DNA from: Patescibacteria group bacterium
Lineage (GTDB): Bacteria; Patescibacteriota; Patescibacteriia; JAQUQO01
NCBI GenBank assembly: GCA_028716045.1
Contig: JAQUQO010000001.1
Location: 632,961 to 696,960 of the forward strand
Length of the DNA: 64,000 nucleotides
Direction of reading: 5' to 3'
The position numbers and the translations under genes were made by a program. Below are positions 1 through 64,000 of the stretch, piece after piece. Positions within the stretch are counted from its first letter, which is position 1. The number at the start of each line of letters is the position of its first letter. The notes beneath the pieces were generated by a model. That model had not been told where the DNA came from. It was given only the letters and a program-made list of their open reading frames with translations, and did not search any database.

Positions 1-692
1 GTTTTTTATCCAGCGGCAGAGTGCCATTCTTGAAGGCCGACCTTATGTCAGCCAATGCCACTTGCATGGCGCGCATTTTAAAAGTAGCTTTAAAAACTTC
101 CTCGGTCTTTTCTTCAACTGTCCATATGCCGAGAGTTTCAATGTCCCCCTGGGTCTTATCTATCTTGCTTTGGAGTTCACTAATGGCATCGTCTATCATT
201 ATGGGGTAAAATCTTTTGTTTTCCTTTTCCATCTCTTCTTTTTTGTTCCAGACCCACTGATAAACTTTAAAAAAATATTCGGGCTCACTGGCTTTTACCG
301 CAATCATATATTGCTTTGACGTGCTCGGCTTTACTTCTTTAAGATTCTCACAAACGGTTGTCTTTGGAATTGAGTCAGGATTAGAAGGAGGGAGTTGACT
401 GCCAGACAACAACAACTCATCGGGTATTTGGTTTAGAGAAGAGACTGGTCTTACGTTTTCCGAAAAAAAATTAGCTGTCGCTTTCTCTTTTTCAAATTCT
501 TCCTTTTCTTCCTCAAACTTCAGCTGTTCATCATACAATTTTTTCTCTTTATCTTCTAGATTCTGCTCCAATTTTTTTAACCGCTCCTCCCATTTACAAA
601 AATAGATAAGCAGTTTTTCCATTTTCTCCCCGAACTCTTTTTCTAAAGCCGCTAGGACGGCTTCAATGCTGACTTCTTCTTTCTTTGCCATC
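1..692 (-). CDS. Partial CDS running off the window edge. Hypothetical coiled-coil protein with N-terminus MAKKEEVSIEAVLAALEKEFGEKMEKL...; Glu/Lys-rich.
   Basis: Reverse-strand ATG at 690-692 is preceded by an AAAAGGAGGG RBS. The frame stays open to position 1. It is absent from the ORF track because no stop lies in the window. Confidence 0.5.
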
Positions 693-775
693 TTAGAAGC
701 CCTCCTTTTAGCTTGTTTTTGTTAATTTAATTGTCAAAAAACTCTATCGTTTTATTTTAGCACAAAATTTTACCC

Positions 776-804
776 TTGTCAAGATTTCCTTTATATTATA
801 TAAT
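776..804 (+). promoter_or_regulatory. Sigma70-like promoter (TTGTCA-17-TATAAT) upstream of the tRNA-Asp locus.
   Basis: TTGTCA at 776-781, a 17-nt spacer, and TATAAT at 799-804. Confidence 0.5.
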
Positions 805-965
805 AAGAGAAATCGTCAAAATTATACTGGCAATCTTAAGATTAATCTTGGACCCGTGGTGCCTGCCCCGCCGTGACGGGGTCGCGGTTAATCCCGAGTG
901 CTCGGGAACACCGAGAAGATAGAGGGTTCAAGAAATGAAAAGTTGAGAATTAATAGCCCATTCTT

Positions 966-1040
966 GGACCCGTGGTGTAGCGGTTAACATGTCTCCCTGT
1001 CACGGAGAAGATCGAGGGTTCGAATCCCTTCGGGTCCGCC
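966..1040 (+). tRNA. tRNA-Asp (anticodon GTC).
   Basis: Cloverleaf read by eye. Acceptor GGACCCG/CGGGTCC, anticodon loop CTGTCAC, T-loop GGTTCGAATCC, CCA encoded. Confidence 0.9.
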
Positions 1041-1169
1041 AAAAACAACCAACAACTAACAACTGATAACTAACAACTTATGGGCAAAAGCCGAAAGAAG
1101 AAAAATCCTAGCATTGGGGCTAAACTGCCGAAATTAAAAAAGAATAGCCGAAGATACAGATAAAAAATT

Positions 1170-1195
1170 CCCCGATATTTTCGGGGGTTTTTTAT
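1170..1195 (+). terminator. Rho-independent terminator.
   Basis: Hairpin CCCCGATATTTTCGGGGG followed by TTTTTTAT. Confidence 0.7.
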
Positions 1196-1237
1196 TTATC
1201 CCAATCTTGTTATAATAAAGTCAACAACAATTTTTCT

Positions 1238-2119
1238 ATGATTAACTTAAATCAACCGCTATATATTCTGCCGTTTGACCATCGTTCCTCTTTTTATAGT
1301 TCTCTGCTTGGCCTAAAAAAACCGCTCAACAAAAAAGAAAAAAAATTGGTGGCGGATTACAAAGAAATCGTCTTTGACGGTTTTAAAAAAATTTACCAAG
1401 AATATCCAAATAAAAAAAATTTGGGCATACTTATTGATGAAGAATTCGGCGGAAAAATCATCGCCGAATGCCGGAAGAAAAAAATCAATTTCGCCCTAGC
1501 CACGGAAAAAAGCGGACAGGAAATTTTTGATTTTGAATACGGCTCAAATTTCAAAAAACACCTCAAAAAAATCAAACCGACTTTTGCCAAGGCGCTGGTG
1601 CGCTATAATCCGGCTAATAAAAAAATCAACGCGGAGCAAAGAAAAAAACTTAAAGCCCTACATTCGTTCTGTAAAAAAATAAAACTGCCGCTTATCATAG
1701 AGCTCCTTATTGTCCCGACAAAAAATGAACAAACTAAATATAAAAAATCTTTTGACGCTAAAATCCGCCCGCGATTAATCGTCAAAACCATCGGGGAATT
1801 TTATCAAAACGGAATCTCGCCGGAAATCTGGAAATTGGAAGCGATGGAAAAAAAATCCGACTGGCCGAAAATAATCCAAACTATCAAACCAAATTCTAAA
1901 ATAATCGTTCTCGGCCGCGGGGAAAGTTCGGCGAAAGTTAATCGCTGGTTAAAAATCGCCGCTCCGTTTAAAACAAACCTCGGCTTTGCGGTTGGTCGCA
2001 CGGTATTTTTTAAACCACTGAAAGAATATCGCGACGGTAAGATTAAAAAAGTTAGAGCTATTTCTTTAATCGCCCATAACTTTGGAGAATTAATTAAGTT
2101 ATGGGAAAAATACTCATAA
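1238..2119 (+). CDS. Conserved hypothetical protein. Possibly DUF2090/class-I aldolase-like (tagatose/fructose-bisphosphate aldolase-related TIM barrel).
   Basis: Clean 293-aa ORF bounded by terminators on both sides. The N-terminal LPFDHRSSF motif resembles DUF2090/aldolase-like families; that is weak recall. Confidence 0.55.
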   Translation: MINLNQPLYILPFDHRSSFYSSLLGLKKPLNKKEKKLVADYKEIVFDGFKKIYQEYPNKKNLGILIDEEFGGKIIAECRKKKINFALATEKSGQEIFDFEYGSNFKKHLKKIKPTFAKALVRYNPANKKINAEQRKKLKALHSFCKKIKLPLIIELLIVPTKNEQTKYKKSFDAKIRPRLIVKTIGEFYQNGISPEIWKLEAMEKKSDWPKIIQTIKPNSKIIVLGRGESSAKVNRWLKIAAPFKTNLGFAVGRTVFFKPLKEYRDGKIKKVRAISLIAHNFGELIKLWEKYS

Positions 2120-2159
2120 ATTTATTCTAATTTTTTCTAAATCAACTCTATTAAAAAAT

Positions 2160-2189
2160 CCCCGACTATTTCGGGGATTTTTGTTTTTA
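2160..2189 (+). terminator. Rho-independent terminator. Same hairpin family as 1170-1195.
   Basis: CCCCGACTATTTCGGGG followed by ATTTTTGTTTTT. Confidence 0.7.
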
Positions 2190-2198
2190 CGAAAATGA

Positions 2199-2963
2199 CT
2201 ATTCAAATAATTCGTACATTTTTTTAATCGCTTTCTTCTGGGCTCCGCTGCCTTCGGGAGCGCGGTCATAAGCTGTTTGGGCTCCTTCAGCGGTAGCAGC
2301 ATCTTTAACCTCTTTTAACGAAAGCTTATTCCACTTAACCAGGGCTTTCTTTCCTGCTTCGCTGTCGTTGGGAGCTCTGCAGTAAGCTTCTCGGGCTTCT
2401 TCAACGGTAGTAATTTCTTCAACCTTTTTTAACGAAAACTTGTTCCACTTGACCCGGGCTTTCTTTTGTGCTTCGCTGTTGGCGAGAGCTCTGCAGTAAG
2501 CTTCTCGGGCTTCTTCAACAGTAGCAGCATCTTTAACCTCTTTTAACGAAAGCTCGTTCCACTTGACCCGGGCTTTCTTTTGTGCTTCGCTGTTGGCGAG
2601 AGCTCTGCAGTAAGCTTCTCGGGCTTCTTCAACAGTAGCAGCATCTTTAACCTCTTTTAACGAAAGCTTATTCCACTTAACCAGGGCTTTCTTTCCTGCT
2701 TCGCTGTCGTTGGGAGCTCTGTCGTAATAAGCTTTTCGGGCTTCTTCAACGGTAGTAATTTCTTCAACCTTTTTTAACGAAAGCTCGTTCCACTTGGCCA
2801 AGGCTTTTTGTGCTTCGCTGTCGTTGGAAACTCTGTAGTAAGCTTCTCGGGCTTCTTCAACGGTAGTAATTTCTTCAATACCAAGCACTTTCTTAATTTC
2901 AGCGAGAGGTATCCCGGTCTTTTGGCTCAATCTCTCTGCCTTTTTCACATCAAACCGTTTCAT
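2199..2963 (-). CDS. Tandem-repeat protein: about seven 38-aa helical repeats (KWNELSLKEVKDAATVEEAREAYCRALANSEAQKKARV) after a short N-terminal domain.
   Basis: Strong RBS AGGAGGAAACAAA upstream of the ATG. The underlying 114-bp DNA units are near-identical; 2455-2568 and 2569-2682 are essentially perfect copies. Promoter TTGACA-18-TATAGT at 3037-3066 (minus). Confidence 0.8.
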   Translation of the reverse strand: MKRFDVKKAERLSQKTGIPLAEIKKVLGIEEITTVEEAREAYYRVSNDSEAQKALAKWNELSLKKVEEITTVEEARKAYYDRAPNDSEAGKKALVKWNKLSLKEVKDAATVEEAREAYCRALANSEAQKKARVKWNELSLKEVKDAATVEEAREAYCRALANSEAQKKARVKWNKFSLKKVEEITTVEEAREAYCRAPNDSEAGKKALVKWNKLSLKEVKDAATAEGAQTAYDRAPEGSGAQKKAIKKMYELFE

Positions 2964-3036
2964 TTTGTTTCCTCCTATGTTTAATTGATTATTATTATTA
3001 AAAAGTGCTATAACTATTCAAACTAGTTAGTTAGCA

Positions 3037-3066
3037 ACTATAACACAAACTCTAAAATATGTCAAG
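3037..3066 (-). promoter_or_regulatory. Sigma70-like promoter for the repeat-protein gene.
   Basis: Minus strand reads TTGACATATTTTAGAGTTTGTGTTATAGT. Confidence 0.5.
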
Positions 3067-3096
3067 CCCAATGGTATATTTATTAATATAAAAGTA

Positions 3097-3127
3097 GAGA
3101 CGCGGCAATGCCCCGTCTCTACTGCGA
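3097..3127 (-). terminator. Rho-independent terminator downstream of gpmI.
   Basis: 9-bp stem GTAGAGACG...CGTCTCTAC followed by a T-run on the minus strand. Confidence 0.65.
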
Positions 3128-3150
3128 TAAAATATAATTTTCAATATAAT

Positions 3151-4731
3151 CTACTCCAACAAATTTGTGCCTGTCATTTCTTTGGCCAAGGGCAAGCCGA
3201 TTTGGGAAAGCAGAGTCGGCGCCACATCGGAAAGAACACCAATCGGAGAATTGACCGAAAGGTCTTTGCTTTCCGCCGGTAAAATTATTTTCCCTTCGTG
3301 TTTACTGCTGACGGTGATAAACGGCACAGGATAGACGCTATGTTCCTTATCCGGCTTTTGGGTTTGTAAATTAACCAATTCCTCGGCATTACCATGGTCG
3401 CCGACAATAAACACTATTCCTCCCCTACCCACCGCTTCACTCACCACCCGTTCAACGCATTTGTCCACCGTTTCTATGGCTTTAATCGTTGCCGCTAAAT
3501 TGCCGGTATGGCCGACCATATCCGGATTAGCATAATTAATCGCGATAAAATCATATTTATCTGCTTTGATGGCTTTAACGAGATTATCGGTCACTTCCAC
3601 GGCGGACATCTCTGGCTGGGTGTCATAATTCGTTACTGCCGGAGAAGGAATCAAAATTCTTTCTTCGCCGGCAAATTTCTCTTCTTGCAGGCCATTGAGG
3701 AAAAAAGTAACGTGGGCATACTTTTCGGTTTCGGCAATGTGCAGCTGCTTTAACTTATGGTCGCTGAAAATCTTAGCCAAAGGATTTTTGATAATTTGCG
3801 GCAGAAAAACGACTTCCACGGGCAAACCCTTTTTATATTCCACAAAGGTAACAAAGGTCAGGCCTTTCAAAAATTCTTTTTCAAATTCTTTAAATTCCGG
3901 CTCCACAAACGTTTCGGTTAATTGGCGGGCGCGGTCGGCGCGGTAGTTAAAAAATATTACCGCGTCATTTTTATCAATGGTCGCCAAAGGATTATCTTTA
4001 CGGTCGGTGATAACAACCGGAACAAATTCCTCATCAAAAACTTCATTTTTATAGGACTCTTCAATGGCTTTAAGGGGGTCGTTGATTTTTTTCTCGGCTT
4101 CGCCCAAAGCAATGGCCCGGTAGGCCTTTTCAATTCTATCCCAATTGCTGTTTCTATCCATAGCGTAAAAGCGGCCGGAAACAGAAGCCACTTCGGCTTT
4201 GACTTTTTTGGCCTGGCCTAAAATTTCCTTCATAAATCCTTTGCCAGAATCTTTGGCGCTGTCGCGGCCATCCAAAAAAGCATGGATAAACACTTTGCCT
4301 TTCAATTTATTTTTTTTACAAAAATCCAGAAGTGCGTAAAGATGCCTTTGGTGAGCGTGGACGCCGCCGTTGCCGATTAACCCCAAAAGATGGAGTTTGG
4401 AATCGTGCTTTTTAACTTTCTCCACCGCTTTCATTAAATTGGGCTCTTTGAAAAAATCTCCGGATTCAATGGATTTGTCAATGCGCGGCAAACTTTGGTA
4501 AAGCAATGCCCCGGAACCGATATTAACATGGCCCACTTCAGAATTGCCCACTTCTCCCCAAGGCAAGCCCACATTAAGGCCCGCAGCCTCAAGCAGCATG
4601 GTGGGATAATTTTTAATCAACTTATCTAAAAAGGGCGTCTGGGCCGACCAAACGGCGTTGGTTTTATCAGGCGGAGCAATGCCAAATCCGTCCAAAATCA
4701 TGAGAACCGCCGGCTTAAACTTCAAACCCAT
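3151..4731 (-). CDS. gpmI: 2,3-bisphosphoglycerate-independent phosphoglycerate mutase.
   Basis: 526 aa. The N-terminal VLMILDGFG...NSEVGHVNIG metal-binding motifs are typical of iPGM. Confidence 0.95.
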   Translation of the reverse strand: MGLKFKPAVLMILDGFGIAPPDKTNAVWSAQTPFLDKLIKNYPTMLLEAAGLNVGLPWGEVGNSEVGHVNIGSGALLYQSLPRIDKSIESGDFFKEPNLMKAVEKVKKHDSKLHLLGLIGNGGVHAHQRHLYALLDFCKKNKLKGKVFIHAFLDGRDSAKDSGKGFMKEILGQAKKVKAEVASVSGRFYAMDRNSNWDRIEKAYRAIALGEAEKKINDPLKAIEESYKNEVFDEEFVPVVITDRKDNPLATIDKNDAVIFFNYRADRARQLTETFVEPEFKEFEKEFLKGLTFVTFVEYKKGLPVEVVFLPQIIKNPLAKIFSDHKLKQLHIAETEKYAHVTFFLNGLQEEKFAGEERILIPSPAVTNYDTQPEMSAVEVTDNLVKAIKADKYDFIAINYANPDMVGHTGNLAATIKAIETVDKCVERVVSEAVGRGGIVFIVGDHGNAEELVNLQTQKPDKEHSVYPVPFITVSSKHEGKIILPAESKDLSVNSPIGVLSDVAPTLLSQIGLPLAKEMTGTNLLE

Positions 4732-4743
4732 ATATATATAAAA

Positions 4744-4977
4744 TTATTTTTTAAACTTGGAAAAAATATCCCCTATCTTTTTGTCGGTCTCTTCCAAATC
4801 AGTTACAATTTGTTTCTTCTTATAATCATCCGCTTCTTTTTCATAATTTACCACCAACATATTGCGGTCATAGATAATATTGGTCACCGCCGGCAAAATC
4901 TTCATTTTTAAATCAGGGTCTTTGATGTTATGTTCTTTAAAATATTGCTCAATTGATTTTTGCTCTAATTTTGGCAT
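4744..4977 (-). CDS. Small hypothetical protein (77 aa).
   Basis: ORF with a plausible upstream TATAAT on the minus strand (about 4985-5005) and a weak RBS. Bracketed by the gpmI stop and the terminator at 5027-5058. Confidence 0.4.
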   Translation of the reverse strand: MPKLEQKSIEQYFKEHNIKDPDLKMKILPAVTNIIYDRNMLVVNYEKEADDYKKKQIVTDLEETDKKIGDIFSKFKK

Positions 4978-5067
4978 AAGTGATATTTATTTGTCTTTCT
5001 TTAATTATACCTGAATTTTGACCAAAAGAAAAAGCCCCAAGCAGTTGCTTGGGGCTTTAAAGCCGAA

Positions 5068-5349
5068 TTAATTAGTTTTCGGCCAGTCATTGATGAGCGT
5101 TTGGAGAGCGTCAAGGGGTTTTTCGAGCTTAAACTTATTTCTTTTAAGTCCTAGCCCTTTTGCCCGAGGTGGCGAGATAATAAGCCACCACTGGCCGGCT
5201 CCATCGGGAGCTAACATACAAGGCCCCTTGATTTTTTCCTGAATCTCTTCCTTCATTTGGCGAATTTTTGTTGCCTCGGAAATTTCTTTCTTTCCCGCTT
5301 TTTTCTTCTTGCCCTTACTCTCCGGCGAGCGCTCAAGTTCTACTGTCAT
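5068..5349 (-). CDS. Hypothetical Lys-rich protein (93 aa).
   Basis: Good RBS (GGAGG) 8 nt upstream of the ATG. Downstream GC hairpin terminator at 5027-5058. Confidence 0.6.
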   Translation of the reverse strand: MTVELERSPESKGKKKKAGKKEISEATKIRQMKEEIQEKIKGPCMLAPDGAGQWWLIISPPRAKGLGLKRNKFKLEKPLDALQTLINDWPKTN

Positions 5350-5469
5350 TCGTTTTACCTCCGTTTTTGGTTAAAACATTTTTCAAGAGACACAAAAAAC
5401 ATCCTACTACAAACCCTAAAATATGTCAATTATTATTACTGAAAACCATTAAAATCCCTTCAAAATCGG

Positions 5470-6912
5470 CTATTGAATAGTTTTAATGCCTATTAAATTA
5501 ACGTTTCCCGAAATGCCCATGTGCTCGCCGCTTAAAATCATAATCTTATCTCCCTTTTTCATCTGGCGATTCTTTTTCAAATATCCAATGGCTTTAACCG
5601 TGAATTCTTCTAAACTGCGGCATTTTGGTAAGACAAAAGGAATTACGCTATAAGATAAATTCAGTTGCCTCATTACCCTCTCGGAATTTGTGGCGACAAA
5701 AATCGGAAGTTCAGAACGATGGCGCGCCAAAAGCCGCGCGGTATTGCCGGTCAGCGACGCGGCTAAAATTAATTTAATATCCAAGGTGTGCGATAAAATC
5801 GCGGCAACGTTGCTTAGAGCTTCACTTACCGTATTATCTTCTTTTCCTTTTGATTCATATTCCAACAAATCATCATACTGCGAGTCCTCGGTTTCACCGG
5901 CTATTTTAGACATCATCCGTACCGCTTCCACCGGATATTTGCCCATCGCCGATTCGCCGGAAAGCATAATGGCATCAGTGTGGTCGATAACGGCGTTAGC
6001 CACGTCCGACACTTCGGCGCGAGTCGGCCGCGGATTGCGCATCATGGAATCCAGCATCTGGGTGGCGACAATCACGGGCTTGGCGGCCTGCAAACATTTT
6101 TTGATAATCATTTTTTGGAGCAAGGGCACGTCCTCGGCCGGCGTTTCAATTCCTAAATCGCCGCGCGCTATCATTACCGCGTCAGCCGCGGCGATTATTT
6201 CATTTATATTTCTAATCGCCTCGTGTTTTTCTATTTTTACCACTATTTTAAGCGGCGGCTGATTTTTTATTTTTAATTCCTTTTCATATTTTTCTATCAA
6301 ACGGCGCAGGGCGAAAATATCCTTGGCAGTTTTGACAAAAGACAAGGCAATAAAATCCACGCCCGTCTTCACGCCGAACCGAGCGTCGGCGGCGTCTTTT
6401 TTAGTAATCGCCGGAATTGATAAACTGGCGTTGGGCAAATTAATTCCTTTGTGAGAAATTAAAGTGCCGCCGACAATGACTTCGCAAAAGATGTCCTGCC
6501 CGCTGACTTTTAACACTTTCAATTCTAAGAGGCCGTCATCTAAAAGTAATGTCGTTCCGGGACGGACGTCCCGATGAAGTAATTTGTAATCAACCGGAAT
6601 TTTATTTTTTAAATTAGCTGAATTTAGATTGGTCGTCAAAACCACTTTTGAGCCCCTTCTCAAGATTACGCCCTTTTTAGGCAATCCGCCCACGCGGATT
6701 TTCGGGCCCTGTAAATCCTGGAGTGTGGCAATCGGCTGATTTAATTTTTTGGCCACTGTCCGGATATTTTTAATAAGCTGGGCGTGATTTTTATAAGTGC
6801 CGTGGGAAAAATTCAAACGCGCGACGTTCATCCCCGCTTTGACCATTTTTTCCAGAATTTGTATTTTTTCCGAGGCCGGACCGATGGTGCAGACAATCTT
6901 GGTGCGCTTCAT
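5470..6912 (-). CDS. pyk: Pyruvate kinase.
   Basis: 480 aa. N-terminal MKRTKIVCTIGPAS...NFSHG, plus conserved PK barrel and C-terminal domains. Confidence 0.95.
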   Translation of the reverse strand: MKRTKIVCTIGPASEKIQILEKMVKAGMNVARLNFSHGTYKNHAQLIKNIRTVAKKLNQPIATLQDLQGPKIRVGGLPKKGVILRRGSKVVLTTNLNSANLKNKIPVDYKLLHRDVRPGTTLLLDDGLLELKVLKVSGQDIFCEVIVGGTLISHKGINLPNASLSIPAITKKDAADARFGVKTGVDFIALSFVKTAKDIFALRRLIEKYEKELKIKNQPPLKIVVKIEKHEAIRNINEIIAAADAVMIARGDLGIETPAEDVPLLQKMIIKKCLQAAKPVIVATQMLDSMMRNPRPTRAEVSDVANAVIDHTDAIMLSGESAMGKYPVEAVRMMSKIAGETEDSQYDDLLEYESKGKEDNTVSEALSNVAAILSHTLDIKLILAASLTGNTARLLARHRSELPIFVATNSERVMRQLNLSYSVIPFVLPKCRSLEEFTVKAIGYLKKNRQMKKGDKIMILSGEHMGISGNVNLIGIKTIQ

Positions 6913-6921
6913 ATTTATTAA

Positions 6922-7248
6922 TTATAAATTGATTTTTTTGGCGTATTGGCCAAGAAACGGCAATTCCCAAGATTCGCCGGTTAAAGCTTTAATCAGGCCA
7001 ACAAGAGAGAAGATAACTAAAATAAAACTGCCGAAAATCGCGATAAGCCAGCCCAAAAAAGGAATCCAGCCCACCATCACTAAAAAAACCCAAGCCACAA
7101 AAAGCACCATACCTTGCTTGCCGTGAAATTGGCAAAACGGGCTGTCTTTTTTGGCTAAAAGCGGAATCAAAAATAAAATCCAAATATAGCCGATGGCGGC
7201 TAATACCTTATTGTCTTCAATGTCTTTGTTAATTGGCTGATTATCCAT
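6922..7248 (-). CDS. Small integral membrane protein. DUF4870-like; that is recall.
   Basis: 108 aa with two or three hydrophobic helices. 10 bp downstream of the pyk start, so likely co-transcribed. Confidence 0.6.
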   Translation of the reverse strand: MDNQPINKDIEDNKVLAAIGYIWILFLIPLLAKKDSPFCQFHGKQGMVLFVAWVFLVMVGWIPFLGWLIAIFGSFILVIFSLVGLIKALTGESWELPFLGQYAKKINL

Positions 7249-7305
7249 AAATTTTGTTATTATTTATCTATTTTTTAAATTATATCATATTTAAAAATAA
7301 AAAAC

Positions 7306-7336
7306 CACGGATTAGAAATAACCCGTGGTTAAGGGT
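7306..7336. terminator. Bidirectional hairpin terminator.
   Basis: ACCACGG...CCGTGGT stem flanked by an A-run and a T-run. Confidence 0.5.
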
Positions 7337-7367
7337 AAGGTAATTTTAGTTAACGAAAGAAACGACT

Positions 7368-7601
7368 TTACCCCTCTTCTTCATAGCTATTTAGCCACTT
7401 TTGGAATTCTGGAGAATTGGTGTCATCAGAAGAATTTCCCTCTTGCAGGTTTTTTTGCCATTTTCCATACGATTCCACCATCTCTCTTTTTGTTTCGATA
7501 GAAAGGGGTTTAAGAATATCTTCGGAATTAGTATTGCAAGCACAGCCTTTAATTTTTTTAAACCTTTCTTCTACCTCCGCATCGGTTAATTTTCCCGCCA
7601 T
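7368..7601 (-). CDS. Small hypothetical protein (78 aa, MAGKLTDAEVEERFKKIKGCACNTNSED...).
   Basis: The long ORF-track entry 7368..8078 overlaps the SPFH gene. An internal ATG at 7599-7601 has an excellent RBS (ATAGGAGGAACTAAG), so only this C-terminal portion is called. Confidence 0.5.
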   Translation of the reverse strand: MAGKLTDAEVEERFKKIKGCACNTNSEDILKPLSIETKREMVESYGKWQKNLQEGNSSDDTNSPEFQKWLNSYEEEG

Positions 7602-7689
7602 CTTAGTTCCTCCTATATTTGGGTTAAAATGAACTATTTTTCTATTTTTAGTATATCCCTTTGATAAATCAACGTCAACATCCTGCGGC

Positions 7690-7718
7690 TTGCCAGCGCT
7701 CGCCAATTCCCTTATAAT
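7690..7718 (+). promoter_or_regulatory. Sigma70-like promoter (TTGCCA-17-TATAAT) for the SPFH gene.
   Basis: TTGCCA at 7690-7695 and TATAAT at 7713-7718. Confidence 0.5.
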
Positions 7719-7745
7719 AAAGTGGCTAATTAATAAATCAATTTT

Positions 7746-8495
7746 ATGGATGTATTTTTGTGGATTATTGCCATTATCGTCTTTATCATCCTCGTTTCCC
7801 TGCGCCAAATCAACCAATACCAACGGGGAGTTAAATTCCTTATGGGCAGATACCAGCGGACGGAAAATCCCGGCTGGCGCATCGTGATTCCGATTTTTCA
7901 GCAGATGAAGAAAGTTGATATGCGCGTTAAAGCCGTGGATGTGCCCAATCAGGAAGCTATTACTAAAGACAATGTTTCCTGCCAAATCAACGCCGTTATT
8001 TATTACAAGGTCTCCGATGCCGCCAAAGCCATTATTGAAGTGGAAAATTTTTACTACGCCGTATCGCAATTGGCGCAAACCACCATGAGAAATGTGGTGG
8101 GTGAAGTTGACCTTGACGAACTATTGTCGCAAAGAGAAAAAATCTCCCAGCGAATCAAGGAAATTGTTGATATGGCCTCCGACCCTTGGGGAATCAAAGT
8201 TGATAACGTGGAGCTAAAAGATATTTTGCTGCCGGAAGACATGAAACGCACCATCGCCAAACAGGCCGAGGCCGAGCGCGAAAAACGCGCGGTCATCATC
8301 AAGGCCGAAGGAGAAGTTCTTGCCGCTGAAAATATGTCCAAGGCCGCCAATATACTTTCTTCCGCCAATGGCGCCCTGCATTTGCGCACGCTCCAATCCA
8401 TTAACGACATCAGCTCTGACCAATCCAATACCGTGGTCTTTGCCGTGCCGCTGGAAATTTTAAGGGCTTTTGAAAAAATGGGTAAAAAAGAATAG
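7746..8495 (+). CDS. SPFH/band-7 (stomatin/prohibitin-like) membrane protein.
   Basis: N-terminal TM helix followed by an SPFH domain (QYQRGVKFLMGRY...VDMRVK...) and a C-terminal coiled coil. Confidence 0.9.
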   Translation: MDVFLWIIAIIVFIILVSLRQINQYQRGVKFLMGRYQRTENPGWRIVIPIFQQMKKVDMRVKAVDVPNQEAITKDNVSCQINAVIYYKVSDAAKAIIEVENFYYAVSQLAQTTMRNVVGEVDLDELLSQREKISQRIKEIVDMASDPWGIKVDNVELKDILLPEDMKRTIAKQAEAEREKRAVIIKAEGEVLAAENMSKAANILSSANGALHLRTLQSINDISSDQSNTVVFAVPLEILRAFEKMGKKE

Positions 8496-8517
8496 TTTTC
8501 TCCGATTAAAATAAAAA

Positions 8518-8551
8518 TAGGCGAGGTCGCACGACCTCGCCTATTTTTTTT
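8518..8551. terminator. Bidirectional rho-independent terminator between the SPFH gene and groEL.
   Basis: TAGGCGAGGTCGcacGACCTCGCCTA flanked by an A-run and TTTTTTTT. Confidence 0.8.
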
Positions 8552-8575
8552 ATTCTAAATTCTAGATTCCTAATT

Positions 8576-10252
<1,677 letters not shown>

Positions 10253-10346
10253 TTATTTTTAACTACTAAATTTAGTAAAGATATATTTTTTATTAATTTT
10301 AAATTCGCTTCTTGTTCGCTTTTAATTCATTTAACATTCGCAATCA

Positions 10347-10637
10347 TTATTCTATTACCGCTAAAATATCGCTTTCAGCGAGAATTAAAAAAGTTTCTTT
10401 CTCAATTTTCACTTCGTCCGGAGAATACTTCTTAAACATTACCTTATCACCAACTTTAACCTGTAGCGGCGCGCGGTTGCCGTTATCCAATAATTTACCG
10501 GGGCCGACAGCGATAATCTCGCCCTTTTCCGGTTTTTCCTTTTCCACGGTGTCTGGCAAAACAATCCCGCTCTTGGTGGTCTCCTCCTCGTTTAGAGGTT
10601 TAACGATTAAGTGGTCATTTAATGGTTTTAACTTCAT
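10347..10637 (-). CDS. groS: Co-chaperonin GroES (Cpn10).
   Basis: 96 aa. MKLKPLNDHLIVKPLNEEETTKSGIVLPDT..., directly upstream of groEL. Confidence 0.95.
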   Translation of the reverse strand: MKLKPLNDHLIVKPLNEEETTKSGIVLPDTVEKEKPEKGEIIAVGPGKLLDNGNRAPLQVKVGDKVMFKKYSPDEVKIEKETFLILAESDILAVIE

Positions 10638-10712
10638 ATTTTTTAACTCCCTTGCCCCCTCACCACGGCGAGATAGGCAAATTATTTATTTTAAACTATT
10701 ATGGTGTATCTT

Positions 10713-10739
10713 TTGGCACTCTGCCAATAGGAGTGCTAA
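10713..10739. promoter_or_regulatory. CIRCE operator (HrcA-binding inverted repeat).
   Basis: TTGGCACTC-N9-GAGTGCTAA compared with the consensus TTAGCACTC-N9-GAGTGCTAA. Positioned between the promoter and the groES start. Confidence 0.8.
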
Positions 10740-10757
10740 TTTATAACCGGTTCATAC

Positions 10758-10786
10758 ATTCTATAAGATATCGGCGGGCTTGTCAA
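10758..10786 (-). promoter_or_regulatory. Sigma70-like promoter (TTGACA-17-TAGAAT) for groES-groEL, immediately upstream of CIRCE.
   Basis: The minus strand reads TTGACAAGCCCGCCGATATCTTATAGAAT. Confidence 0.65.
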
Positions 10787-10877
10787 TACCCATATTACCC
10801 CTTTAAATCCCCGACGGTTTGTTCAATAAAAAAAACCGCTCCGAAATAATATCGGAACGGTTGTAGATAAAAATTGA

Positions 10878-11252
10878 TTAGCAATAATTTCGCCAATCAG
10901 CTTCCTTCCCAAATAAAGAACTTTCTGCTTGCTCCACGGTGCCGGAAAAATTTTCCGGATCACCATCCATTTCGGAAAGCATCGGCTTCCTTAAATTTAA
11001 TCCGCCGATAAATAAGGGCGTGGAAGTATCATCCAGGGCGGCCTCGAGAACAGCATTAGAAACCCTTGCCCTCTTCCTCCTTTCAAAGAGCTTTTTTTGC
11101 TCTTCATAGAATTTTTGAAACGGAACCGTTTCCCCGCTGGCCAAGACCACCTTGTCATTGACCAAGTGTTTTTGCAAGGTCTTCTCGGCTGCTTGAGAAT
11201 CCTTAAAAAAACTGCTGACTTCCGCAATCTCCCGGTCGATCCGCTGGTTCAT
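10878..11252 (-). CDS. Hypothetical protein (124 aa).
   Basis: Strong RBS AAAGGAGG 6 nt upstream of the ATG. Hairpin terminator downstream at about 10835-10865. Confidence 0.65.
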   Translation of the reverse strand: MNQRIDREIAEVSSFFKDSQAAEKTLQKHLVNDKVVLASGETVPFQKFYEEQKKLFERRKRARVSNAVLEAALDDTSTPLFIGGLNLRKPMLSEMDGDPENFSGTVEQAESSLFGKEADWRNYC

Positions 11253-11319
11253 CTAAACCTCCTTTAAATTGTTTGTGGATTATTTTAAGGATAACAAATT
11301 AAAATAAAGTTGTCAATAC

Positions 11320-12741
11320 CTAAACTAAATCGGAAATATCTCGGCCGGCGGGTTTTAAAATTTTTCTCTTTTCATTGATGATTTTTTTGGCGCTCCGGTA
11401 CCAAAGACCTAAAATCAACCACCAAAGCATTATGCCAAAATGGAGCGTCCAAACATAGTGGTCAAAAAAACTGACTTTAAGCAATGTCCATAAAGCAATG
11501 GAATAAACAATCGCCCAATAGCTTTGACAAATCAACCGCCAATTTAAAAATACCGTCCAAAAAATATAAAGAAGCAACAGCCCGAAAGATACCGCTCCTA
11601 AAATTCCGAGTTCCGCCATTATCAAAATATACAAATTGTGTACCGGCTGATAATCCCAGGATTGCCGCGCCGAATCTATTTCTCTGTAAATCGCCAAAGT
11701 ATAATTATTAATTCCTACGCCAGTCAAAAAATGATTCTGAATAAGCTTACCCGCTTCATCAACATACTCAATCCTTTCCTCGTTGGATAAAATTTCCAGC
11801 CGCGTGCCACCAAAAATTCTTGTTTTCACTAAATCCGAATAAATTCCGGAAAGCAAGGCAAAGACCAGCCCGGATAATAATACTAATTTAAAAATGCGCC
11901 AATGGTGTTTGGTTAATTTAACGGAAATGGCTTCGGCGATGAGTAAAAACAAAAAAGAACTGGCCAGCACCGTCCAACCGCCGCGGGAAAAACTAAAAAA
12001 TAATCCAAAAAGTATCACGCAAAACGCTATGAGGCGAAAATAGGTGTTGCCTTGGCCGCTTTTTAAAATCTGGTCTCTTTTGTAAAGTAAGAGCCCGGTC
12101 AAAATCACGAGGGATACCACTAAAAATCCGGCTAGAATGTTAGGATGCGGCAAACTGCCGTAAGCCCGCAAAAATCTGCCCGTGACGCTTTCCACCACAA
12201 AATCCCCAAGCTGCCAAGGATAATGCACGGCCATGCCCAGCCACTTGTTGCCGAAAACTCCCTGCAATAAAAACTGATGAATGCCAAGCAAGCTCTGAAT
12301 AACGGCCGCGCCCACGAGAGCCAGACTGATGAATCTCATTTTTATGGGAAATCGCGCCACTAACCATAAAAGGCCAATACCCTCCGACACTTTTGCCCAG
12401 CCATAAATCGCTAAATTGCGGTCTTTGGCCCAAAAAATAGAAATAAAAATGGCCAGCGCGAAAAAAGCCACCAGCCACCAAAAAACATTTAAATTAAATT
12501 TATACTCCGGCCGGTGGAACTTTTGAAACCAAAGAATCAGCCCCGCCAACAGCAAAAAACCGAGGAGTATATCCGTGGCGTACAAGCTCATTGAGCCGTA
12601 TTCCCAAAAATTGCCATTGAGTTCGCCGACGCGCCAAATCCAACGCGTCTGCCAAGGCAATAAAAAGGCAAAAAGGTAAAGTCCCCATTCTATTATTTTT
12701 TCTAAAACTTTATTCATAAAACCGAGAAAAAATTTTCTCAA
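11320..12741 (-). CDS. Polytopic membrane protein of the O-antigen ligase/Wzy_C-like family.
   Basis: 473 aa with about 10-12 hydrophobic helices and a central loop with the Wzy_C-like pattern. Confidence 0.55.
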   Translation of the reverse strand: MRKFFLGFMNKVLEKIIEWGLYLFAFLLPWQTRWIWRVGELNGNFWEYGSMSLYATDILLGFLLLAGLILWFQKFHRPEYKFNLNVFWWLVAFFALAIFISIFWAKDRNLAIYGWAKVSEGIGLLWLVARFPIKMRFISLALVGAAVIQSLLGIHQFLLQGVFGNKWLGMAVHYPWQLGDFVVESVTGRFLRAYGSLPHPNILAGFLVVSLVILTGLLLYKRDQILKSGQGNTYFRLIAFCVILFGLFFSFSRGGWTVLASSFLFLLIAEAISVKLTKHHWRIFKLVLLSGLVFALLSGIYSDLVKTRIFGGTRLEILSNEERIEYVDEAGKLIQNHFLTGVGINNYTLAIYREIDSARQSWDYQPVHNLYILIMAELGILGAVSFGLLLLYIFWTVFLNWRLICQSYWAIVYSIALWTLLKVSFFDHYVWTLHFGIMLWWLILGLWYRSAKKIINEKRKILKPAGRDISDLV

Positions 12742-13660
12742 ATTTCAAGGCAAATTCCGCGCGCCGGTCATCGCTGTGAAATTTTAACATCTTATTGCTG
12801 ATGATTACCCGCGTATCTTGGGCGCCGGAAATTTCCTTAAGCCGATTGGGCATTATTTTGAATTGATACTTTCTAAAAATCGGCTCTAAAATCTTATTGC
12901 CTCCAAAAAACTCAACTATATTTTTGAGCCATCGCCCGGTCGGCGGTAAAGCGCGGCGCGGATTATTCTCTAAAAAAATACCATTGGGTAAATACTCGCG
13001 CAACCAGCCGTTATCCTGAAAAAACTTTTCAAAAACTTTATCTTCTTGATAAAGCGGCGAGATTTTATTAAGCCAATAAATCAAATAGATGTCTCCGAAC
13101 CATTTATTCTTCAAAAGCGGCGAGGTAATCGTCTCCAAATTAAGGTTATCGGCCGTGGCGAAAAAACTCAAACAAAGCGTGTCGCGAGTTTTGCCCGCCC
13201 GCGGGCGTCCGCCAAAAAACTTGGAAAGAATAACTGACCAAAATCGCGCTGACCAAATCTTACCCGCCGCCGCGATGATAAAAAAATCAATATCACTCTC
13301 CTCCGGTGAATTGCTGTAAGCCAAAGTGTTGCAGACAGCCACGCCGCGCACGCCCGGCGCGAACCGCAGCCAGCGGGAAAATTTTTTGGCTTTTTTAAAT
13401 TTACGCTCGGCTATAAGATAGCGCTCCCGCCGCCGGGAAACATTCCCCGCCCGATTGGCTAAATAAAAAAATCCCTCACGGGATTCCAAAATTCCTTTTT
13501 CTTTTAATCGGGACAATGCCTCCTCGGTTTGGTTTAAAGAAATCCCCTGTCCAAAAGAAAACTCCCAAACTTCCATTAAAGTTAAGGGGTAATCAAAAAT
13601 ATCAAAATAAACAAGAGGAATTAAAATAGACTTTGTTGCATCGTCTATCTTATTCTGCAT
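12710..13660 (-). CDS. Hypothetical protein with a nucleotidyltransferase-fold-like core (VCNTLAYSNSPEESDIDFFII).
   Basis: 316-aa ORF overlapping the downstream Wzy_C-like gene by 32 bp. The G-S...D-x-D motif resembles polymerase-beta-type NTases; that is weak recall. Confidence 0.5.
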   Translation of the reverse strand: MQNKIDDATKSILIPLVYFDIFDYPLTLMEVWEFSFGQGISLNQTEEALSRLKEKGILESREGFFYLANRAGNVSRRRERYLIAERKFKKAKKFSRWLRFAPGVRGVAVCNTLAYSNSPEESDIDFFIIAAAGKIWSARFWSVILSKFFGGRPRAGKTRDTLCLSFFATADNLNLETITSPLLKNKWFGDIYLIYWLNKISPLYQEDKVFEKFFQDNGWLREYLPNGIFLENNPRRALPPTGRWLKNIVEFFGGNKILEPIFRKYQFKIMPNRLKEISGAQDTRVIISNKMLKFHSDDRRAEFALKFEKIFSRFYE

Positions 13661-13777
13661 ACCTAGTAGTACAACTTTAAATTAATTAGTAAATAAATAA
13701 TCTCTAAATCTTTTAGATAAAGACTGTCTTTCGCCCGTAGTTTTAAAATATTGTTCAAGGTTGTACTACTGGGCATA

Positions 13778-14092
13778 CTAATTTTTACTTTGGATAATAT
13801 TCGGTCTTTCAATAACCGCTTCTGGCGCCTTGGTGGGATATTTCTCATCCGCTTCTTTCAACGCCGCATCATCAACAATCATTTTGTTTTGAGAAAAAGA
13901 AATAACCTGATTACGGCTAATAACCAAACGGCGTTTAATCCGTCCCCGTAAAATAGAAATGTCTTTCACGAAATAATTAATGACGCTCTGCGAATCCGTA
14001 TCAACCTCTAAACCCGCTATCTTGCCCAAAAAAATTCCGGATTTGGTCTCTACCGCGAGTTTAAATAAATCTTTGTGATTCATCGGACGCAT
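13778..14092 (-). CDS. PRC-barrel-like small protein.
   Basis: 104 aa with an LGKIAGLEVDTDSQSVINYFV pattern typical of a PRC barrel. 16 bp downstream of yidC. Confidence 0.45.
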   Translation of the reverse strand: MRPMNHKDLFKLAVETKSGIFLGKIAGLEVDTDSQSVINYFVKDISILRGRIKRRLVISRNQVISFSQNKMIVDDAALKEADEKYPTKAPEAVIERPNIIQSKN

Positions 14093-14108
14093 AAAATATC
14101 AAAAAATA

Positions 14109-14849
14109 TTAAACGGTTTCTGCTGTGTTTTTGTCGTCATTTTTCAAAAAATATAACTGCTGCAGAGCCGTGAGCAGGGTGGTTATAAACCAATAGAGAG
14201 TGAGGCCCGCCGGCAAACTGGCGCCGATAAAAACCGTAAAAATCGGCATAAAATAAGTCATCTGTTTATTCATGATGGCTGACATATCCTCGTCTTTCGC
14301 CCCGGCTTCCTTGCGGACCGCGGCGGGCGGACGCTTAGCCATCATCATTTTGGTTTGCCAAAACTGCGCCAACCCAGCCAGTACGGCCAAATAAATGTTG
14401 GACTGGGCTAAATTGATAAAACCAAAAGAAATAGTGTTAATATGTTCCGGATTAGCCACGAACGAATAAAGCAAATTAAAATTATTGGAAGCAAGTCCGC
14501 TTCTAAAAACCTGATAAACCGCCAATAAAAACGGCAATTGGATAAGCAACGGCAAACAAGAGGAAAAAGGATTAACTTTTTCTTGTTTATAAAGTTCCAT
14601 CATGGCCTGCGCCATTTTGTCCTTTTGGTCTTTATATTTTTTCTTTAACTCTTCAATCTTCGGCTGTAAGGACTGCAGGGATTTCTGCGATTTAATGGAC
14701 TGCAAAGAAAAGGGAAATAAAATTAATTTAATGACGATGGTCAGAGCGATAATCGCCAAGCCCACATCGTGGCCGGGGATAATATTGTAAAAAAATACCA
14801 GCAGATTAAATAACGGTTGATATAATATGGTATTGTATAACGCCATCAT
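14109..14849 (-). CDS. yidC: Membrane protein insertase YidC (short, Oxa1-like form).
   Basis: 246 aa with five TM segments and a conserved YidC core (NPFSSCLPLLIQLPFLLAVYQVF). Confidence 0.9.
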   Translation of the reverse strand: MMALYNTILYQPLFNLLVFFYNIIPGHDVGLAIIALTIVIKLILFPFSLQSIKSQKSLQSLQPKIEELKKKYKDQKDKMAQAMMELYKQEKVNPFSSCLPLLIQLPFLLAVYQVFRSGLASNNFNLLYSFVANPEHINTISFGFINLAQSNIYLAVLAGLAQFWQTKMMMAKRPPAAVRKEAGAKDEDMSAIMNKQMTYFMPIFTVFIGASLPAGLTLYWFITTLLTALQQLYFLKNDDKNTAETV

Positions 14850-14861
14850 AATTTCCCTTTT

Positions 14862-16175
14862 TTATTTTTTACTCTTGGACTTAGTGGTTTTCTTTTTCTT
14901 CTTCACTTCCTTTTTTTCTTTTTTATCCTCGGCTTTGGCGGGTTGTTCTACGCTCTCTTTTTCTAAAACTTCAGCTGGGGTTTTATTTTCCTCCGGCTTT
15001 AGTCCTCCTTCGGATTCTATTTTTTCCACTGTTCCGTCTTCTTTGGCTTCGGCAATATCAAGTTTAAAGCCGGTCAATTTGGCGGCTAACCGCACATTCT
15101 GCCCGCCCCGGCCGATAGCCAAGGATAATTGGTCGGACTTTACCATCACTACCGCGGTTTTATTGGCTTCGTTAATTTCCACGGAGATAATTTTCGCCGG
15201 GGAAAGCGCGTTGGAAATGAATTTTTTAATATCCTCGTCCCATTCAATAATATCAATTTTCTCCCCGCCGAGTTCGGAAATAATAGTCTGAATTCTTGTC
15301 CCGCGCTGGCCGACACAGGAACCAATGGGGTCAATATTTTCATCTTTGGACGCCACCGCTATCTTGGTGCGAGAACCGGCTTCGCGGGCAATGGCTTTAA
15401 TTTCTATGGAACCATTGTCAACTTCCGGAATCTCTATCTCAAACATTTTTTTGACGATTTCCGGATGAGCGCGCGAAATTAAAATCTCCGGACCCTTGGT
15501 AGTCATAGCCACGGAACTGACATAGAATTTAAAACGGGAACCGGGGAAATAGCGTTCGCTCTGAATCTGACCATCCGGCAACATCACGGCAGTTGTTCTC
15601 CCTAAATCAACTAGCACGATTTTACCCTCTCTTCTTTGAACAGTGCCGGTGATAATGGTATTCTCTTTGGACTTGAATTCGTCAAAAACCGTCTGACGCT
15701 CCACTTCTCTTAATTTTTGAGTGATAACCTGCTTGGCGGTCTGCGCGGCCATACGGCCAAACTCGCCCGGAACTTCTAAATCCATTACCAACTCCTCGCC
15801 GATTTTTATTCCTTTTTTAATTTTTTTGGCCTCATCAATGCCTATCTGTGTTTTGGGATTAAATCTTTTAATCTCTTCCTTCTCTTCTCCTTCTGCCGGA
15901 GCGGCGATTTCCTTAGTTGTTTCTTTCACTTCTTCCTCGCTTATCTCTTCAATTAATTCTTCCTCCGGCGGATTTTCCACCACCTCTTTAACATCAAAAA
16001 CCTTGATGCCGCCGGTTTTGGCGTCAAATTCCACTTTTATATTCTGCAACCTGTTTCCGAAGTCCTTGCGATAAGCGGCGGCCAGAGCCGATTCAATGGT
16101 TTCAATCACCGCTTCCATGGGGATGCCTTTTTCGTCGGAAATTTGTTTGATAGCGCTGTATATTGGCGAACTCAT
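14862..16175 (-). CDS. nusA: Transcription termination/antitermination factor NusA.
   Basis: 437 aa with N-terminal, S1 and two KH domains and a Lys-rich C-terminal tail. Confidence 0.95.
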   Translation of the reverse strand: MSSPIYSAIKQISDEKGIPMEAVIETIESALAAAYRKDFGNRLQNIKVEFDAKTGGIKVFDVKEVVENPPEEELIEEISEEEVKETTKEIAAPAEGEEKEEIKRFNPKTQIGIDEAKKIKKGIKIGEELVMDLEVPGEFGRMAAQTAKQVITQKLREVERQTVFDEFKSKENTIITGTVQRREGKIVLVDLGRTTAVMLPDGQIQSERYFPGSRFKFYVSSVAMTTKGPEILISRAHPEIVKKMFEIEIPEVDNGSIEIKAIAREAGSRTKIAVASKDENIDPIGSCVGQRGTRIQTIISELGGEKIDIIEWDEDIKKFISNALSPAKIISVEINEANKTAVVMVKSDQLSLAIGRGGQNVRLAAKLTGFKLDIAEAKEDGTVEKIESEGGLKPEENKTPAEVLEKESVEQPAKAEDKKEKKEVKKKKKTTKSKSKK

Positions 16176-16282
16176 AAATTTTGCCTTAATTTTTTAAAAA
16201 ACTAGTCCACGCACAGGAACTAGTCTCTAAAAAGAGTATAGCACAGGAGTAAAAAATTGGCAAACCCGCCAGTGCCAAAAAC

Positions 16283-16311
16283 TTGACAAAATATCCCGTT
16301 TGTACTATAAT
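16283..16311 (+). promoter_or_regulatory. Sigma70-like promoter (TTGACA-17-TATAAT).
   Basis: TTGACA at 16283-16288 and TATAAT at 16306-16311, upstream of the ORF at 16382. Confidence 0.6.
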
Positions 16312-16381
16312 ATAGGGTTAAAAAGAACGTTGAAAACAATAACAAAACCGGCTTCTTTTAGAAAGAAAGGGAGGTGGCAAA

Positions 16382-16894
16382 ATGGAAGAAGAAGAAAAAA
16401 ACAAAAAATGTTGCCACACAGAAGGAAAGCGTTCCAAAATAAAAGAACTGTGGGAAGCAATAAAACAAAGCTTCTGGAACGCGGATAACTGGTTATTTTG
16501 GCTAAATACCCTCTGGGCTTTCGCTCTGCTGACAATGTGTTACATTGTTTACTTTGCCCCCGATTTCAGTAAGATACCACCAAACATGCTTGTAATCTAC
16601 TACTCCCTACTTATACTATACACAAGCAATAAAGAACTCGTCGGCTGGACTTCGTCAACTGGCGAAGCAAAACTCAAACCGGGAGAATTCTTTATAGGAA
16701 TTTGGATCTTAACTGCCTTCATAATGCTCATCGGGCAATTTGCGACCAATGAGATGCTGATTATGCCGGAAGAAATTCTAACCATCCTTGGATGGGTAGG
16801 AACCATCTTTTTCGGGCGAGAAGCTTCAAAGCGATTGCGTAAATGGAGGGGCGATGTAAAAGCAGAAAAAATAGCCAGCAAAAAGGACAGCTAA
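16382..16894 (+). CDS. Hypothetical integral membrane protein (170 aa).
   Basis: RBS GGGAGGTGG, four hydrophobic helices, and a hairpin terminator overlapping the stop (16881-16909). Confidence 0.7.
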   Translation: MEEEEKNKKCCHTEGKRSKIKELWEAIKQSFWNADNWLFWLNTLWAFALLTMCYIVYFAPDFSKIPPNMLVIYYSLLILYTSNKELVGWTSSTGEAKLKPGEFFIGIWILTAFIMLIGQFATNEMLIMPEEILTILGWVGTIFFGREASKRLRKWRGDVKAEKIASKKDS

Positions 16895-16911
16895 AAACTG
16901 TCCTTTTTTAT

Positions 16912-17274
16912 TTAAATATCTTCCAAATGTTTTATCTCCGTGTTGTTTCCTATCCGCAAGATGCTAATGACGTCAAATCGGAATTCGCCTTCCAAATTAT
17001 TTTCTTTTAAATAACAATCAGCCAAATACTCAATCTTTTTTCTTTTCTCCTCGTTCACCGCTTCTTCCGGCCAGCCATAATTATTGCTGGCGCGAGTTTT
17101 AACTTCTACAAAGAAAATTTTTTCTTTGCCAAAGAAGCCGTCTCTCTTGGAAGCGATAATATCTATCTCCCCCCAGCGGTTGCGGTAATTACGCGCCAAA
17201 ATTTTATATTTCTTTTCTTCCAGAAATTTAACCGCCAAATCCTCTCCCCAATTTCCTAAATCTTTGTTGGACAT
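16912..17274 (-). CDS. YraN-family (UPF0102) endonuclease-like protein.
   Basis: 120 aa. GEDLAVKFLEEKKYKILARNYR...GEIDIIA...FVEVKTR motif. Confidence 0.85.
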   Translation of the reverse strand: MSNKDLGNWGEDLAVKFLEEKKYKILARNYRNRWGEIDIIASKRDGFFGKEKIFFVEVKTRASNNYGWPEEAVNEEKRKKIEYLADCYLKENNLEGEFRFDVISILRIGNNTEIKHLEDI

Positions 17275-17687
17275 TATTTTTTCTTCTTCGGCAGATATTT
17301 TTCAAAATGTTCCCGCTCCGCCTGTTCTTTTTCTTTAAGCGGAATTTTTACCACCGCGTAGCGGATAATAAAAATAAGCCAAACGATAAGTCCGATAAGC
17401 CAGAGTAAAAACCACAAGCGCATTCCTAAAACCGGCACGCCTTCATAAGCGAAAAATAAATAAACGAGCCCTAAAATGCCCAGCCAGCCGAGCATGTTAG
17501 AAATCTTTCTCCAGATAATTTTTTTAATACGGCCGGCCCACCGGAAATCGGAAAACTTTTTAATTATTACCGAGCCGGCCATAAAAACTAAAAATATCAC
17601 CACTAGGGCGATTAAAGAACTTTTTAAAAGCGGCCCGGGGTGAGTGTTAAACCAAATCTCATAATTAAGTAAATTCGATAAATTCAT
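17274..17687 (-). CDS. Hypothetical membrane protein (137 aa).
   Basis: Three hydrophobic helices. Abuts yraN with a 1-nt overlap of the start and stop codons. Confidence 0.6.
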   Translation of the reverse strand: MNLSNLLNYEIWFNTHPGPLLKSSLIALVVIFLVFMAGSVIIKKFSDFRWAGRIKKIIWRKISNMLGWLGILGLVYLFFAYEGVPVLGMRLWFLLWLIGLIVWLIFIIRYAVVKIPLKEKEQAEREHFEKYLPKKKK

Positions 17688-17688
17688 A

Positions 17689-18255
17689 CTATTTTTTCTT
17701 AAATACTAAAGCAAAATGAAATTTACCGGCGGCGAACTCTTCTGTCAACTGAAGCCCCAACTTAACAGCCAGTTTTTTCACTTCTTCGGCGGGTACTCTA
17801 AATTCCACCGGCGGTCCGAAAGAAGGTATTTGCGTCATTTTCCAATCAACAATCAGAAGATTGCCCTCGGGCTTAATCATTCTGGCGGCCTCTCTTAGAA
17901 ATTCTTCTTTTTTTTGCGATTGAAATAAATTATTGATAATCAGCCCGATATCCAAACTTTTATCGGGAATTTTGGTCGCGCCGTAAACTTCCAGGTCGGA
18001 CCAAACCGTTTCCACGTTTGTGAGGCCCTCTAATTTGGCGCGGCTGGATACCCCTTCCAAAGCGGATTTAAGAATATCCACGGCATAGGCCACTCCTTCT
18101 TTGCCGACTAAATGCGCCGCCGGAATGACAAAATGTCCGGCCGTGCCGCAACCGAAATCCGCCACCTTCTTACCCTGCGCGATGCCAGCTTTGTTTAATA
18201 CCTGGCGGGAATCAAGCAAAGCGCTGCCGCCAGTAACTGTTTTTATGTCTATCAT
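17689..18255 (-). CDS. Class I SAM-dependent methyltransferase.
   Basis: 188 aa with the DFGCGTAG SAM-binding motif I. Confidence 0.85.
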   Translation of the reverse strand: MIDIKTVTGGSALLDSRQVLNKAGIAQGKKVADFGCGTAGHFVIPAAHLVGKEGVAYAVDILKSALEGVSSRAKLEGLTNVETVWSDLEVYGATKIPDKSLDIGLIINNLFQSQKKEEFLREAARMIKPEGNLLIVDWKMTQIPSFGPPVEFRVPAEEVKKLAVKLGLQLTEEFAAGKFHFALVFKKK

Positions 18256-18275
18256 ATGTTTGAATTAATAATAAA

Positions 18276-18515
18276 CTACCTGACAAAAATCCAAACCAAA
18301 ATATCCTGCACCGTGCCGGTCATATAAAGAAGCGAGAGGAGGATAATCGCCAAGCCGATAAGTTTCCAAAACAATCTTGTGCCGCCTTCGGCGCCGAGTT
18401 TTATTTCCGCCCAGTCAATCCGGCCAAAATTCTGAAGCAGCCATTCGCTTTTCAAAACCAGCAAAGCGCCGATAATCACACCGATTAAAGTTATGAGATA
18501 AACCATAATTTCCAA
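18276..18515 (-). CDS. Small membrane protein (79 aa). Tentative.
   Basis: Two hydrophobic helices; overlaps the uppP stop by 25 bp. Confidence 0.35.
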   Translation of the reverse strand: MEIMVYLITLIGVIIGALLVLKSEWLLQNFGRIDWAEIKLGAEGGTRLFWKLIGLAIILLSLLYMTGTVQDILVWIFVR

Positions 18516-19315
18516 ATAATCATTAAAGCTCCGATAACCAGCAAATAATAGGCAAAGATATTTAACCTACACCGGGCAAAAAATCGCAACACCGCGCGGA
18601 CGGCCCAAAGTGAGCTGATAAGTGAAGCTAAAAATCCGGCCGCATAAAAAGGCCAAATACTAAAAATATCATATCTTAAACTCTGGTCATTTAGCAAGTC
18701 AGTTAATTGAAAAACGGCGGCGCCGAAAATCGCCGGCAGGGCCATCAAAAAAGAAAAGCGCGCAGCAACGGAACGCTCCACGCCGGAAAATAAGCCGCCG
18801 CAGATAACCGAACCGCTGCGGGAAATTCCGGGCAAAATTCCCGCGACTTGGAACAACCCCATCGCTAAAATATCTTTAAAACGGATTGTCTTGATATTTT
18901 TCTGCTTCGGCCATCTTTCCGCCGCCAGGAATAAAAATCCCGTAGCGACAAATAATACTCCCACGACAAATGTCTCGCGGATATTGTTTTCTATCCAATC
19001 TTTAAATAAAATACCGACCACGCCCGCGGGGACGGAAGCTAAAAATAATTTTAAAAGTAAGGAATTTTTCCATTCCCGCCAGTTTACCAATTCTTTAAAC
19101 ATTTGGACAATTTCTTTTCTAAAATAAAAAACCAAGGCGACCAACGTGCCTAAATGTAAAAAAATATCAAAAGCCCCGAGAGTCGCGGCGGGGAAACCAA
19201 AAATATTTTCTAAAATCACCAAATGGCCGGAGGAGGAAATCGGCAAAAACTCCGTAATCCCCTGAATGACCCCAAAAATAACACCCCTGATTAAAAAATA
19301 TGCTAAAATTGTCAT
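18491..19315 (-). CDS. uppP: Undecaprenyl-diphosphatase (BacA/UppP).
   Basis: 274 aa with GITEFLPISSSGHL and GISRSGS motifs. Confidence 0.9.
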   Translation of the reverse strand: MTILAYFLIRGVIFGVIQGITEFLPISSSGHLVILENIFGFPAATLGAFDIFLHLGTLVALVFYFRKEIVQMFKELVNWREWKNSLLLKLFLASVPAGVVGILFKDWIENNIRETFVVGVLFVATGFLFLAAERWPKQKNIKTIRFKDILAMGLFQVAGILPGISRSGSVICGGLFSGVERSVAARFSFLMALPAIFGAAVFQLTDLLNDQSLRYDIFSIWPFYAAGFLASLISSLWAVRAVLRFFARCRLNIFAYYLLVIGALMIIWKLWFIS

Positions 19316-19345
19316 ACTTTAATGATATCAAAAATTACTCAAACA

Positions 19346-19372
19346 AAAAAGCGGGTTCAGCACCCGCTCCCA
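19346..19372 (-). terminator. Rho-independent terminator.
   Basis: Minus strand GGGAGCGGGTGCTGAACCCGC followed by TTTTTTGTTTG. Confidence 0.6.
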
Positions 19373-19386
19373 AATGCCGAAATTTA

Positions 19387-20241
19387 TCATGCGACTATTT
19401 CCTCTAAAAATTCATTTACATAATCCATCGGCGCGTCGTTTAAAAGCACCGCGTCAAAGACGTTTTTGTATAATTCCAAATTCTCCCCTATGTTCTCATT
19501 TAAAAATCCTATTCTAAATAAATTTTTATAATCAAAACCTTCTATCATGCCGATGTCATCGGCGCTATCTCCCAGCAAGATAACGTTTTTTCTGTTTTTA
19601 ACGGCCGCATAAGCTTCCGGAAAATCCTGAATAGCTGTCTTATCTTTATTAAGCGTATGAATAATGGGTTCTTTCACACTCACGACTTGGCCTTTTTCAT
19701 CCCAAATAAATGAATTGGAAATGATATAGATATTGTCGTAGAGCTTGCCGTATTTTTTTAAATAAATTTCAATGCCGTCACCGCCAAGGCCGCTGGCGGA
19801 CATAATAACCAGAGGAATATTATAGTGATGTAAAAAATCAAAAAATGCCAAGGCCTGGCCGCGGAGTTCTAATTCCGGAGATTCCATGGCTCTCTCTATA
19901 TCGCGTTTATTTAACCTCGATTCTACAATTAACTTAAAATGCGTTCGCCACCATTCTTCCATGGCTTGTTTTTTGACTTCGTGAGGAATAGCGGGGTCAA
20001 TCTCAATGGCGTGATATTTATTAAAAAGAGCGTGGGCTTTCTCCGCGTAATCCGGAGTTAAATATCCGCCATTACGCAAAATAGACACTAATGACGGAAC
20101 TTTCTTGCCGCCCACAAAGGCCTTGAGCAAAGTTCTGTCAAAATCTGATAAAACATGTAAATTTTTATGTCCGCCGGCGACTATTGCCTTTCTTATTTCA
20201 TTTAACGCCATTGGATTTTTAATCGCGATAGTTTGATTCAT
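19387..20241 (-). CDS. HAD-superfamily hydrolase, pyrimidine 5'-nucleotidase (cN-III/UMPH-1)-like.
   Basis: 284 aa with motif I DFDRTL and motif IV GDSADD, and an extended cap domain. Confidence 0.65.
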   Translation of the reverse strand: MNQTIAIKNPMALNEIRKAIVAGGHKNLHVLSDFDRTLLKAFVGGKKVPSLVSILRNGGYLTPDYAEKAHALFNKYHAIEIDPAIPHEVKKQAMEEWWRTHFKLIVESRLNKRDIERAMESPELELRGQALAFFDFLHHYNIPLVIMSASGLGGDGIEIYLKKYGKLYDNIYIISNSFIWDEKGQVVSVKEPIIHTLNKDKTAIQDFPEAYAAVKNRKNVILLGDSADDIGMIEGFDYKNLFRIGFLNENIGENLELYKNVFDAVLLNDAPMDYVNEFLEEIVA

Positions 20242-20260
20242 ATTAAAAATTTAATTCTAG

Positions 20261-20503
<243 letters not shown>

Positions 20504-20641
20504 TCTTCCTCTCCCTAGGACTCTCGGGGCAAGGGATTTAACCTTAAATCCCTCTTTTATTCTCCCTTTTACAAAGGGAAAGGGGATTTAATAATTATTA
20601 TAAAAAATCACTTTAATTTTTAAATTCTAATTTTTCCTGTC

Positions 20642-20716
20642 TGGTGCCCCCAGTAGGAATCGAACCCACATCACAAGCTCCGGAAGCTCGTGTTCTATCC
20701 GTTGAACTATGAGGGC
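20642..20716 (-). tRNA. tRNA-Arg (anticodon CCG).
   Basis: GCCCTCATAGTTCAACGGATAGAACACGAGCTTCCGGAGCTTGTGATGTGGGTTCGATTCCTACTGGGGGCACCA. Confidence 0.9.
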
Positions 20717-20772
20717 GAAAACTATAGAGATATGGGTTAATAGTAAACAATTATTGATTTTTTTTCAAGGGA

Positions 20773-20800
20773 AATAAAAAACCTCGCAATTAAAATTACG
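20773..20800 (-). terminator. Rho-independent terminator. A near-identical copy occurs at 24213-24240.
   Basis: Minus strand CCTCGTAATTTTAATTGCGAGG followed by TTTTTTATT. Confidence 0.6.
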
Positions 20801-20850
20801 AGGTCAAATCTTGTGTGTTTGTGATAAAAAATTAATAGAAAAAAGTGGTA

Positions 20851-21291
20851 TTACCTGAACCCCCACCTTGACGGATTCTCTAAACCGGGGAAGCGGCTGC
20901 AAAGTAAATCCCTTTTTATAGTAAAAAAGATGGAACCCAAAAATCCTATGATAGAAGAGGCTATGAAGGTAATTATGTCTACCCTCGCCCCGAAAAATAG
21001 GATAGCACATCCCGATAAAAGAGGACCCCCAAAAAAACCCGCAATCAAAAAAACATATGCTCGAGAATGATACTGCCACACTTTTTTACAAGCCTCGGCC
21101 CTATCTATATGGTCTACGCCCACTATTCTCCGCATTATGGGCCCAGCGTTTCTGATGCACATAATTACCCCCTCCGTTAAATAACACAGGGCTAAAAGCG
21201 GTAAGATAAGTGGAAGAGAAATGATAGTGACCACCCAAGAAGATACTATGCCGTCAAAAATTTTTTCTATCTCTTTTGTTTCAAAGGACAT
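20851..21291 (-). CDS. Hypothetical membrane protein (146 aa).
   Basis: Four hydrophobic segments, a modest RBS (GAGAGG), and a terminator downstream. Confidence 0.5.
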   Translation of the reverse strand: MSFETKEIEKIFDGIVSSWVVTIISLPLILPLLALCYLTEGVIMCIRNAGPIMRRIVGVDHIDRAEACKKVWQYHSRAYVFLIAGFFGGPLLSGCAILFFGARVDIITFIASSIIGFLGSIFFTIKRDLLCSRFPGLENPSRWGFR

Positions 21292-21397
21292 GTCTACCTC
21301 TCTTGTTTTAAATTTAAAAATAAACCTGTTTGAGTTGATTGTCTTATTTTACATTATTCATAATAAAATGTCAACCCTCGGTCAAATTATTTAACCC

Positions 21398-21991
21398 TTA
21401 GCTGGTCATGTTTAAAATTGACTCCAAAACAACCGGCAACTCGGTTATGCCGTCGCCTCCCTCTCCCGGACCCGTGAAATGTCCCTTATGTTTTTCAATT
21501 ACTATTTCTGAACCGAGCTTGTCACGAAAATCGTCCTGATTATCAGCGGACACATACTGGTCATTATCAGAAAAAATAGCCACACTTTTGGGTAAGTGAG
21601 TTTTTGCTTTTGCCAAATCCAGCGGGGCTTCAAGCCAATGTTTGGCAGTTTCACGCACATCTTCTTCGTCTTCAAGATTCGTGAGTCGTTTAAAAAATCC
21701 TGCCACAAAAACCGCCCCGCCAACTTTTACTCCAGCGGGAAGGGATTCTAAATAGCGGGCGATTGCCTGACAACCCATACTATGGCCCACGAGATAGGTA
21801 TTCTCGTCAACGGGACCAACGGTTTCCGCGATTTTCTGAACCCATTTTTGAATTCTTGGGCTTTCTGCGTCAGGAAGCTGCGGGACAAAAACTTTGAATC
21901 CTTTTTCTTCTAATTCTTTCTCCAGCCACGGGAACCACCCTTCCTCGGGATAGCCGTCCCAGCCGTGGATTATAAAAATTCTTTTATTCAT
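21398..21991 (-). CDS. Alpha/beta serine hydrolase, YdeN/RBBP9 (PF06821-like) family.
   Basis: 197 aa with IIHGWDG and the nucleophile elbow GHSMG. Confidence 0.75.
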   Translation of the reverse strand: MNKRIFIIHGWDGYPEEGWFPWLEKELEEKGFKVFVPQLPDAESPRIQKWVQKIAETVGPVDENTYLVGHSMGCQAIARYLESLPAGVKVGGAVFVAGFFKRLTNLEDEEDVRETAKHWLEAPLDLAKAKTHLPKSVAIFSDNDQYVSADNQDDFRDKLGSEIVIEKHKGHFTGPGEGGDGITELPVVLESILNMTS

Positions 21992-22116
21992 AAAATTACT
22001 TCTTAATAATATTCACTAATAAATTTTAACAAATTTTAACGCGGCTGACAAATAAAAAAGAGCCGATTCGCAATGCGAATGGCTCTTATTGAGTAGAGCG
22101 AAAAAGTACCTACGGC

Positions 22117-22893
22117 TCAAATGACGAGCTGATTGACGAGCTGATTACGGTATTTTTCGAGTTGGCGGCGCCATATTTGAATAATTTTTGGCTGGGCCAG
22201 CTTAGTAACAAATAACTCCTCGCCGGCTTGTTGATGTTGAGGATTGGGCACGGGATCAAAAACTTCCTCAGTACTGCCGAGTTGCTCAACTATTTCATTA
22301 TTGCCCACGAGTTTAGTAAAAATATCGGCGAGACTACGGATGCCACTAAGACCAAGATTGGCCCAAGTGACCACAATGTCTCCATTACTTGCGGCCAGTT
22401 CTCTGGCAATAGCCGGAGCATCTTTGTCGCTCTCAACCAGTATTTTAAACATCCGGAAGTGTGGGAGTGAGTCCGAGGGTGAAACATATGGTCCGTGAGC
22501 TTGCGGCCAGAAGACGATGCCGCGTCTTGGACCGCTGACCTCAAATTCGATGTTTAGAGAAACGCGAAGATCAAATTTATCTCCATCGTCCTCAAGTAGT
22601 AGAAAATTCCAGTAGTTGCTGACTATCTCTCCTGGAATCTCTTTCTGGGGATTTTCATCCACCAAAGTAAAAATTTTATTGCGACAGTCCAAACGCGCTT
22701 GCGGCGTGATTCCTTGTTTTGCTAAAACGGCCAGCAAATTGTCGCTCAGCACATACTCTTTGATTGACTTGAAGCCGGCTTCCGGAACGTTCTCGTCTTC
22801 AAGCTTTAAGCCCTTATATGCAGCGGTTTTAGTGAGAAGATCGGACAGAGTAAAAGTGTCCACGCCCGGAGACAAAGTTAGTTTTTTTTCCAT
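22117..22893 (-). CDS. Hypothetical protein (258 aa) with elevated G+C relative to its surroundings.
   Basis: Excellent RBS (TAAGGAGGTG). No recognisable motifs. Downstream hairpin terminator at 22063-22090. Confidence 0.7.
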   Translation of the reverse strand: MEKKLTLSPGVDTFTLSDLLTKTAAYKGLKLEDENVPEAGFKSIKEYVLSDNLLAVLAKQGITPQARLDCRNKIFTLVDENPQKEIPGEIVSNYWNFLLLEDDGDKFDLRVSLNIEFEVSGPRRGIVFWPQAHGPYVSPSDSLPHFRMFKILVESDKDAPAIARELAASNGDIVVTWANLGLSGIRSLADIFTKLVGNNEIVEQLGSTEEVFDPVPNPQHQQAGEELFVTKLAQPKIIQIWRRQLEKYRNQLVNQLVI

Positions 22894-23052
22894 ATTTCTA
22901 CACCTCCTTACAGTGTGTTTTCAGGGTACAAATTAAGTCAAACACCAGTTTGACCTTCCTTTGGCGTAAATTACACTAAATCAAATAAAAAAGCAAGGGG
23001 AAATAAAAAAGCAAAAATTCCGAAAAATTTCTGCTATAACTCTAAATTTTTT

Positions 23053-23661
23053 TTACCCCAAATTTTCAATCCTTTGCGCGACTGCCCGCCAATTAATTAT
23101 GCTCCAAAAAGCCTCCACATACTTCCCCTTCTCGTTTTTTTGGTCAATATAGAAAGCGTGCTCAAACATATCTAAAACTAATAAAATTTTAAATCCCGGA
23201 TAAACATTCGTGTTATGCTTTTCTATCTGCATAATCAACGGACGATTGGTTTGGCGGCAAAAAGTTAACGCCGCCCAGCCCGACCCCTCCACACTCATGG
23301 CCGCTTTGGTAAACTCGTCTTTAAATCTTTCAAAACTGCCAAACTCTTCCTTAATAACTTCCGCTAATTTTCCTTCCGGCTCTTTGGTGGTTTTTTCAAC
23401 CGGAGACAAATTTTGCCAGAAAAGAGAATGCAAAATGTGCCCGCCGATATTCCAAGATAAATCTTTGGATGTCGCTTTCATATCTAGCTCTGCTCCGGAC
23501 CCTCTTGCTTTATCCAATTTTTCCAAAGCCGCGTTGGCGCCCTTAACATAGGCGGCATGATGCTTTTGATAATGGACGGTTAACTGCTCTTCGGAAATGT
23601 ACGGCTCCAAATCTTTATAGCCGTATGGCAAATCGGGAAGAGAATAAAATTTGTTATTCAT
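23053..23661 (-). CDS. Fe/Mn-type superoxide dismutase.
   Basis: 202 aa. HYQKHHAAYV...DMFEHAFY metal-ligand signature. Confidence 0.95.
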   Translation of the reverse strand: MNNKFYSLPDLPYGYKDLEPYISEEQLTVHYQKHHAAYVKGANAALEKLDKARGSGAELDMKATSKDLSWNIGGHILHSLFWQNLSPVEKTTKEPEGKLAEVIKEEFGSFERFKDEFTKAAMSVEGSGWAALTFCRQTNRPLIMQIEKHNTNVYPGFKILLVLDMFEHAFYIDQKNEKGKYVEAFWSIINWRAVAQRIENLG

Positions 23662-23753
23662 AAATATCTGTTTATTTATCTTTCTGATATTTTAACATTA
23701 AATAATGGAAAATAAAAAGCCCCGTTCGCATTTTGCTACTAGGGGCGGGTTTA

Positions 23754-24050
23754 TTACAGGCCATAATTGACTACGTGCCGGCATGTCCAGCGATTGCATT
23801 CCGCTCGACCCGGGTTGCTAGGAGTGGTGTAAAGCGACATATGGCCACACGATGGACATCTCTCCGGAGCGGGCGTGATTTGCCCGCACTTCTCACATCC
23901 TACTATCGTTTCGCCCTGCGCTCCCCGAAACCACCGGTACTTTCGACACGTTGAGCACCAGTAGCCGAACGCTCGCCTTTGATAAAGACAAAGTAAAATT
24001 ATTAGGAGTACAACGATTCCGATAACTCCGATAATAAGTACTTTTCCCAT
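23754..24050 (-). CDS. Membrane-anchored zinc-ribbon protein (98 aa).
   Basis: Strong RBS (AAAGGAGGAA), an N-terminal TM helix, then CSTC...CEKC...CPSC...C. Confidence 0.6.
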   Translation of the reverse strand: MGKVLIIGVIGIVVLLIILLCLYQRRAFGYWCSTCRKYRWFRGAQGETIVGCEKCGQITPAPERCPSCGHMSLYTTPSNPGRAECNRWTCRHVVNYGL

Positions 24051-24212
24051 ATATTCCTCCTTTTGGGTCTTTCGACCTTTTTTCTATGTTCATGATTAGC
24101 TACAATAACAAAATAGTGTAACACAAAACTTGAAATTTGTCAAGATTAGGTAAAATTAATATTAAGGGGTTATTTTTTACAAAATAAGGTAGCCGATGTT
24201 AAAAAAACAAAA

Positions 24213-24240
24213 AACCCCGCAATTAAAATTGCGAGGTCCA
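24213..24240 (-). terminator. Rho-independent terminator downstream of tRNA-Leu. Twin of 20773-20800.
   Basis: Minus strand CCTCGCAATTTTAATTGCGGGG followed by TTTTTTG. Confidence 0.6.
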
Positions 24241-24243
24241 ATT

Positions 24244-24330
24244 TGGTGCCCAGGAGAGGATTTGAACCTCCAAGCCCTTGCGGGCGCTACCACCTCAAGG
24301 TAGTGCGTCTACCAATTTCGCCACCTGGGC
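24244..24330 (-). tRNA. tRNA-Leu (anticodon GAG), long variable arm.
   Basis: GCCCAGGTGGCGAAATTGGTAGACGCACTACCTTGAGGTGGTAG...GGTTCAAATCC...GGGCACCA. Confidence 0.9.
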
Positions 24331-24479
24331 CTTTCGATTCGCTACGCTCACTCAAGACCTATTAAGTGTTAAACACATGCTTTTCTAAATAATCCTGAGC
24401 GAACGAAGTGAGTCGAAGGATTTCGCCACTTAGGCAAAATAAAAAAATATCTTAGCCTTAATAACAAAAAAAATCAAGT

Positions 24480-26243
24480 TTACATTTCCTCAAGCGGTTC
24501 AATGCCCAAAATCTCAAGTCCTTTCTCTAAAACAATTTTTACCGAGCTAATCAAAGCCAAACGCGCTTGCCTAGTGGCCGCGTCCGCTTTGAGCACCGGA
24601 ATGTCGTGGTAAAAATTGGCGAACTCTTTGGCTAAATCGTAAAGATAGCGCGGCAATAAAGACATATCAAAATTGGTCATCGCCTTTTCTGCAATTGCCG
24701 GAAATTCCCCCAACGCTAAAACTAAACTTTTCTCTCTTTCTGAATTTAATAAGGAATAATCAATTTTGCCTCTGGCCGGACGGGGGGCTTTTCTTAAAAT
24801 ACTGTTAATTCTCGCCACCGTATATTCAATATACGGTCCGGTAAAACCGTCAAAAGACAGCGCTTCCTTTATATTGAAAACCACGACTTTGCCCGCGTCA
24901 TGCTTTAAAAGGTCAAATTTAATCGCCGCGAGAGAGATTTTTTTGGCAGTAGCTTTAATCTTTTTCTGATTCCAATCTTTGTGTCGCTTAGCCGTTTCTT
25001 TTATTGTTTGTTCCAACACCTCTTCATACAATTCTCGGAAGGTGACAATGTTCCCCTTGCGGGAAGACATGGCTCCCTCGGGCAAAGTGACAAATTCATA
25101 AGCCAAATGCTTCATCGGCTTTTTAAAACCGATGAGTTCCAGGGTTTTAAATAATTGTTTAAAATATTGTGTCTGGCGGGCATCCACCACGTGAATACTT
25201 TCCCCCAATTTTTTATAATCCTTAAATTTCTTTTGCGCTAAAGCTAAATCCTTAGTGGCGTAAAGCGACGTGCCATCGGATTTTAACAACAGAAAAACTC
25301 CGAGGTCATAAGGGATTAAATCCATAATAATCGCGCCCTCGCTTTCACGGACAATCCCTTTTTTGTATAAATCTTGAACCAATTTTTTGCCCGGCTTCTC
25401 CACTTCGCTTTCAAAATAATATCTGTCAAATTTCACGCCTAATTCTTTATAAATATCTTTAAATTCTTTTAAACTCCACTGGCGGGTCTTTTTCCATAAG
25501 GTGTTTAATTTTTTATCTCCCGCTTCCAGTTTTTGCTGAATTTGAGCAACTTCGTCTTTATATTCCGGATGTTCTTCAATTTCTCTACTCGCCCAAGCAT
25601 AAATAGTCCCTAAATATTCGCCCTTATTTTTTATTCTTTTAATTTTGATTTTTTCCGCCGGGGGCGGATCCGCCTTTAGCGGAAATTTTTCCTTTTTAAT
25701 TTTTTGGTATCCCCACAGGCACTTAGCCACATGCGCGCCGATGTCTCCGGGATAATTGACGGCGACAACTTTGTAGCCGGCGTTGCGATACAGATTTATT
25801 AACTCATCGCCCAATAAAGTATTTCGCAAGTGGCCGACATGAAATTCCTTGTGGGTGTTGGCCTGGGAATATTCTACCATCACCTGTTTACCCTTGCCCA
25901 AATTTAATGAACCGTATTTCCCCTTTGCCCTCACTATTTCTGATAAAATTGACTCCGTGATTTTGCCTTTATTCAAAAAAATGTTAACATACGGCCCCTT
26001 ACTCTCCGCTTTGGCGATTACAGATTTCGGCGCTTTTTCATTAAGATAAATGGCAACATTGGCCGCTATCTCCGCTGGATTTTTTTTCAACTCTTTGGCT
26101 AAACCAAAACAAGCCACCCCCCAATCTCCCATTTCCGGCTGCGGAGGGATAGTTAAATCTTTAGCGGTGAATTGGCCGTGGCTGACGGCCTGATTCAGCA
26201 ACCCAACTAATTCGTTTTTTATTTTTTCTAAATTGTCCATCAA
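24480..26243 (-). CDS. argS: Arginine--tRNA ligase.
   Basis: 587 aa with a class-I HIGH motif (FHVGHLRN) and a DALR anticodon-binding C-terminus. Confidence 0.95.
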   Translation of the reverse strand: MMDNLEKIKNELVGLLNQAVSHGQFTAKDLTIPPQPEMGDWGVACFGLAKELKKNPAEIAANVAIYLNEKAPKSVIAKAESKGPYVNIFLNKGKITESILSEIVRAKGKYGSLNLGKGKQVMVEYSQANTHKEFHVGHLRNTLLGDELINLYRNAGYKVVAVNYPGDIGAHVAKCLWGYQKIKKEKFPLKADPPPAEKIKIKRIKNKGEYLGTIYAWASREIEEHPEYKDEVAQIQQKLEAGDKKLNTLWKKTRQWSLKEFKDIYKELGVKFDRYYFESEVEKPGKKLVQDLYKKGIVRESEGAIIMDLIPYDLGVFLLLKSDGTSLYATKDLALAQKKFKDYKKLGESIHVVDARQTQYFKQLFKTLELIGFKKPMKHLAYEFVTLPEGAMSSRKGNIVTFRELYEEVLEQTIKETAKRHKDWNQKKIKATAKKISLAAIKFDLLKHDAGKVVVFNIKEALSFDGFTGPYIEYTVARINSILRKAPRPARGKIDYSLLNSEREKSLVLALGEFPAIAEKAMTNFDMSLLPRYLYDLAKEFANFYHDIPVLKADAATRQARLALISSVKIVLEKGLEILGIEPLEEM

Positions 26244-26244
26244 T

Positions 26245-27591
26245 TTATTTCACGATTTTTATAAAATGCCTTTTGCCTTTTTGAATAATAAGCCCTTCCT
26301 TGATAATGTCAAATTCCGTTTCCGGATTTTCCACGGTTTGATTATTAACTTTTACGCCGCCCTGCTCCACCAACCGCCGCGCTTCGCTCTTGGAGGAAGC
26401 TAAGCCGGAATGCACCAGCAGGTCCGTGATATTACATCGGTCTTGATGCGCGGCCACAGTCGGAATGTTTTCCGGTTTTTCCTTTTTTTGAAAAAGGTTA
26501 ACAAAATGCTCTTCGGCTTTTGCGGCGTCTTTGGCCGAGTGATATATCTTAACAATTTCCAACGCCAATTTCATTTTGGCATCGCGCGGGTCTCCGGCAA
26601 GAATGTTTTTAATCTCCTCCGATGGCATGCGAGTACAAATTTCAAAAGCCAATTCCATCAAAGTATCCGGCCAACTCATCACTTTGCCATACATTTCCTC
26701 GGCGGTGTCTTCAAGGGTAATCATATTGCCTTCGGTCTTGCCCATCTTTTTGCCGGTTGGGTCAGTCAAAAGTTTGGTGGTTAAAACAAATTTTTCCTTA
26801 TTTTTTAGGTCTTTCATTAAATCACGGCCGGCAAGCATATTAAATGTTTGGTCATTGCCGCCAACTTCCAAATCAACGTCCATGGCCACCGAATCATAGG
26901 ACTGCATCACGGGATATAAAAATTCGTGGAGGTAAATCGATCTAAATTCAACATCACTAACCATATTCTCTTTATTACACGGCGTACCTAAACCGCACAA
27001 TGGACACGTTGTTACATTCCCAGTTAATTTAGCAGAATTAAAAGATTCTTCACTTTCAAATTGTATGGGAGATTTGAATATCCCCCCGCACTGCACGCAT
27101 TTAACTTTTCTTATCCGCTTCTTAAACATATCCCTCTCGAGCATCTGTTGCACGGTAAAATGCGTTGCTAATTCCAAAATATCGGCAAATTTCAATTTCC
27201 CCAGCCACTTGCTATTATATTTAATCTCAGTTTTCCCCATATCTAAAATCAAGCCAGCTTGTTTTTTGTAATTCTTGGCGTTTTCTAAAACCTGCTTTCG
27301 GGTCAATTTCTGACGAGCAGCGGTTTTATCAGTCGGGTCGCCAATCATGCCGGTAAAGTCGCCGATAAGCAGGATTATTTTATGCCCCAAGTCCTGCAAT
27401 TCGCGCAATTTCATTAAAACCACGCCGTGGCCCATGTGCAAAGCGGGACCGGTCGGGTCAATGCCGGTATAAATTTTTAATTGCTTGCCCGATTTTAATA
27501 CTTTGTCAAAATTATCCTTGGACGGATAAATATTTTCCACGCCCCTTTCCAAAACTTCTTTAATTTTGTCGGGTGATGTATCTATTCTCAT
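26245..27591 (-). CDS. tyrS: Tyrosine--tRNA ligase with a C-terminal S4 domain and an internal about 45-aa Cys4 insertion.
   Basis: 448 aa with HMGHGV (HIGH), KMGKT (KMSKS) and S4 (SKSEARRLVEQGGVKVN). Insert KCVQCGG...TTCPLCGLGTPC between the catalytic-core segments. Confidence 0.95.
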   Translation of the reverse strand: MRIDTSPDKIKEVLERGVENIYPSKDNFDKVLKSGKQLKIYTGIDPTGPALHMGHGVVLMKLRELQDLGHKIILLIGDFTGMIGDPTDKTAARQKLTRKQVLENAKNYKKQAGLILDMGKTEIKYNSKWLGKLKFADILELATHFTVQQMLERDMFKKRIRKVKCVQCGGIFKSPIQFESEESFNSAKLTGNVTTCPLCGLGTPCNKENMVSDVEFRSIYLHEFLYPVMQSYDSVAMDVDLEVGGNDQTFNMLAGRDLMKDLKNKEKFVLTTKLLTDPTGKKMGKTEGNMITLEDTAEEMYGKVMSWPDTLMELAFEICTRMPSEEIKNILAGDPRDAKMKLALEIVKIYHSAKDAAKAEEHFVNLFQKKEKPENIPTVAAHQDRCNITDLLVHSGLASSKSEARRLVEQGGVKVNNQTVENPETEFDIIKEGLIIQKGKRHFIKIVK

Positions 27592-27595
27592 ATGG

Positions 27596-30331
27596 TTATT
27601 TTAAACTTTCTAATTGCTTATTTAATTTTTCCAACTTGCCCTCGGCTTCTTCTAATTTTTCCTTTTCTTGATTAACAATTTGTTCCGGCGCTTTTTTGAC
27701 GAATTCTTTATTGGATAATTTAGCGTTCAGGCCTTTTACGTATTTTTCTAAATTGCCAAGTTCGTCCTTGATTCTTTCTCCCTCTTTTCGGAAATCAACC
27801 GCATCGCCAAGCTCCAAATAGAATTCCATCTCGCCCACGACCAACGCAATTGCTTTTTCCGGTTTAGCGCCAAATTCAATTGCTTCCAATCTTGCCAAAC
27901 CTTTTATTATTTCCTCATTTTCCTTTATTAGTTTGTTTTCTTTTTTAAATACAATCTTTAATTTTTCCGCGGGAATAATCTTAAACTCTGCTCGGGCATT
28001 GCGAACACTGATAATAATGTTACTTATCAAATCAAAATCTTTTTCTGCTTTCTCATCAATCAATTCTTTATCCTGCTCCGGCCATTTTTCTACAAGTAGC
28101 ATTTCTTTCATGCCCATCTCTTGCCAAATTTGCTCGGTCACAAAGGCCATAAACGGATGCCACATTTTAAGTAAGTCAATCAAAATACTTACTAAAACAT
28201 CATCTTTGCCTTTTTCAATTTTAGAAATTTCAACATACCAATCGGCAAATTCATTCCAAGTAAAATCGCGTAACTTCTCGCCTGCCTGAGAAAAATTATA
28301 ATTTTCCAAATCCTTGGTATATTCCTCTTTTAATTTATTAAATCTGGATAATATCCACTTATCGGCCAGAGTCAGCTTTGTCATCCTGATCCCGCTTAGT
28401 GGGAGAAGGGTCTCTAAATTAGATTCTTCACCCCGAGAACTCGGGATCAGAATGACATTCTTTTTTCTGCCATCAACCGGCATTAAAATATAGCGGCTGA
28501 TATTCCACAGCTTATTGGTAAAATTCCTAAAACCGGCGACTTTTTCTTCACTCAATTTCATATCATTCCCCGGACCAGTCCCGATAACCAAACTCAATCG
28601 CGTAGCGTCGGCGCCGTATTTTTTAATCATATCCAAGGGGTCAATAACATTGCCCAAGGATTTGCTCATTTTCTGCCCCTTTTCATCGCGAATCAATCCG
28701 TGTAAATATACTTCTTTAAAAGGAATTTCGCCCATCACGTAAGTCGTCATTAAAATCATCCTCGCCACCCAAAAAAACAAAATGTCATAACCCGTTTCCA
28801 ATACGCTCGTGGGGTGATATTCTTTTATCTTTGGCGAATTTTTTATCCAATCTTCAAGCGTTTTATGCTGTTCAAAATTTTCCTTCTCTAACATCGTCGT
28901 AAAAGTCCACAGCCCGGAAGAAAACCAAGTGTCTAGGGTGTCGGAATCTTGAATCCACCCCTCGCCTTTGGGCTTTTCTGCTCCGACGTAAATCTCTTCG
29001 CCTTTCTGCCAAACAGGAATCCGGTGTCCGAACCAAATCTGGCGGGAAACGCACCAGTCGCGCAAATTATCAATCCAATGAAAATATATTTTTTCAAATC
29101 TTTCCGGGATAATCTTAATTTGGTCCGTCTCAACTACATGCTTCATTAACTGTTTTAGGGTTACCTCTTGCCCAGATTTAATTCCCTTCAATTTTGAATT
29201 TTGAATTTTGAATTTTGAATTTACTTTGATAAACCATTGCAAGGAAGTCAACGGCTCAACCACGGCCTCACAGCGATAACACAAAGAAATGTTTTGCTCC
29301 ACTTCTTCAACTTTTTCCAAAAGGCCAGCGGCCTCCAACTTCTCCACTACTTTCTCTCGGGCCGCGATAACATCCAGGCCGGAAAATTCTCCGGCATTAA
29401 CCATCTTGCCGTCTTCATCAATTATTTTTTTGACTTCCAGGCCATTTTTTTCAGCCATGGCAAAATCAATCTGGCTGTGCGCCGGCGTGACGCCGAGCGC
29501 GCCCGTGCCATAATTCATATCCACACTTTCGTCACTGATGATTTTGATATTTAATTCCCGCCCGCAAAAATTCGCCTTGAAAATTTTACCAATAAATTTT
29601 TTATAGCGTTTGTCTTTGGGATTAACCGCCACGGCCGTATCGCCCAACTTGGTTTCCGGACGAGTGGTGGCAATTCTTATCGGAAAATCTTTGTCATATT
29701 TGAAGGTGTAGAGCTTGGCCTTCTGCGTTTTGTATTCCACTTCATCATCGGCCAGCGTGGAATGGCACCGCGGGCACCAATTAACAATGCGGTTACCGCG
29801 ATAAATCAAACCGTCGTCATACATTTTTTTAAACACCAGCCGCACGGCGCGCGAACGGACTTCGTCTAGGGTATAGGCCTCGCTGTCCCAATCCAGAGAC
29901 GAACCCATTTTTTTAGTTTGCCTGACGATGGTGCCGTGCGATTCTTCCGCGAATTTTTTTACTTCTTCCAAAAATTTTTCCCGGCCCAAATCATGACGGG
30001 TCTGGCCTTTTTTTTCTTTTAAAATTTTCTCCACTTTGGTCTGGGTGGCGATGGCCGCGTGGTCAGTCCCCGGAATCCACCAAGTTCGCTCGCCCTTCAT
30101 CCTATGGTAACGGACCATAATATCCTCAATGGCTAACATCGCCGCATGACCCATATGCAGCGTGCCAGTCCTATTAGGCGGAGGCAAAACAATGCTAAAA
30201 TAGTTGGCATTCTTTTTTATAAAACCCTTCTCAACACAAACATCGGGATTAAAAAGTCCCGATTTCTCCCATTTTTCATAAATTTTATCCTCGTAATTTT
30301 GCGGTTCGTAGGCTTTGGGCAATTCCATATA
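27596..30331 (-). CDS. valS: Valine--tRNA ligase.
   Basis: HIGH (LHMGHAAM), KMSKS, and a C-terminal coiled coil. Start chosen at MELPKAYEP (30329-30331), which matches the canonical ValS N-terminus; the track ORF extends 16 codons further to 30379. Confidence 0.93.
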   Translation of the reverse strand, partial: YMELPKAYEPQNYEDKIYEKWEKSGLFNPDVCVEKGFIKKNANYFSIVLPPPNRTGTLHMGHAAMLAIEDIMVRYHRMKGERTWWIPGTDHAAIATQTKVEKILKEKKGQTRHDLGREKFLEEVKKFAEESHGTIVRQTKKMGSSLDWDSEAYTLDEVRSRAVRLVFKKMYDDGLIYRGNRIVNWCPRCHSTLADDEVEYKTQKAKLYTFKYDKDFPIRIATTRPETKLGDTAVAVNPKDKRYKKFIGKIFKANFCGRELNIKIISDESVDMNYGTGALGVTPAHSQIDFAMAEKNGLEVKKIIDEDGKMVNAGEFSGLDVIAAREKVVEKLEAAGLLEKVEEVEQNISLCYRCEAVVEPLTSLQWFIKVNSKFKIQNSKLKGIKSGQEVTLKQLMKHVVETDQIKIIPERFEKIYFHWIDNLRDWCVSRQIWFGHRIPVWQKGEEIYVGAEKPKGEGWIQDSDTLDTWFSSGLWTFTTMLEKENFEQHKTLEDWIKNSPKIKEYHPTSVLETGYDILFFWVARMILMTTYVMGEIPFKEVYLHGLIRDEKGQKMSKSLGNVIDPLDMIKKYGADATRLSLVIGTGPGNDMKLSEEKVAGFRNFTNKLWNISRYILMPVDGRKKNVILIPSSRGEESNLETLLPLSGIRMTKLTLADKWILSRFNKLKEEYTKDLENYNFSQAGEKLRDFTWNEFADWYVEISKIEKGKDDVLVSILIDLLKMWHPFMAFVTEQIWQEMGMKEMLLVEKWPEQDKELIDEKAEKDFDLISNIIISVRNARAEFKIIPAEKLKIVFKKENKLIKENEEIIKGLARLEAIEFGAKPEKAIALVVGEMEFYLELGDAVDFRKEGERIKDELGNLEKYVKGLNAKLSNKEFVKKAPEQIVNQEKEKLEEAEGKLEKLNKQLESLK

Positions 30332-30428
30332 AAAATACTTGATTAAACCTATCTTAACATTAAAAACGCTCCAATACAAGGGTTTATCTCAAAAAATATG
30401 GCTTTACTATTATCAACAATCCGCCTAC

Positions 30429-30457
30429 TTGACGCTTTCTTTGGCCGGGGTTATAAT
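30429..30457 (+). promoter_or_regulatory. Sigma70-like promoter (TTGACG-17-TATAAT) for the DHH gene.
   Basis: TTGACG at 30429-30434 and TATAAT at 30452-30457. Confidence 0.65.
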
Positions 30458-30483
30458 AGTTTACTTTGAGAGAAAAAATTTTT

Positions 30484-31614
30484 ATGCCCCTAAATACCCT
30501 GGAACAAGTGTCTAAAAACATAGATAAAAGCAATCGCAGTTTGATTGCCTTCCGCCGCGATTATAATGGCGATGCTTTGGCCTCCAGTTTGGGATTGGCA
30601 AAAATTTTGAAAAAAATGGGAAAAAACGCGGATATCGTCTGCGACGGCTTTAACTATCCGTCGCAATATAAATTCCTTCCCAGCGTAGAACAAATCCAGC
30701 CGTCATTATCGCAGATTAAAAAAATCACCCTGGCCCTGGATATTAAAGGCGCGCCTCTCAATGCCCTTGATTATGAGATGAAAGAAAACCAATTATTGAT
30801 TCACCTCACACCGCAAAAAGAAAATTTTGACATCCAAAACATTAAAACCCAATCCGCGGGCTATAAATACGATTTAATTTTTACCATCAACACTCCGGAT
30901 TTAAACTCCATCGGCAAGGTCTATGAAGATAATGCCGACTTTTTTTATTACACCCCCATCATTAACATCGACCACCTGGCGCAAAACGAATCCTACGGAC
31001 AAATCAATGTTATTGATATTGTTTCTTCTTCGGCCGCGGAAATTATTTTTGGCCTCCTGGAACACATCGGCAAAGAATATTTAGATGAAGAAATCGCCAC
31101 GGAGCTTTTGACCGGACTCATTACCAAGACAAAAAGTTTCCGTATCCCGAACGTCACTCCTAAAACTTTGAATATCGCCGGGCAATTGCTGGTGGCCGGC
31201 GGAAGACGCGAAGAGATTATTAAAAACTTATACCACAACAAAAGCATTAATACTCTAAAGTTATGGGGACGGGCTCTGGCGCGGTTAAAGCACGACTACG
31301 AAAAAAGATTGGTCTGGACCATGCTTTCCCGCCAGGATTTTATCGCCTCCGGCGCCGCGGATAGCGAACTTATGGACGTTGTTTATGAACTTATCGCCAA
31401 CTCGCCCGAAGCAGACGTAATTATTATGTTTCACGAAAAAAGCAACGGACAAATTTGCGTTCATGTTTATTGCGAAAAAACTATTAACTCGCTTCAGATA
31501 AGCCGCGTCTTTAATCCGCAGGGCACGCAAGACCTCGCTCAATTTGTGCTCATCGGGAAAAATTTAGCGGAAGCGGAGCGCGAAGTGATACAAAATATAA
31601 AACAATTCATTTAA
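30484..31614 (+). CDS. DHH/DHHA1-family phosphoesterase (NrnA-like nanoRNase/pAp phosphatase).
   Basis: The N-terminal GDALASSLGLAKILKKMGK motif and the C-terminal DHHA1 pattern. Start taken at the ATG at 30484 after GAGAG; the track begins at 30466. Confidence 0.75.
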   Translation: MPLNTLEQVSKNIDKSNRSLIAFRRDYNGDALASSLGLAKILKKMGKNADIVCDGFNYPSQYKFLPSVEQIQPSLSQIKKITLALDIKGAPLNALDYEMKENQLLIHLTPQKENFDIQNIKTQSAGYKYDLIFTINTPDLNSIGKVYEDNADFFYYTPIINIDHLAQNESYGQINVIDIVSSSAAEIIFGLLEHIGKEYLDEEIATELLTGLITKTKSFRIPNVTPKTLNIAGQLLVAGGRREEIIKNLYHNKSINTLKLWGRALARLKHDYEKRLVWTMLSRQDFIASGAADSELMDVVYELIANSPEADVIIMFHEKSNGQICVHVYCEKTINSLQISRVFNPQGTQDLAQFVLIGKNLAEAEREVIQNIKQFI

Positions 31615-31704
31615 AAAATTCTGACAAAAAAGGACTCCTCGCGGGAGTTCTTTTATTTTTTTAAAAGTGTTATAATAAGAGCGCTATTAGAAAAAATATA
31701 TCTT

Positions 31705-32427
31705 ATGCCGGAATTAAGCATTATCATCCCAACTTTGAACGAAGAGGATTTTTTGCCCCTTCTCTTGTCTTCAATCCAAAAACAGACCTACAAAAATTAC
31801 GAAGTGATTGTGGCCGATGCCGGTTCCACTGACGGAACGGTAGAAATAGCCAAACAGTTTGGCTGCAAAATAACCTCCGGCGGCTTGCCGGCGACAGGGA
31901 GAAACCGGGGGGCGGAAGCGAGTGGGGGCGAACTTTTTCTCTTTTTGGATTCTGACGTGATGCTCCCGAAAAATTTTCTCGCCAACACTATAAACGAATT
32001 CAGAAAAAGGAAACTGGATATCGCCACCTGCGGCGTTTATCCGTTAAGCGATAAAAAAATAGATAAATTCCTGCACTTGGCCGTCAATTCTTTTTTTAAA
32101 ACCGTGCAATTCTTCTCCCCACACGCTCCGGGATTCTGCATTCTGATTAAAAACGACATCCATAAAAATATCGGCGGGTTTAATGAACAAATCCTGTTGG
32201 CCGAAGACCATGATTACGTTAAACGCGCCGCCAAGGTCGGAAAATTCCGCTTTCTCCAATCGGAAAAAATTCCGGTTTCCGTCAGAAGATTAGATCGCGA
32301 CGGCAGAGCAAAAATCGCCCTAAAATATATTCTTTGCGAGGCCTATCTGGTATTTAAAGGGCCGATTGTTTCCGATATTTTCCATTACCGCTTTGCTCAT
32401 TATAAAGACAAGGAAAAGGTTAAATAA
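31705..32427 (+). CDS. Family-2 glycosyltransferase.
   Basis: 240 aa. LSIIIPTLNEE...VIVADAGSTDGT...DSD pattern. Confidence 0.85.
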   Translation: MPELSIIIPTLNEEDFLPLLLSSIQKQTYKNYEVIVADAGSTDGTVEIAKQFGCKITSGGLPATGRNRGAEASGGELFLFLDSDVMLPKNFLANTINEFRKRKLDIATCGVYPLSDKKIDKFLHLAVNSFFKTVQFFSPHAPGFCILIKNDIHKNIGGFNEQILLAEDHDYVKRAAKVGKFRFLQSEKIPVSVRRLDRDGRAKIALKYILCEAYLVFKGPIVSDIFHYRFAHYKDKEKVK

Positions 32428-32429
32428 AC

Positions 32430-32470
32430 ACCGGCTATTTTAAAAAGAGGCGGCCGCTTTTCTACGGCGC
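32430..32470. terminator. Bidirectional hairpin terminator.
   Basis: AGAGGCGGCCGCTTTTCTACGGCGCCTCT followed by TTTTTTATG. Confidence 0.65.
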
Positions 32471-32477
32471 CTCTTTT

Positions 32478-33755
32478 TTATGTTTCTAAAACGCACAGCC
32501 CTTCGATGTGCGGCGTGCGGGGGAAAAAATTATATAACCGCAAGAATTTCAATTCATACCCGCCGCGCAAAAATTCTCCGACATCCCGCGCTTGCGTGGC
32601 TAAATTGCAGGACAAATAAATTATTCTCCTAGGCTTTTCTTCCAATACCTTTTTGGCAATCTTGGGATGCAGGCCGGCGCGGGGCGGGTCAAAAATAATT
32701 ACTTTTTCCGGGGTGATAAATCCCGCCATCTTTTCCGCCGGTGATAAAACCGCGCGGCAATGGCCGCGACCGTTAAGCTTGATATTCTCTTCGGCGTAAC
32801 CAATGGCCTCTTCATTATTGTCAACCAAGACCGCTTCGAAAAATTTATCGGCTAAGGGCAAACTGATGGAACCAACGCCGGAATAATAATCCACGACCGA
32901 ATTCTTAGAATCCAAAAATAGCGAGATATCACCAAGAGCTTTTTCAAAAAGCGGGATATTTATCTGAAAAAAGCTTAAAGCGCCGTATCTCAATTTAGAA
33001 ACAAGCAGTTGTTCTTCTAAAAATTTCTCACCCGACTCGTATAATAACTTTTCCGGCAAAGAAGAAGGATTGTTGCCCCGGGAAAAATAAATTTGAAAAC
33101 CGCGCAACCCTTGAGGCGCTGATTCGGGCAAGCGCGCTAAATCGTCCTTAACAAAAAGAGCACCCAGGCGTTCTCCCTGTAAATTGCTTCTCAAAATTAA
33201 AGTTTTTAAACCCCCTGATAAAAAAGAATTTTCCTTTAACCAAGCCGTTGTTTCCTCCGCCGCCCGAGCCAAAGTTTTATCCGCTAAAACACAGCCCTCA
33301 ATGGGCCGTAATTTATTGGTAGCTCTTTCAAAAAAAGCCAGGGAAATTTCCTTATTATCATCAGCGCAAAAACTATACTCCATCTTATTGCGATAACCAT
33401 ACTGTGCCCGCTCATCTGACACTATTTCCAGCTCCCCCTCCCAAGAAAATTTCCCGATTTTTTTATAAGTTTCTTTAGCGATGGCTTTTTTCCAAAAATT
33501 CTCTTTGTTAAAAGACAAAATTTGCCACGGACTGCAGGAAATAAAATGACTCTCTTGAGTTAAAACTCTGTCCGGCGAAGGGCTGATGATATTCCGCGCC
33601 ACGCCTTCCAGATAATTTTTCTTTTTTCTGATAATTTCCACCTCCACTTCTTCTCCCGGCAAAGCATTCCAAGCTAAAACCACTCGGCCATCAAAATGCC
33701 CCAGCCCCTGTCCGCCGAAAACCAATTTTTCTATTTTAACCCTTATGGTGTCCAC
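32478..33755 (-). CDS. TrmA/RlmD-family RNA (uracil-5)-methyltransferase with an N-terminal TRAM domain.
   Basis: 425 aa with a TRAM-like N-terminus and a SAM motif (VIIFDPPRAGL). Confidence 0.8.
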   Translation of the reverse strand: MDTIRVKIEKLVFGGQGLGHFDGRVVLAWNALPGEEVEVEIIRKKKNYLEGVARNIISPSPDRVLTQESHFISCSPWQILSFNKENFWKKAIAKETYKKIGKFSWEGELEIVSDERAQYGYRNKMEYSFCADDNKEISLAFFERATNKLRPIEGCVLADKTLARAAEETTAWLKENSFLSGGLKTLILRSNLQGERLGALFVKDDLARLPESAPQGLRGFQIYFSRGNNPSSLPEKLLYESGEKFLEEQLLVSKLRYGALSFFQINIPLFEKALGDISLFLDSKNSVVDYYSGVGSISLPLADKFFEAVLVDNNEEAIGYAEENIKLNGRGHCRAVLSPAEKMAGFITPEKVIIFDPPRAGLHPKIAKKVLEEKPRRIIYLSCNLATQARDVGEFLRGGYELKFLRLYNFFPRTPHIEGLCVLET

Positions 33756-33765
33756 GATTTTAGAT

Positions 33766-34293
33766 TTATTTGAATAATTCTAAAATCTTCATACCCCATT
33801 CCGCCGCTACCCGCGGGCCAGTCGCAGTAATTAAATTCCCATCTGCTACCACCGGCGCGCGCATATATTCGGCTCCGGCGGCTGACAAAATTCCGCCCAG
33901 TTCATTGTCGCCATTCCAGCCGGTGGCTTTTTTATTTTTCAAAACTCCGGCGTGGGCCAAAATACGCGTGGAAATACAAATCGCTCCCACCGCCTTGTTA
34001 TCGGCGACAAAATCGCGCAGGAGTTTATGCGATTTTTCGTTATCCAAATGTTCCAAAGCTCCGGGACCGCCGATTATAAATAAACCGTCATACTCCGGCG
34101 GATTTATTTCATCCAGCGTCAAATCAACATTTGTCTGTCCCCCGCCACCTCCGGACGTGGCTATCCCTGCCTCATCGCTCGCTGTCACGACTTCAATACC
34201 GCCGGCTGCCAAAACTTGCTTGGCTTCACTGTATTCCACGAGTTGGAAATCTTTATGCGCTATGACCAATAAAACTTTTTGAAAATTAGACAT
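33766..34293 (-). CDS. DJ-1/PfpI-family protein.
   Basis: Conserved nucleophile elbow (AICISTRIL). Start chosen at MSNFQKVLLVIAH; the track ORF starts 11 codons upstream at 34326. Confidence 0.75.
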   Translation of the reverse strand: MSNFQKVLLVIAHKDFQLVEYSEAKQVLAAGGIEVVTASDEAGIATSGGGGGQTNVDLTLDEINPPEYDGLFIIGGPGALEHLDNEKSHKLLRDFVADNKAVGAICISTRILAHAGVLKNKKATGWNGDNELGGILSAAGAEYMRAPVVADGNLITATGPRVAAEWGMKILELFK

Positions 34294-34435
34294 ACTTGGC
34301 TTTTTTATTTCTAAAATCCAAATCAATTATAGTAAAAAATATAGCTACTGGCAAATAAAAAATAACCAAATTCCATAACCCTTTGATTATTGGTTTTTGG
34401 TTATTATTATAGTGCGCCAGGATGCCCCGTCATTC

Positions 34436-34570
34436 GACGGGGTCTCCGCTACGCTCCGAGATTTGGCCGTCCCGCCAGAAGTAAGTGGAGTCAGGAACCT
34501 GCCTGCCGGTCCGCTTCGCCATAGCGGTAGCGAGGCGAGCAGGCAGGCCATTGACCCCCGCTTTACCCGC
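34436..34570 (+). ncRNA. Candidate signal-recognition-particle RNA (4.5S/ffs-like). Tentative.
   Basis: A GC-rich, ORF-poor stretch. GGGGUCUCCGCUACGCUCCGAG resembles the E. coli 4.5S 5' region, AGCAGGCAGGCCAUUGAC resembles the domain IV 3' strand, and the 5' GGGGUC can pair with the 3' GACCCC. A TATTATAGT -10-like element lies at 34404-34412. Confidence 0.4.
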
Positions 34571-34620
34571 CCGCCGGCGTAAAAATAAATTATTAACCTA
34601 CCGACCAAAAATGTAAACTT

Positions 34621-34697
34621 TGGTGGGCATGGATGGATTTGAACCATCGACCCCCACTTTATAAGAGTGGTGCTCTAACCAACTGAGCTACATGCCC
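34621..34697 (-). tRNA. tRNA-Ile with anticodon TAT (UAU).
   Basis: GGGCATGTAGCTCAGTTGGTTAGAGCACCACTCTTATAAAGTGGGGGTCGATGGTTCAAATCCATCCATGCCCACCA, with anticodon loop CTTATAA. Confidence 0.85.
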
Positions 34698-34782
34698 CTA
34701 AAGCGTTTTCCCGATGAGCGGGCTACTGGTGCGAATTGTAAAATTAGTATAACAAAATAATATCTAAATTTCAATAATTTAC

Positions 34783-34822
34783 AAAAAAGGCCCACATTCG
34801 CAAGACGAATGTGGGCAAGGGT
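34783..34822 (-). terminator. Rho-independent terminator with an 11-bp stem.
   Basis: GCCCACATTCGcaagaCGAATGTGGGC with a T-run on the minus strand. Confidence 0.7.
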
Positions 34823-34841
34823 TAAAAAAGAGCGAAAAGGG

Positions 34842-35594
34842 TTAGGAAGCTGCGGCCTCGCGGGGACGGAGACCGCCGCCGCAGCCAAAGCCGGGATGGA
34901 AGCAACCGACCCTGAACTCGCCACCGGCATCTAAGCTGACGTGCGGAACGTTGCCATAGGAATCGCGCGAACCGGCGCAGAGCGTCCAATTATGGATGTC
35001 AAGGTGCTTACCGCCGGTTTTCCAGTGATACCACAGCCCAAGCGATAACCGTTCAAGTAATGTGATAGTGGTTATTTCCTTGGAGGCGATTTGATTGGCC
35101 GAAGTGTTTTTCCATTCCTCATCGGCCTCCACGCGGTCCCGGAAACGGACAGCGTAAGCGCCGATTTTGGCCGGGTCGCGCTCGTTGATTGGCACGGCTT
35201 GGTCCAAGTCATCGCCATAATACGACCAGTATTCCTTGAACCGCTCTTGGCACTTGGCCCAGGCGCGATTCAGAGTCATCTCGGCCGGTACCAAAAGGAG
35301 CCAACCAAATCTTTGGCGTTCGGGAGGCAACACAACTTGGGTCGCATCCACCGTAAGACCAAAGACCTCTTGATAAAAGCGGACTATTTCCTCAAGTTGG
35401 ATATCCAACTTTGACTCGGTGTCACCCAGCGCTTCGCGCAGGCGCTTGGTCAACAGGCCTTTACGGCCCTGCCTGCTAATCCAAAATTTCTTTTGCTCTG
35501 GCGTCAGATTTCGCGGTAAACTGTTAACCACCGCTGACACGAACTCCAACGTTTGTCCATCATCGGTTTGTCGGACCTTCTCATCTTTTCCCAT
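34842..35594 (-). CDS. Hypothetical protein (250 aa). Strongly GC-rich relative to the rest of the window.
   Basis: Long ORF with a terminator. By eye G+C is about 55% or more, against about 38% in the window overall. No recognisable motifs. Confidence 0.65.
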   Translation of the reverse strand: MGKDEKVRQTDDGQTLEFVSAVVNSLPRNLTPEQKKFWISRQGRKGLLTKRLREALGDTESKLDIQLEEIVRFYQEVFGLTVDATQVVLPPERQRFGWLLLVPAEMTLNRAWAKCQERFKEYWSYYGDDLDQAVPINERDPAKIGAYAVRFRDRVEADEEWKNTSANQIASKEITTITLLERLSLGLWYHWKTGGKHLDIHNWTLCAGSRDSYGNVPHVSLDAGGEFRVGCFHPGFGCGGGLRPREAAAS

Positions 35595-35732
35595 GAGCCT
35601 TTCCTCCTTACCATTAAATTTGCCCTACTCTCCGGGCTGGAGTTTTTTGCCTCTATTCGCGACTATCGCAAATATAAGCGGTAAAAAGAACTAACAAAAT
35701 ATTGTAGTATATTTTATATATTCTGTCAACCC

Positions 35733-37745
35733 CTAATCATATTCAATAACCTTATCTTCCCCAGCTATCTCCCACTTATCAAACAAATCCTCCGGCACTT
35801 CGGACAAAAAAGTGGATGGACGATTGATGTTTTCGCCGGTCGTATAGCTAAAACTGATAATCGGGAAAGATAAATAAAGCTCGCTTTTGGCGCGCGTCAC
35901 CGCCACGTAAAACAGCCGCCGCTCCTCCTCCATCTCGCGCGGGTCGGCAAAAACTTTATAATGCGGAAATTGCCCTTCGGCCAAGTGAATGATAAAAACC
36001 ACGTCCCACTCCAGCCCCTTGGCCTGATGAATGGTGGACAAAACCAAATAGTCATCGGCACTCCCCGCCCCGAGCGAAGTCGAAGGGTCCCCACGCCAAC
36101 CTTCGGACAAACTCACGTCGGCCAAAAAATCGTCTAAATCTTTATAAGAAACGGAAAAATTGGAAAGTTGAGAGATGTCTTCCCACCGCTCCCGCCAATT
36201 TTCAAAAGTTGCTTCCAGATATTTTTCGTAATCCTTTAAAATCAAAGTAATGGCCGAAGCGATGAAATTGTCTTTGATATTAAGAAGAGAACGCAGTAAA
36301 TTATTCAATTGCCGCAAACCCGCGCCGCACCTTTCGCTAAAGCCGATATTTTCTAAAACATTTTCTAAAACAATATCCGCTACCGAGCTATAATCGGAGA
36401 TTCTTTGCCAGACCTTCCGCGCCGTGGCTTCGCCGATGCCCGGATATAACCTTAAAATTCTCGTCCACGAGAGTTCGTCTTTATTATTGGCAAAAACGCG
36501 GAGATAAGCGACGATATCCTTAACGTGCGCTTGTTCAAAAAACCTGATGCCCCCGCGGACAATATAAGGAATGCCGCGCTTATTCAATTCCAGCTCCAAT
36601 TCCAGCGCCTGATAAGCGGCGCGAAAAAGCACCGCCATATTTTTTAAATCCTTGCCCTGGTCTCTTAATTCCAGAACTCTCTGCGCGATAAACTCCGCCT
36701 GCTCGTAATTGTCCTTGCAAGGAACGACGGTGGGCCGCGAACCTCCCTCTTTTATCGCTTTTAAATTTTTCTTAAACTGCCGCGCATTATTGCTGATGCT
36801 GGCGTTGGCCAAATCTAAAATGGTTTCGGCGCTGCGATAATTGGTCTCCAGTTTGAAAGTTTTAGCTTCCGGAAAATGTTTGGGGAAATCCAAGATATTG
36901 TCCACGTTGGCGGCGCGGAAAGAATAAATGCTTTGCGCGTCATCGCCGACCACCAAGATATTGCGATGCCGCGCGGCGAGCGATTCCATAATCATCGCCT
37001 GAATTTTGTTGGTATCCTGATACTCATCAACCAAAATATATTGGAGTTCGTCAGCTATTTTATTTTTCACCTCCGGATGCTCCACTAGCAAACGATGCCA
37101 ATTAACGAGCAAATCGTCAAAATCCATTACGTTGGAAGCTAATTTTTTATTATTGTAGAAACGATAAATTTCTTCAATCGTCGGGAGGAGCGGCTCGCCT
37201 ATTTGCTTATATTTACTTTCCACAATCTCGGCGATTGACAGCCGGCTGTTTTCTTTAAAACTAAAAAGTGCGTGCAGGACATCAACCTTGGGAAAATACT
37301 TATCTTTGACGTTAATGCCCAGTTCCCGCACGCAGGATTTAAGAAAATCCTTGGCGTCCTCTTCGTCCAAGATGTTAAAGTTTTTGTTATAACCCAATTT
37401 GCCGGCGTGCCGGCGCAAAATGCGGTTGCCCAAATGATGAAAGGTGCCGCCCCACAGTCCGCGAGGAGAATCGGTTAAAAGCGACTCCACGCGATTAAGC
37501 ATTTCTTTGGCCGCCTTATTGGTGAAAGTGACAAGCATAATGTTGTTGGGCCGCACGCCTTTTTCTAAGAGATAAGCCACGCGATAAATAAGGGTGCGCG
37601 TTTTGCCGCTCCCCGCTCCGGCCAAAACCAAACAAGGGCCCTCGCCCTCGGTCACCACCCGATACTGCTCCTCATTTAACTCTTCCTGATAATTTATCTT
37701 CGTGGGGAATGATTGATTATTGGGATGGAGAAAATACCTCGTCAT
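35733..37745 (-). CDS. UvrD/PcrA/Rep-family ATP-dependent DNA helicase.
   Basis: 670 aa with Walker A (AGAGSGKTRT) and helicase motifs throughout. Confidence 0.9.
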   Translation of the reverse strand: MTRYFLHPNNQSFPTKINYQEELNEEQYRVVTEGEGPCLVLAGAGSGKTRTLIYRVAYLLEKGVRPNNIMLVTFTNKAAKEMLNRVESLLTDSPRGLWGGTFHHLGNRILRRHAGKLGYNKNFNILDEEDAKDFLKSCVRELGINVKDKYFPKVDVLHALFSFKENSRLSIAEIVESKYKQIGEPLLPTIEEIYRFYNNKKLASNVMDFDDLLVNWHRLLVEHPEVKNKIADELQYILVDEYQDTNKIQAMIMESLAARHRNILVVGDDAQSIYSFRAANVDNILDFPKHFPEAKTFKLETNYRSAETILDLANASISNNARQFKKNLKAIKEGGSRPTVVPCKDNYEQAEFIAQRVLELRDQGKDLKNMAVLFRAAYQALELELELNKRGIPYIVRGGIRFFEQAHVKDIVAYLRVFANNKDELSWTRILRLYPGIGEATARKVWQRISDYSSVADIVLENVLENIGFSERCGAGLRQLNNLLRSLLNIKDNFIASAITLILKDYEKYLEATFENWRERWEDISQLSNFSVSYKDLDDFLADVSLSEGWRGDPSTSLGAGSADDYLVLSTIHQAKGLEWDVVFIIHLAEGQFPHYKVFADPREMEEERRLFYVAVTRAKSELYLSFPIISFSYTTGENINRPSTFLSEVPEDLFDKWEIAGEDKVIEYD

Positions 37746-37863
37746 AATATAATAACATTATAACACGGTAACAAAATAGGCAAGGAATTGACACCGATAA
37801 ATAAAAATGCTAAAATGACCCAATTAATGTTTTTTGAAAATTTAAATTTTGGAGGATAAAAGG

Positions 37864-38667
37864 ATGAAAATAAAACAACATAAAACACCTAAGAGATTAT
37901 TCCTGTTTTCCCGTCTTGTGGTATCAATATTTTGCAAAAGATTCTGCATTATTGGCAAAGAAAATATTAAAGAAAAATGCCAAAATCAAAATTATATTAT
38001 TGTCTCCTCCCATATTTCCAATCTAGACGCGCTAGCGGCTATCGTGGCGTTGGGAGATATCTTGGATTTACAGATTACGATTGAATCAACATTATTCAAA
38101 CCAACTGAGCCCCAGTGGTATATATTTCAATTGACAGGAAAAGAAAATTTTAGCCCTCTGCAATACGAAAAATTAGCAAAAAGGAAAGAAGGTAAATTTA
38201 ATCCCAAAGATTTCGAAAAGATATCGCAAAAAATGGCGGAAGGGAAAACTCCGTGGATAGTTATACATCCATTCACTCACGAAGAAAAAATGCAAAAAGC
38301 GAAAATAGGCCCGATTTATTTAGCCCAAAAAACGGGAGCGTCCATTATCCCCACGGCACTTGAATATGAAAACGCCTCCCTAAGCTTAGCCGGAAGAATA
38401 AATAGAATTAAAGCTCTGATCGGACGCCTAAAAGGAAACGGCATTGCTACTTATCGCATAGGAGAACCGGTTAAACTGCCTAAAATAGAAAATGTGGAAA
38501 TTATAGAAAAACTCTATAACAAAAAAATGAATGGCGAAAAAATAACCGAAGAAGAAGAGCAAGAATCTTTAAGAGTGGTGGAAAAGCTAAAAACACAAGC
38601 TGATTATATCGCAAGAATTATATCCGAAATGCTGCCACCTCAAAATAGGGGAATATACGGGGAATGA
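37864..38667 (+). CDS. PlsC-like lysophospholipid acyltransferase-family protein.
   Basis: HX4D motif (SSHISNLD). Start at the ATG at 37864 after a GGAGGA RBS; the track uses an upstream TTG at 37849. Confidence 0.65.
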   Translation: MKIKQHKTPKRLFLFSRLVVSIFCKRFCIIGKENIKEKCQNQNYIIVSSHISNLDALAAIVALGDILDLQITIESTLFKPTEPQWYIFQLTGKENFSPLQYEKLAKRKEGKFNPKDFEKISQKMAEGKTPWIVIHPFTHEEKMQKAKIGPIYLAQKTGASIIPTALEYENASLSLAGRINRIKALIGRLKGNGIATYRIGEPVKLPKIENVEIIEKLYNKKMNGEKITEEEEQESLRVVEKLKTQADYIARIISEMLPPQNRGIYGE

Positions 38668-38680
38668 TTTAAAACTTTTA

Positions 38681-38712
38681 TCTTAAAAACCGCGATAAAA
38701 ATTCGCGGTTTT
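38681..38712 (+). terminator. Rho-independent terminator.
   Basis: CCGCGATAAAAATTCGCGG followed by TTTTTTC. Confidence 0.7.
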
Positions 38713-38824
38713 TTCTTTAAGGTAAGCGGGGTAAGGTTTGACAAAATATTCAAAATTTACTACAATAAATGACTACTGTTGTTTGACAAAATTTGACAAA
38801 AATTAAACCCTTGGAGAATAAAAA

Positions 38825-39685
38825 ATGGACGAAAATTATACGCTTGAAGAAATTGAGGAAATAGAGAAGTCAGCGATTAAATTTAAAAAGGGAAATTTCT
38901 TCAGATTGCCCTGTATTCTACGTGGTAATAAAGTGGCGAGCCGCAATCCAGAATCACAAGTAGAAAATTATTCCACTATAACCGACTGTTTTCCTTTAAG
39001 CAGCGGCAAATGGATATTTCTTGTTTACGCTTATCCCCTGTCTATCATCCACCGTTTACTTGACGGACTGGCGAAGTGGGCCACTGAAAAATACTGTATC
39101 AAATCTCTTACTCCTAAAAAATGGCAGCAAGCCTTTATCAAAAACTCATTCATCCCGATAATAAATATCCAAATGCCGAATGTGATAGCCATGCCTTATG
39201 TTGATAATGAGAACCTTTTTGACGTCCTGTCTGACCGCATCCCAAAGTATCATTTTGAAGAAAAAAGGGGGATGATAAAAAAGGCCTGTCTCGTTATAAA
39301 CGAAATGCACGGCAGAAATATTATGTGGGGAGAACTTATTGCTCCTAATATGATATACACATCTCACGGAGAAATCATAATCTGCGATACGGAAACCCAG
39401 TATTATCGAGGAAACATAATCGAACAAAAATCCTCCGATTGGCTGGACTTTATTTGTTCCACTTGCGGCGCGATGGTAAAAGCCTATGGTGAAATCGTTG
39501 TTGCCCCGATAATTGAGGATATCGTTTGGCGGATAAAAAATCGGAAAGTAGCGAATCATCTAAAAATCAGATGTCAGAAAAAAAGAACCTGGTTGCACCG
39601 CCTTTTCAGCGCCTATACTGCGGAACGTCTCGCTTGCCCGCCAAAACTATATGACAACATCAAAAGGATAATCGCGGCCTCATAA
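38825..39685 (+). CDS. Hypothetical protein with a protein-kinase-like fold (Kdo/WaaP/RIO-type) and a divergent catalytic loop.
   Basis: INEMHGRNIMWGELIAPNMIY resembles a catalytic loop with D replaced by E, and IIICDTE resembles DFG. RBS GGAGA. Terminator at 39690-39720. Confidence 0.55.
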   Translation: MDENYTLEEIEEIEKSAIKFKKGNFFRLPCILRGNKVASRNPESQVENYSTITDCFPLSSGKWIFLVYAYPLSIIHRLLDGLAKWATEKYCIKSLTPKKWQQAFIKNSFIPIINIQMPNVIAMPYVDNENLFDVLSDRIPKYHFEEKRGMIKKACLVINEMHGRNIMWGELIAPNMIYTSHGEIIICDTETQYYRGNIIEQKSSDWLDFICSTCGAMVKAYGEIVVAPIIEDIVWRIKNRKVANHLKIRCQKKRTWLHRLFSAYTAERLACPPKLYDNIKRIIAAS

Positions 39686-39773
39686 AATCTGTTCTTGAGC
39701 CCAAGCAACGCTTGGGCTTTTTTAATTAAAAACAGACCCATTGATTTAGGTCTGTTAAAGGGTCTTGATATTT

Positions 39774-40295
39774 TTATATAACCTCCAAAGCGCGTTGCTC
39801 GTCAGGCGAGGCCTCTTTTCGTAAATTCCCCCAAGCCGTACTTTTTTTTAAAATCGTCACCTGTTCGGCGGATAAATTATTCAAGGCATTCTGAATCAAC
39901 CCCTCGCCTAAGTCAGAATCAACCGCTATTAAATACGCGGTTGCCCAGTTTTTCTCCGCACATAGATAATCGTAAAGCTTCTGTTTGTCTTTTTGTATCT
40001 CCTCGATTGAGCAGGAAATTTCTTTTTTCAGAGCTTCATCCCGGGTCTGCTCTAATAAATTTTTCAAAAACAGACAAGCGGCGAGAGGATTCGCAAAATT
40101 TCTATAACGAAAATAATTTACCCTGGCCACCGCCTTGTCGCCCAGAAAATAGCCGAATCGCAGAGCCGAATCATAATCGCCGTTTTCTAAGGACTCATCG
40201 TACCTCTTCCCTATGTAAGCATAGAAAGTCGCGACCGCAACCAATACAACAAACAAAATCGTGCTACCGGTTTCCATTATTTTTTTACCTTTCAT
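39774..40295 (-). CDS. Hypothetical membrane-anchored protein.
   Basis: N-terminal TM helix then a helical soluble domain. Start uncertain; the track ORF extends to 40316. Confidence 0.5.
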   Translation of the reverse strand: MKGKKIMETGSTILFVVLVAVATFYAYIGKRYDESLENGDYDSALRFGYFLGDKAVARVNYFRYRNFANPLAACLFLKNLLEQTRDEALKKEISCSIEEIQKDKQKLYDYLCAEKNWATAYLIAVDSDLGEGLIQNALNNLSAEQVTILKKSTAWGNLRKEASPDEQRALEVI

Positions 40296-40377
40296 TAAAT
40301 TTATTTGAAAGAACAATTATTCTAAATTATTAAACATTCTTACATACTGTCTTTAAAAAATCAATACCAACGAAATA

Positions 40378-41904
40378 CTAGTCCGCTTTTGGTCGATATT
40401 GCAAGGCCTCGGCCACATATTCAGTAGTAATCTCCTCGCTCCCCGCCAAGTCGGCAATGGTGCGCGCCAATTTCAAAACGCGGTGGTAAGAACGCGCCGA
40501 GAGCCGCATCTGGGCCACGGCATTGCGCAAAAGCTCGCGCGTGTCTTCTCTAAGCGGACAAAACTTTTTAACTTCTTCCGATGACATCTCGCTATTGGCA
40601 AAAATGCCCGATTTGCCAAAACGCTCTCTTTGCCTCCCCCGCGCCGCTTCCACTCGCCCGCGGATATCCGCCGAACTTTCTCCGTGGTTGTCACTGACCA
40701 TTTTTTCAAAATCAATCTGCGGCACTTCAATATGAATATCAATGCGGTCCAAAAGCGGACCGGAAACCTTTTTCTGATATTTTAAAATCTGCATGGGCGA
40801 ACAGGTGCAAATTCTTTTGGGGTCAGAAGCGTAACCGCAAGGACAGGGATTTTGCGCCGCCACCAAAATAAACTTGGCGGGGAATTCCACCGTGCCGGAA
40901 ACGCGCGAAACCGCCACCACGCCATCCTCCAGCGGCTGGCGCAAATTTTCCAGCACCCGCCGGTCAAACTCCGGAAACTCGTCCAGAAATAAAATTCCGC
41001 GGTGCGCCAAAGAAATTTCTCCCGGCTTGGGCCAGGTCCCGCCGCCGACCAACGCCACGCCCGAAGCGGTGTGATGCGGACTGCGGAAAGGACGCTTTCT
41101 CGCCACTGGCTGATTGGGTGGTAACAACCCGGCGGCGGAATAAACGCGGGTTATCTCCAGCGACTCCTCCACGGTCAAATTAGGCAGAATAGTGGGGATT
41201 GTCCGCGCTAAAAAAGTTTTTCCTGAACCCGGCGGTCCGCTCATTAAAATGTTATGCGCTCCGGCGGCGACAATTTCCAGCGCCCGCTTGGCCTGTTCCT
41301 GCCCTTTAATGTAAGCCATGTCCGCTGAACCATAATCAACATTTTGAAGTTCACTTTGAAAATCCAACGGCTCCACCTCCGGCGGTATTTTTTCTTTTTG
41401 TAAAAACTGAATGAGCTCGCTTAAATTTTTCACCGGAATAATTTTTACTCCGCTGATTAAACTCGCCTCGCGCGCGTTCGGCTCCGGCAAATAAACTTTC
41501 TCAAATCCTTTTTCCCGCGCCATCAGCATCAGCGAGATAACTCCATTCACTCCCCGCACCTCACCGTCCAGCGCCAGTTCGCCTACTAAAATTGACTTAG
41601 ATAGATCCTCCTTAAGCAAAATCTGTTCCGAGGCCAACAGTAAACTCAAAGCCATCGGCAAATCGTAAGCCGGCCCTTCTTTCCTGATGTCCGCCGGCGC
41701 CAAATTGGCCGCCACCCTTCCCCGCGGAAACTGAAAACCGCTGTTTTTTATGGCTGACCGCACGCGCTCGCGCGACTCCTGCACCGCCGTATCCGGCAAA
41801 CCGACAACAATAAAATTGGCCAAACCGGAAGAAACGTCCGCCTCCACTTCAATGGGCGCGCAAAAAAGGCCGATAGCGGCCGAAGAAAAAACTTTTGCCG
41901 ACAT
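40378..41904 (-). CDS. comM: YifB/ComM-family Mg-chelatase-like AAA+ ATPase.
   Basis: 508 aa with an N-terminal Lon-like domain, Walker A (GPPGSGKT) and C-terminal helices. Confidence 0.9.
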   Translation of the reverse strand: MSAKVFSSAAIGLFCAPIEVEADVSSGLANFIVVGLPDTAVQESRERVRSAIKNSGFQFPRGRVAANLAPADIRKEGPAYDLPMALSLLLASEQILLKEDLSKSILVGELALDGEVRGVNGVISLMLMAREKGFEKVYLPEPNAREASLISGVKIIPVKNLSELIQFLQKEKIPPEVEPLDFQSELQNVDYGSADMAYIKGQEQAKRALEIVAAGAHNILMSGPPGSGKTFLARTIPTILPNLTVEESLEITRVYSAAGLLPPNQPVARKRPFRSPHHTASGVALVGGGTWPKPGEISLAHRGILFLDEFPEFDRRVLENLRQPLEDGVVAVSRVSGTVEFPAKFILVAAQNPCPCGYASDPKRICTCSPMQILKYQKKVSGPLLDRIDIHIEVPQIDFEKMVSDNHGESSADIRGRVEAARGRQRERFGKSGIFANSEMSSEEVKKFCPLREDTRELLRNAVAQMRLSARSYHRVLKLARTIADLAGSEEITTEYVAEALQYRPKAD

Positions 41905-41958
41905 ATTTTAAATGCCCAGAACTCGCTGGGCATTCTATTTAAAAAAATAAATTTTATT

Positions 41959-43095
41959 TCACGGTTTGAATACTTTAACGCTTTCCAGTTTCCCGTCTTT
42001 AATCACGTAAACGGCGTATGAAGAAAGGCGATTGCCCGCCTCGTCAAAACTCAAGCTCCCCAAAGCCTGCTCCCATTTTTTGAGATTAACTAAATAATTC
42101 TTTATCTTACCAAAATCATCTCCATATTTTCCGGCCGCTTCGGCCAACAAATAAATCGTGGAATAGATATTAGCTTGCTCGGCAGCGAAAGAAACCTCTT
42201 CACCATATCTCTTTTTAAACGCTTCTGCAAATTTTTCAAATTTTTTATTTTCTTCGCTCACTGCTTTCACGGTATAAAAGCCGTCTAAAGACGAATAATC
42301 TTTCCAAATATCATTACTAAACATTTGACCGGGGAGAAATATTGTTTTTTCCAGGCCGGCGGTTTTTAATTCTAACGCAATTTTTTCAGCAACAGCCGGC
42401 ATTTCTGATATTAAAACTAAAGCGCCGAAATCTTTACCCTTAAGCTCGTTGATAATTTCAGACGCCTCAAAACTCTTCGGATAAAAATAAATATCTGCCG
42501 CTATCTTTCCTCCCTTGGCTGAAAAATATCTTTTAAAATCTTCAACTAAAGTCAGGGCATAATCTTTTTTTTCATAAACCACCGCCGCCGTGCCAACCTT
42601 GGCTTTAGTGGCGAGATATTCCGCCAGCATGAAACCTTCCTTATCATTATTAACCGCTAAACTAAAAAAATTATCTGCGCCGCTTCCGCTGACACCGCCG
42701 CCAGCCGAAGCAATAACAATCGCCTCCCGCCCTTTCACCGCCTTGGCCATGGACATAATTTCGCTTTCGCAAAATCCGCCGATGACAAAATTAACTTCCT
42801 CTTTATTGATTAAATCCTCTGCTCCTCTGGCCGCTTTATTGGATTCGCATCCGCCATCGCGATACAAAAGCTCCACTCGCACCTTGCCGTTTTGGCCATT
42901 AATTTCTCTCATTGCCAAATCAGCCGCCGCCTTCATCGCTGGCCCCTGCTTCAAAAAAGAGTCCTCCAATGGCAAAATTACGCCGATTTTCAACAACTTT
43001 TTTTCACCACCGATAAAATTATTGGATAATAGATAAACCGCAGCGGCGAGAACAATGATGCTAACAATTATAATTAAAATTTTTCTTTTGGACAT
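41959..43095 (-). CDS. Periplasmic-binding-protein type-I (LivJ/branched-chain amino-acid-type) substrate-binding protein.
   Basis: 378 aa with a signal/anchor peptide and the Peripla_BP_6-like pattern. No ABC permease or ATPase genes adjacent. Confidence 0.75.
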   Translation of the reverse strand: MSKRKILIIIVSIIVLAAAVYLLSNNFIGGEKKLLKIGVILPLEDSFLKQGPAMKAAADLAMREINGQNGKVRVELLYRDGGCESNKAARGAEDLINKEEVNFVIGGFCESEIMSMAKAVKGREAIVIASAGGGVSGSGADNFFSLAVNNDKEGFMLAEYLATKAKVGTAAVVYEKKDYALTLVEDFKRYFSAKGGKIAADIYFYPKSFEASEIINELKGKDFGALVLISEMPAVAEKIALELKTAGLEKTIFLPGQMFSNDIWKDYSSLDGFYTVKAVSEENKKFEKFAEAFKKRYGEEVSFAAEQANIYSTIYLLAEAAGKYGDDFGKIKNYLVNLKKWEQALGSLSFDEAGNRLSSYAVYVIKDGKLESVKVFKP

Positions 43096-43568
43096 ATCTT
43101 AATATTATTACCTTTATATTTAATTATAAATAAAAACGCTCCTACTGCTATCATTATATCAGCCAAATTAAAAAACGACAAAGACGCAAAGCCGACATAA
43201 TCTATGACATACCCGTAAATTATTCTATCCCCAAAATTACTTAGAGCGCCGGCAATTAAAATAACCAAACCAAACGCCGCCGCACGTCGGCCGTTTCGGA
43301 ATAACCAGTATAAAAATAAAAAAAGTCCGGCCAAAATAACCGCGCTAAAAATTACCGCTATCCCCGCTGGCAGCGGAATACTGAAAGCAATAAATTTATT
43401 GCGAAAAAATTCCAAACCGAATTTAAACGGGGGAAAAATAAAATAAACTCCCTCATCCGGGAGTTTATTTTGGACAAAATATTTGAAATAACGGTCAACA
43501 ACGAAAAAAAATAAAATCGCACCGTAGCCCCAAAAAAAATTCGTTCCAAAAAACTTTCCGCCGCGCAT
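43074..43568 (-). CDS. lspA: Lipoprotein signal peptidase (signal peptidase II).
   Basis: 164 aa with four TM helices and NFGDRI...FNLADIMI motifs. Confidence 0.8.
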   Translation of the reverse strand: MRGGKFFGTNFFWGYGAILFFFVVDRYFKYFVQNKLPDEGVYFIFPPFKFGLEFFRNKFIAFSIPLPAGIAVIFSAVILAGLFLFLYWLFRNGRRAAAFGLVILIAGALSNFGDRIIYGYVIDYVGFASLSFFNLADIMIAVGAFLFIIKYKGNNIKICPKEKF

Positions 43569-43569
43569 C

Positions 43570-43938
43570 TTACTTGCCCTTGGTCAATTTTTCCTTGCAT
43601 TCCACGCAGGCGGTAGAAACTGGACGGGCCTCAAGGCGCTTTTCTCCTATTTCCTTACCGCAATATTTGCAAATTCCATAAGTGCCTTTGGCAATACTGT
43701 CTAAGGCCTTGCTCACATCGCGAAGCGATTTTTCTAAATTATGCTCCAAGGACAGATTGTCGCTGTAAGTGGCCACCTCGCCGGCATTTTCATCTTCTTT
43801 GTCGCCATACTCCGGCATTTCCGTATCATAATCATCCTTGGCTTTCTTTTTGGCGAAACCCGAAAGACGTTCATTCAAGTTTTTCTTTTCCTCCAAAAGC
43901 TTCTCTTTCATTTTAGCAATAAATTCCTGACTGGGCAT
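43570..43938 (-). CDS. DksA/TraR-family C4-type zinc-finger protein.
   Basis: 122 aa with a coiled coil then CKYCGKEI...CVEC. Confidence 0.85.
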   Translation of the reverse strand: MPSQEFIAKMKEKLLEEKKNLNERLSGFAKKKAKDDYDTEMPEYGDKEDENAGEVATYSDNLSLEHNLEKSLRDVSKALDSIAKGTYGICKYCGKEIGEKRLEARPVSTACVECKEKLTKGK

Positions 43939-44513
43939 AAACTTCTCTTTACTTATTTATATAAGGTCATTTTAACAAGAAAATAAAAAAGGCGCAAGTT
44001 CCGCGCTGTTTTCCATATAAATTGGAAAAATTATTTGATACGGGCTTGCGCCTCCGAGCTCTTAACAAACTCTGTCGCCGCTCCGGAAGAGCGGAAACAA
44101 AGATTTGGTTCTTTTTAAAAGCTCCGATAACGCTTTTTGGCCTATTTTTTAATAAGCGTGCTCCTTTACCATTCTTATGGCCTATCCTCGGGAATTCTTA
44201 TCCCCAGGGTTAGTCCTTTCCACTTTTATTTTTGTTTGGAATAACCAGGTCTAACGGCCAATTTTAGACCTTAACGAATAGTAAAGAAGAAAGAAATTTG
44301 CCCAATATTAGATAAAATCAGGAAAATCTCTTTAAATTTAAAGAACTACGACACAATTTGCCTTATAGGTTAATTATAACACATTTTCCTGCAATTGTCA
44401 ACGCATTTTTTTGGCTTATATTAGCCATTTTTTATCTTAAACAAATACTTCTGGGGATAATATTTTTCCTGCTTTTTCGTAAAAATATTTAATATCAACA
44501 ACTTATCCACAAA

Positions 44514-45896
44514 TTATTTTAAAAATCCAGTAATTTTATCAGATGTAAATAATATCTCGCTAAAATTAGCCAAAAAATCATTATTTTTAGTAATCTTTTC
44601 TAAATTAATATACCCCCCTTTATCTCTGATATCTAAAACTCCCAACAATTTTTCTTCGGATAACTGGCCAGCAGTTTTAGTATATTCTTTTACTAAATCC
44701 TCGGAATTGCTCAAAAATAAGAAGTTTTTTTTACCTTGGCTGATGATTTGGTAACTGATTTTTAAAGGAATGCCCTCTGACTCCAAAATACGCGGCCCCC
44801 CGGGGGTTGTTTCTGTAAAATCAGCAATAATTTCTTTGGGTAAAAATTCAATGGCCCTGCCGTCCGGTAAAACTACTTCCTTTTCTTCCGGATATAAATA
44901 ACCAACTACTCGCTTCAAAACATTGGCCAATTTGGCCGGGTCAAATTCTTTAGACGAGATATTGACGATTAGCAAAAAATTGTTCCGCAAAAAATTTTTA
45001 ATATCTACCGGATTATTTTCATCCTCAAATTCAACCAAGAGTTCTCCCTCTCCCCGTAAGATATCCCCCAACTCATCAAAATCTTTTTCACCGCTGGCTA
45101 AAATATTTTTGGGAATATATTTTTTACTTTCTCCATACAAATCAAAAAAATTAAAACCGCGCAGATAGAGCAAAGGTTTTTCGGCGAAAGAATTGATAAA
45201 CGAAGCGGCGGTCAATTTAGAATGGGGGAAATTAAAATCAACAATCAGCTGATTATTATTTCTGGCCAGGGAAATATAAATATTTTCAGGCAATTTAATG
45301 TTTGAAAACAAATATCTTTCCCAAGGTAATGGCGCCGCGTGCTTAGAGGTATCAATATGACCTCGGCCAACATCACTGCCGGGAATTTTAAAATAAAAAT
45401 ATGCCCGGGGGTTGCTGAAAATTTTCCAAAATATATCGCGGTAAAGAAGCTCCGTATTCGCAGAAGAGGCGCCAACGGCCACCGTGTCGTTGCTAAAATC
45501 TTTAATCGTTAAATTTGCCGGCCAGGTATTCGGACGAGAAAAAAATCTCGCTAAAAAAAATCTTTGGCCATCGGGTAAAACCACCCAAGCCATTTCTTCA
45601 CCGGAAAATTCCTCGGGAAAACCCCAAAAGCGATTAAGCTCGCGAACCAATTCCGCGCTAACCTTATCGTCTGAATAGTTTAGGTGAATATAAACAACCT
45701 TATCAACGGGCGCGTAATCAATTAAACGGTCTCCGGGAAAAAATATCAATATAATAGCCACAGCCAGTAAGGCTGCGGCTATTATTAAAAATAAAAATAT
45801 AAATTTATAGGATGGCCGGCGCCTTTTGGAATAACCCAAATACGCCTCTCTTCTTTGGCTAAAAGAATAGTAATCGGGCATGGCTTTATTTTTCAT
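44514..45896 (-). CDS. Hypothetical membrane-anchored protein (460 aa), translationally coupled to pnp.
   Basis: Its ATG overlaps the pnp stop (TAATG). N-terminal TM helix then a large extracytoplasmic domain. Confidence 0.7.
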   Translation of the reverse strand: MKNKAMPDYYSFSQRREAYLGYSKRRRPSYKFIFLFLIIAAALLAVAIILIFFPGDRLIDYAPVDKVVYIHLNYSDDKVSAELVRELNRFWGFPEEFSGEEMAWVVLPDGQRFFLARFFSRPNTWPANLTIKDFSNDTVAVGASSANTELLYRDIFWKIFSNPRAYFYFKIPGSDVGRGHIDTSKHAAPLPWERYLFSNIKLPENIYISLARNNNQLIVDFNFPHSKLTAASFINSFAEKPLLYLRGFNFFDLYGESKKYIPKNILASGEKDFDELGDILRGEGELLVEFEDENNPVDIKNFLRNNFLLIVNISSKEFDPAKLANVLKRVVGYLYPEEKEVVLPDGRAIEFLPKEIIADFTETTPGGPRILESEGIPLKISYQIISQGKKNFLFLSNSEDLVKEYTKTAGQLSEEKLLGVLDIRDKGGYINLEKITKNNDFLANFSEILFTSDKITGFLK

Positions 45897-48094
45897 TATC
45901 GGCGCTCGCTTCTTTTTTTGAAGATTCCGAATTTTTTTTCTTCCGGCTCGTCGGGACCGCTATCCGGCTGGGCTCTTTTTAGAGAAAGCCCGATTTTGCC
46001 GGCTTCCTTATCAATATTTATCACTTTAACGGTTATTTCCTGGCCGAGCTTAATCACGTCCTCAACTCGCGCCACGCGATACGGAGCCAATTCGGAAATA
46101 TGGACCATCCCTTCCTGCCCGGGGAGGATCTCCACGAGAGCGCCGAAATCCATAATCCGGGTGACTTTGCCGGTATAAAGTTTGCCCATTTCCGCTTCGG
46201 CGGTCAAATCTCTAATCCATTTAACCGCTTTTTCTAATCCGTCTTTATCGGCGGAAGTGACGCTTACCAAGCCGCTGTCTTCAATATCAATATCCACGCC
46301 GGTCTCGGCGATAATTTTATTTATCATCTTGCCGCCCGGACCGATAACATCGCGAATCTTATCGGGGTTGATATAGAACGACTCAATGCGCGGAGCATAA
46401 GGAGAAAGTTCGGCGCGGGGGGCCGGCAGGACGTTCGTGATGGAATCTAAAACCTTGAGACGCGCAACGCGCGCTTGTTTGAGAGTTTGTAAAACTATGT
46501 CTTTAAGCAAACCATCGCTCTTGGTATCCATCTGAATGGCGGTAATACCCTTGGCCGTGCCGGCGATTTTAAAATCCATGCCGCCGTAACCGTCTTCTAA
46601 ATCCTGCAAATCGGTAATGACTTTCCAGTCGCCCTTGGAATTAACCGCCAAACCCATAGCAATACCGGCTACCGGAGATTTAATCGGCACACCAGCGTCC
46701 ATCAAACTTAAAGTTGAGCCGCAAACCGAAGCCATGGAACTGGAACCATTGGAGCTCATTACTTCGGAAACGACGCGAATGGTATAGGGAAATTTGTCCT
46801 GCTCCGGCAGAACCGGAAAAATGGCTTTTTCCGCCAAGGCGCCATGACCGATTTCGCGGCGTCCGGGGCCGGACATTCGGCCGGTCTCACCGACGGAATA
46901 CGGAGGAAAATTATAATGATGCATGTAACGTTTTTTGCCGCTCATTTCCATGCCGTCTAAAACCTGTTCGTCCCCCGGCGCTCCCAGAGTAACGACCGAG
47001 AGCACGTGAGTTTCCCCGCGGCGGAAATATCCCGAACCGTGAACACGCGGCAAAATGCCTGCTTCGGAAAAAAGCGGACGAATCTCATCTAGCTGGCGAC
47101 CGTCCACGCGCTTGGCCCTATCCACGATAGCTTCGGAAATACGCAGCTCCGCGAGCTTGTCGGCTTTGGCCATAATCACATTTATCATATCGGCGGCAAC
47201 CTCCCGCTCTTCCAGGGTAGTTTTTAACAATTCTTTTAATTCTCTTAACGCTTCCTTGCGCGACTGTTTAGTGTTTTTAATTTCACCAAACATATACTTC
47301 TCAATTCTCTCGTCTAAAAATTTCTGCGCTTCTTCCATCAGTGATTTTAATTCGGCCAGGTCACCCTTAATCTGCTGGGCGTATAAATCGTCCGTGGAAA
47401 TTTTTTCTTCGCCAAGTTCTTTTTTAATTTCTTGAATCAATTTAATCACTGGCTCCAAATTTTCCTGCCCGAAAAGTATCGCGGCTGACATTTCTTCTTC
47501 CGCCGCTTCCTTAGCTTCGGCTTCAAGCATAATCACTTTTTCCTTGGTGCCGGCCACGGTGGTGTAAAGCGACGCTTTGGCTCTTTCTTCATAAGTGGGA
47601 TTTAAAATCAATTTGTCCTCAATCTTACTCACATTGACTCCGGCAATCGGGCCGTTCCAGGGGATATTAGAAATGGATAAAGCGGTGGAAGCGGCAATTA
47701 AAGCGATAATGTCGGGGTCATTATCCGTGTCCAGGGAAAGCACGGTTAAAACGACCTGAATATCGTTTCTGATGCGGTCGTCAAACAGCGGACGGATGGC
47801 GCGGTCAACAAGACGGGCGGTTAAAATGGCTTCGTCCGTAGGTCGCCCCTCGCGCTTGATAAAACGCGAACCCTTGATTTTGCCGGCGGCGTACATTTTT
47901 TCTTCGTACTCCACCGTCAAGGGGAAAAAATTCATTCCTTCTTTGACCGTCGGGCTCATCACGGCCGTGGCCTGCACTAAGGTATCGCCATACTGCACGG
48001 TACAACTGCCATTCGCTTGTGGAGCGAAACGCCCGGTCTCAATGATAAGTTTTCTGCCGGCCCACTCCTTTTCAAAATGTTTTTGTTGAATCAT
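45896..48094 (-). CDS. pnp: Polyribonucleotide nucleotidyltransferase (PNPase).
   Basis: 732 aa with two RNase PH domains, a KH domain and an S1 domain. Confidence 0.95.
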   Translation of the reverse strand: MIQQKHFEKEWAGRKLIIETGRFAPQANGSCTVQYGDTLVQATAVMSPTVKEGMNFFPLTVEYEEKMYAAGKIKGSRFIKREGRPTDEAILTARLVDRAIRPLFDDRIRNDIQVVLTVLSLDTDNDPDIIALIAASTALSISNIPWNGPIAGVNVSKIEDKLILNPTYEERAKASLYTTVAGTKEKVIMLEAEAKEAAEEEMSAAILFGQENLEPVIKLIQEIKKELGEEKISTDDLYAQQIKGDLAELKSLMEEAQKFLDERIEKYMFGEIKNTKQSRKEALRELKELLKTTLEEREVAADMINVIMAKADKLAELRISEAIVDRAKRVDGRQLDEIRPLFSEAGILPRVHGSGYFRRGETHVLSVVTLGAPGDEQVLDGMEMSGKKRYMHHYNFPPYSVGETGRMSGPGRREIGHGALAEKAIFPVLPEQDKFPYTIRVVSEVMSSNGSSSMASVCGSTLSLMDAGVPIKSPVAGIAMGLAVNSKGDWKVITDLQDLEDGYGGMDFKIAGTAKGITAIQMDTKSDGLLKDIVLQTLKQARVARLKVLDSITNVLPAPRAELSPYAPRIESFYINPDKIRDVIGPGGKMINKIIAETGVDIDIEDSGLVSVTSADKDGLEKAVKWIRDLTAEAEMGKLYTGKVTRIMDFGALVEILPGQEGMVHISELAPYRVARVEDVIKLGQEITVKVINIDKEAGKIGLSLKRAQPDSGPDEPEEKKFGIFKKRSERR

Positions 48095-48203
48095 AAATTA
48101 CTTTCTGCCCAACTGATCGGCGAGCTCCTGAACTTCCCGAGGCAAAAACCTCAAAGCTCAGTTTGTCCGCGGACCAATTGGCTTAATTAAATATTTAAAA
48201 AAA

Positions 48204-48719
48204 TTATTTTCTGCTAAATCTCGCTTTTCTGATTAAATACTTGCTTTGGCTTAAATCAATAAAATCATCGGCGATTTCAATCAGATTGGAAGAAGTGGTT
48301 TCGCGGAATCCCATAATTTCCACCAAACATCCTTTATTTTCCTGCAGATATTTCACGAGCGGAATAAAGTCGCCGTCACCAGTGACCAAAATCACGCTGT
48401 CCAGCTTGTCAGCGAGCTTAATCGCGTCCATGCTCATACCCACGTCCCAGTCGCCTTTTTTGGCGCCGCCGAAAAAAATCTGTAAATCCTTAATCTGGAC
48501 TTCAAACCCTTGATTGGACAGGGCTTCAAAAAAATCTTCCTCTTCGCCGGATTTGGAACTCACCACGTAGGCAATGGCGCGCACTAACTGGCGCCCGGCT
48601 ACCGCGTCTTTCAGCACTTCTTTAAAATTGACATTGGCTTGGTGTAAATTTTTCGCCGAGTGGTACATATTGCCCACATCCACGAACACTCCCACCCTTT
48701 GCGCTTTGTGTTTTATCAT
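48204..48719 (-). CDS. NYN-domain (LabA-like, PIN-fold) protein.
   Basis: 171 aa. VFVDVGNMYHS...LVTGDGDFIPLV. Confidence 0.8.
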   Translation of the reverse strand: MIKHKAQRVGVFVDVGNMYHSAKNLHQANVNFKEVLKDAVAGRQLVRAIAYVVSSKSGEEEDFFEALSNQGFEVQIKDLQIFFGGAKKGDWDVGMSMDAIKLADKLDSVILVTGDGDFIPLVKYLQENKGCLVEIMGFRETTSSNLIEIADDFIDLSQSKYLIRKARFSRK

Positions 48720-48803
48720 AAAAAATTTTTACATTTAATCTTATCCTAATTATATAACTAAAAATAATAAATGACCAATCGGCAGATCGGCCATTTATCG
48801 CGC

Positions 48804-49076
48804 TTAGGTTAAAGTTTTAAGTTTAAGCTTGTCAGCCAATTCTTCGTAAGCTTTCCTGTTCTCCTTCGCTAAATATTTTACCAATCTTCGTCTCTCTCCG
48901 ACTTTTTTTAATAAACCCCGGCGGGAGGAAAAATCTTTTTTGTGACCCTTGAGGTGCTCAGTAAGTTCCTTGATTTCTTCCGTCAGGATGGCAATTTGCA
49001 CCTGCGGCGAACCGGTATCGTTCTCGTGGGTGCGAAATTTTTTGATAATCGCATCCTTTTTCTTTTTGTCTAACAT
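48804..49076 (-). CDS. rpsO: 30S ribosomal protein S15.
   Basis: 90 aa. Canonical S15 sequence ([48 protein letters not shown]). Confidence 0.95.
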
Positions 49077-49166
49077 AGTTTCCCCTTCGTGTTCCCAAGC
49101 CCGGCCCGAATTGATAATTCATTTGCCCAGCCAAAGCCAGAGAACCGATTATTTATTAACGGATAT

Positions 49167-49195
49167 AATATAACAAACCCTCTAAAAAATGTCAA
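49167..49195 (-). promoter_or_regulatory. Sigma70-like promoter (TTGACA-17-TATATT) for rpsO.
   Basis: Minus strand reads TTGACATTTTTTAGAGGGTTTGTTATATT. It is immediately preceded by a hairpin terminator at 49203-49228 belonging to the upstream gene. Confidence 0.6.
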
Positions 49196-49235
49196 CAAAA
49201 AAAACGGCTTATTTATGAATAAGCCGTTGATTGCT

Positions 49236-50006
49236 TTAATAATACTGGCGATTGTAAAATTTGAGCTTTAGCCGTCCATTCTCACCTTCTTTGGGTACTC
49301 CCTCATAGCAAGTGACTCCGCAATTAATCGGTTTTCCCTTTTCATCCAAACGGATAAACTTTTTTTCAGAAAGTCGCTCTAGATTGGCGCGAAGGGCAAG
49401 AATATTCAAATGATGAGTGATTGCCAAAACTTTTCTGTCGTGAAAATCGCGAATCAGAGCGCTAACCCAGGAACGATTGCGGTCGCGCACCATAGGAATG
49501 TTCTCTCCTTGGGGATACTGATACCAATAAGGGCCGAGTAAATCATACAGTTGGCGCTGTTCTGGATGTAAAACATGAAAAACCCGCCAATCGCTGTAAA
49601 ACAAGGCCAACCCACGCTCCTGTTCCCTGATTCTTTCTTCTTCATAAGTTTTAACTCGTGCCAACTCTGGCCAACCGCTTATAATACCGTCTAGTGTCTG
49701 CCGCGCTCGAAGATACGGGGAGTAAAAAATAACATCTGGCTTTCCAAATTCTTGTTTGAGTTTTTTCCCGACAATTTTCGCCCGGGAACTCTCGATATCC
49801 ACCAAAGAGGTTTGCGAATCGCTCATTCCCAAAGCATAGCGCTCCGCAATAATTTTTGCCCAAGCCACGGTATTTGCGCTTTCGGGATTATTTTTATACT
49901 CCCGGCAAAACTCTTTGTATTCCGGGTCAGCGTTTTTCTCTTCTTTAAGGATATTGAATTTGGAAACATCGTGTCTGATCAACAGTAGATATTCCGGCCA
50001 TTTCAT
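49236..50006 (-). CDS. Histidine-phosphatase-superfamily (phosphoglycerate-mutase-like) protein.
   Basis: LLLIRH...ITHHLN catalytic His motifs. Start at MKWPEYLL with a strong RBS (AAAGGAGG); the track ORF extends to 50063. Confidence 0.8.
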   Translation of the reverse strand: MKWPEYLLLIRHDVSKFNILKEEKNADPEYKEFCREYKNNPESANTVAWAKIIAERYALGMSDSQTSLVDIESSRAKIVGKKLKQEFGKPDVIFYSPYLRARQTLDGIISGWPELARVKTYEEERIREQERGLALFYSDWRVFHVLHPEQRQLYDLLGPYWYQYPQGENIPMVRDRNRSWVSALIRDFHDRKVLAITHHLNILALRANLERLSEKKFIRLDEKGKPINCGVTCYEGVPKEGENGRLKLKFYNRQYY

Positions 50007-50134
50007 CGCCTGCCTCCTTTCTTGTGATTTTAAAGACCGTTTAAAACGTTTATACCTTATCATTTTGCTTAAAAACTTTCAACTGTTTGCCTAAAAATCA
50101 AAAGTGTCGTAAAATAAAAACAGTATCTAATCGT

Positions 50135-51118
50135 ATGAAAAGAGAAACGCCAACAAAAATTAATCCTTCTTCTCCTCTCGCCAAACTCCTCGGGGAATTC
50201 TTGGACTATTTAGAGATAGAAAAAAACCGCAGCCGGATGACACGGCGCAATTATGAATTTTATCTGGGGAGATTTTTACGCTGGTTAGAATTAAAAAAGA
50301 GCCGACTGGCTCCCGAAGATATCACCGCTGAAAATGTGCGCCAATACCGCCTCTGGCTCAATCGCTTGGCCGAAGATAGCGGACAGCCGCTTAAAAAAAG
50401 CACGCAGAATTATCATCTCATCGCCCTGCGCTCATTTTTAAAATATCTCGCCAAGCGCGACATTAAAACTCTGGCGCCGGAAAAAATTGAGCTGGCTAAA
50501 ATCGGCGAGCGCACGGTGGAATTTTTAGAAGGGTCGGACTTGGAAAAATTTTTGGAAGCGCCCCTGCTCATCAAAAATCCGGACATTATTAAAAAAAGAG
50601 ACAAGGCGATTCTGGAAACGCTTTTTGCCACCGGTCTGCGCGTTTCGGAATTAAGTAATTTAAAAATTGACCAAATCAATCTAAAAAAGGACGAATTCAC
50701 GGTCCGCGGCAAGGGCGACAAACCGCGCGTGGTTTTTTTATCCAATCAAGCCAAATACTGGATTAAAGAATACCTGGACGCCCGCACTGACCCCAACCCC
50801 TTTTTGTTTATGGGACACGACCGCGCCAGCGCCAAAAGGGAAATGAAAAAAATTCCCAAACTGACCCCGCGCAGTATCCAGCGGCTCGTGGAAAAATACG
50901 CCAAAGTCGCCGGTCTCACCAAAAAAATAACTCCCCACACCTTGCGCCACAGCTACGCCACCGACCTGCTGATGAATGGCGCTGACATCCGTTCGGTACA
51001 AGCCATGCTCGGCCATGCCAGCATTACCACTACCCAGATTTACACTCACATCACCAACCAGCAACTGCGTGAAGTGCACAAAGCCTTTCACGGCCGACAA
51101 CGTCAAAAAAATAAATAA
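50135..51118 (+). CDS. Tyrosine recombinase, XerC/XerD family.
   Basis: C-terminal R...HxxR...Y catalytic pattern (LRHSYATDLL...GHASITTTQIYTH). Start chosen at the ATG at 50135; the track starts at 50087 with a non-ATG codon. Confidence 0.85.
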   Translation: MKRETPTKINPSSPLAKLLGEFLDYLEIEKNRSRMTRRNYEFYLGRFLRWLELKKSRLAPEDITAENVRQYRLWLNRLAEDSGQPLKKSTQNYHLIALRSFLKYLAKRDIKTLAPEKIELAKIGERTVEFLEGSDLEKFLEAPLLIKNPDIIKKRDKAILETLFATGLRVSELSNLKIDQINLKKDEFTVRGKGDKPRVVFLSNQAKYWIKEYLDARTDPNPFLFMGHDRASAKREMKKIPKLTPRSIQRLVEKYAKVAGLTKKITPHTLRHSYATDLLMNGADIRSVQAMLGHASITTTQIYTHITNQQLREVHKAFHGRQRQKNK

Positions 51119-51132
51119 AATAATTAAAAATT

Positions 51133-51588
51133 ATGAGCTACCAAGACATTGCCCTAAGAATATTTTTGGCCCTTCTCACCGGCCTCCTGATCGGCTTTGA
51201 AAGAGAAAGATGTAAACGCGCCGCCGGCTTGAAAACCCACATTTTAACCAGCATCGGGTCGGCAGTTTTCGCCATTGCCGGACTTAATTTTTTCTACGAA
51301 TATTATCAGACCTACGCCGGCATCAATCCTCTTTACATCATCACGGCCGTGGCCACCGGTATCGGCTTTATCGGCGCCGGCAGTGTTATCCGTTCCGAAC
51401 AGGGAGTTAGCGGGCTTTCGGCCGCGGCTTCCATCTGGATTATGGGCGCCACCGGACTAGCCATCGGTTTTGGCTATTATTTCCTGGCGATATTTTCCGT
51501 GTTAATCACCTATCTAGTTCTGATAATCAGCGAGGTGGTGCAAAAGTGGCGGGATAATAAATGCGCGGTAAAAAAAGCTCGCCAATAA
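51133..51588 (+). CDS. MgtC/SapB-family membrane protein.
   Basis: 151 aa with the MgtC N-terminal domain (LLTGLLIGFERE). Confidence 0.8.
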   Translation: MSYQDIALRIFLALLTGLLIGFERERCKRAAGLKTHILTSIGSAVFAIAGLNFFYEYYQTYAGINPLYIITAVATGIGFIGAGSVIRSEQGVSGLSAAASIWIMGATGLAIGFGYYFLAIFSVLITYLVLIISEVVQKWRDNKCAVKKARQ

Positions 51589-51657
51589 AGGATTGACTTT
51601 TTCTACGATAACTAGTAAAATTGATATTACTGTTTTTGAAAATTCAGCGTGTTTATC

Positions 51658-51732
51658 GGCCCCGTAGTTCAAAGGATAGAATAGAAGCCTTCTAAGCTTT
51701 AGATCTAGGTTCGATTCCTAGCGGGGTCACCA
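51658..51732 (+). tRNA. tRNA-Arg (anticodon TCT).
   Basis: GGCCCCGTAGTTCAAAGGATAGAATAGAAGCCTTCTAAGCTTTAGATCTAGGTTCGATTCCTAGCGGGGTCACCA. Confidence 0.9.
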
Positions 51733-51750
51733 AAAAATTTAATAATCATG

Positions 51751-51824
51751 GCGGCCATAGTTTAACGGTAGAACAGCGGATTGTGGCTCCGCTGGCCTGG
51801 GTTCAACTCCCAGTGGCCGCCCCA
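51751..51824 (+). tRNA. tRNA-His (anticodon GTG) with an encoded G-1.
   Basis: G-GCGGCCATAGTTTAACGGTAGAACAGCGGATTGTGGCTCCGCTGGCCTGGGTTCAACTCCCAGTGGCCGCCCCA. Confidence 0.9.
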
Positions 51825-51867
51825 GTAGAATTAAACGTTTTTATCGCTCAAGTATTTGAATAAAAAT

Positions 51868-52863
51868 ATGCGTTTTATAAAAATCAAAGCAAAAAATAAT
51901 TACGAAGCGGGTTTTTTGTTGGGTAAAAAACTCGGGAAATTAACCTCCGGCTATTTAGAAATCCAAAAGCCCCAAGATATCAGCTGGGAGAAATTAATCA
52001 AATTATCCAAGCCCTATTTAGCCGTGACGCAAAAAACATTTCCCCAATTTATAAAAGAAATGAAGGGTTTAGCCAAAGGTTCCGGCGTCCCTTTTCTTAA
52101 AATTTGGGCGCTTAATTGCGTGGAAGAAATTTTACAAAAACAAAAAGAAAAATGCACCAGCATTTTTATCCCCCAAAAAAATTCTTACCTTGTCGGGCAC
52201 AATGAAGATTGGGAACGGCCAGCTGTCCCTCATTTAACTTTTCTCCTGCAAAAAACCATCGGCGGTCTAACCATCTGGGAACTGGCTTATCTCTATTCTA
52301 TCGGCGGCAATGCCTGTTCCATCAACTCTTTTGGTTTAACCCAAAGCATCAATACTCTTCATCATCTTGATTCGCAGGTCGGCGTACCGAAGAACATCGT
52401 CGCGCGTTGGCTTTCGGAATTCCCGAACATTAAAGAAGTTAAAAAAGAATTCGGCAAAATTCGGCGGGCCTCGGGATACAGCCACACTTTTACCGAAAAC
52501 GCCAAACTCCTGAATATAGAATCAACCGCTAAACGCTTCGCTATTTTGGAAACGCAAAATCAATATTGCCATACAAATAATTTTACCGGACGGCTGAAAA
52601 AATTTGAAACCCGGGGACTGGGGAAATCCGGCTCAACCACTTACAAAAGATACGCCTCCGCTTGCCGATTTATCAAAAAAATTGGCGCCGAACGGGAGTT
52701 TAAAAAGATTCTTTCCGGCCAGGATAAATACGCGAAAAGCTTGATTTACAACCCCCGGACCTTGGCCTCAGTTATTATTAACCCCCAGACAAAAACTTTG
52801 GAGGTCAAGGGCAGAGGCGAACGTTGGTTAAAAATCAATTTGAATTTAAAAAATCGTTCGTGA
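51868..52863 (+). CDS. Peptidase C45 / acyl-CoA:6-aminopenicillanic-acid acyltransferase-like Ntn-hydrolase.
   Basis: CTSIF...YLVGHNEDWE signature. Start at the ATG at 51868; the track uses TTG at 51856. Confidence 0.65.
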   Translation: MRFIKIKAKNNYEAGFLLGKKLGKLTSGYLEIQKPQDISWEKLIKLSKPYLAVTQKTFPQFIKEMKGLAKGSGVPFLKIWALNCVEEILQKQKEKCTSIFIPQKNSYLVGHNEDWERPAVPHLTFLLQKTIGGLTIWELAYLYSIGGNACSINSFGLTQSINTLHHLDSQVGVPKNIVARWLSEFPNIKEVKKEFGKIRRASGYSHTFTENAKLLNIESTAKRFAILETQNQYCHTNNFTGRLKKFETRGLGKSGSTTYKRYASACRFIKKIGAEREFKKILSGQDKYAKSLIYNPRTLASVIINPQTKTLEVKGRGERWLKINLNLKNRS

Positions 52864-52899
52864 TAGAATAAAATCAATAATTACCAAACCTGCTAAAAT

Positions 52900-54096
52900 A
52901 TGCTAAAAAAAATAATCGTCTGCTCCTTCATATTTTTATTTTTTAACTGGCCGGGGGCTTCGGCCGCCGAGCCGCCGGTGGATATTTATTTTTTTTACGG
53001 CGACGGCTGCCCGCACTGCGCCTCGGAAAAAGAATTTTTGAATTTTGCTATTCAAAATAAGTATAAAGATAAAATCCGGGTTCACGAATTTGAGGTTTGG
53101 TATAACATTAAAAACGCCAACCTGCTCGTGGACTTAGCCAAGGCCTATAAAGTCCGCAGCGCGGGCGTGCCAATGACTTTTATCGGCGAAGAGGCTTTCT
53201 CGGGTTTTGGAAAAGGATATACTGACGTTAAAATTGAACGGACTATTCAAAATTGTTTAGATTCCGGCCAATGTCTTGACCCGATGTATAAAATAGCTCC
53301 GCCGGAACAGTCAAAACCGCCAGCCGAAGAAAAAGAACAAAAGGAAGAATTAAAATTGGATTACCCCCTTATCAGAAACATTAATCTCTTTTCCTTATCC
53401 CTGCCTGTCCTTACTATCGCTTTGGGAGCGCTGGACGGTTTTAATCCTTGCGCGATGTGGGTTCTCCTCTTTCTTATCTCTCTGCTTTTGGGAATGGAAG
53501 ACAAAAAAAGAATGTGGCTTATCGGCATCGCCTTTATCGCCGCTTCGGCCGCCACCTATTTTCTTTTCCTCGCCGCTTGGCTAAATCTCTTTATTTTCAT
53601 GGGTTATATTCAGCTGGTGAGAATCGCCATTGGCCTGCTGGCCATCATCGCGGGCATTATCAATCTTAAAGATTACTTCTCTTATCAAGAGGGCGTCTGC
53701 AAGGTGACTAAGGGGGAAAGCCGCCGGAAAATTTTTGAACGCATCCGCGAAATTATTAAATCTAAATACCTCCTTTTCTCCCTCGCGGGCATTATTGTTT
53801 TGGCTTTCGCGGTTAATATGGTGGAGTTGGTCTGCTCTATCGGACTGCCGGCTATTTACACGCAGATATTGAGTTTAAATCACCTGCCAACCTGGGAATA
53901 TTATTTTTATCTGCTCCTTTATATTTTCTTCTTCATGCTGGATGATATTATCGTTTTTGTGGTGGCGATGCTCACCCTGAAAATCGCCGGCCTTACGGGT
54001 AAGTACACCAAGTACTCCAACCTCGTCGGCGGAATTATAATCTTGATTATCGGCATCCTGCTTATCCTAAAACCGTCGCTCTTAATGTTCGGCTAA
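52900..54096 (+). CDS. Fusion of an extracytoplasmic thioredoxin-fold domain (CPHC) to a CcdA/DsbD-type transmembrane domain.
   Basis: Signal peptide, then a DsbA/Trx-like CPHC, then six TM helices with FNPCAMW and a second Cys (ELVCSIG). Confidence 0.7.
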   Translation: MLKKIIVCSFIFLFFNWPGASAAEPPVDIYFFYGDGCPHCASEKEFLNFAIQNKYKDKIRVHEFEVWYNIKNANLLVDLAKAYKVRSAGVPMTFIGEEAFSGFGKGYTDVKIERTIQNCLDSGQCLDPMYKIAPPEQSKPPAEEKEQKEELKLDYPLIRNINLFSLSLPVLTIALGALDGFNPCAMWVLLFLISLLLGMEDKKRMWLIGIAFIAASAATYFLFLAAWLNLFIFMGYIQLVRIAIGLLAIIAGIINLKDYFSYQEGVCKVTKGESRRKIFERIREIIKSKYLLFSLAGIIVLAFAVNMVELVCSIGLPAIYTQILSLNHLPTWEYYFYLLLYIFFFMLDDIIVFVVAMLTLKIAGLTGKYTKYSNLVGGIIILIIGILLILKPSLLMFG

Positions 54097-54108
54097 AATC
54101 TATCATAA

Positions 54109-54138
54109 ATCCCCCGCCCAAAAAGCGGGGGATTTTAT
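54109..54138 (+). terminator. Rho-independent terminator.
   Basis: ATCCCCCGCccaaaaaGCGGGGGAT followed by TTTAT. Confidence 0.7.
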
Positions 54139-54196
54139 ATCTGGCAAAAAACAGCTGCTTGTGCTAAGATGAAATAAATTATTTTAATGAATCTCT

Positions 54197-55819
54197 ATGC
54201 CGGAAAATGGCGAAATTAAACTAAAAAAACCGATAAAAGAACTGCTGGAAGTGTTCGCGAAAAAACCAGAAGATAATCAGGAAATTGCCAAAATCAAAGT
54301 CAGTGAAATGATCAGTAAAATCGCTTTTTTTTACGAAAAAATCCGCAACGTCATTGATTATCGCGAGGAACATCTTTTGCGCAAAGGCGCCGTGGAAAGA
54401 ATCATCCGACGTAAACTTTTGATTGAAGGACGGCTCACCATTGAACCGCAAAAAGAGGCCGACATCGCCAAGTCGTTAATCTGCGAATTGATTCGGGCTT
54501 CTTATATACCCAATGAATCATTGCCGGAAACAAAAATTGGGACGGTGGCTAAAATTTTAGTAAAGTATGACGCGCTGAAGAAAAAAATTGCCGCCACGCC
54601 CCACCGGGAGACGAAAAAAATAAACAATTGGCTCATCGGCCTCATGGCCTGCGAAATAGAAGAAGAACTGATTCCGCCGACCCGCGACCATGCTTTGGCC
54701 GAAACAATGTATAAATTAATGAACCCGCTAATTACCGTGGAAGGCCGGCCGGCGCCGGAAGAGAATGAAAAAAATACTCAAATTTATTTGGCGATTTATC
54801 GCAACCTTCTGAAATACGACCATGGTATGCTGGATTATTTGCTGTGGAATCTTTACTGGCCGGAATGGCGTCAGGGTAGCGAAGAAGCAATAACTAAGGC
54901 AGCGGATAATATAGAGTCAATAAGGCGGGCTATAGAAATCCAAAAAAATCATCCTCTGCGCGAGAAGCTCAATAAAATTTGCAAAAAATACTCGGTACTA
55001 TTTATCATCTTCAAAGACATTATTGAAGAAAATCCGGACAACATTGAAGATATTTTAGCTAATCCGGCGATGCTGGAAGAAAAAGTGACCAAAGTTTGTA
55101 ATAAAAAATATCAGGGGATAAGAACCAAACTGCGCCGCAGCGTGCTCCGTTCAATTATCTATATTTTTATCACTAAAATGGCTTTAGCGCTGGCCATTGA
55201 AGTCCCGTTTGACCTGTTTATCACCCACCAACTACATTATTTATCCTTGGGCATCAATATCCTTTTCCACCCCCTCCTTCTTCTTTTTATTGCCCTTTCT
55301 GTAAGAATTCCCACGGAAAAAAATACTAAAATAATCATCACCAGCTTAAAGCTTCTTTTTTATCAGCATGGCGAGGAAAAATTAAAATATATCGTCAAAA
55401 TGCCGGCAAAACGCGGGGGATTTCTACAAGGTATTTTTACTTTTATCTACGCCCTGACTTTTGTCATTTCTTTCGGCATTTTAGTAACTATTTTAAATAA
55501 ACTGCATTTCAGTATTTTAAGCATGCTCCTCTTTATTCTCTTCTTAAGCGTGGTTAGCTTTTTTGCCACTCGCATCCGCAAAACCGCCAAAGAACTTTTA
55601 GTCATCAAAAAAACCGAGAGCATCTTCACGGCTTTTTCGGACTTCTTCTTTACTCCGATTATCCACGCCGGGCGGTGGCTTTCAGTAAATTTCTCCAAAA
55701 TCAATGTTTTTATCTTTATTATGGATGTTATTATTGAAGCGCCGTTTAAAATTTTTATAGATATCTCCGAACAATGGTTCGCTTTTGTGAGAGAAAAAAA
55801 AGAGGAGCTGGAACCGTGA
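54197..55819 (+). CDS. Hypothetical protein (540 aa) with a soluble N-terminal half and a C-terminal multi-TM region.
   Basis: Long ORF between two strong terminators. Promoter-like extended -10 TGCTAAGAT at 54163-54171. Confidence 0.6.
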   Translation: MPENGEIKLKKPIKELLEVFAKKPEDNQEIAKIKVSEMISKIAFFYEKIRNVIDYREEHLLRKGAVERIIRRKLLIEGRLTIEPQKEADIAKSLICELIRASYIPNESLPETKIGTVAKILVKYDALKKKIAATPHRETKKINNWLIGLMACEIEEELIPPTRDHALAETMYKLMNPLITVEGRPAPEENEKNTQIYLAIYRNLLKYDHGMLDYLLWNLYWPEWRQGSEEAITKAADNIESIRRAIEIQKNHPLREKLNKICKKYSVLFIIFKDIIEENPDNIEDILANPAMLEEKVTKVCNKKYQGIRTKLRRSVLRSIIYIFITKMALALAIEVPFDLFITHQLHYLSLGINILFHPLLLLFIALSVRIPTEKNTKIIITSLKLLFYQHGEEKLKYIVKMPAKRGGFLQGIFTFIYALTFVISFGILVTILNKLHFSILSMLLFILFLSVVSFFATRIRKTAKELLVIKKTESIFTAFSDFFFTPIIHAGRWLSVNFSKINVFIFIMDVIIEAPFKIFIDISEQWFAFVREKKEELEP

Positions 55820-55840
55820 AATAGCGTTAAAATATAAAAA

Positions 55841-55878
55841 CTCCCCCGTCCCGAGAACTCGGGACGGGGGAGTTTTTA
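55841..55878. terminator. Strong bidirectional terminator.
   Basis: CTCCCCCGTCCCGAGaaCTCGGGACGGGGGAG flanked by an A-run and a T-run. Confidence 0.8.
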
Positions 55879-55889
55879 TATGAAAAAAT

Positions 55890-56885
55890 TTAAATGGTTT
55901 CCCTCAAAAATTTTTCTAACAACCGGCAAGGGTCAGCTCTTTTGTAAATAATGCGATAAACGAGTTCCAAAAGGGGCAATTTTAATTTTCTCTTTTTGGC
56001 TATATCATAAACTATTTTAACGGCTACCACTCCTTCAGTCACCTGCTCCATGGATTTTCTGGCGCGCGCGTAAGAACCTTTAACACAAATCAGCTCGCCG
56101 AGCGTCCGGTTGCGGCTGAATTCCGATAAGCTGGTGGCTAAAAAATCGCCAAGTCCGGCCAAACTATAAACCGTCTCCGTATTGGCGCCGAAAGAACGAT
56201 AAATAGATTTCATTTCTTCCAGGGCCTCAACGGCCAAAACTATCTGCGTATTATTAGTGTAATCCATTCCGTCGCACATGCCCATGGCGATGGCATAGAT
56301 ATTTTTTAACGCTCCGCCGAGCTCCGTGCCGATAAGGTCATTACTCCAAATCACCTTAAAATAGTCCGTGGCTAAAATTTTCCTTAATTTTTTAAAATTA
56401 TTTTTAGCGCCGGCGGCGGCTATTACCACGGCAAATTTTTTTCGCACAAATTCCGTGGCTACCGAAGGGCCGGAAATCACCACCACATTTTTTGCCCAAT
56501 TATAGCCGAGTTCATTTAAAATCACTTCGTGCATTACTCGGCCGGTTTTTTCTTCCAACCCCTTTGAGGTATTTACCAGCAGCTGGCCAGTCTTCAAATA
56601 CGGCTTTATTTCTTTTACCACGCCTTTTATGGCCCGTGAAGGAACGGCGAGGAAGACCGCCTCGGCTCCGTTAACACAATCCGGAATATTAAAAACCGCT
56701 CTGATATTTTTAGATAGTTTAATCTTGGACAGATATTTTTTGTTGGTATGGCGAGAATTTATCTCGGCTAAAATCCTTTCCTCTATGCCCCAAATTTTTA
56801 CCCCCCAACCGTTTTCGGCAATCACCTGCGCCAAAGCCGTGCCCATATTGCCGGAACCAATGATAGCGATATGTCTCTTGTGCAT
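55890..56885 (-). CDS. gpsA: NAD(P)H-dependent glycerol-3-phosphate dehydrogenase.
   Basis: 331 aa. IAIIGSGNMGTALA Rossmann motif and a GpsA C-terminal domain. Confidence 0.95.
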   Translation of the reverse strand: MHKRHIAIIGSGNMGTALAQVIAENGWGVKIWGIEERILAEINSRHTNKKYLSKIKLSKNIRAVFNIPDCVNGAEAVFLAVPSRAIKGVVKEIKPYLKTGQLLVNTSKGLEEKTGRVMHEVILNELGYNWAKNVVVISGPSVATEFVRKKFAVVIAAAGAKNNFKKLRKILATDYFKVIWSNDLIGTELGGALKNIYAIAMGMCDGMDYTNNTQIVLAVEALEEMKSIYRSFGANTETVYSLAGLGDFLATSLSEFSRNRTLGELICVKGSYARARKSMEQVTEGVVAVKIVYDIAKKRKLKLPLLELVYRIIYKRADPCRLLEKFLRETI

Positions 56886-57013
56886 AATATTAAAGTTAAA
56901 CTTATTTTAGTATAACATAAAAATTCGAAACTTGAAACCCATACTCTGCTGCTTAAAATGGCGGCTATTCGTCCAACGGTTAAGCGTGGCGTGCCAATAA
57001 AAAACGGACTTAA

Positions 57014-57331
57014 TTAAGTCCGTTCTAATTCCCTAAAGGCCTCTTGCAATTCTAAAAATTTACGATGAAGACCGATAAACGACGATTTGTCTTCTGCGAT
57101 AATGGCCGTCACTCCCTCGCCATAAAGAAGCATCACTCTTATAGCATTAATTACTTCTTCTCGCTGCTCCTTCGGTAAAAAACCCAAAAACTCCTTATAA
57201 AGAATGTCCCATTTCAAAACCAAAAAAGAAAGTACGGCGAGAAAGTGCTTAGCTACCGATTCAGAAGTATGCCCCTTGGCTTTTTGTTCAGAATAAAAAC
57301 GATGAATCTTTAAAATAGTAAGCGGGTTCAT
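57014..57331 (-). CDS. Hypothetical protein (106 aa).
   Basis: Start chosen at the MNPLTILK ATG (57329-57331) because of the perfect RBS CAGGAGGATAAG; the track begins 8 codons upstream. Confidence 0.6.
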   Translation of the reverse strand: MNPLTILKIHRFYSEQKAKGHTSESVAKHFLAVLSFLVLKWDILYKEFLGFLPKEQREEVINAIRVMLLYGEGVTAIIAEDKSSFIGLHRKFLELQEAFRELERT

Positions 57332-57540
57332 CTTATCCTCCTGATAAAATTTCAAATGGCAATCATTGAATAATAACCTAAAAATTAAATTTCGTCAAGA
57401 CCCGTCCGTCGCGACTGACGGGTCAAAATTTTTATCTTTTTCTTAGAGAGGGGATTTTGCCGCCCTAAAAACAAAAATGCTGCCGGTTCGGAGGCGAGGG
57501 GTAAAATTAAACTATAAATTTTAAACTTTAAGTTATTAAC

Positions 57541-57572
57541 ATTGACACTATTCGGCCTTGTGCTAAGATATA
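57541..57572 (+). promoter_or_regulatory. Promoter with an extended -10 (TTGACA-16-TGCTAAGAT) for the SIS gene.
   Basis: TTGACACTATTCGGCCTTGTGCTAAGAT. The same CTTGTGCTAAGAT 13-mer occurs upstream of the gene at 54197. Confidence 0.55.
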
Positions 57573-57594
57573 AAAATTATTATAAAGCTAGGCA

Positions 57595-58665
57595 ATGTCT
57601 AAGCTTGATGATTTAAAACAAATACAAAAACTTGACGGGGGCGGAGTTTTAGAATCGATTGCTTCGTTAGACAAACAAATTAGGCAGGCCTGGGAAGAAA
57701 CGCAAAAATTGATACTGCCGGAAGAATATAAAGGATGCAACAACGTTGTCGTCTGCGGAATGGGCGGCTCAACTTTGGGCACTCATATTATTAAAACCTT
57801 GTTCGCCGAGGAATTAGATGTGCCACTGGAAATTGTTAATGATTATAAATTGCCGAATTTTGCCGATGATGACACGCTCTGCATTCTTTCCAGCTATTCC
57901 GGCAATACGGAGGAAGTAATGAAAGTTGCCGAGGAGGCCGTGGAAAAGCAATTAAAAATAGTGGGTATTTGCGCCGGCGGGGAACTGGCCGAATTTCTGA
58001 AATCCCATAATTTCCCCGCTTACATCTTTGAACCGAAATTCAATGTTTCGGGCCAGCCCCGCTTGGGGCTCGGTTATTCCATAATGGGCCAGCTCGGCAT
58101 TTTGTGCCGTGCTGGTTTTTTAGATATTGAGGAAAAGGATATTAATGAAATAATCGGGGTGGTCAAGAAAATCGGTCAAAACTGCGTTCCGGAAATAGAC
58201 ACTAAAAATAATCCAGCTAAAGAACTGGCCGGGGAAATCCATGGCAAAATAGCCGTGGCGGTAGGTTCGGAATTTTTAGCCGGCAACCTCCATGTGCTGG
58301 CCAATCAAATAAATGAAAATTCTAAAAATTTTGCCGCCTATTTTCTTCTGCCCGAACTGAATCATCACCTGTTGGAAGGGCTCGGCCATCCCGAGGCTTG
58401 CCGCCAGCTCCACTTTTTGTTCATCAACTCCCGCCTGTATCATGAACGAACTGGCTCGCGCTACCATCTCACTGAAGAAGTAGTCAAAAAAAATAATATC
58501 TCTTACAGTGAATTCGTGCCGACCAGCAGAACCAAACTGCTTCAATCTTTTGAAATTTTAAGCTTAGGAAGTTTTATCAGTTTCTATCTGGCAATTCTTA
58601 ATGGAGAAGACCCGAGCAAAATCCCGTGGGTGAATTATTTAAAAAATAAATTGAGGGAGGCTTAA
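57595..58665 (+). CDS. SIS-domain bifunctional phosphoglucose/phosphomannose isomerase-type protein.
   Basis: 356 aa with an SIS motif (VVVCGMGGSTLG) and overall archaeal-type PGI/PMI architecture. Confidence 0.75.
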   Translation: MSKLDDLKQIQKLDGGGVLESIASLDKQIRQAWEETQKLILPEEYKGCNNVVVCGMGGSTLGTHIIKTLFAEELDVPLEIVNDYKLPNFADDDTLCILSSYSGNTEEVMKVAEEAVEKQLKIVGICAGGELAEFLKSHNFPAYIFEPKFNVSGQPRLGLGYSIMGQLGILCRAGFLDIEEKDINEIIGVVKKIGQNCVPEIDTKNNPAKELAGEIHGKIAVAVGSEFLAGNLHVLANQINENSKNFAAYFLLPELNHHLLEGLGHPEACRQLHFLFINSRLYHERTGSRYHLTEEVVKKNNISYSEFVPTSRTKLLQSFEILSLGSFISFYLAILNGEDPSKIPWVNYLKNKLREA

Positions 58666-58744
58666 TCCGTCAGTCGCGACTGACGGGTCTTAACCAAATT
58701 GCCATTCCCATGCTTGATGGCAATTTGACCTAAGCAAAAAAGAA

Positions 58745-58771
58745 AAAAGACCGTTTAAAAACGGTCTTTTG
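58745..58771. terminator. Bidirectional terminator.
   Basis: GACCGTTTaaaaACGGTC flanked by an A-run and a T-run. Confidence 0.7.
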
Positions 58772-58807
58772 CGCTGTAATAAAATAATTAGCAAAAGATA
58801 TTACTGA

Positions 58808-60796
58808 CTAATGGTTAAAAATATCCAAACTAACCGGGCTGGCTAAAACTTTTTCTTCGTCAATCACCTGCTTTATTGAACCCATTCTATCAAGCTCGTT
58901 GCCACCTTTAATTTGGACTAAATTTATTTCCAATTTATACTCCCCGGCCAACAAGCGATTTTTTATTTCTTCCGAGAAATTCCACCAATAGTTAGTTTTG
59001 ATAATCATATTCGCCGGCCATTCATTCGGCGGATAAAGTCCGTAGTTAAAAGGTAATAACTCGCGCTCCATAATTTGTCCTCCTTCGTCAACAACGCGAC
59101 GGCTGATAAAATACTCGTCTTTGGACTCGCGAGAATTCTCCCAAAATAAAGAAATGGGAATCAAATCGCTCGCGGCTATCTCGGATGTTTGATAGCCCAA
59201 AAAGTTAATTCCGCTTTCGGAAACGATTTTGTTGTTTTTAAAATTTTCCACTGGCAAACTATCCGGCAGTTCATAAAGTTCAACTTTTTCCGCGGTATTT
59301 TTTTGAAAAAGAACTAAATTATCAATAACTTTTACCGCGCCTAAATTATTTTTCAAAATCTCTTCTCTTAAACGATTATCTCCCGACTCATAGATATTCC
59401 AAAGATGTTTGTGCAAAAAAAAATTAAAATAAAATGACACTATTTCTCTGGAATCTAAAATCAAATACTCGGTATTCTCCGGCAAACGATATGGGGTAAA
59501 CCCGAACTGTTGCTTGCCGTAAAAAACGTAATTTAGGGCATAAAGGTCTTTTCTTAAAGAAAGGTTGGAACGCAAACTCCAAGAAGCGGCTACCGGCTCT
59601 TCCGACGGTATTTCTTTTATAACTTCTCTTGAGTTAATCCTATCTAAAGCTATTTGCTCATTGCCAAATTTAGCAAAAAATTCCGGCAACGGACCAAGAG
59701 CTAAATTTAAATATAAAATACCCGCCGCCAGAGAAACCCAAAAAACATCTGCTCTTTTTTTATAAAAATTGCCAGAAGAAATTTTATTCAGGCCAAAAAT
59801 GAAAGCCACAACAATTCCCAAAAGAAAAAACAATCCATATTGCGTACGCAAAATCGTATCACTGCCTCCGGCTTCCGCTAAAGCAATTTGTAAAAACGGG
59901 GGTAAAGCCAACAAAAGATATTTTGGTTTTAAAAATGGGATGTAAAAAAATGGCGCTAGCAGCCCAAAAATCATCAACCAATTTCCCGGGCGAACCAAAT
60001 GCGCCGCCACAGCGCCAAAATGAGGAAAAAAATTCAATATCATTTCCGGGAAAGAACTGCCCAGCCAGCCGTAAAAAGCGACAAATTTATAACTGCCGGC
60101 CGGAGAAAAATGATTGATTACTTGCAGGGAAAAAATGAACCAACCCGCGCCCAAAAGAAATGATGTTAAAACAAAACGCCAACTTTTTCTTTCCCATAAA
60201 GACAAAAATCCAAACATCAAAACTATTAAAGCCGTATCCTCGCGCACGAATAACGCCAGAAGAATAAAAACAAAATAAGGCCAAAATCTATTGCTGTAAT
60301 AAAAATAAAAAGCCCAGAGCAAAAAGAAAAGGGCCAAGGGATAAAGATGGACTTCGTATAAATTAATATTATGTAAGACCGGATTTAAAAGATAAATGGC
60401 GGCGAGGGCGAGGGGCAGCCATTTTTTATATTTTTCATCAACGAATATCTTTTGGGTAATTTTGTAAACCGGCCAAGCGCCGAGCGCCAAAAAAATCGTC
60501 TGCAAAACCAGTAAAAAAAGCGGCGACTGCCAAAAATAATACAACGGCGCTAACAATAAGATAATCGGCTCAAAATGGTCGCCCAGATAAGTCGGTGGGT
60601 GGATAGAAAGCCCGAACCAATCGCCGTGGACCGTATTGTAAAAAGTATTGTTAAAAATCGCCAAATCCAATCCGTTGTATAAAAAATTATCGTACTTCCA
60701 AAAAGAGATAAAAGAAAAAGCGACGATATAAACAATGATAAGCAGCCCCAGCAGCTTGAAATTATTTTTAATTATCCACTTTAAAATTTTTTGCAT
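58808..60796 (-). CDS. Large polytopic membrane protein. DUF2079-like; possibly GT-C-type glycosyltransferase-like.
   Basis: 662 aa with about 10 TM helices in the N-terminal 330 aa and a C-terminal soluble domain. Family assignment is from memory and is weak. Confidence 0.55.
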   Translation of the reverse strand: MQKILKWIIKNNFKLLGLLIIVYIVAFSFISFWKYDNFLYNGLDLAIFNNTFYNTVHGDWFGLSIHPPTYLGDHFEPIILLLAPLYYFWQSPLFLLVLQTIFLALGAWPVYKITQKIFVDEKYKKWLPLALAAIYLLNPVLHNINLYEVHLYPLALFFLLWAFYFYYSNRFWPYFVFILLALFVREDTALIVLMFGFLSLWERKSWRFVLTSFLLGAGWFIFSLQVINHFSPAGSYKFVAFYGWLGSSFPEMILNFFPHFGAVAAHLVRPGNWLMIFGLLAPFFYIPFLKPKYLLLALPPFLQIALAEAGGSDTILRTQYGLFFLLGIVVAFIFGLNKISSGNFYKKRADVFWVSLAAGILYLNLALGPLPEFFAKFGNEQIALDRINSREVIKEIPSEEPVAASWSLRSNLSLRKDLYALNYVFYGKQQFGFTPYRLPENTEYLILDSREIVSFYFNFFLHKHLWNIYESGDNRLREEILKNNLGAVKVIDNLVLFQKNTAEKVELYELPDSLPVENFKNNKIVSESGINFLGYQTSEIAASDLIPISLFWENSRESKDEYFISRRVVDEGGQIMERELLPFNYGLYPPNEWPANMIIKTNYWWNFSEEIKNRLLAGEYKLEINLVQIKGGNELDRMGSIKQVIDEEKVLASPVSLDIFNH

Positions 60797-60802
60797 AATT
60801 TT

Positions 60803-60835
60803 AAAAGCAGATGTTAGAAAACATCTGCTTTTTAC
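60803..60835 (-). terminator. Rho-independent terminator ending the pilin-like gene array.
   Basis: AAGCAGATGTTagaaaACATCTGCTT followed by TTTT on the minus strand. Confidence 0.65.
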
Positions 60836-60852
60836 CTAACTTATTGGAAATT

Positions 60853-61398
60853 TTAACAAGAGGATTGGTCGCCATGTTCGCATTTGCATTTATAATCCCA
60901 CGGTTCACATTGAGTTTCCCATTCTTTGATTTCGCTTTCTGATGGATTTTCCAGAGCAATATTTTTAATGACATTCTCCACGATAAAAATCCAAATGGAG
61001 ACTGACAGTAAAACTATGGCTATGCCGATGACGCCGTTAAACAATAACTTTTTAGCTTTTTCTATATTTTGCTCATTCCCGCCGGCCGTCATCCAGACAA
61101 AACCGGCGTATACAATCACTCCCAAAAACACCAGGCCTAAAAACCCGCCGGCATATCTGATAAGCGTAGCCATAAAAAGAAAAATGTTGTTAACTCTGCT
61201 GGAAGAAAAATACAATGTCTCGCCGGCCGTAGCGCCCAATTGCTTTTCTATATCTTGCTCACCGCTTTTATCTAAAAACAACGGCCGATTGATATCCGGC
61301 GTGGTTTGCAAGGCCTGCACGGTGTTGCTTACAAAAATCAAACCGAAAAATAGAATCACTGCGGAAATAAAAATTATACCTAATTGCTTCTTACTCAT
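60853..61398 (-). CDS. TrbC/VirB2-like pilin-family paralog 1 (181 aa) with an extra Cys-rich C-terminal tail.
   Basis: Signal peptide, then TM1, then VYAGFVWMTAGGNEQNIEKAKK, then TM2. C-terminus CEPWDYKCKCEHGDQSSC. Confidence 0.6.
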   Translation of the reverse strand: MSKKQLGIIFISAVILFFGLIFVSNTVQALQTTPDINRPLFLDKSGEQDIEKQLGATAGETLYFSSSRVNNIFLFMATLIRYAGGFLGLVFLGVIVYAGFVWMTAGGNEQNIEKAKKLLFNGVIGIAIVLLSVSIWIFIVENVIKNIALENPSESEIKEWETQCEPWDYKCKCEHGDQSSC

Positions 61399-61406
61399 AA
61401 TACAAA

Positions 61407-61865
61407 TTATTTGACTTTCACGCCCGCGCCTATGGTTTTTTGCGAAATCGCCTCGTATAAAATGCGGTTGATGGTGTAAGTAATACTAACCGAGAGAAAA
61501 ATAATCAAAACCGCTATCACCGCGTTGACTATCATTTTTTTAGCTTTGCCAAGCTGGTCTTCGTTGCCGCCGGCCGTCAGCCATAAATATCCGCCGTAAA
61601 TCATCAAAATAACAAAAATAAAGCCCACAAAGAGCAAAACGTATTGGATGAGGGAAACGATTACTAAGCGAATGTCTTGGCTTTCGCCCGTGGCATATTT
61701 GGCTTCTTTGCCGGCTTCACCTAATTGGTTGAGGGGGCTTAGAACAGAAGTTCCTCCTTCGCCGAACGTCGGCTCCTGAGCCAGGGAAATCTGCGGCTGA
61801 CAAAAAATAAAAAAAGCCCCGGATAAAACAGCGGCTGTGATTGTTAGAATTAAAAAATGTTTCAT
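61407..61865 (-). CDS. TrbC/VirB2-like pilin-family paralog 2 (152 aa).
   Basis: Signal peptide (…ISLAQEP), TM1, IYGGYLWLTAGGNEDQLGKAKK, TM2. Confidence 0.6.
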   Translation of the reverse strand: MKHFLILTITAAVLSGAFFIFCQPQISLAQEPTFGEGGTSVLSPLNQLGEAGKEAKYATGESQDIRLVIVSLIQYVLLFVGFIFVILMIYGGYLWLTAGGNEDQLGKAKKMIVNAVIAVLIIFLSVSITYTINRILYEAISQKTIGAGVKVK

Positions 61866-61874
61866 AATCGCTGG

Positions 61875-62273
61875 CTAAACAAAAATGGCGACAATCGTTC
61901 TGGTAATAATATAGGCAGCCATCGTAATACCCAAACCAATACTGGCGTCAATAATGATGGTTTTTGATTTGGTAATCTTTTCTTCATTGCCCCGGGCGAG
62001 CATCCAATTGACACCTCCGTAAACCACTAAAACCAAAAAAATCGTGCCTACTAGCACTAAAAGCGCGCCGATGCCCCCACCTACTCTGGCCGCGAGCGTC
62101 GTTTCTCCCACCTCTCCAAATCCGCCCGCGCCCACCCCGGCGGCGGTTTTTAATCTTTCAAAATAACTTTCTTTAAAACTTTTCGGTTCTGCGGCCAATA
62201 AAACAGCCGGAAAAAAATAAACAGCGGCTAATAAAAAATATCTTATTTCTTTGAAAAAATTAAATTTCGCCAT
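61875..62273 (-). CDS. TrbC/VirB2-like pilin-family paralog 3 (132 aa).
   Basis: Signal peptide, Gly-rich linker, VYGGVNWMLARGNEEKITKSK, TM2. Confidence 0.6.
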   Translation of the reverse strand: MAKFNFFKEIRYFLLAAVYFFPAVLLAAEPKSFKESYFERLKTAAGVGAGGFGEVGETTLAARVGGGIGALLVLVGTIFLVLVVYGGVNWMLARGNEEKITKSKTIIIDASIGLGITMAAYIITRTIVAIFV

Positions 62274-62276
62274 AAT

Positions 62277-62720
62277 TTAGGTAGAAAATAAAAACGTGGA
62301 AACTGTCCAAACGATGGCGTAAGCCAAAAATATGACAATAAGACCGGTAACGGCGTTTCTAATGATTCCCTTGGACTTGTCTATAATTTCGGATTCGCCT
62401 CTGGCCGTCATCCACTTTACTCCTCCGTAAACCATCAAGACAAGAAAAACTACGCCTATCACTGATAATAAACCGACAATCGCTCCGGCAATCTTTGATT
62501 CTAAACTATCACCCGTTCTTAACCCGGCCTTTTCAGCTGCTGAACCCAAAATATCAGTGGCATCTTTAAAATTTGTCTGCATGTCAGGGTTAGGTTCGGA
62601 TTGCCCAACATTATCATCGGCAAAAACTGCCGGTGAAGAACAAAACATTAAGCAGAAAAAAAATCCCAATAGAATAATTGTAAAAATACTTCTCGTTGTC
62701 ATAAATTTAACCGCCTCCAA
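62277..62720 (-). CDS. TrbC/VirB2-like pilin-family paralog 4 (147 aa).
   Basis: Signal peptide, VYGGVKWMTARGESEIIDKSK, TM2. Confidence 0.6.
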   Translation of the reverse strand: MEAVKFMTTRSIFTIILLGFFFCLMFCSSPAVFADDNVGQSEPNPDMQTNFKDATDILGSAAEKAGLRTGDSLESKIAGAIVGLLSVIGVVFLVLMVYGGVKWMTARGESEIIDKSKGIIRNAVTGLIVIFLAYAIVWTVSTFLFST

Positions 62721-63138
62721 AAATTAATCTATTAAGCACAAACTCCACTATAAAATAAGAAAGGGCCACGACCACAACGCCAATAATCGCATTGACGATT
62801 GTATCCTTGGATTTTTCCACTTTTTGTTCATTCCCCCTAGCAATCATCCAATTGATACCGCCATAAATCATCAATATTAAAAATATCACTCCGACAAAGG
62901 TCAAAGCTGAACCAAGTAAACTTCCTATTAATGCCGCTAAATTTGTTGAAGTTGCTAACTCTCCTTCCTCGGCTCCGGGAATACCGGCCTCTTTGGCTGT
63001 CGTACCCAATCCATAATCATCATTCTTCTCCTGCGCGGCGGAAGGCAAAACGCCAAACCACCCAAAAATCAAAAAAGCCACTAAAAAAATAATGGCTAAA
63101 GAAAAAATTGAATAAATTTTCTTATCCTTGCTTTTCAT
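62707..63138 (-). CDS. TrbC/VirB2-like pilin-family paralog 5 (143 aa).
   Basis: Signal peptide, IYGGINWMIARGNEQKVEKSK, TM2. Overlaps paralog 4 by 14 nt. Confidence 0.6.
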   Translation of the reverse strand: MKSKDKKIYSIFSLAIIFLVAFLIFGWFGVLPSAAQEKNDDYGLGTTAKEAGIPGAEEGELATSTNLAALIGSLLGSALTFVGVIFLILMIYGGINWMIARGNEQKVEKSKDTIVNAIIGVVVVALSYFIVEFVLNRLIFGGG

Positions 63139-63193
63139 TGGAAATATTCATTAGGCCCCTTGTCTTATAAAAACAAGGGGCCCGTATTAGATA

Positions 63194-63571
63194 TTAGCTG
63201 GTGGCTTCAATCAATCCCCTGATAACAAAGGTGGCGATGGAATAAGCGGCTAAAACAATGGCTAAACCAATGACACCCTGCATCAAAAGCTTCTTCGCTT
63301 CGCTGACTTTATCTTCATTGCCCGCGGCAGTCATCCATTTAAATCCGCCGACTAAAATAATCACTACTGCCAGAGTTCCGAGAAAGCCCATTATCACCTT
63401 GATAATATTGGCGATGGTCTCGCGAATATCGGTGCTGGTCAATCCGGTTTGAGTCAAATACTCCAGACCGGGGTCAATATCCGTTTGCGCCAAGACCGCT
63501 CCCGGCAAAATCACTAAGGCAAAAAGGACAAAAAATCCCATTGCCCAAGAAAAAAGCGTTTTTAACTTCAT
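63194..63571 (-). CDS. TrbC/VirB2-like pilin-family paralog 6 (125 aa).
   Basis: Signal peptide (…GAVLAQT), LVGGFKWMTAAGNEDKVSEAKK, TM2. Confidence 0.6.
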   Translation of the reverse strand: MKLKTLFSWAMGFFVLFALVILPGAVLAQTDIDPGLEYLTQTGLTSTDIRETIANIIKVIMGFLGTLAVVIILVGGFKWMTAAGNEDKVSEAKKLLMQGVIGLAIVLAAYSIATFVIRGLIEATS

Positions 63572-63611
63572 AATTGTTAATTTCCTTATTTAAAAATTAT
63601 TTAAAATCGTC

Positions 63612-63950
63612 TTATTTTTGCGTCAAAGTTGCTATAACAAAACCGACTAAGATATAACTGGCGAAAATGATAACCAGCCCGATGGCCGACCAAAGCAAAA
63701 TATCCCTGCCTTTCTTTATTTTATCAGCATTTCCGGCTGATGTCAACCAAATTAATCCTCCGTAAATGAACATTGCCAGGGCGATAGAGCCAACAATCCC
63801 CATAATCGCTTTAATAACACCGCCGATGGCTGTTTGCGGGTCACTAAATTTTAACGGATTTTTAAGTTGAATCGCGGCATAAACCGGCATAAACGACAAA
63901 AAAAATACGGTTAGGCTGATAAAAACGTTTCTTAAAACTTTCCTAAACAT
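63612..63950 (-). CDS. TrbC/VirB2-like pilin-family paralog 7 (112 aa).
   Basis: Signal peptide (…PVYAA), IYGGLIWLTSAGNADKIKKGR, TM2. Confidence 0.6.
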   Translation of the reverse strand: MFRKVLRNVFISLTVFFLSFMPVYAAIQLKNPLKFSDPQTAIGGVIKAIMGIVGSIALAMFIYGGLIWLTSAGNADKIKKGRDILLWSAIGLVIIFASYILVGFVIATLTQK

Positions 63951-63960
63951 AATTAAGAAA

Positions 63961-64000
63961 TTATTCTTCTTCCACTTGATAATTTTTAGCCCCTTCTTCC
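63961..64000 (-). CDS. 3' end of a further minus-strand CDS running off the window (C-terminus …EEGAKNYQVEEE).
   Basis: An open frame ends with TAA at 63961-63963 on the minus strand. Identity unknown. Confidence 0.3.
   Translation of the reverse strand, partial: EEGAKNYQVEEE

Follow-up and report, generated by a model that had tools for sequence, protein, structure and literature searches.

A tRNA-Ile gene with a UAU anticodon within an apparent tRNA nest of Patescibacteria and the possible exchange of TilS and tRNA-Ile2(CAU) for tRNA-Ile(UAU) in about half of the phylum

TilS has been described as near-universal, with presence in 98% of bacteria, and as "evolutionarily stable" (PMC6063277). 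In Mycoplasma mobile, AUA is decoded without TilS by a tRNA-Ile(UAU) (Taniguchi et al. 2013, PMC3575796), and the same gene type is named tRNA-Ile3(UAU) in tRNAscan-SE 2.0 for Bifidobacterium, Neorickettsia, and 'Ca. Spiroplasma holothuricola'. A tRNA-Ile with a UAU anticodon was still termed rare in a 2026 preprint, and our literature search found no work linking CPR with tilS, lysidine, or a TAT anticodon.

Interrupted and fragmented tRNA genes are also known. Self-splicing group I introns are precisely inserted, without target duplication, at site 35/36 within tRNA-Asn and tRNA-Asp in Patescibacteria (PMC13011429). Integrative elements leave att fragments of tRNA genes, which confuse tRNA annotation (PMC9897764), and split or permuted tRNA genes occur in Archaea and red algae.

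Herein, we analyzed a 64-kb stretch of DNA (64,000 nucleotides, referred to as the window) from a MAG of Patescibacteria (CPR), whose host probably belongs to the class ABY1, together with compared loci that carry L-numbers. L254 is the syntenic relative of the locus containing the tRNA-Ile gene. The features of this locus are as follows.

34842–35594, minus strand: gene for a 250-aa conserved CPR hypothetical protein (271 homologues), outside the tRNA unit
34790–34816, minus strand: intrinsic terminator of this upstream gene, a 12-bp stem followed by a T run, conserved in L254
34746–34774, minus strand: predicted promoter of the sigma-70-like type with extended TG, TTGAAA-17-TATACT (matching the consensus at 10 of 12 positions)
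34723–34732, minus strand: putative remnant of the outer tRNA-Ile(UAU) 5' half, GCACCAG TA G, positions 1–10 (acceptor pairing, L254 alignment)
34713–34722, minus strand: putative left arm in eroded form, CCCGCTCATC, versus CCCGCCTGCC in L254, L131, and L132
34621–34697, minus strand: intact inner tRNA-Ile(UAU) gene with encoded CCA (ARAGORN, Rfam, paired stems, L254 identity)
34566–34577, minus strand: the insert's GC-rich right arm, CCGGCGGGCGGG, to which the left arm is complementary in relatives
34548–34565, minus strand: putative start of the outer 3' half, U36 A37 A38, AGCGG, GGGTC, AATGG (identity to tRNA-Ile(tat))
34421–34547, minus strand: structured insertions in the former outer T-loop region, GC about 67% (fold z-scores)
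34413–34420, minus strand: putative outer acceptor 3' strand CTGGCGC and A73 (pairs with GCACCAG)

ARAGORN identified 34621–34697 as a tRNA-Ile with the anticodon tat on the minus strand, a strand that the earlier note had not given. The Rfam model RF00005 matched it over its full length (1–71) with 77.7 bits (E 2.4e-15), the top score among the eight tRNAs of the window. The gene reads GGGCATG TA GCTC AGTTGGTTA GAGC A CCACT CTTATAA AGTGG GGGTC GATGG TTCAAAT CCATC CATGCCC A CCA, with 7/5/5 stems paired throughout, the anticodon loop C32 U33 U34 A35 U36 A37 A38, and the discriminator A73. The first reading of the sequence, which had described an otherwise perfect tRNA-Ile with a genomic UAU anticodon in a CU-UAU-AA loop, was thus confirmed: this is a real tRNA-Ile gene. 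The IleRS identity elements of E. coli are A73, C4:G69, U12:A23, C29:G41, A37, A38, A35, and U36. The inner tRNA carries A73, C4:G69, U12:A23, A35, U36, A37, and A38, in agreement with the Ile-like features claimed before, and its 29:41 pair is A29:U41, versus C29:G41 in E. coli and G:C in the majority of the tRNA-Ile(tat) family. It shares 74 of 76 bases with its counterpart in L254. Its best matches are CPR chromosomal genes (69/74), with viral genes reaching at most 61/74; no PHROG match marked a phage-like setting among the neighbours tested, and the gene is flanked by UvrD, DJ-1, RlmD-like, GT2, DHH, and ValRS genes.

The 250-aa gene on the 5' side of the tRNA had been regarded as strongly GC-rich and foreign, and the tRNA as a possible integration hotspot next to it. 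The gene is separated from the tRNA unit by its own terminator. Every named one of its 271 homologues is from CPR, which speaks against a foreign origin. An elevated GC content does exist (54.7% versus 42% for the window), but the gene is not a strong outlier, since a Mg-chelatase/ComM-like gene (40378–41904) has 52.9% and PNPase 49.2%. No Pfam, NCBIfam, or PHROG match was found for the protein. Homologues of the gene adjoin a DGR cassette in L256 and L261, and no tRNA was found near those in L260 and L261. The hotspot idea survives in spirit, as the tRNA appears to sit inside a disrupted older tRNA-Ile(UAU), but it had been put in the wrong place.

Halves of an outer tRNA-Ile flank the intact gene on both sides, on one strand and within ~320 nt. 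The outer GCACCAG pairs at six of seven positions with CTGGCGC at 34420–34414, and the intact tRNA-Ile(tat) of L032 has the identical acceptor pair GCGCCAG/CTGGCGC. In the outer 3' half, AGCGG corresponds to the 3' strand of the anticodon stem, GGGTC to the variable loop, and AATGG to the 5' strand of the T stem; the block 34548–34565 is identical to the inner tRNA at 16 of 18 positions and to other CPR tRNA-Ile(tat) genes at 17 of 18, and among 39 variable positions, the outer segments agree with L081 at 35. L254 has the order promoter, complete outer 5' half ending in CCACT CTTA, CCCGCCTGCC, inner tRNA, GGCGGGCAGG, and directly thereafter TAAAGTGGGGGTCGATGG, and its outer gene lacks the 3' strands of the T stem and of the acceptor stem. 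Relative to L254, 25 nt are missing from the outer gene of the window, a gap that spans the D arm together with the anticodon stem's 5' side (positions ~11–35). Its T-loop region contains a 50-nt hairpin at 34547–34498 (CCTGCCTGC...GCAGGCAGG) and another hairpin at 34442–34425; the fold z-scores of 34421–34547 are -3.7 (minus strand) and -4.8 (plus strand), and L254 has a shorter hairpin at the same site. An Rfam search of the GC-rich stretch 34420–34580 gave chance-level matches only. SRP RNA, tmRNA, and RNase P were considered for this stretch and rejected by eye.

Judging from these alignments, an older tRNA-Ile(UAU) gene appears to have been cut exactly between A35 and U36, at the centre of a TTA/TAA palindrome, by an insert in which a working tRNA stands between a GC-rich left arm and a GC-rich right arm complementary to it. 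Since then, the outer tRNA-Ile seems to have decayed, with 25 nt lost from its 5' half and GC hairpins in its T-loop region. The right arm is conserved in L008, L131, L132, L133, and L254, and exact GGCRGGCRGG occurs only three times in the window, always within the two nests described here. Together, the right arm and the outer 3' block are identical to L254 at 40 of 43 positions (93%), versus ~50% in the adjoining spacer. The promoter is nearly invariant between the window and L254, where coding DNA is only ~73% identical; it lies 14 nt upstream of the first base of the outer gene and would probably drive the whole nest. An assembly artefact is unlikely, because the arrangement is also present in an NCBI MAG (L001, 100% identical), in the independent Logan assembly L254, and in several other assemblies. 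The NCBI assembly has a 61-aa plus-strand ORF called over the Ile remnant, which is probably spurious; relatives differ by large indels at this stretch.

A second nest was found around a tRNA-Val in the same window.

20482–20503, minus strand: 5' exon of the outer tRNA-Val(UAC), GGACGAC TA GCTC AGTTGGTTA
20313–20481, minus strand: insert of 169 nt that interrupts the outer tRNA-Val within its D loop (ARAGORN, arm motif)
20261–20312, minus strand: 3' exon of the outer tRNA-Val(UAC) (joined-exon cloverleaf)

The insert comprises a left arm CTTGCCCGCCGCCAT, an intact inner tRNA-Val(UAC) at 20424–20349, and a right arm ATGGCAGGCGGG. Joining 20503–20482 to 20312–20261 gives a canonical tRNA-Val(tac) with every stem paired. 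ARAGORN also reported a weak 70-nt "tRNA-Val" at 20260–20329 (Rfam 35.8 bits), which equals the outer 3' exon plus the right arm. The neighbouring UMPH-1 gene was not syntenic in three relatives.

Among the compared loci, nests were seen for Ile-UAU (35/36), Val-UAC (D loop or 35/36), and Arg-CCU. The outer gene shares the anticodon of the complete tRNA inside it, which is enclosed by two complementary arms, often GC-rich (CCYGCCYGCC/GGCRGGCRGG); insertion is usually after TTA, and target duplication is absent. In L131 and L026, the outer sequence without its insert is again a canonical tRNA-Ile(tat). Arms are AT-rich in L026 and L116 and GC-rich elsewhere, with pairing kept, and arm pairing exceeded that of shuffled sequences (z = -6.4, -6.0, -4.5, and -3.2). 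Partial 3' copies lie downstream of 8–10 of 107 tRNA-Ile(tat) genes, versus 0–2 of the 132 remaining tRNAs from those loci. The intron mode of ARAGORN yielded mostly chimeras of neighbouring tRNAs for the nests, and its output was left out of the results.

How does the nest compare with the described interrupted genes? It shares with the group I intron tRNAs the phylum, the 35/36 site, precise insertion without target duplication, and an insert ending in G. Unlike these introns, the nest inserts are two complementary arms around a complete tRNA, measure only 107–169 nt, and follow A35 instead of U, and one of them is in a D loop; RF00028 gave no match at the gathering threshold or at E<=1. Like att fragments (PMC9897764) and split or permuted tRNA genes, the nests show half-tRNAs beside an intact gene and breaks in the anticodon or T loop, and as in the split tRNAs of Nanoarchaeum, GC-rich complementary sequences adjoin the halves. 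They differ in that the host is bacterial and no island, integrase, or bulge-helix-bulge motif was found in a nest.

Codon usage, which the earlier note had named as a check, showed that AUA is common. It accounts for 266 of 17,206 codons (15.5 per 1000) and is present in all 53 genes of the window, making up 18% of the Ile codons at a frequency almost that of AUG. Five of the six alignable AUA positions of GroEL are mostly Ile among 119 homologues. This GroEL and the 250-aa protein both map to the Patescibacteria assembly GCA_028711565.1, and among named GroELs the nearest are from Falkowbacteria. A Pfam search for tilS found no PF01171 on the 53 main window ORFs, and neither tilS nor a CAU tRNA was found within the 64-kb window or in the 10 kb beyond (L125). 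A tblastn search with E. coli TilS found no tilS in ~0.95 Mb of loci, a negative of little weight because only about one tilS would be expected there by chance. The weak TilS match in L095 was traced to QueC adjoining QueE.

The earlier note had called a genomic UAU anticodon rare, which does not hold within CPR. A pattern scan found tRNA-Ile(UAU) in at least 120 species genomes, and 81 of those listed are from named CPR lineages. For 117 homologous tRNA-Ile(tat) genes among the matches listed, each from a separate species genome, A73 was invariant (117 of 117) and C4:G69 was present in 94. All stem pairs were formed in 95 of the 119 pattern matches listed, and the pair types at any one position were diverse, indicating that the homologous genes are functional. 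Table S2 of PMC13011429 gives tRNA counts per amino acid for 95 complete Patescibacteria genomes and suggests that ~45 of them have a second, non-CAU tRNA-Ile, which is taken here as the UAU gene. By our tally of this table, 40 genomes have at least two tRNA-Ile genes (two) and at most two CAU tRNAs, 50 have one tRNA-Ile and at least three CAU tRNAs, and five have both; the two states are nearly exclusive (Fisher p = 1e-21). Three CAU tRNAs are present in nearly all complete Saccharimonadia and JAEDAM01 genomes (Table S2, PMC13011429). In 15 loci where tRNA-Ile(tat) stands in a cluster, the CAU tRNAs of the cluster were one initiator and one elongator type, and none was Ile2-like.

The most likely explanation is that the UAU tRNA replaces tRNA-Ile2(CAU) and TilS in the host, as in M. 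mobile; for this host the claim rests on phylum-level data. In the inner gene, an Ile-type body (A73, A37, A38) carries the genomic UAU anticodon in a small reduced genome, as in M. mobile, where the CAU/TilS route is absent; here the phylum-level counts point indirectly to its absence. Unlike that isolated species, about half of a phylum-level radiation would be concerned, AUA is a common codon, and a disrupted older copy encloses the gene. The UAU tRNA and the tRNA-Ile2(CAU)/TilS lysidine pair, which other Patescibacteria use, would both read AUA as Ile and not AUG, whereas in complete Patescibacteria genomes the two solutions are almost mutually exclusive. We consider it probable, with some reservation, that the inner gene is the working AUA decoder of a CPR host, a substitute for CAU/TilS, and the inner member of a nested pair.

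Decoding most likely proceeds as follows. The inner tRNA would be transcribed from the sigma-70-like promoter at 34774–34746, and RNase P would remove a leader of ~35 nt, the CCA being already encoded. IleRS may charge the tRNA via A73, C4:G69, U12:A23, A37/A38, and the anticodon bases A35-U36, and U34 would pair with the third-position A of AUA. Because the anticodon is encoded as TAT, there is no C34 to modify, and candidates for the avoidance of AUG misreading are U34 modification, adaptation of IleRS, and ribosomal discrimination. An IleRS adapted to U34 would have Arg or Lys in place of E. coli Trp905, or be of the eukaryote type. A tblastn search of the window and 120 loci with E. coli IleRS matched only ValRS paralogues.

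Two other readings of the inner gene have to be weighed. It might not be an Ile gene at all but a mutated tRNA-Met or tRNA-Ile2(CAU), a gene of some other isotype, a pseudogene, or a tRNA through which AUA has been reassigned. Whole-body identity is uninformative on this question, as comparison with E. coli tRNAs does not separate Ile from Val, Met, and Lys bodies. However, the gene is the best-scoring tRNA of the window, its family is kept in more than 117 species genomes with A73 invariant and C4:G69 mostly present, neighbouring CAU tRNAs differ in the acceptor stem with A4:U69-type pairs, and the AUA positions of GroEL homologues align with Ile and not with Met; a non-Ile identity is thus very improbable. 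A better case, though still an unlikely one, is that tilS and tRNA-Ile2(CAU) have been kept and the UAU tRNA merely adds AUA-reading capacity. Bacteria with both systems are documented (Taniguchi et al. 2013, PMC3575796), redundancy has been proposed for Lactobacillus casei, Cyanothece, and Ferrimonas, and five of the 45 complete genomes with two tRNA-Ile genes have at least three CAU tRNAs. These five include two of the only four complete ABY1 genomes in Table S2, each with three CAU tRNAs, which makes redundancy fairly plausible within the class. Against it, no more than two CAU tRNAs are present in 40 of the 45, the CAU tRNAs beside tRNA-Ile(tat) in the 15 loci are of the initiator and elongator types alone, and the high use of AUA in all genes fits a dedicated major decoder.

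As for the nests, the reading that we prefer is that the insert arrived as a cassette with a replacement tRNA that later became essential. Three observations tell against it. The arms are conserved from nest to nest, yet the inner tRNAs all differ; the outer acceptor stems vary from genome to genome, each still pairing with its own partner at six or seven of seven positions (GCGCTGG/CCAGCGC, CGCCTTT/AAAGGCG, GCACCAG/CTGGCGC); and no transposase or integrase was found in or beside any nest. An old and possibly functional architecture explains them as well as, or better than, recurrent mobile insertion does. In such an inherited architecture, the outer tRNA would be intron-like or split, with the insert taken out of the RNA: the inner tRNA would be freed by RNase P and RNase Z, the arm helix would hold the outer halves for cleavage and ligation, and one promoter would yield two tRNAs, or a tRNA and a tRNA-like RNA. 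The perfect outer tRNA-Val of the window and outer tRNA-Ile of L131 and L026 after insert removal, the arm pairing kept despite differing sequences, the conservation of the right arm and outer 3' block over the spacer, and the use of 35/36 by the group I introns of Patescibacteria (PMC13011429) all favour it. Yet the outer tRNA-Ile of the window lacks positions ~11–35 and that of L254 lacks the two 3' strands, no group I core was found in inserts that are only 107–169 nt including the tRNA and are preceded by A and not U, and the boundaries form no bulge-helix-bulge motif. We also know of no enzyme set for splicing of the bulge-helix-bulge type in bacteria. On balance, removal at the RNA level seems unlikely to be the explanation. 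Somewhat less likely still is that the half-tRNAs are ordinary scars of islands or prophages that an integrase inserted and excised, with the tRNA as its attachment site. The classic signature of tRNA-targeting integrases is a partial copy of the tRNA 3' part starting in the anticodon loop or the T loop; direct repeats of 20–50 nt of the tRNA 3' part exist in L040, L098, L025, L077, and L090, and tRNA-Ile(tat) is frequent on phages. The classic order, however, is intact tRNA, island, 3' fragment, whereas here the outer 5' half is also upstream of the intact gene (in L254, L131, L026, and the Val nest of the window, with a remnant at 34732–34723 in the Ile nest). Moreover, the junctions have no duplicated core, the pieces are only 40–190 nt apart, the closest recombinase gene is 15 kb away (50087–51118) with no integrase near, and a phage attP search found no viral contig carrying the junction or 3'-half motif.

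Returning to the cassette, we tentatively propose, at a confidence a little on the doubtful side, an undescribed nested-tRNA architecture or element in Patescibacteria, either a mobile tRNA-replacing cassette or an RNA-processed arrangement, together with an exchange of TilS and tRNA-Ile2(CAU) for tRNA-Ile(UAU) in about half of the phylum. The nests would mean that essential single-copy tRNA genes of minimal genomes are disrupted and replaced, or processed, and they may represent a new mobile element or a new organization of bacterial tRNA genes. Standard annotation misreads them, as the weak extra "tRNA-Val" of ARAGORN and the 61-aa gene over the Ile remnant illustrate. If about half of Patescibacteria decode a frequent AUA without tRNA-Ile2(CAU), a huge radiation would be distinguishing AUA from AUG with no need of lysidine, and it would far exceed in size any other known bacterial group that reads AUA in this way. 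As the ribosomes of Patescibacteria are unusual, this would offer a new setting for IleRS recognition, U34 modification, and ribosomal discrimination, and it would bear on TilS in its roles of antibacterial target and phylogenetic marker.

Of the eight tRNA genes that ARAGORN called in the window, one was a tRNA-Ile with the anticodon tat at 34621-34697 on the reverse strand. With the Rfam tRNA model, it matched over its full length at 77.7 bits, the top score of the eight. The sequence was GGGCATG TA GCTC AGTTGGTTA GAGC A CCACT CTTATAA AGTGG GGGTC GATGG TTCAAAT CCATC CATGCCC A CCA, in which all stem pairs were standard, the discriminator was A73 and CCA was encoded. The ARAGORN call, the Rfam score and the standard stems thus confirmed the genomic UAU anticodon in a CU-UAU-AA loop that the earlier note had read. 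The tRNA would be charged by IleRS and read AUA. This codon, whose usage had been proposed as a check, was in heavy use: it accounted for 266 of 17,206 codons in 53 genes (15.5 per 1000; 18% of Ile codons), nearly equal to AUG (17.6 per 1000), and occurred in all 53 genes, including those for GroEL, ValRS and NusA. Among 119 GroEL homologues, the six alignable AUA positions were occupied mostly by Ile at five and by Leu at the sixth, and therefore the standard meaning of AUA is kept.

UAU tRNA-Ile has been recorded in 19 species in tRNADB-CE (PMC4013482) and in 17 bacterial genomes by tRNAscan-SE 2.0 (PMC8450103), a 2026 preprint continues to refer to "rare cases", and TilS is reported in 98% of bacteria (PMC6063277). 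We scanned species-representative genomes for a tRNA-Ile-type D arm plus CTTATAA, and the pattern matched in at least 120 of them. Among the 120 matches listed, 81 were named CPR lineages (Parcu-, Pacei-, Magasanik-, Falkow-, Komeili-, Peri-, Peregrini-, Dojka-, Shapiro-, Doudna-, Sung-, Portnoy- and Saccharibacteria, and SR1), 17 were "uncultured Gammaproteobacteria" MAGs and 10 belonged to other phyla, including Bifidobacterium. At least 6 of the 17 "Gammaproteobacteria" MAGs (L012, L066, L092, L094, L096 and L117; L-numbers denote loci from other assemblies) also had the ValRS and tRNA-Val synteny of named CPR loci. ARAGORN confirmed tRNA-Ile(tat) in essentially all loci of the scan. In 117 of these genes, A73 was invariant (117/117) and C4:G69 frequent (94/117), while several pair types were found at each stem position, as expected of functional genes. 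Hence the rarity claimed in the earlier note holds for the literature but not for this lineage. In a Flavobacterium MAG (L052, 3276-3463), tRNA-Ile(tat) was the same as an adjacent divergent tRNA-Ile(gat) save G34T; this looks like either a recent derivation of a UAU tRNA from the major Ile tRNA or a variant arising in sequencing or assembly.

The window (~42% GC) is dense in housekeeping genes, encoding ValRS, ArgRS, TyrRS, GroEL, NusA, YidC, pyruvate kinase and PNPase. The closest named relatives of GroEL were Falkowbacteria, and those of the 250-aa protein encoded at 34842-35594 (reverse strand) were Magasanikbacteria and Uhrbacteria, all of which we take to be class ABY1. Both proteins are identical to ones encoded in NCBI assembly GCA_028711565.1 ("Patescibacteria group bacterium"). 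Contig JAQTRY010000002.1 of that assembly stops at window position ~32118, within a GT2 gene (31705-32427), whereas the window continues across it and so derives from a more complete assembly of this organism. At least seven small T4SS-pilin paralogues (PF18895/TrbC-like) stand in tandem at 60853-63950 (reverse strand), continuing in the 10 kb next to the window (L125), and a DUF2079 membrane protein adjoins them. An XerC/D-like tyrosine recombinase (50087-51118, forward strand; Phage_integrase and SAM-like N domain) lies ~0.5 kb from a tRNA-Arg(tct)/tRNA-His(gtg) pair (51658-51824, forward strand), with an MgtC gene in between.

No tilS, CAU tRNA or IleRS gene was found within the 64-kb window. 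In 15 loci of the scan, CAU tRNAs, usually two, lay near tRNA-Ile(tat); they were one initiator type (C1 opposite A72) and one elongator type (G2:C71, C3:G70 and A/U at 4:69), and none in these 15 loci had an Ile-like acceptor stem. We further transcribed the per-genome tRNA counts of 95 complete Patescibacteria genomes from Table S2 of Nakagawa et al. (mSystems 2026; PMC13011429) and tallied them by Ile and CAU tRNA number.

Ile and CAU tRNA genes in 95 complete Patescibacteria genomes (Table S2, PMC13011429)
One tRNA-Ile and at least three CAU tRNAs: 50 genomes
At least two tRNA-Ile and at most two CAU tRNAs: 40 genomes
Both at least two tRNA-Ile and at least three CAU tRNAs: 5 genomes

The genomes mostly fall into two states (Fisher p = 1e-21). 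The two-Ile state was found in Microgenomatia (12/12), Dojkabacteria (7/7), Paceibacteria (15/20), ABY1 (4/4) and Gracilibacteria (2/5), and the three-CAU state in Saccharimonadia (34/36) and JAEDAM01 (7/7). This pattern is not discussed in PMC13011429, and we found no other paper discussing it. The table gives counts without anticodons; the extra Ile gene would be UAU, which agrees with the classes found in the pattern scan. For the present genome, we infer that TilS and tRNA-Ile2(CAU), the usual route of AUA decoding, are absent. However, the four complete ABY1 genomes split 2 and 2 by CAU state, so it is a real possibility that in this ABY1-like genome the UAU tRNA is a redundant decoder alongside the CAU/TilS route.

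The D arm plus CTTATAA pattern was also present on at least 120 viral contigs in IMG/VR, 80 of which are loci L134-L213. Among the matches listed, the best match of the window gene was 69/74 positions for CPR chromosomal genes versus 61/74 for viral ones, and its neighbours are cellular genes; it is therefore a chromosomal CPR gene. The matches in non-CPR genomes may be prophage-borne. In a Ruminococcus MAG (L075, 1-8000), tRNA-Ile(tat) lies inside a 15-gene tRNA array with tmRNA and a cta-anticodon "Pyl" tRNA.

The earlier note had regarded the GC-rich ORF at 34842-35594 as probably foreign and the tRNA beside it as a possible mark of an integration hotspot. Neither claim held up for this ORF. 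Its GC content (54.7%) is near that of the core ComM-like ATPase gene (52.9%), all named members among its 271 homologues are CPR, and the order UvrD, 250-aa gene, tRNA-Ile is kept in one relative. The gene is on the 5' side of the tRNA and is separated from it by a terminator of its own. It is not recent foreign cargo, nor is it tied to the tRNA by integration. The 250-aa protein had no Pfam, NCBIfam or PHROG match. In L256 (3001-5599) and L261 (597-3197), homologues adjoin a diversity-generating retroelement (bAvd and RVT_1 reverse transcriptase), and the family may be a target-type variable protein of such elements; the window contains no reverse transcriptase.

The tRNA-Ile(UAU) gene lies inside a second tRNA gene. 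From 43 nt downstream of its 3' end, there is a 67%-GC stretch (34577-34420, reverse strand), which had no Rfam match and folds better than shuffled sequence. It opens with CCGGCGGGCGGG-TAAAGCGGGGGTCAATGG, the second part being a copy of tRNA-Ile positions 36-53, and a 25-nt motif of this opening also occurs 20-70 nt downstream of tRNA-Ile(tat) in L008, L131, L132 and L133. In L131, the intact tRNA is preceded by GCGCTGG TA GATC...CCACT CTTA and then CCCGCCTGCC, and followed by GGCGGGCAGG and then TAA AGTGG GGGTC GATGG TTCGAAT CCATC CCAGCGC A. Without the 107-nt insert that separates A35 from U36, a canonical tRNA-Ile(tat) with a 7/7 acceptor stem remains, and the insert ends pair at 9/10 positions. 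The syntenic relative L254 (UvrD 76% identical, coding DNA ~73%, promoter the same) has a complete outer 5' half ending in CCACT CTTA at the junction with CCCGCCTGCC; its inner tRNA is identical to that of the window at 74/76 positions and is followed by GGCGGGCAGG joined to TAAAGTGGGGGTCGATGG. In alignment with L254, a 25-nt stretch of the outer 5' half (positions ~11-35) is missing from the window. The remnant GCACCAG TA G (34732-34723, reverse strand), with a promoter-like site (34774-34746, reverse strand) a short way upstream of its first base, pairs 6/7 with CTGGCGC at 34420-34414, and the outer segments agree with intact tRNA-Ile(tat) genes elsewhere at up to 35/39 variable positions. 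The arrangement in L131 and L254, together with these remnants, therefore makes the tRNA-Ile(UAU) gene the inner gene of a nest, whose outer gene is a decayed tRNA-Ile(UAU). The NCBI assembly (L001) calls a 61-aa gene (34397-34582, forward strand) over the GC-rich outer remnant, which is probably spurious because relatives differ there by large indels. In L008 (~4730-4750), ~170 nt downstream of the nest, the fragment GCACGACTCTTA, followed by CC, copies the inner tRNA 5' half up to and including A35 and no further, so breaks appear to recur at the A35/U36 junction.

A weak 70-nt "tRNA-Val" (20260-20329; ARAGORN; Rfam 35.8 bits) proved to be the 3' part of another outer gene.

20261-20503, reverse strand: outer tRNA-Val(UAC), whole nest (5' part 20503-20482)

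A D-loop insert of 169 nt separates its two parts, which, when joined, form a canonical tRNA-Val with all stems paired. The insert carries an intact tRNA-Val(UAC) (20424-20349) between the GC-rich, complementary arms CTTGCCCGCCGCCAT and ATGGCAGGCGGG. GGCRGGCRGG has three exact matches in the 64 kb, all within the two nests, with ~0.1 expected by chance (own calculation). Partial 3' copies were found downstream of 8-10/107 tRNA-Ile(tat) genes, versus 0-2/132 other tRNAs of the same loci and 1-2 in upstream controls. A stricter search, in which an intact T arm and a 7/7 acceptor complement were required across an intact tRNA, recovered nests for Ile(tat) in L021, L026 and L098, Val(tac) in L116 and Arg(cct) in L120, with one match in the control; a sixth match, for Pro(tgg), came from the tRNA array of the Ruminococcus MAG (L075) and may have arisen by chance. 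The arms of L120 belong to the same GC-rich family as those of the window, while those of L026 and L116 are AT-rich yet paired (z = -6.4 and -6.0). Most insertions lie directly after TTA, and the Ile insertion falls in the middle of the palindrome TTA-TAA. In L098, L025, L077, L037 and L040, direct repeats were found in place of a clean insertion. Long perfect hairpin insertions occur in the D and T loops of outer copies in L026 (3963-4270; one insert begins TCCGGTAGTGAATTTTCGGC and ends GCCGAAAATCTACTACCGGA), L077 (6700-7230) and L132; hairpin-forming insertions thus seem to build up in such tRNA-like sequences of CPR.

Classical integrase scars as the origin of the nest and group I introns as its identity both failed their defining tests. 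We favour a cassette origin, in which a cassette with a replacement tRNA would enter a resident tRNA gene and its tRNA would then become essential. Three points fit equally well with an old, possibly functional intron-like architecture: conserved arms enclose inner tRNAs that differ, the outer acceptor stems vary between genomes yet stay paired, and the right arm and outer 3' block show strong conservation between L254 and the window. As a TilS-independent UAU decoder, the tRNA-Ile(UAU) gene is of a type already known; its prevalence in Patescibacteria and the nested gene structure go beyond anything we found described.

Follow-up and report, generated by a model that had tools for sequence, protein, structure and literature searches.

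Eight consecutive genes at one end of the DNA analyzed here (the window, a stretch of 64,000 nucleotides) encode paralogs of the PF18895/VirB2-like family. In our opinion, the locus is best explained as a chromosomal pilin operon of the Patescibacteria T4SS in a relative of the Magasanik-, Falkow-, Uhr- and Buchananbacteria (class ABY1), a reading to which we assign a probability of about 0.6. It is a real array of a known kind and not a new kind of system. By a published definition (PMC12102498), an array comprises at least two PF18895/PF04956-positive genes in tandem or one non-pilin gene apart; here, eight genes follow one another with gaps of 3–55 nt.

Organization of the array

The seven minus-strand genes noticed in an earlier note on this DNA are confirmed as ORFs spanning 60853–63950. 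The further gene that was said to run off the window at 64000 is present as well, and should be corrected to an eighth paralog, P0, which crosses the window edge. The features are as follows, all on the minus strand.

63961..64000, minus strand: P0, first pilin paralog, 213 aa; last 13 codons and stop, the rest lying beyond the window (L001 9349–9990); PF18895
63612..63950, minus strand: P1, pilin paralog, 112 aa; PF18895 44.8 bits
63718..63746, minus strand: candidate sigma-70-like promoter TTGACA-17-(TG)TAAAAT inside P1, ~150 nt upstream of the P2 start; 11/12 matches
63194..63571, minus strand: P2, pilin paralog, 125 aa; PF18895 43.6 bits, PF04956 26.3 bits
63153..63183, minus strand: GC-rich 14-bp stem-loop between P2 and P3, no U-tract; −23.2 kcal/mol, z = −4.6
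62707..63138, minus strand: P3, pilin paralog, 143 aa; PF18895 44.9 bits
62277..62702, minus strand: P4, pilin paralog, 141 aa from the ATG at 62702; PF18895 40.2 bits
61875..62273, minus strand: P5, pilin paralog, 132 aa; PF18895 30.9 bits
61407..61865, minus strand: P6, pilin paralog, 152 aa; PF18895 24.8 bits (below the cut-off of 26.6), E = 2.3e-5
60853..61398, minus strand: P7, pilin paralog, 181 aa, with a C-terminal 4-Cys tail; PF18895 27.2 bits
60803..60832, minus strand: terminator-like hairpin at the array end; 13-bp stem, −16.9 kcal/mol, z = −5.3, then UUUUAAAAUU

The small gaps between the genes stand as described, whereas the overlap reported for P4 does not, because it arose from the use of a TTG start (62277–62720, 147 aa). 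The ATG at 62702, located 8 nt after a GGAGG RBS, leaves a 4-nt gap; the public gene call for P4 is 123 aa long and loses the signal peptide. The hairpin at the end of the array, taken previously for a terminator, is real. A family profile search of the other ORFs of the 64 kb identified no further family members, even at E ≤ 10. The pilin genes form one operon-like block, which lies behind galU and the gene of an SBP_bac_1 lipoprotein.

Protein architecture and family assignment

Pairwise identity among the paralogs is 21–35%, with a mean of 29%. In each, a variable segment joins the signal peptide to a helical hairpin. Every N-terminus contains K/R, followed by ~15–20 hydrophobic residues and an AxA-type site at residues 25–35; the putative cleavage sites of seven paralogs are VYA↓A, VLA↓Q, SAA↓Q, VFA↓D, LAA↓E, SLA↓Q and VQA↓L. 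Hydropathy indicates two further hydrophobic segments after the leader. The signal peptide and two hydrophobic helices claimed before are present in every paralog, with cleavage predicted from the −3/−1 rule alone. The loop motif (I/V)YGGxxW(M/L)TAxGNExK..K is likewise seen in the alignment, although calling it near-invariant was an overstatement: M1 and three Gly are the only residues invariant across the eight paralogs.

The paralogs differ in their terminal extensions. The Cys-rich tail CEPWDYKCKCEHGDQSSC on the last paralog (P7) is confirmed, and in P0 a 12-Cys N-terminal extension, with CLCCGNCSLDDF at its end, separates the signal peptide from the hairpin core. Of the array members from this and related genomes, 27% carry at least four Cys in extensions N- or C-terminal to the core, which fits a location of both termini outside the cell. 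The AF2 model of P2 (pLDDT 84, core >90) contains helices 2–27, 49–81 and 86–124, of which 49–81/86–124 form the hairpin.

PF18895 (T4SS_pilin; curated gathering cut-off 26.6 bits) matches all seven window proteins, six of them at or above the cut-off (27.2–44.9 bits) and P6 below it; the core of P6 is 28–43% identical to those of its sister paralogs. P0 likewise carries a precomputed PF18895 match, and the family was found in 147 of the 148 array members from this and related genomes. PF04956 (TrbC/VirB2; cut-off 27.9 bits) gave, in an HMM check of the seven proteins, a best score under its cut-off, for P2 only (E = 8.9e-6); at E ≤ 1e-3 it was matched by 26 of the 148 array members, and the next family by just 6. 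NF045849 (Mbov_0395 pilin-like; cut-off 40 bits) is the top NCBIfam match for all eight proteins, yet scores below its cut-off (15.7–36.8 bits; P0, 31.4).

The family was also compared by hhalign with eight bona fide VirB2/TrbC proteins, whose genes all have VirB3 and a lytic-transglycosylase or T4SS gene as neighbors. The profiles aligned with 78–81% probability (E = 1.3–1.7e-5) over 62–64 columns covering both helices, the VirB2 profile being shallow (8 sequences, Neff 2.8). In the same alignment, subject to the same shallow profile, GISWMFGRAS of VirB2 is in register with GGFKWMTAAGNE, in agreement with the earlier placement of the two loops at the same position. Taken together, the PF18895 matches, the near-cut-off PF04956 match and the hhalign result support the TrbC/VirB2-type T4SS pilin locus that the earlier note had proposed. 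Its other suggestion, an undescribed family, fails: the proteins have a Pfam family of their own, their NCBI name is already "pilin", and such arrays have been published. A search of PDB chains with the family profile gave no relevant match, and fold searches do not single out VirB2; the helical hairpin resembles hundreds of unrelated proteins.

Three other assignments were rejected. Type IV (T4P) pilins are contradicted by the absence of an N_methyl motif (PF07963), by the Sec-type leaders with AxA sites and by the two further helices. Weak DctQ/TctB matches in 6 of the 148 members, which would point to TRAP/TctB small subunits, look like hydrophobic noise, and the context gives no support to a bacteriocin or a holin.

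A candidate major subunit

P2 is the most conserved and the most VirB2-like paralog, with a median ortholog identity of 55% versus ~40% for the others. The stem-loop behind it is conserved as a structure: 87% of the sequences 3′ of P2 orthologs reach −15 kcal/mol or lower, compared with 16% of the equally long spacers before P2 (p = 1e-12). It makes transcription of the array as a single unit, assumed previously, doubtful, since it separates P2 from P3. Because it lacks a U-tract, termination at this site is not established; we regard it as a candidate attenuator or 3′ mRNA stabilizer that may set subunit stoichiometry.

Its conservation, the long spacers on both sides and the strong 3′ hairpin make P2 the candidate major subunit, and the hairpin would give P2 excess expression. 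In the publications consulted on Patescibacteria pilin arrays, we found no earlier description of such a hairpin as a candidate mark of the major subunit. It should be noted that promoter-like sites in the region do not in total exceed shuffled controls. Promoter motifs are significantly enriched upstream of P2 orthologs, but this enrichment is confounded by the base composition of the AT-rich intergenic sequence and is, for this reason, not relied on.

Relationship to T4SS machinery

VirB4, VirB6 and VirD4 genes are absent from the window, as had been stated. The expectation that the rest of a T4SS would lie just beyond 64 kb was not borne out: the next 10 kb hold genes of P0, the SBP lipoprotein, galU, RRM, HD, GNAT and Wzy_C, with no T4SS assembly gene. 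Neighbor clustering and Pfam searches revealed no VirB4, VirB6 or VirD4 within 10 kb of 83 related arrays, and phmmer with the VirB4 of Pontibacillus found no VirB4 near them. An 850-aa neighbor considered as a VirB4 candidate proved to be a class A PBP. Neither here nor at the 83 related loci are the pilin genes embedded in a T4SS operon of VirB1-VirB2-VirB3-VirB4 or equivalent order.

Distance alone, however, is weak evidence against a functional link, because 813 of 1948 pilin-bearing Patescibacteria assemblies have a pilin gene far from virB4 (near virB4 in 1135 of 1948); VirB4 itself is present in 2417 of 3035 assemblies (~80%). The supplement of the published survey does not include the present assembly, GCA_028716045.1. 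Taking VirB2/TrbC as a model, and given that the Southlakia array is reported to be essential, we propose that the pilins pass through Sec, lose their leader and wait in the membrane as hairpins whose two termini face outward. From there, a VirB4-type machine, presumably encoded at another site of the genome, would pull them out and build a pilus-like fiber or channel extension where the host cell is contacted. P2 would be the major subunit of this structure and the other paralogs minor or variant subunits, displaying their variable N-terminal segments and Cys-rich extensions on the surface.

The paralogs might instead belong to the T4SS without being pilus subunits, staying in the cytoplasmic membrane within the translocation channel or its assembly platform. 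This may be so in monoderm conjugation systems, whose pilin-like proteins are not known to form pili; Gram-positive T4SSs are generally reported without a pilus, and according to reviews none has been seen in any Patescibacterium. A tblastn search against plasmids gave two weak matches only, one of which led to a Pontibacillus plasmid with homologous tandem pilin-like genes in a Firmicute cluster with TraL/VirB3-like, TrsD-like, VirB4 (CD1110 family) and peptidoglycan hydrolase genes, a cluster that also speaks for the T4SS link of the main reading. Yet 8–15 divergent paralogs with variable, often Cys-rich extracellular extensions are hard to reconcile with a buried part, and in class ABY1 the array is detached from virB4. 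We therefore consider a role confined to the membrane rather unlikely.

Conserved neighborhood

The neighbors of the locus are, overall, galU, the SBP lipoprotein, DUF2079, PGI and GPDH. In 54 of 69 related loci, an SBP_bac_1 (sugar-binding) lipoprotein gene, preceded by galU, lies directly upstream of the first pilin gene; the reverse test of this pairing succeeded in 3 of 3 cases, and a lipobox is present in the SBP protein. We found no earlier description of this linkage in the publications consulted on these arrays. In terms of a T4SS pilin operon, P0 and the SBP lipoprotein would be a conserved pair that might serve as a base, a tip or a receptor module.

The same linkage would fit a second alternative, namely that in ABY1 the family has lost its tie to the T4SS and acts together with the SBP lipoprotein and envelope-glycan genes in a surface or uptake structure of its own kind. 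It is consistent with the lack of T4SS genes within 10 kb of any of the 83 related arrays, with the recurrence of glycan-related neighbors (galU, GT2, DUF2079, Wzy_C) and with the finding of no ABC permease among the annotated recurrent neighbors of these arrays. The prevalence of VirB4 in Patescibacteria assemblies and the many assemblies in which pilin genes lie far from virB4 weigh against it, as does the fact that no other machinery is known to assemble VirB2-like hairpins. We regard such an uncoupling as improbable. One could go further and picture the ABY1 array as a stand-alone, origin-independent operon, with the SBP lipoprotein and the Cys-motif P0 as its conserved core, a major subunit expressed on its own and a tail that evolves quickly. 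An SBP docking on or feeding from the fiber would make it a nutrient or glycan conduit to the host and not a DNA or effector exporter, and it might assemble without a canonical T4SS; this, too, seems to us a long shot.

Ancient head and fast-evolving tail

In 35 of 37 loci with a P0 ortholog, that gene opens the array, and P1 orthologs occupy position 2 or 3 in 40 of 48. The tail paralogs P4–P7, by comparison, have reciprocal best hits in only 4–22 of the 83 loci, P5 in 4. The head of the array (P0, P1 and P2) is thus ancient and fixed in position across genera, whereas the tail turns over quickly, a division of which we found no earlier description in the publications consulted on these arrays. 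The turnover, together with the match between the variable segments and those predicted to be exposed, would suit a cassette serving mainly variation, in which the paralogs are alternative major subunits used singly to match host strains or evade recognition, as raised in the literature for Bartonella/Anaplasma VirB2; the fixed head, the lack of any noticed invertible promoter or recombination repeats and the reported essentiality of the Southlakia pilin series, which argues against redundancy, make this very unlikely.

The Patescibacteria T4SS is essential in the one species tested; it has no relaxase, and neither a substrate nor a pilus is known. The present locus adds nothing categorical to this picture. 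Its ABY1-type organization nevertheless gives testable handles: a candidate major subunit (P2), the split between ancient and fast-evolving subunits and, as a conserved partner, an SBP lipoprotein suggestive of a role in recognizing or taking up carbohydrates.

Comparison with known systems

Arrays of 2–11 such pilin genes have been published for Patescibacteria (Wang 2023; Quinonero-Coronel 2025). The closest systems are the T4SS cluster SEML1_0006-0019 of Southlakia epibionticum ML1, whose pilin array is reported to be essential, the "Sec-secreted array" of TM7x and the 441 Patescibacteria arrays of Quinonero-Coronel et al. 2025. The present array shares with them PF18895/PF04956, tandem divergent paralogs (29% identity here versus a published mean of 25%), a chromosomal location and a monoderm episymbiont lineage. 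Unlike them, this array and the 83 related ABY1 arrays lie neither inside nor beside a virB4 cluster; the array here stands behind galU and the SBP lipoprotein gene, and related arrays reach 13–15 genes.

The VirB2/TrbC pilins of diderm MPF_T systems (the Agrobacterium T-pilus, RP4) have in common with these proteins a leader, a two-helix hairpin, a short loop and a W-M motif at the end of helix 1, in register at an hhalign probability of ~80% with the shallow VirB2 profile. In the proteins described here, the loop and the beginning of helix 2 are together ~7 residues longer (the GNExKVxKAKK segment) and the leader is shorter; their genes have no VirB1, VirB3 or VirB4 next to them, their PF04956 scores are below the cut-off, and the host is monoderm.

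The Mbov_0395 family (NF045849), found in Mycoplasma ICEs and Firmicute plasmids, resembles the present one in sequence (phmmer E down to 3e-13 between the Pontibacillus protein and CPR array members), in its two tandem copies in Pontibacillus and in its monoderm context. Its genes, however, sit within a VirB4/TrsD/VirB3 cluster, and the proteins of our array fall short of its cut-off. The multiplied virB2 genes of Bartonella/Anaplasma are also pilin genes amplified in tandem and diverged; these are diderm pathogens of eukaryotes with a canonical MPF_T, in which antigenic variation is the proposed role of the paralogs, whereas the head of the array here is anciently fixed.

In the fimbrial operons pap and fim, a stem-loop directly follows the major subunit gene, and the minor subunit genes lie downstream. 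Although their protein family and assembly pathway are unrelated, and the function of the hairpin here is only one that we infer, the present locus has a similar layout, with a stem-loop directly after the candidate major subunit gene and the other subunit genes downstream.

Array genes and surroundings

The ORF list places seven consecutive paralogous genes at 60853-63950 on the minus strand, as the earlier note had described, and yields no further family members among the remaining ORFs of the 64-kb window. The flank past position 64000 was read from the public MAG GCA_028711565.1 (contig JAQTRY010000002.1), which is identical to the window's last 10 kb. Runs SRR22315506 and SRR22315508 from the source samples also contain the locus. 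In this contig, the gene seen to run off the window edge proves to be an eighth paralog (P0, 213 aa), in which a signal peptide and a 12-cysteine N-terminal extension precede the core common to the other paralogs. All eight proteins align as a leader, a variable Gly/Ala/Thr/Glu-rich segment, and an ~80-residue core of two hydrophobic helices linked via ..YGGxxWMTAxGNExK..K.., which bears out the architecture originally read from the sequence. Their pairwise identity is 21–35% over the full length (mean 29%) and 23–44% in the core. Every leader has K/R among residues 1–10; it also shows a hydrophobic h-region and, at residues 25–35, a site of the AxA type. The tight spacing of the genes also stands, but the overlap reported with it does not: the fourth gene (P4) most likely starts, judging by the GGAGG that precedes it, at the ATG at 62702, giving 141 aa, and with this start the apparent overlap with the neighbour vanishes. 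The public gene call for this paralog (window 62277-62720) is 123 aa long and begins within the signal peptide.

Elsewhere the window carries ordinary chromosomal genes (ValRS, ArgRS, TyrRS, PNPase, UvrD, GroEL, NusA, pyruvate kinase, iPGM, ComM, a tyrosine recombinase, and eight tRNAs). VirB4, VirB6, and VirD4 are absent from the 64 kb, as had been stated. The suggestion that the rest of a type IV secretion system (T4SS) lies just past this point fails, since the next 10 kb on the array's 5′ side instead hold P0, a 467-aa SBP_bac_1-family lipoprotein (hereafter SBP), GalU (TIGR01099, over cut-off), RRM, HD, and GNAT proteins, and two Wzy_C proteins. On the 3′ side lie a DUF2079 membrane protein, PGI, and GPDH.

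Features of the window and its flank
7072-9346 of L001 (this locus with its flank): galU and the SBP gene, just past window position 64000, with a 2-nt gap to the first pilin gene
58808-60796, minus strand: DUF2079 polytopic membrane protein, starting 6 nt past the array's terminator hairpin
54197-55819, plus strand: ORF of 540 aa, no Pfam match
52900-54096, plus strand: ORF of 398 aa, no Pfam match
50087-51118, plus strand: tyrosine recombinase (Phage_integrase family), ~0.5 kb upstream of tRNA-Arg and tRNA-His (51658-51824)
44514-45896, minus strand: ORF of 460 aa, no Pfam match
20260-20424 and 34621-34697: two adjacent tRNA-Val(TAC) genes, and tRNA-Ile (anticodon TAT)

The recombinase could be XerC/D or the remnant of an integrated element. 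Of the two tRNA-Val(TAC) genes, one is only 70 nt long and has a low score (35.8 bits). A DUF2079 gene also lies 3′ of the arrays in 9–10 related loci, and its product weakly matches a family involved in cell-surface glycopolymer formation.

Family assignment

PF18895 (T4SS_pilin) is the best Pfam match of all seven proteins. Six reach or exceed the curated cut-off, and the 152-aa paralog falls just under it (24.8 vs. 26.6 bits). The profile first proposed for the family, PF04956 (TrbC/VirB2), comes near its cut-off in the 125-aa paralog (P2) without reaching it (26.3 vs. 27.9 bits). Of 148 array members in this genome and its relatives, 147 match PF18895 and 26 also match PF04956, while the next family is matched by just 6. 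The best NCBIfam match throughout, always under cut-off, is NF045849 (Mbov_0395 pilin-like conjugal transfer protein).

The second line of evidence is a comparison with VirB2/TrbC proper. The reference profile was built from eight bona fide proteins of conjugative MPF_T plasmids, each encoded 3′ of a lytic-transglycosylase or T4SS gene and immediately 5′ of virB3. Against it, hhalign aligns the family over both helices with 78–81% probability (E about 1.5e-5). The VirB2 segment GISWMFGRAS pairs with GGFKWMTAAGNE, the position at which the earlier note had put it; relative to VirB2, the Patescibacteria proteins carry a 7-residue insertion in this alignment. With an alignment of 95 sequences as input, AlphaFold2 predicts a helical leader and, after it, a long hairpin of helices (mean pLDDT 84, core >90). 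A profile search of PDB sequences with the family gave no match. Thus, the PF18895 matches and the hhalign result support the reading of a TrbC/VirB2-type pilin locus, and membership in the VirB2-like pilin family is, in our opinion, highly probable.

Conserved organization in related loci

A scan with one genome per species gave 80 related loci, typically with 5–15 pilin genes. Informatively named hosts are Magasanik-, Falkow-, Uhr-, and Buchananbacteria; Magasanik- and Falkowbacteria are placed in class ABY1 in the table of the published pilin-array paper. Neighbour clustering, Pfam, and phmmer with a Pontibacillus VirB4 detected no VirB4 within 10 kb of these arrays.

The order of the array is fixed at its head and variable in its tail. 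P0 heads the array in 35 of 37 loci; P1 takes second or third place, with P2 next, while P4–P7 have reciprocal best matches in 4–22 of 83 loci only, at variable positions. P0 orthologs carry a CxxCG(D/N)(C/Y)(T/S)L(D/E)DF motif immediately ahead of helix 1. At least four cysteines occur in the N- or C-terminal extensions of 27% of array members; a topology with both termini outside the cell fits these extensions.

The head is joined by SBP: among the 69 loci with enough upstream sequence, 54 have an SBP ortholog immediately 5′ of the first pilin gene, usually with a gap of at most 10 nt or a 4-nt overlap; galU precedes the SBP gene in 45 loci. SBP belongs to the carbohydrate-binding branch of its family, keeps its lipobox (..SGLG|CK), and is more conserved than the pilins (54–76% identity among its top 120 homologs). 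Conversely, all three homologs picked on SBP similarity alone precede pilin genes (9, 8, and 1). The annotated recurrent neighbours include no ABC permease. In one genome group, SBP and a single P0-type gene stand ~4.5 kb apart from the main array; hence, the SBP–P0 pair is the conserved core.

P2 is set apart in both sequence and spacing. The median identity of its orthologs is 55% vs. about 40% for the remaining paralogs, and its flanking spacers have medians of 87 and 95 nt vs. 5 nt at other pilin–pilin junctions. Downstream of P2 lies the following feature.

63153-63183, minus strand: GC-rich hairpin 3′ of P2 (14-bp stem, −23.2 kcal/mol, z = −4.6)

The hairpin is kept across related genomes as a structure and not as a sequence: the median for the best 46-nt hairpin is −22.8 kcal/mol after P2 vs. 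−8.6 in spacers of equal length on its other side, before P2 (Mann-Whitney p = 1e-12). No U-tract follows it, and in the window the spacer after it is too short for a promoter ahead of the next gene; therefore, a full terminator is less likely than an attenuator or 3′ stabiliser. Within P1, a near-consensus promoter match is a lead only.

Several observations concern subsets of relatives. In 14 loci (e.g., L004 2339-4748, L005 2077-4486, and L021 1946-4358), two type IV pilin-like genes with an N_methyl motif, one of ~598 aa with CarboxypepD_reg domains and one of ~204 aa, lie directly 5′ of galU–SBP–pilin, accompanied by an unannotated gene for a ~450-aa protein; all three are absent at this genome's locus. 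In some relatives the pilin hairpin domain occurs inside very large proteins of up to 3380 aa (L012 9890-20032, L074 9983-12649, L070 2482-4551), and L019, L017, and L059 hold many hairpin-domain genes of 300–600 aa; these are raw ORFs, to which frameshifts or assembly errors may contribute, and their products are possibly pilin-anchored surface proteins. In one group (L055 799-3508) the array lies ~6–8 kb from dnaA and dnaN, which recalls published reports of T4SS genes close to the origin. The Patescibacteria-type operon also occurs in many MAGs whose titles read “uncultured Gammaproteobacteria bacterium” (L007, L008, L010, and others); the titles thus look like placeholder mislabels.

Proposed mechanism

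In the best-supported mechanism, to which as a whole we give a probability of about 0.6, the hairpin pilins would be exported by Sec, lose the leader, and be held in the membrane until a VirB4-type T4SS encoded elsewhere assembles them into a fibre or channel extension reaching the host cell; P2 would be the major subunit, and the remaining paralogs minor or variant subunits. We infer every step beyond that of a hairpin membrane protein of the VirB2 family. The nearest rival shares the predicted membrane hairpin and stops there: the pilins would remain in the membrane as part of a channel, and no pilus would form; a buried channel part would hardly account for so many divergent paralogs with variable, often Cys-rich extensions. 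Another rival, a T4SS-independent structure tied to SBP and the envelope-glycan genes, accords with the operon context and with the lack of a nearby VirB4; the similarity to VirB2 favours assembly by a T4SS. A pure variation cassette would suit the inconstant P4–P7 and is hard to reconcile with the fixed P0–P2.

Comparison with known systems

The locus is of an already published kind, as the following show: 441 pilin arrays of 2–11 genes each, with a mean identity of 25%, have been described (Quinonero-Coronel 2025); an array within the T4SS cluster of Southlakia epibionticum is essential by Tn-seq; and the 125-aa protein already bears the NCBI name “pilin”. Together with the Pfam family, these rule out the undescribed family that the earlier note had offered as an option. 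Of the VirB4-containing Patescibacteria assemblies, 1948 are known to encode PF18895/PF04956 pilins, and 1135 of these have the pilin genes near virB4. The remaining interest, in our opinion, is the ABY1-specific organization: the SBP partner, the marked P2, and the fixed head with its variable tail were not found in the consulted publications on Patescibacteria pilin arrays.

A weak tblastn match led to a plasmid of the Firmicute Pontibacillus sp. (NZ_CP062975.1; L087 11749-21302), on which two tandem pilin-like homologs (phmmer E down to 3e-13 against the Patescibacteria proteins) lie directly upstream of T4SS genes. The pair is followed, in order, by a 779-aa membrane protein, a TraL/VirB3-like protein, a TrsD-like protein, a VirB4 ATPase (CD1110 family), and a peptidoglycan hydrolase. 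To our knowledge, Gram-positive T4SSs are commonly said to lack VirB2 homologs, a claim with which this pilin-like pair fits poorly.
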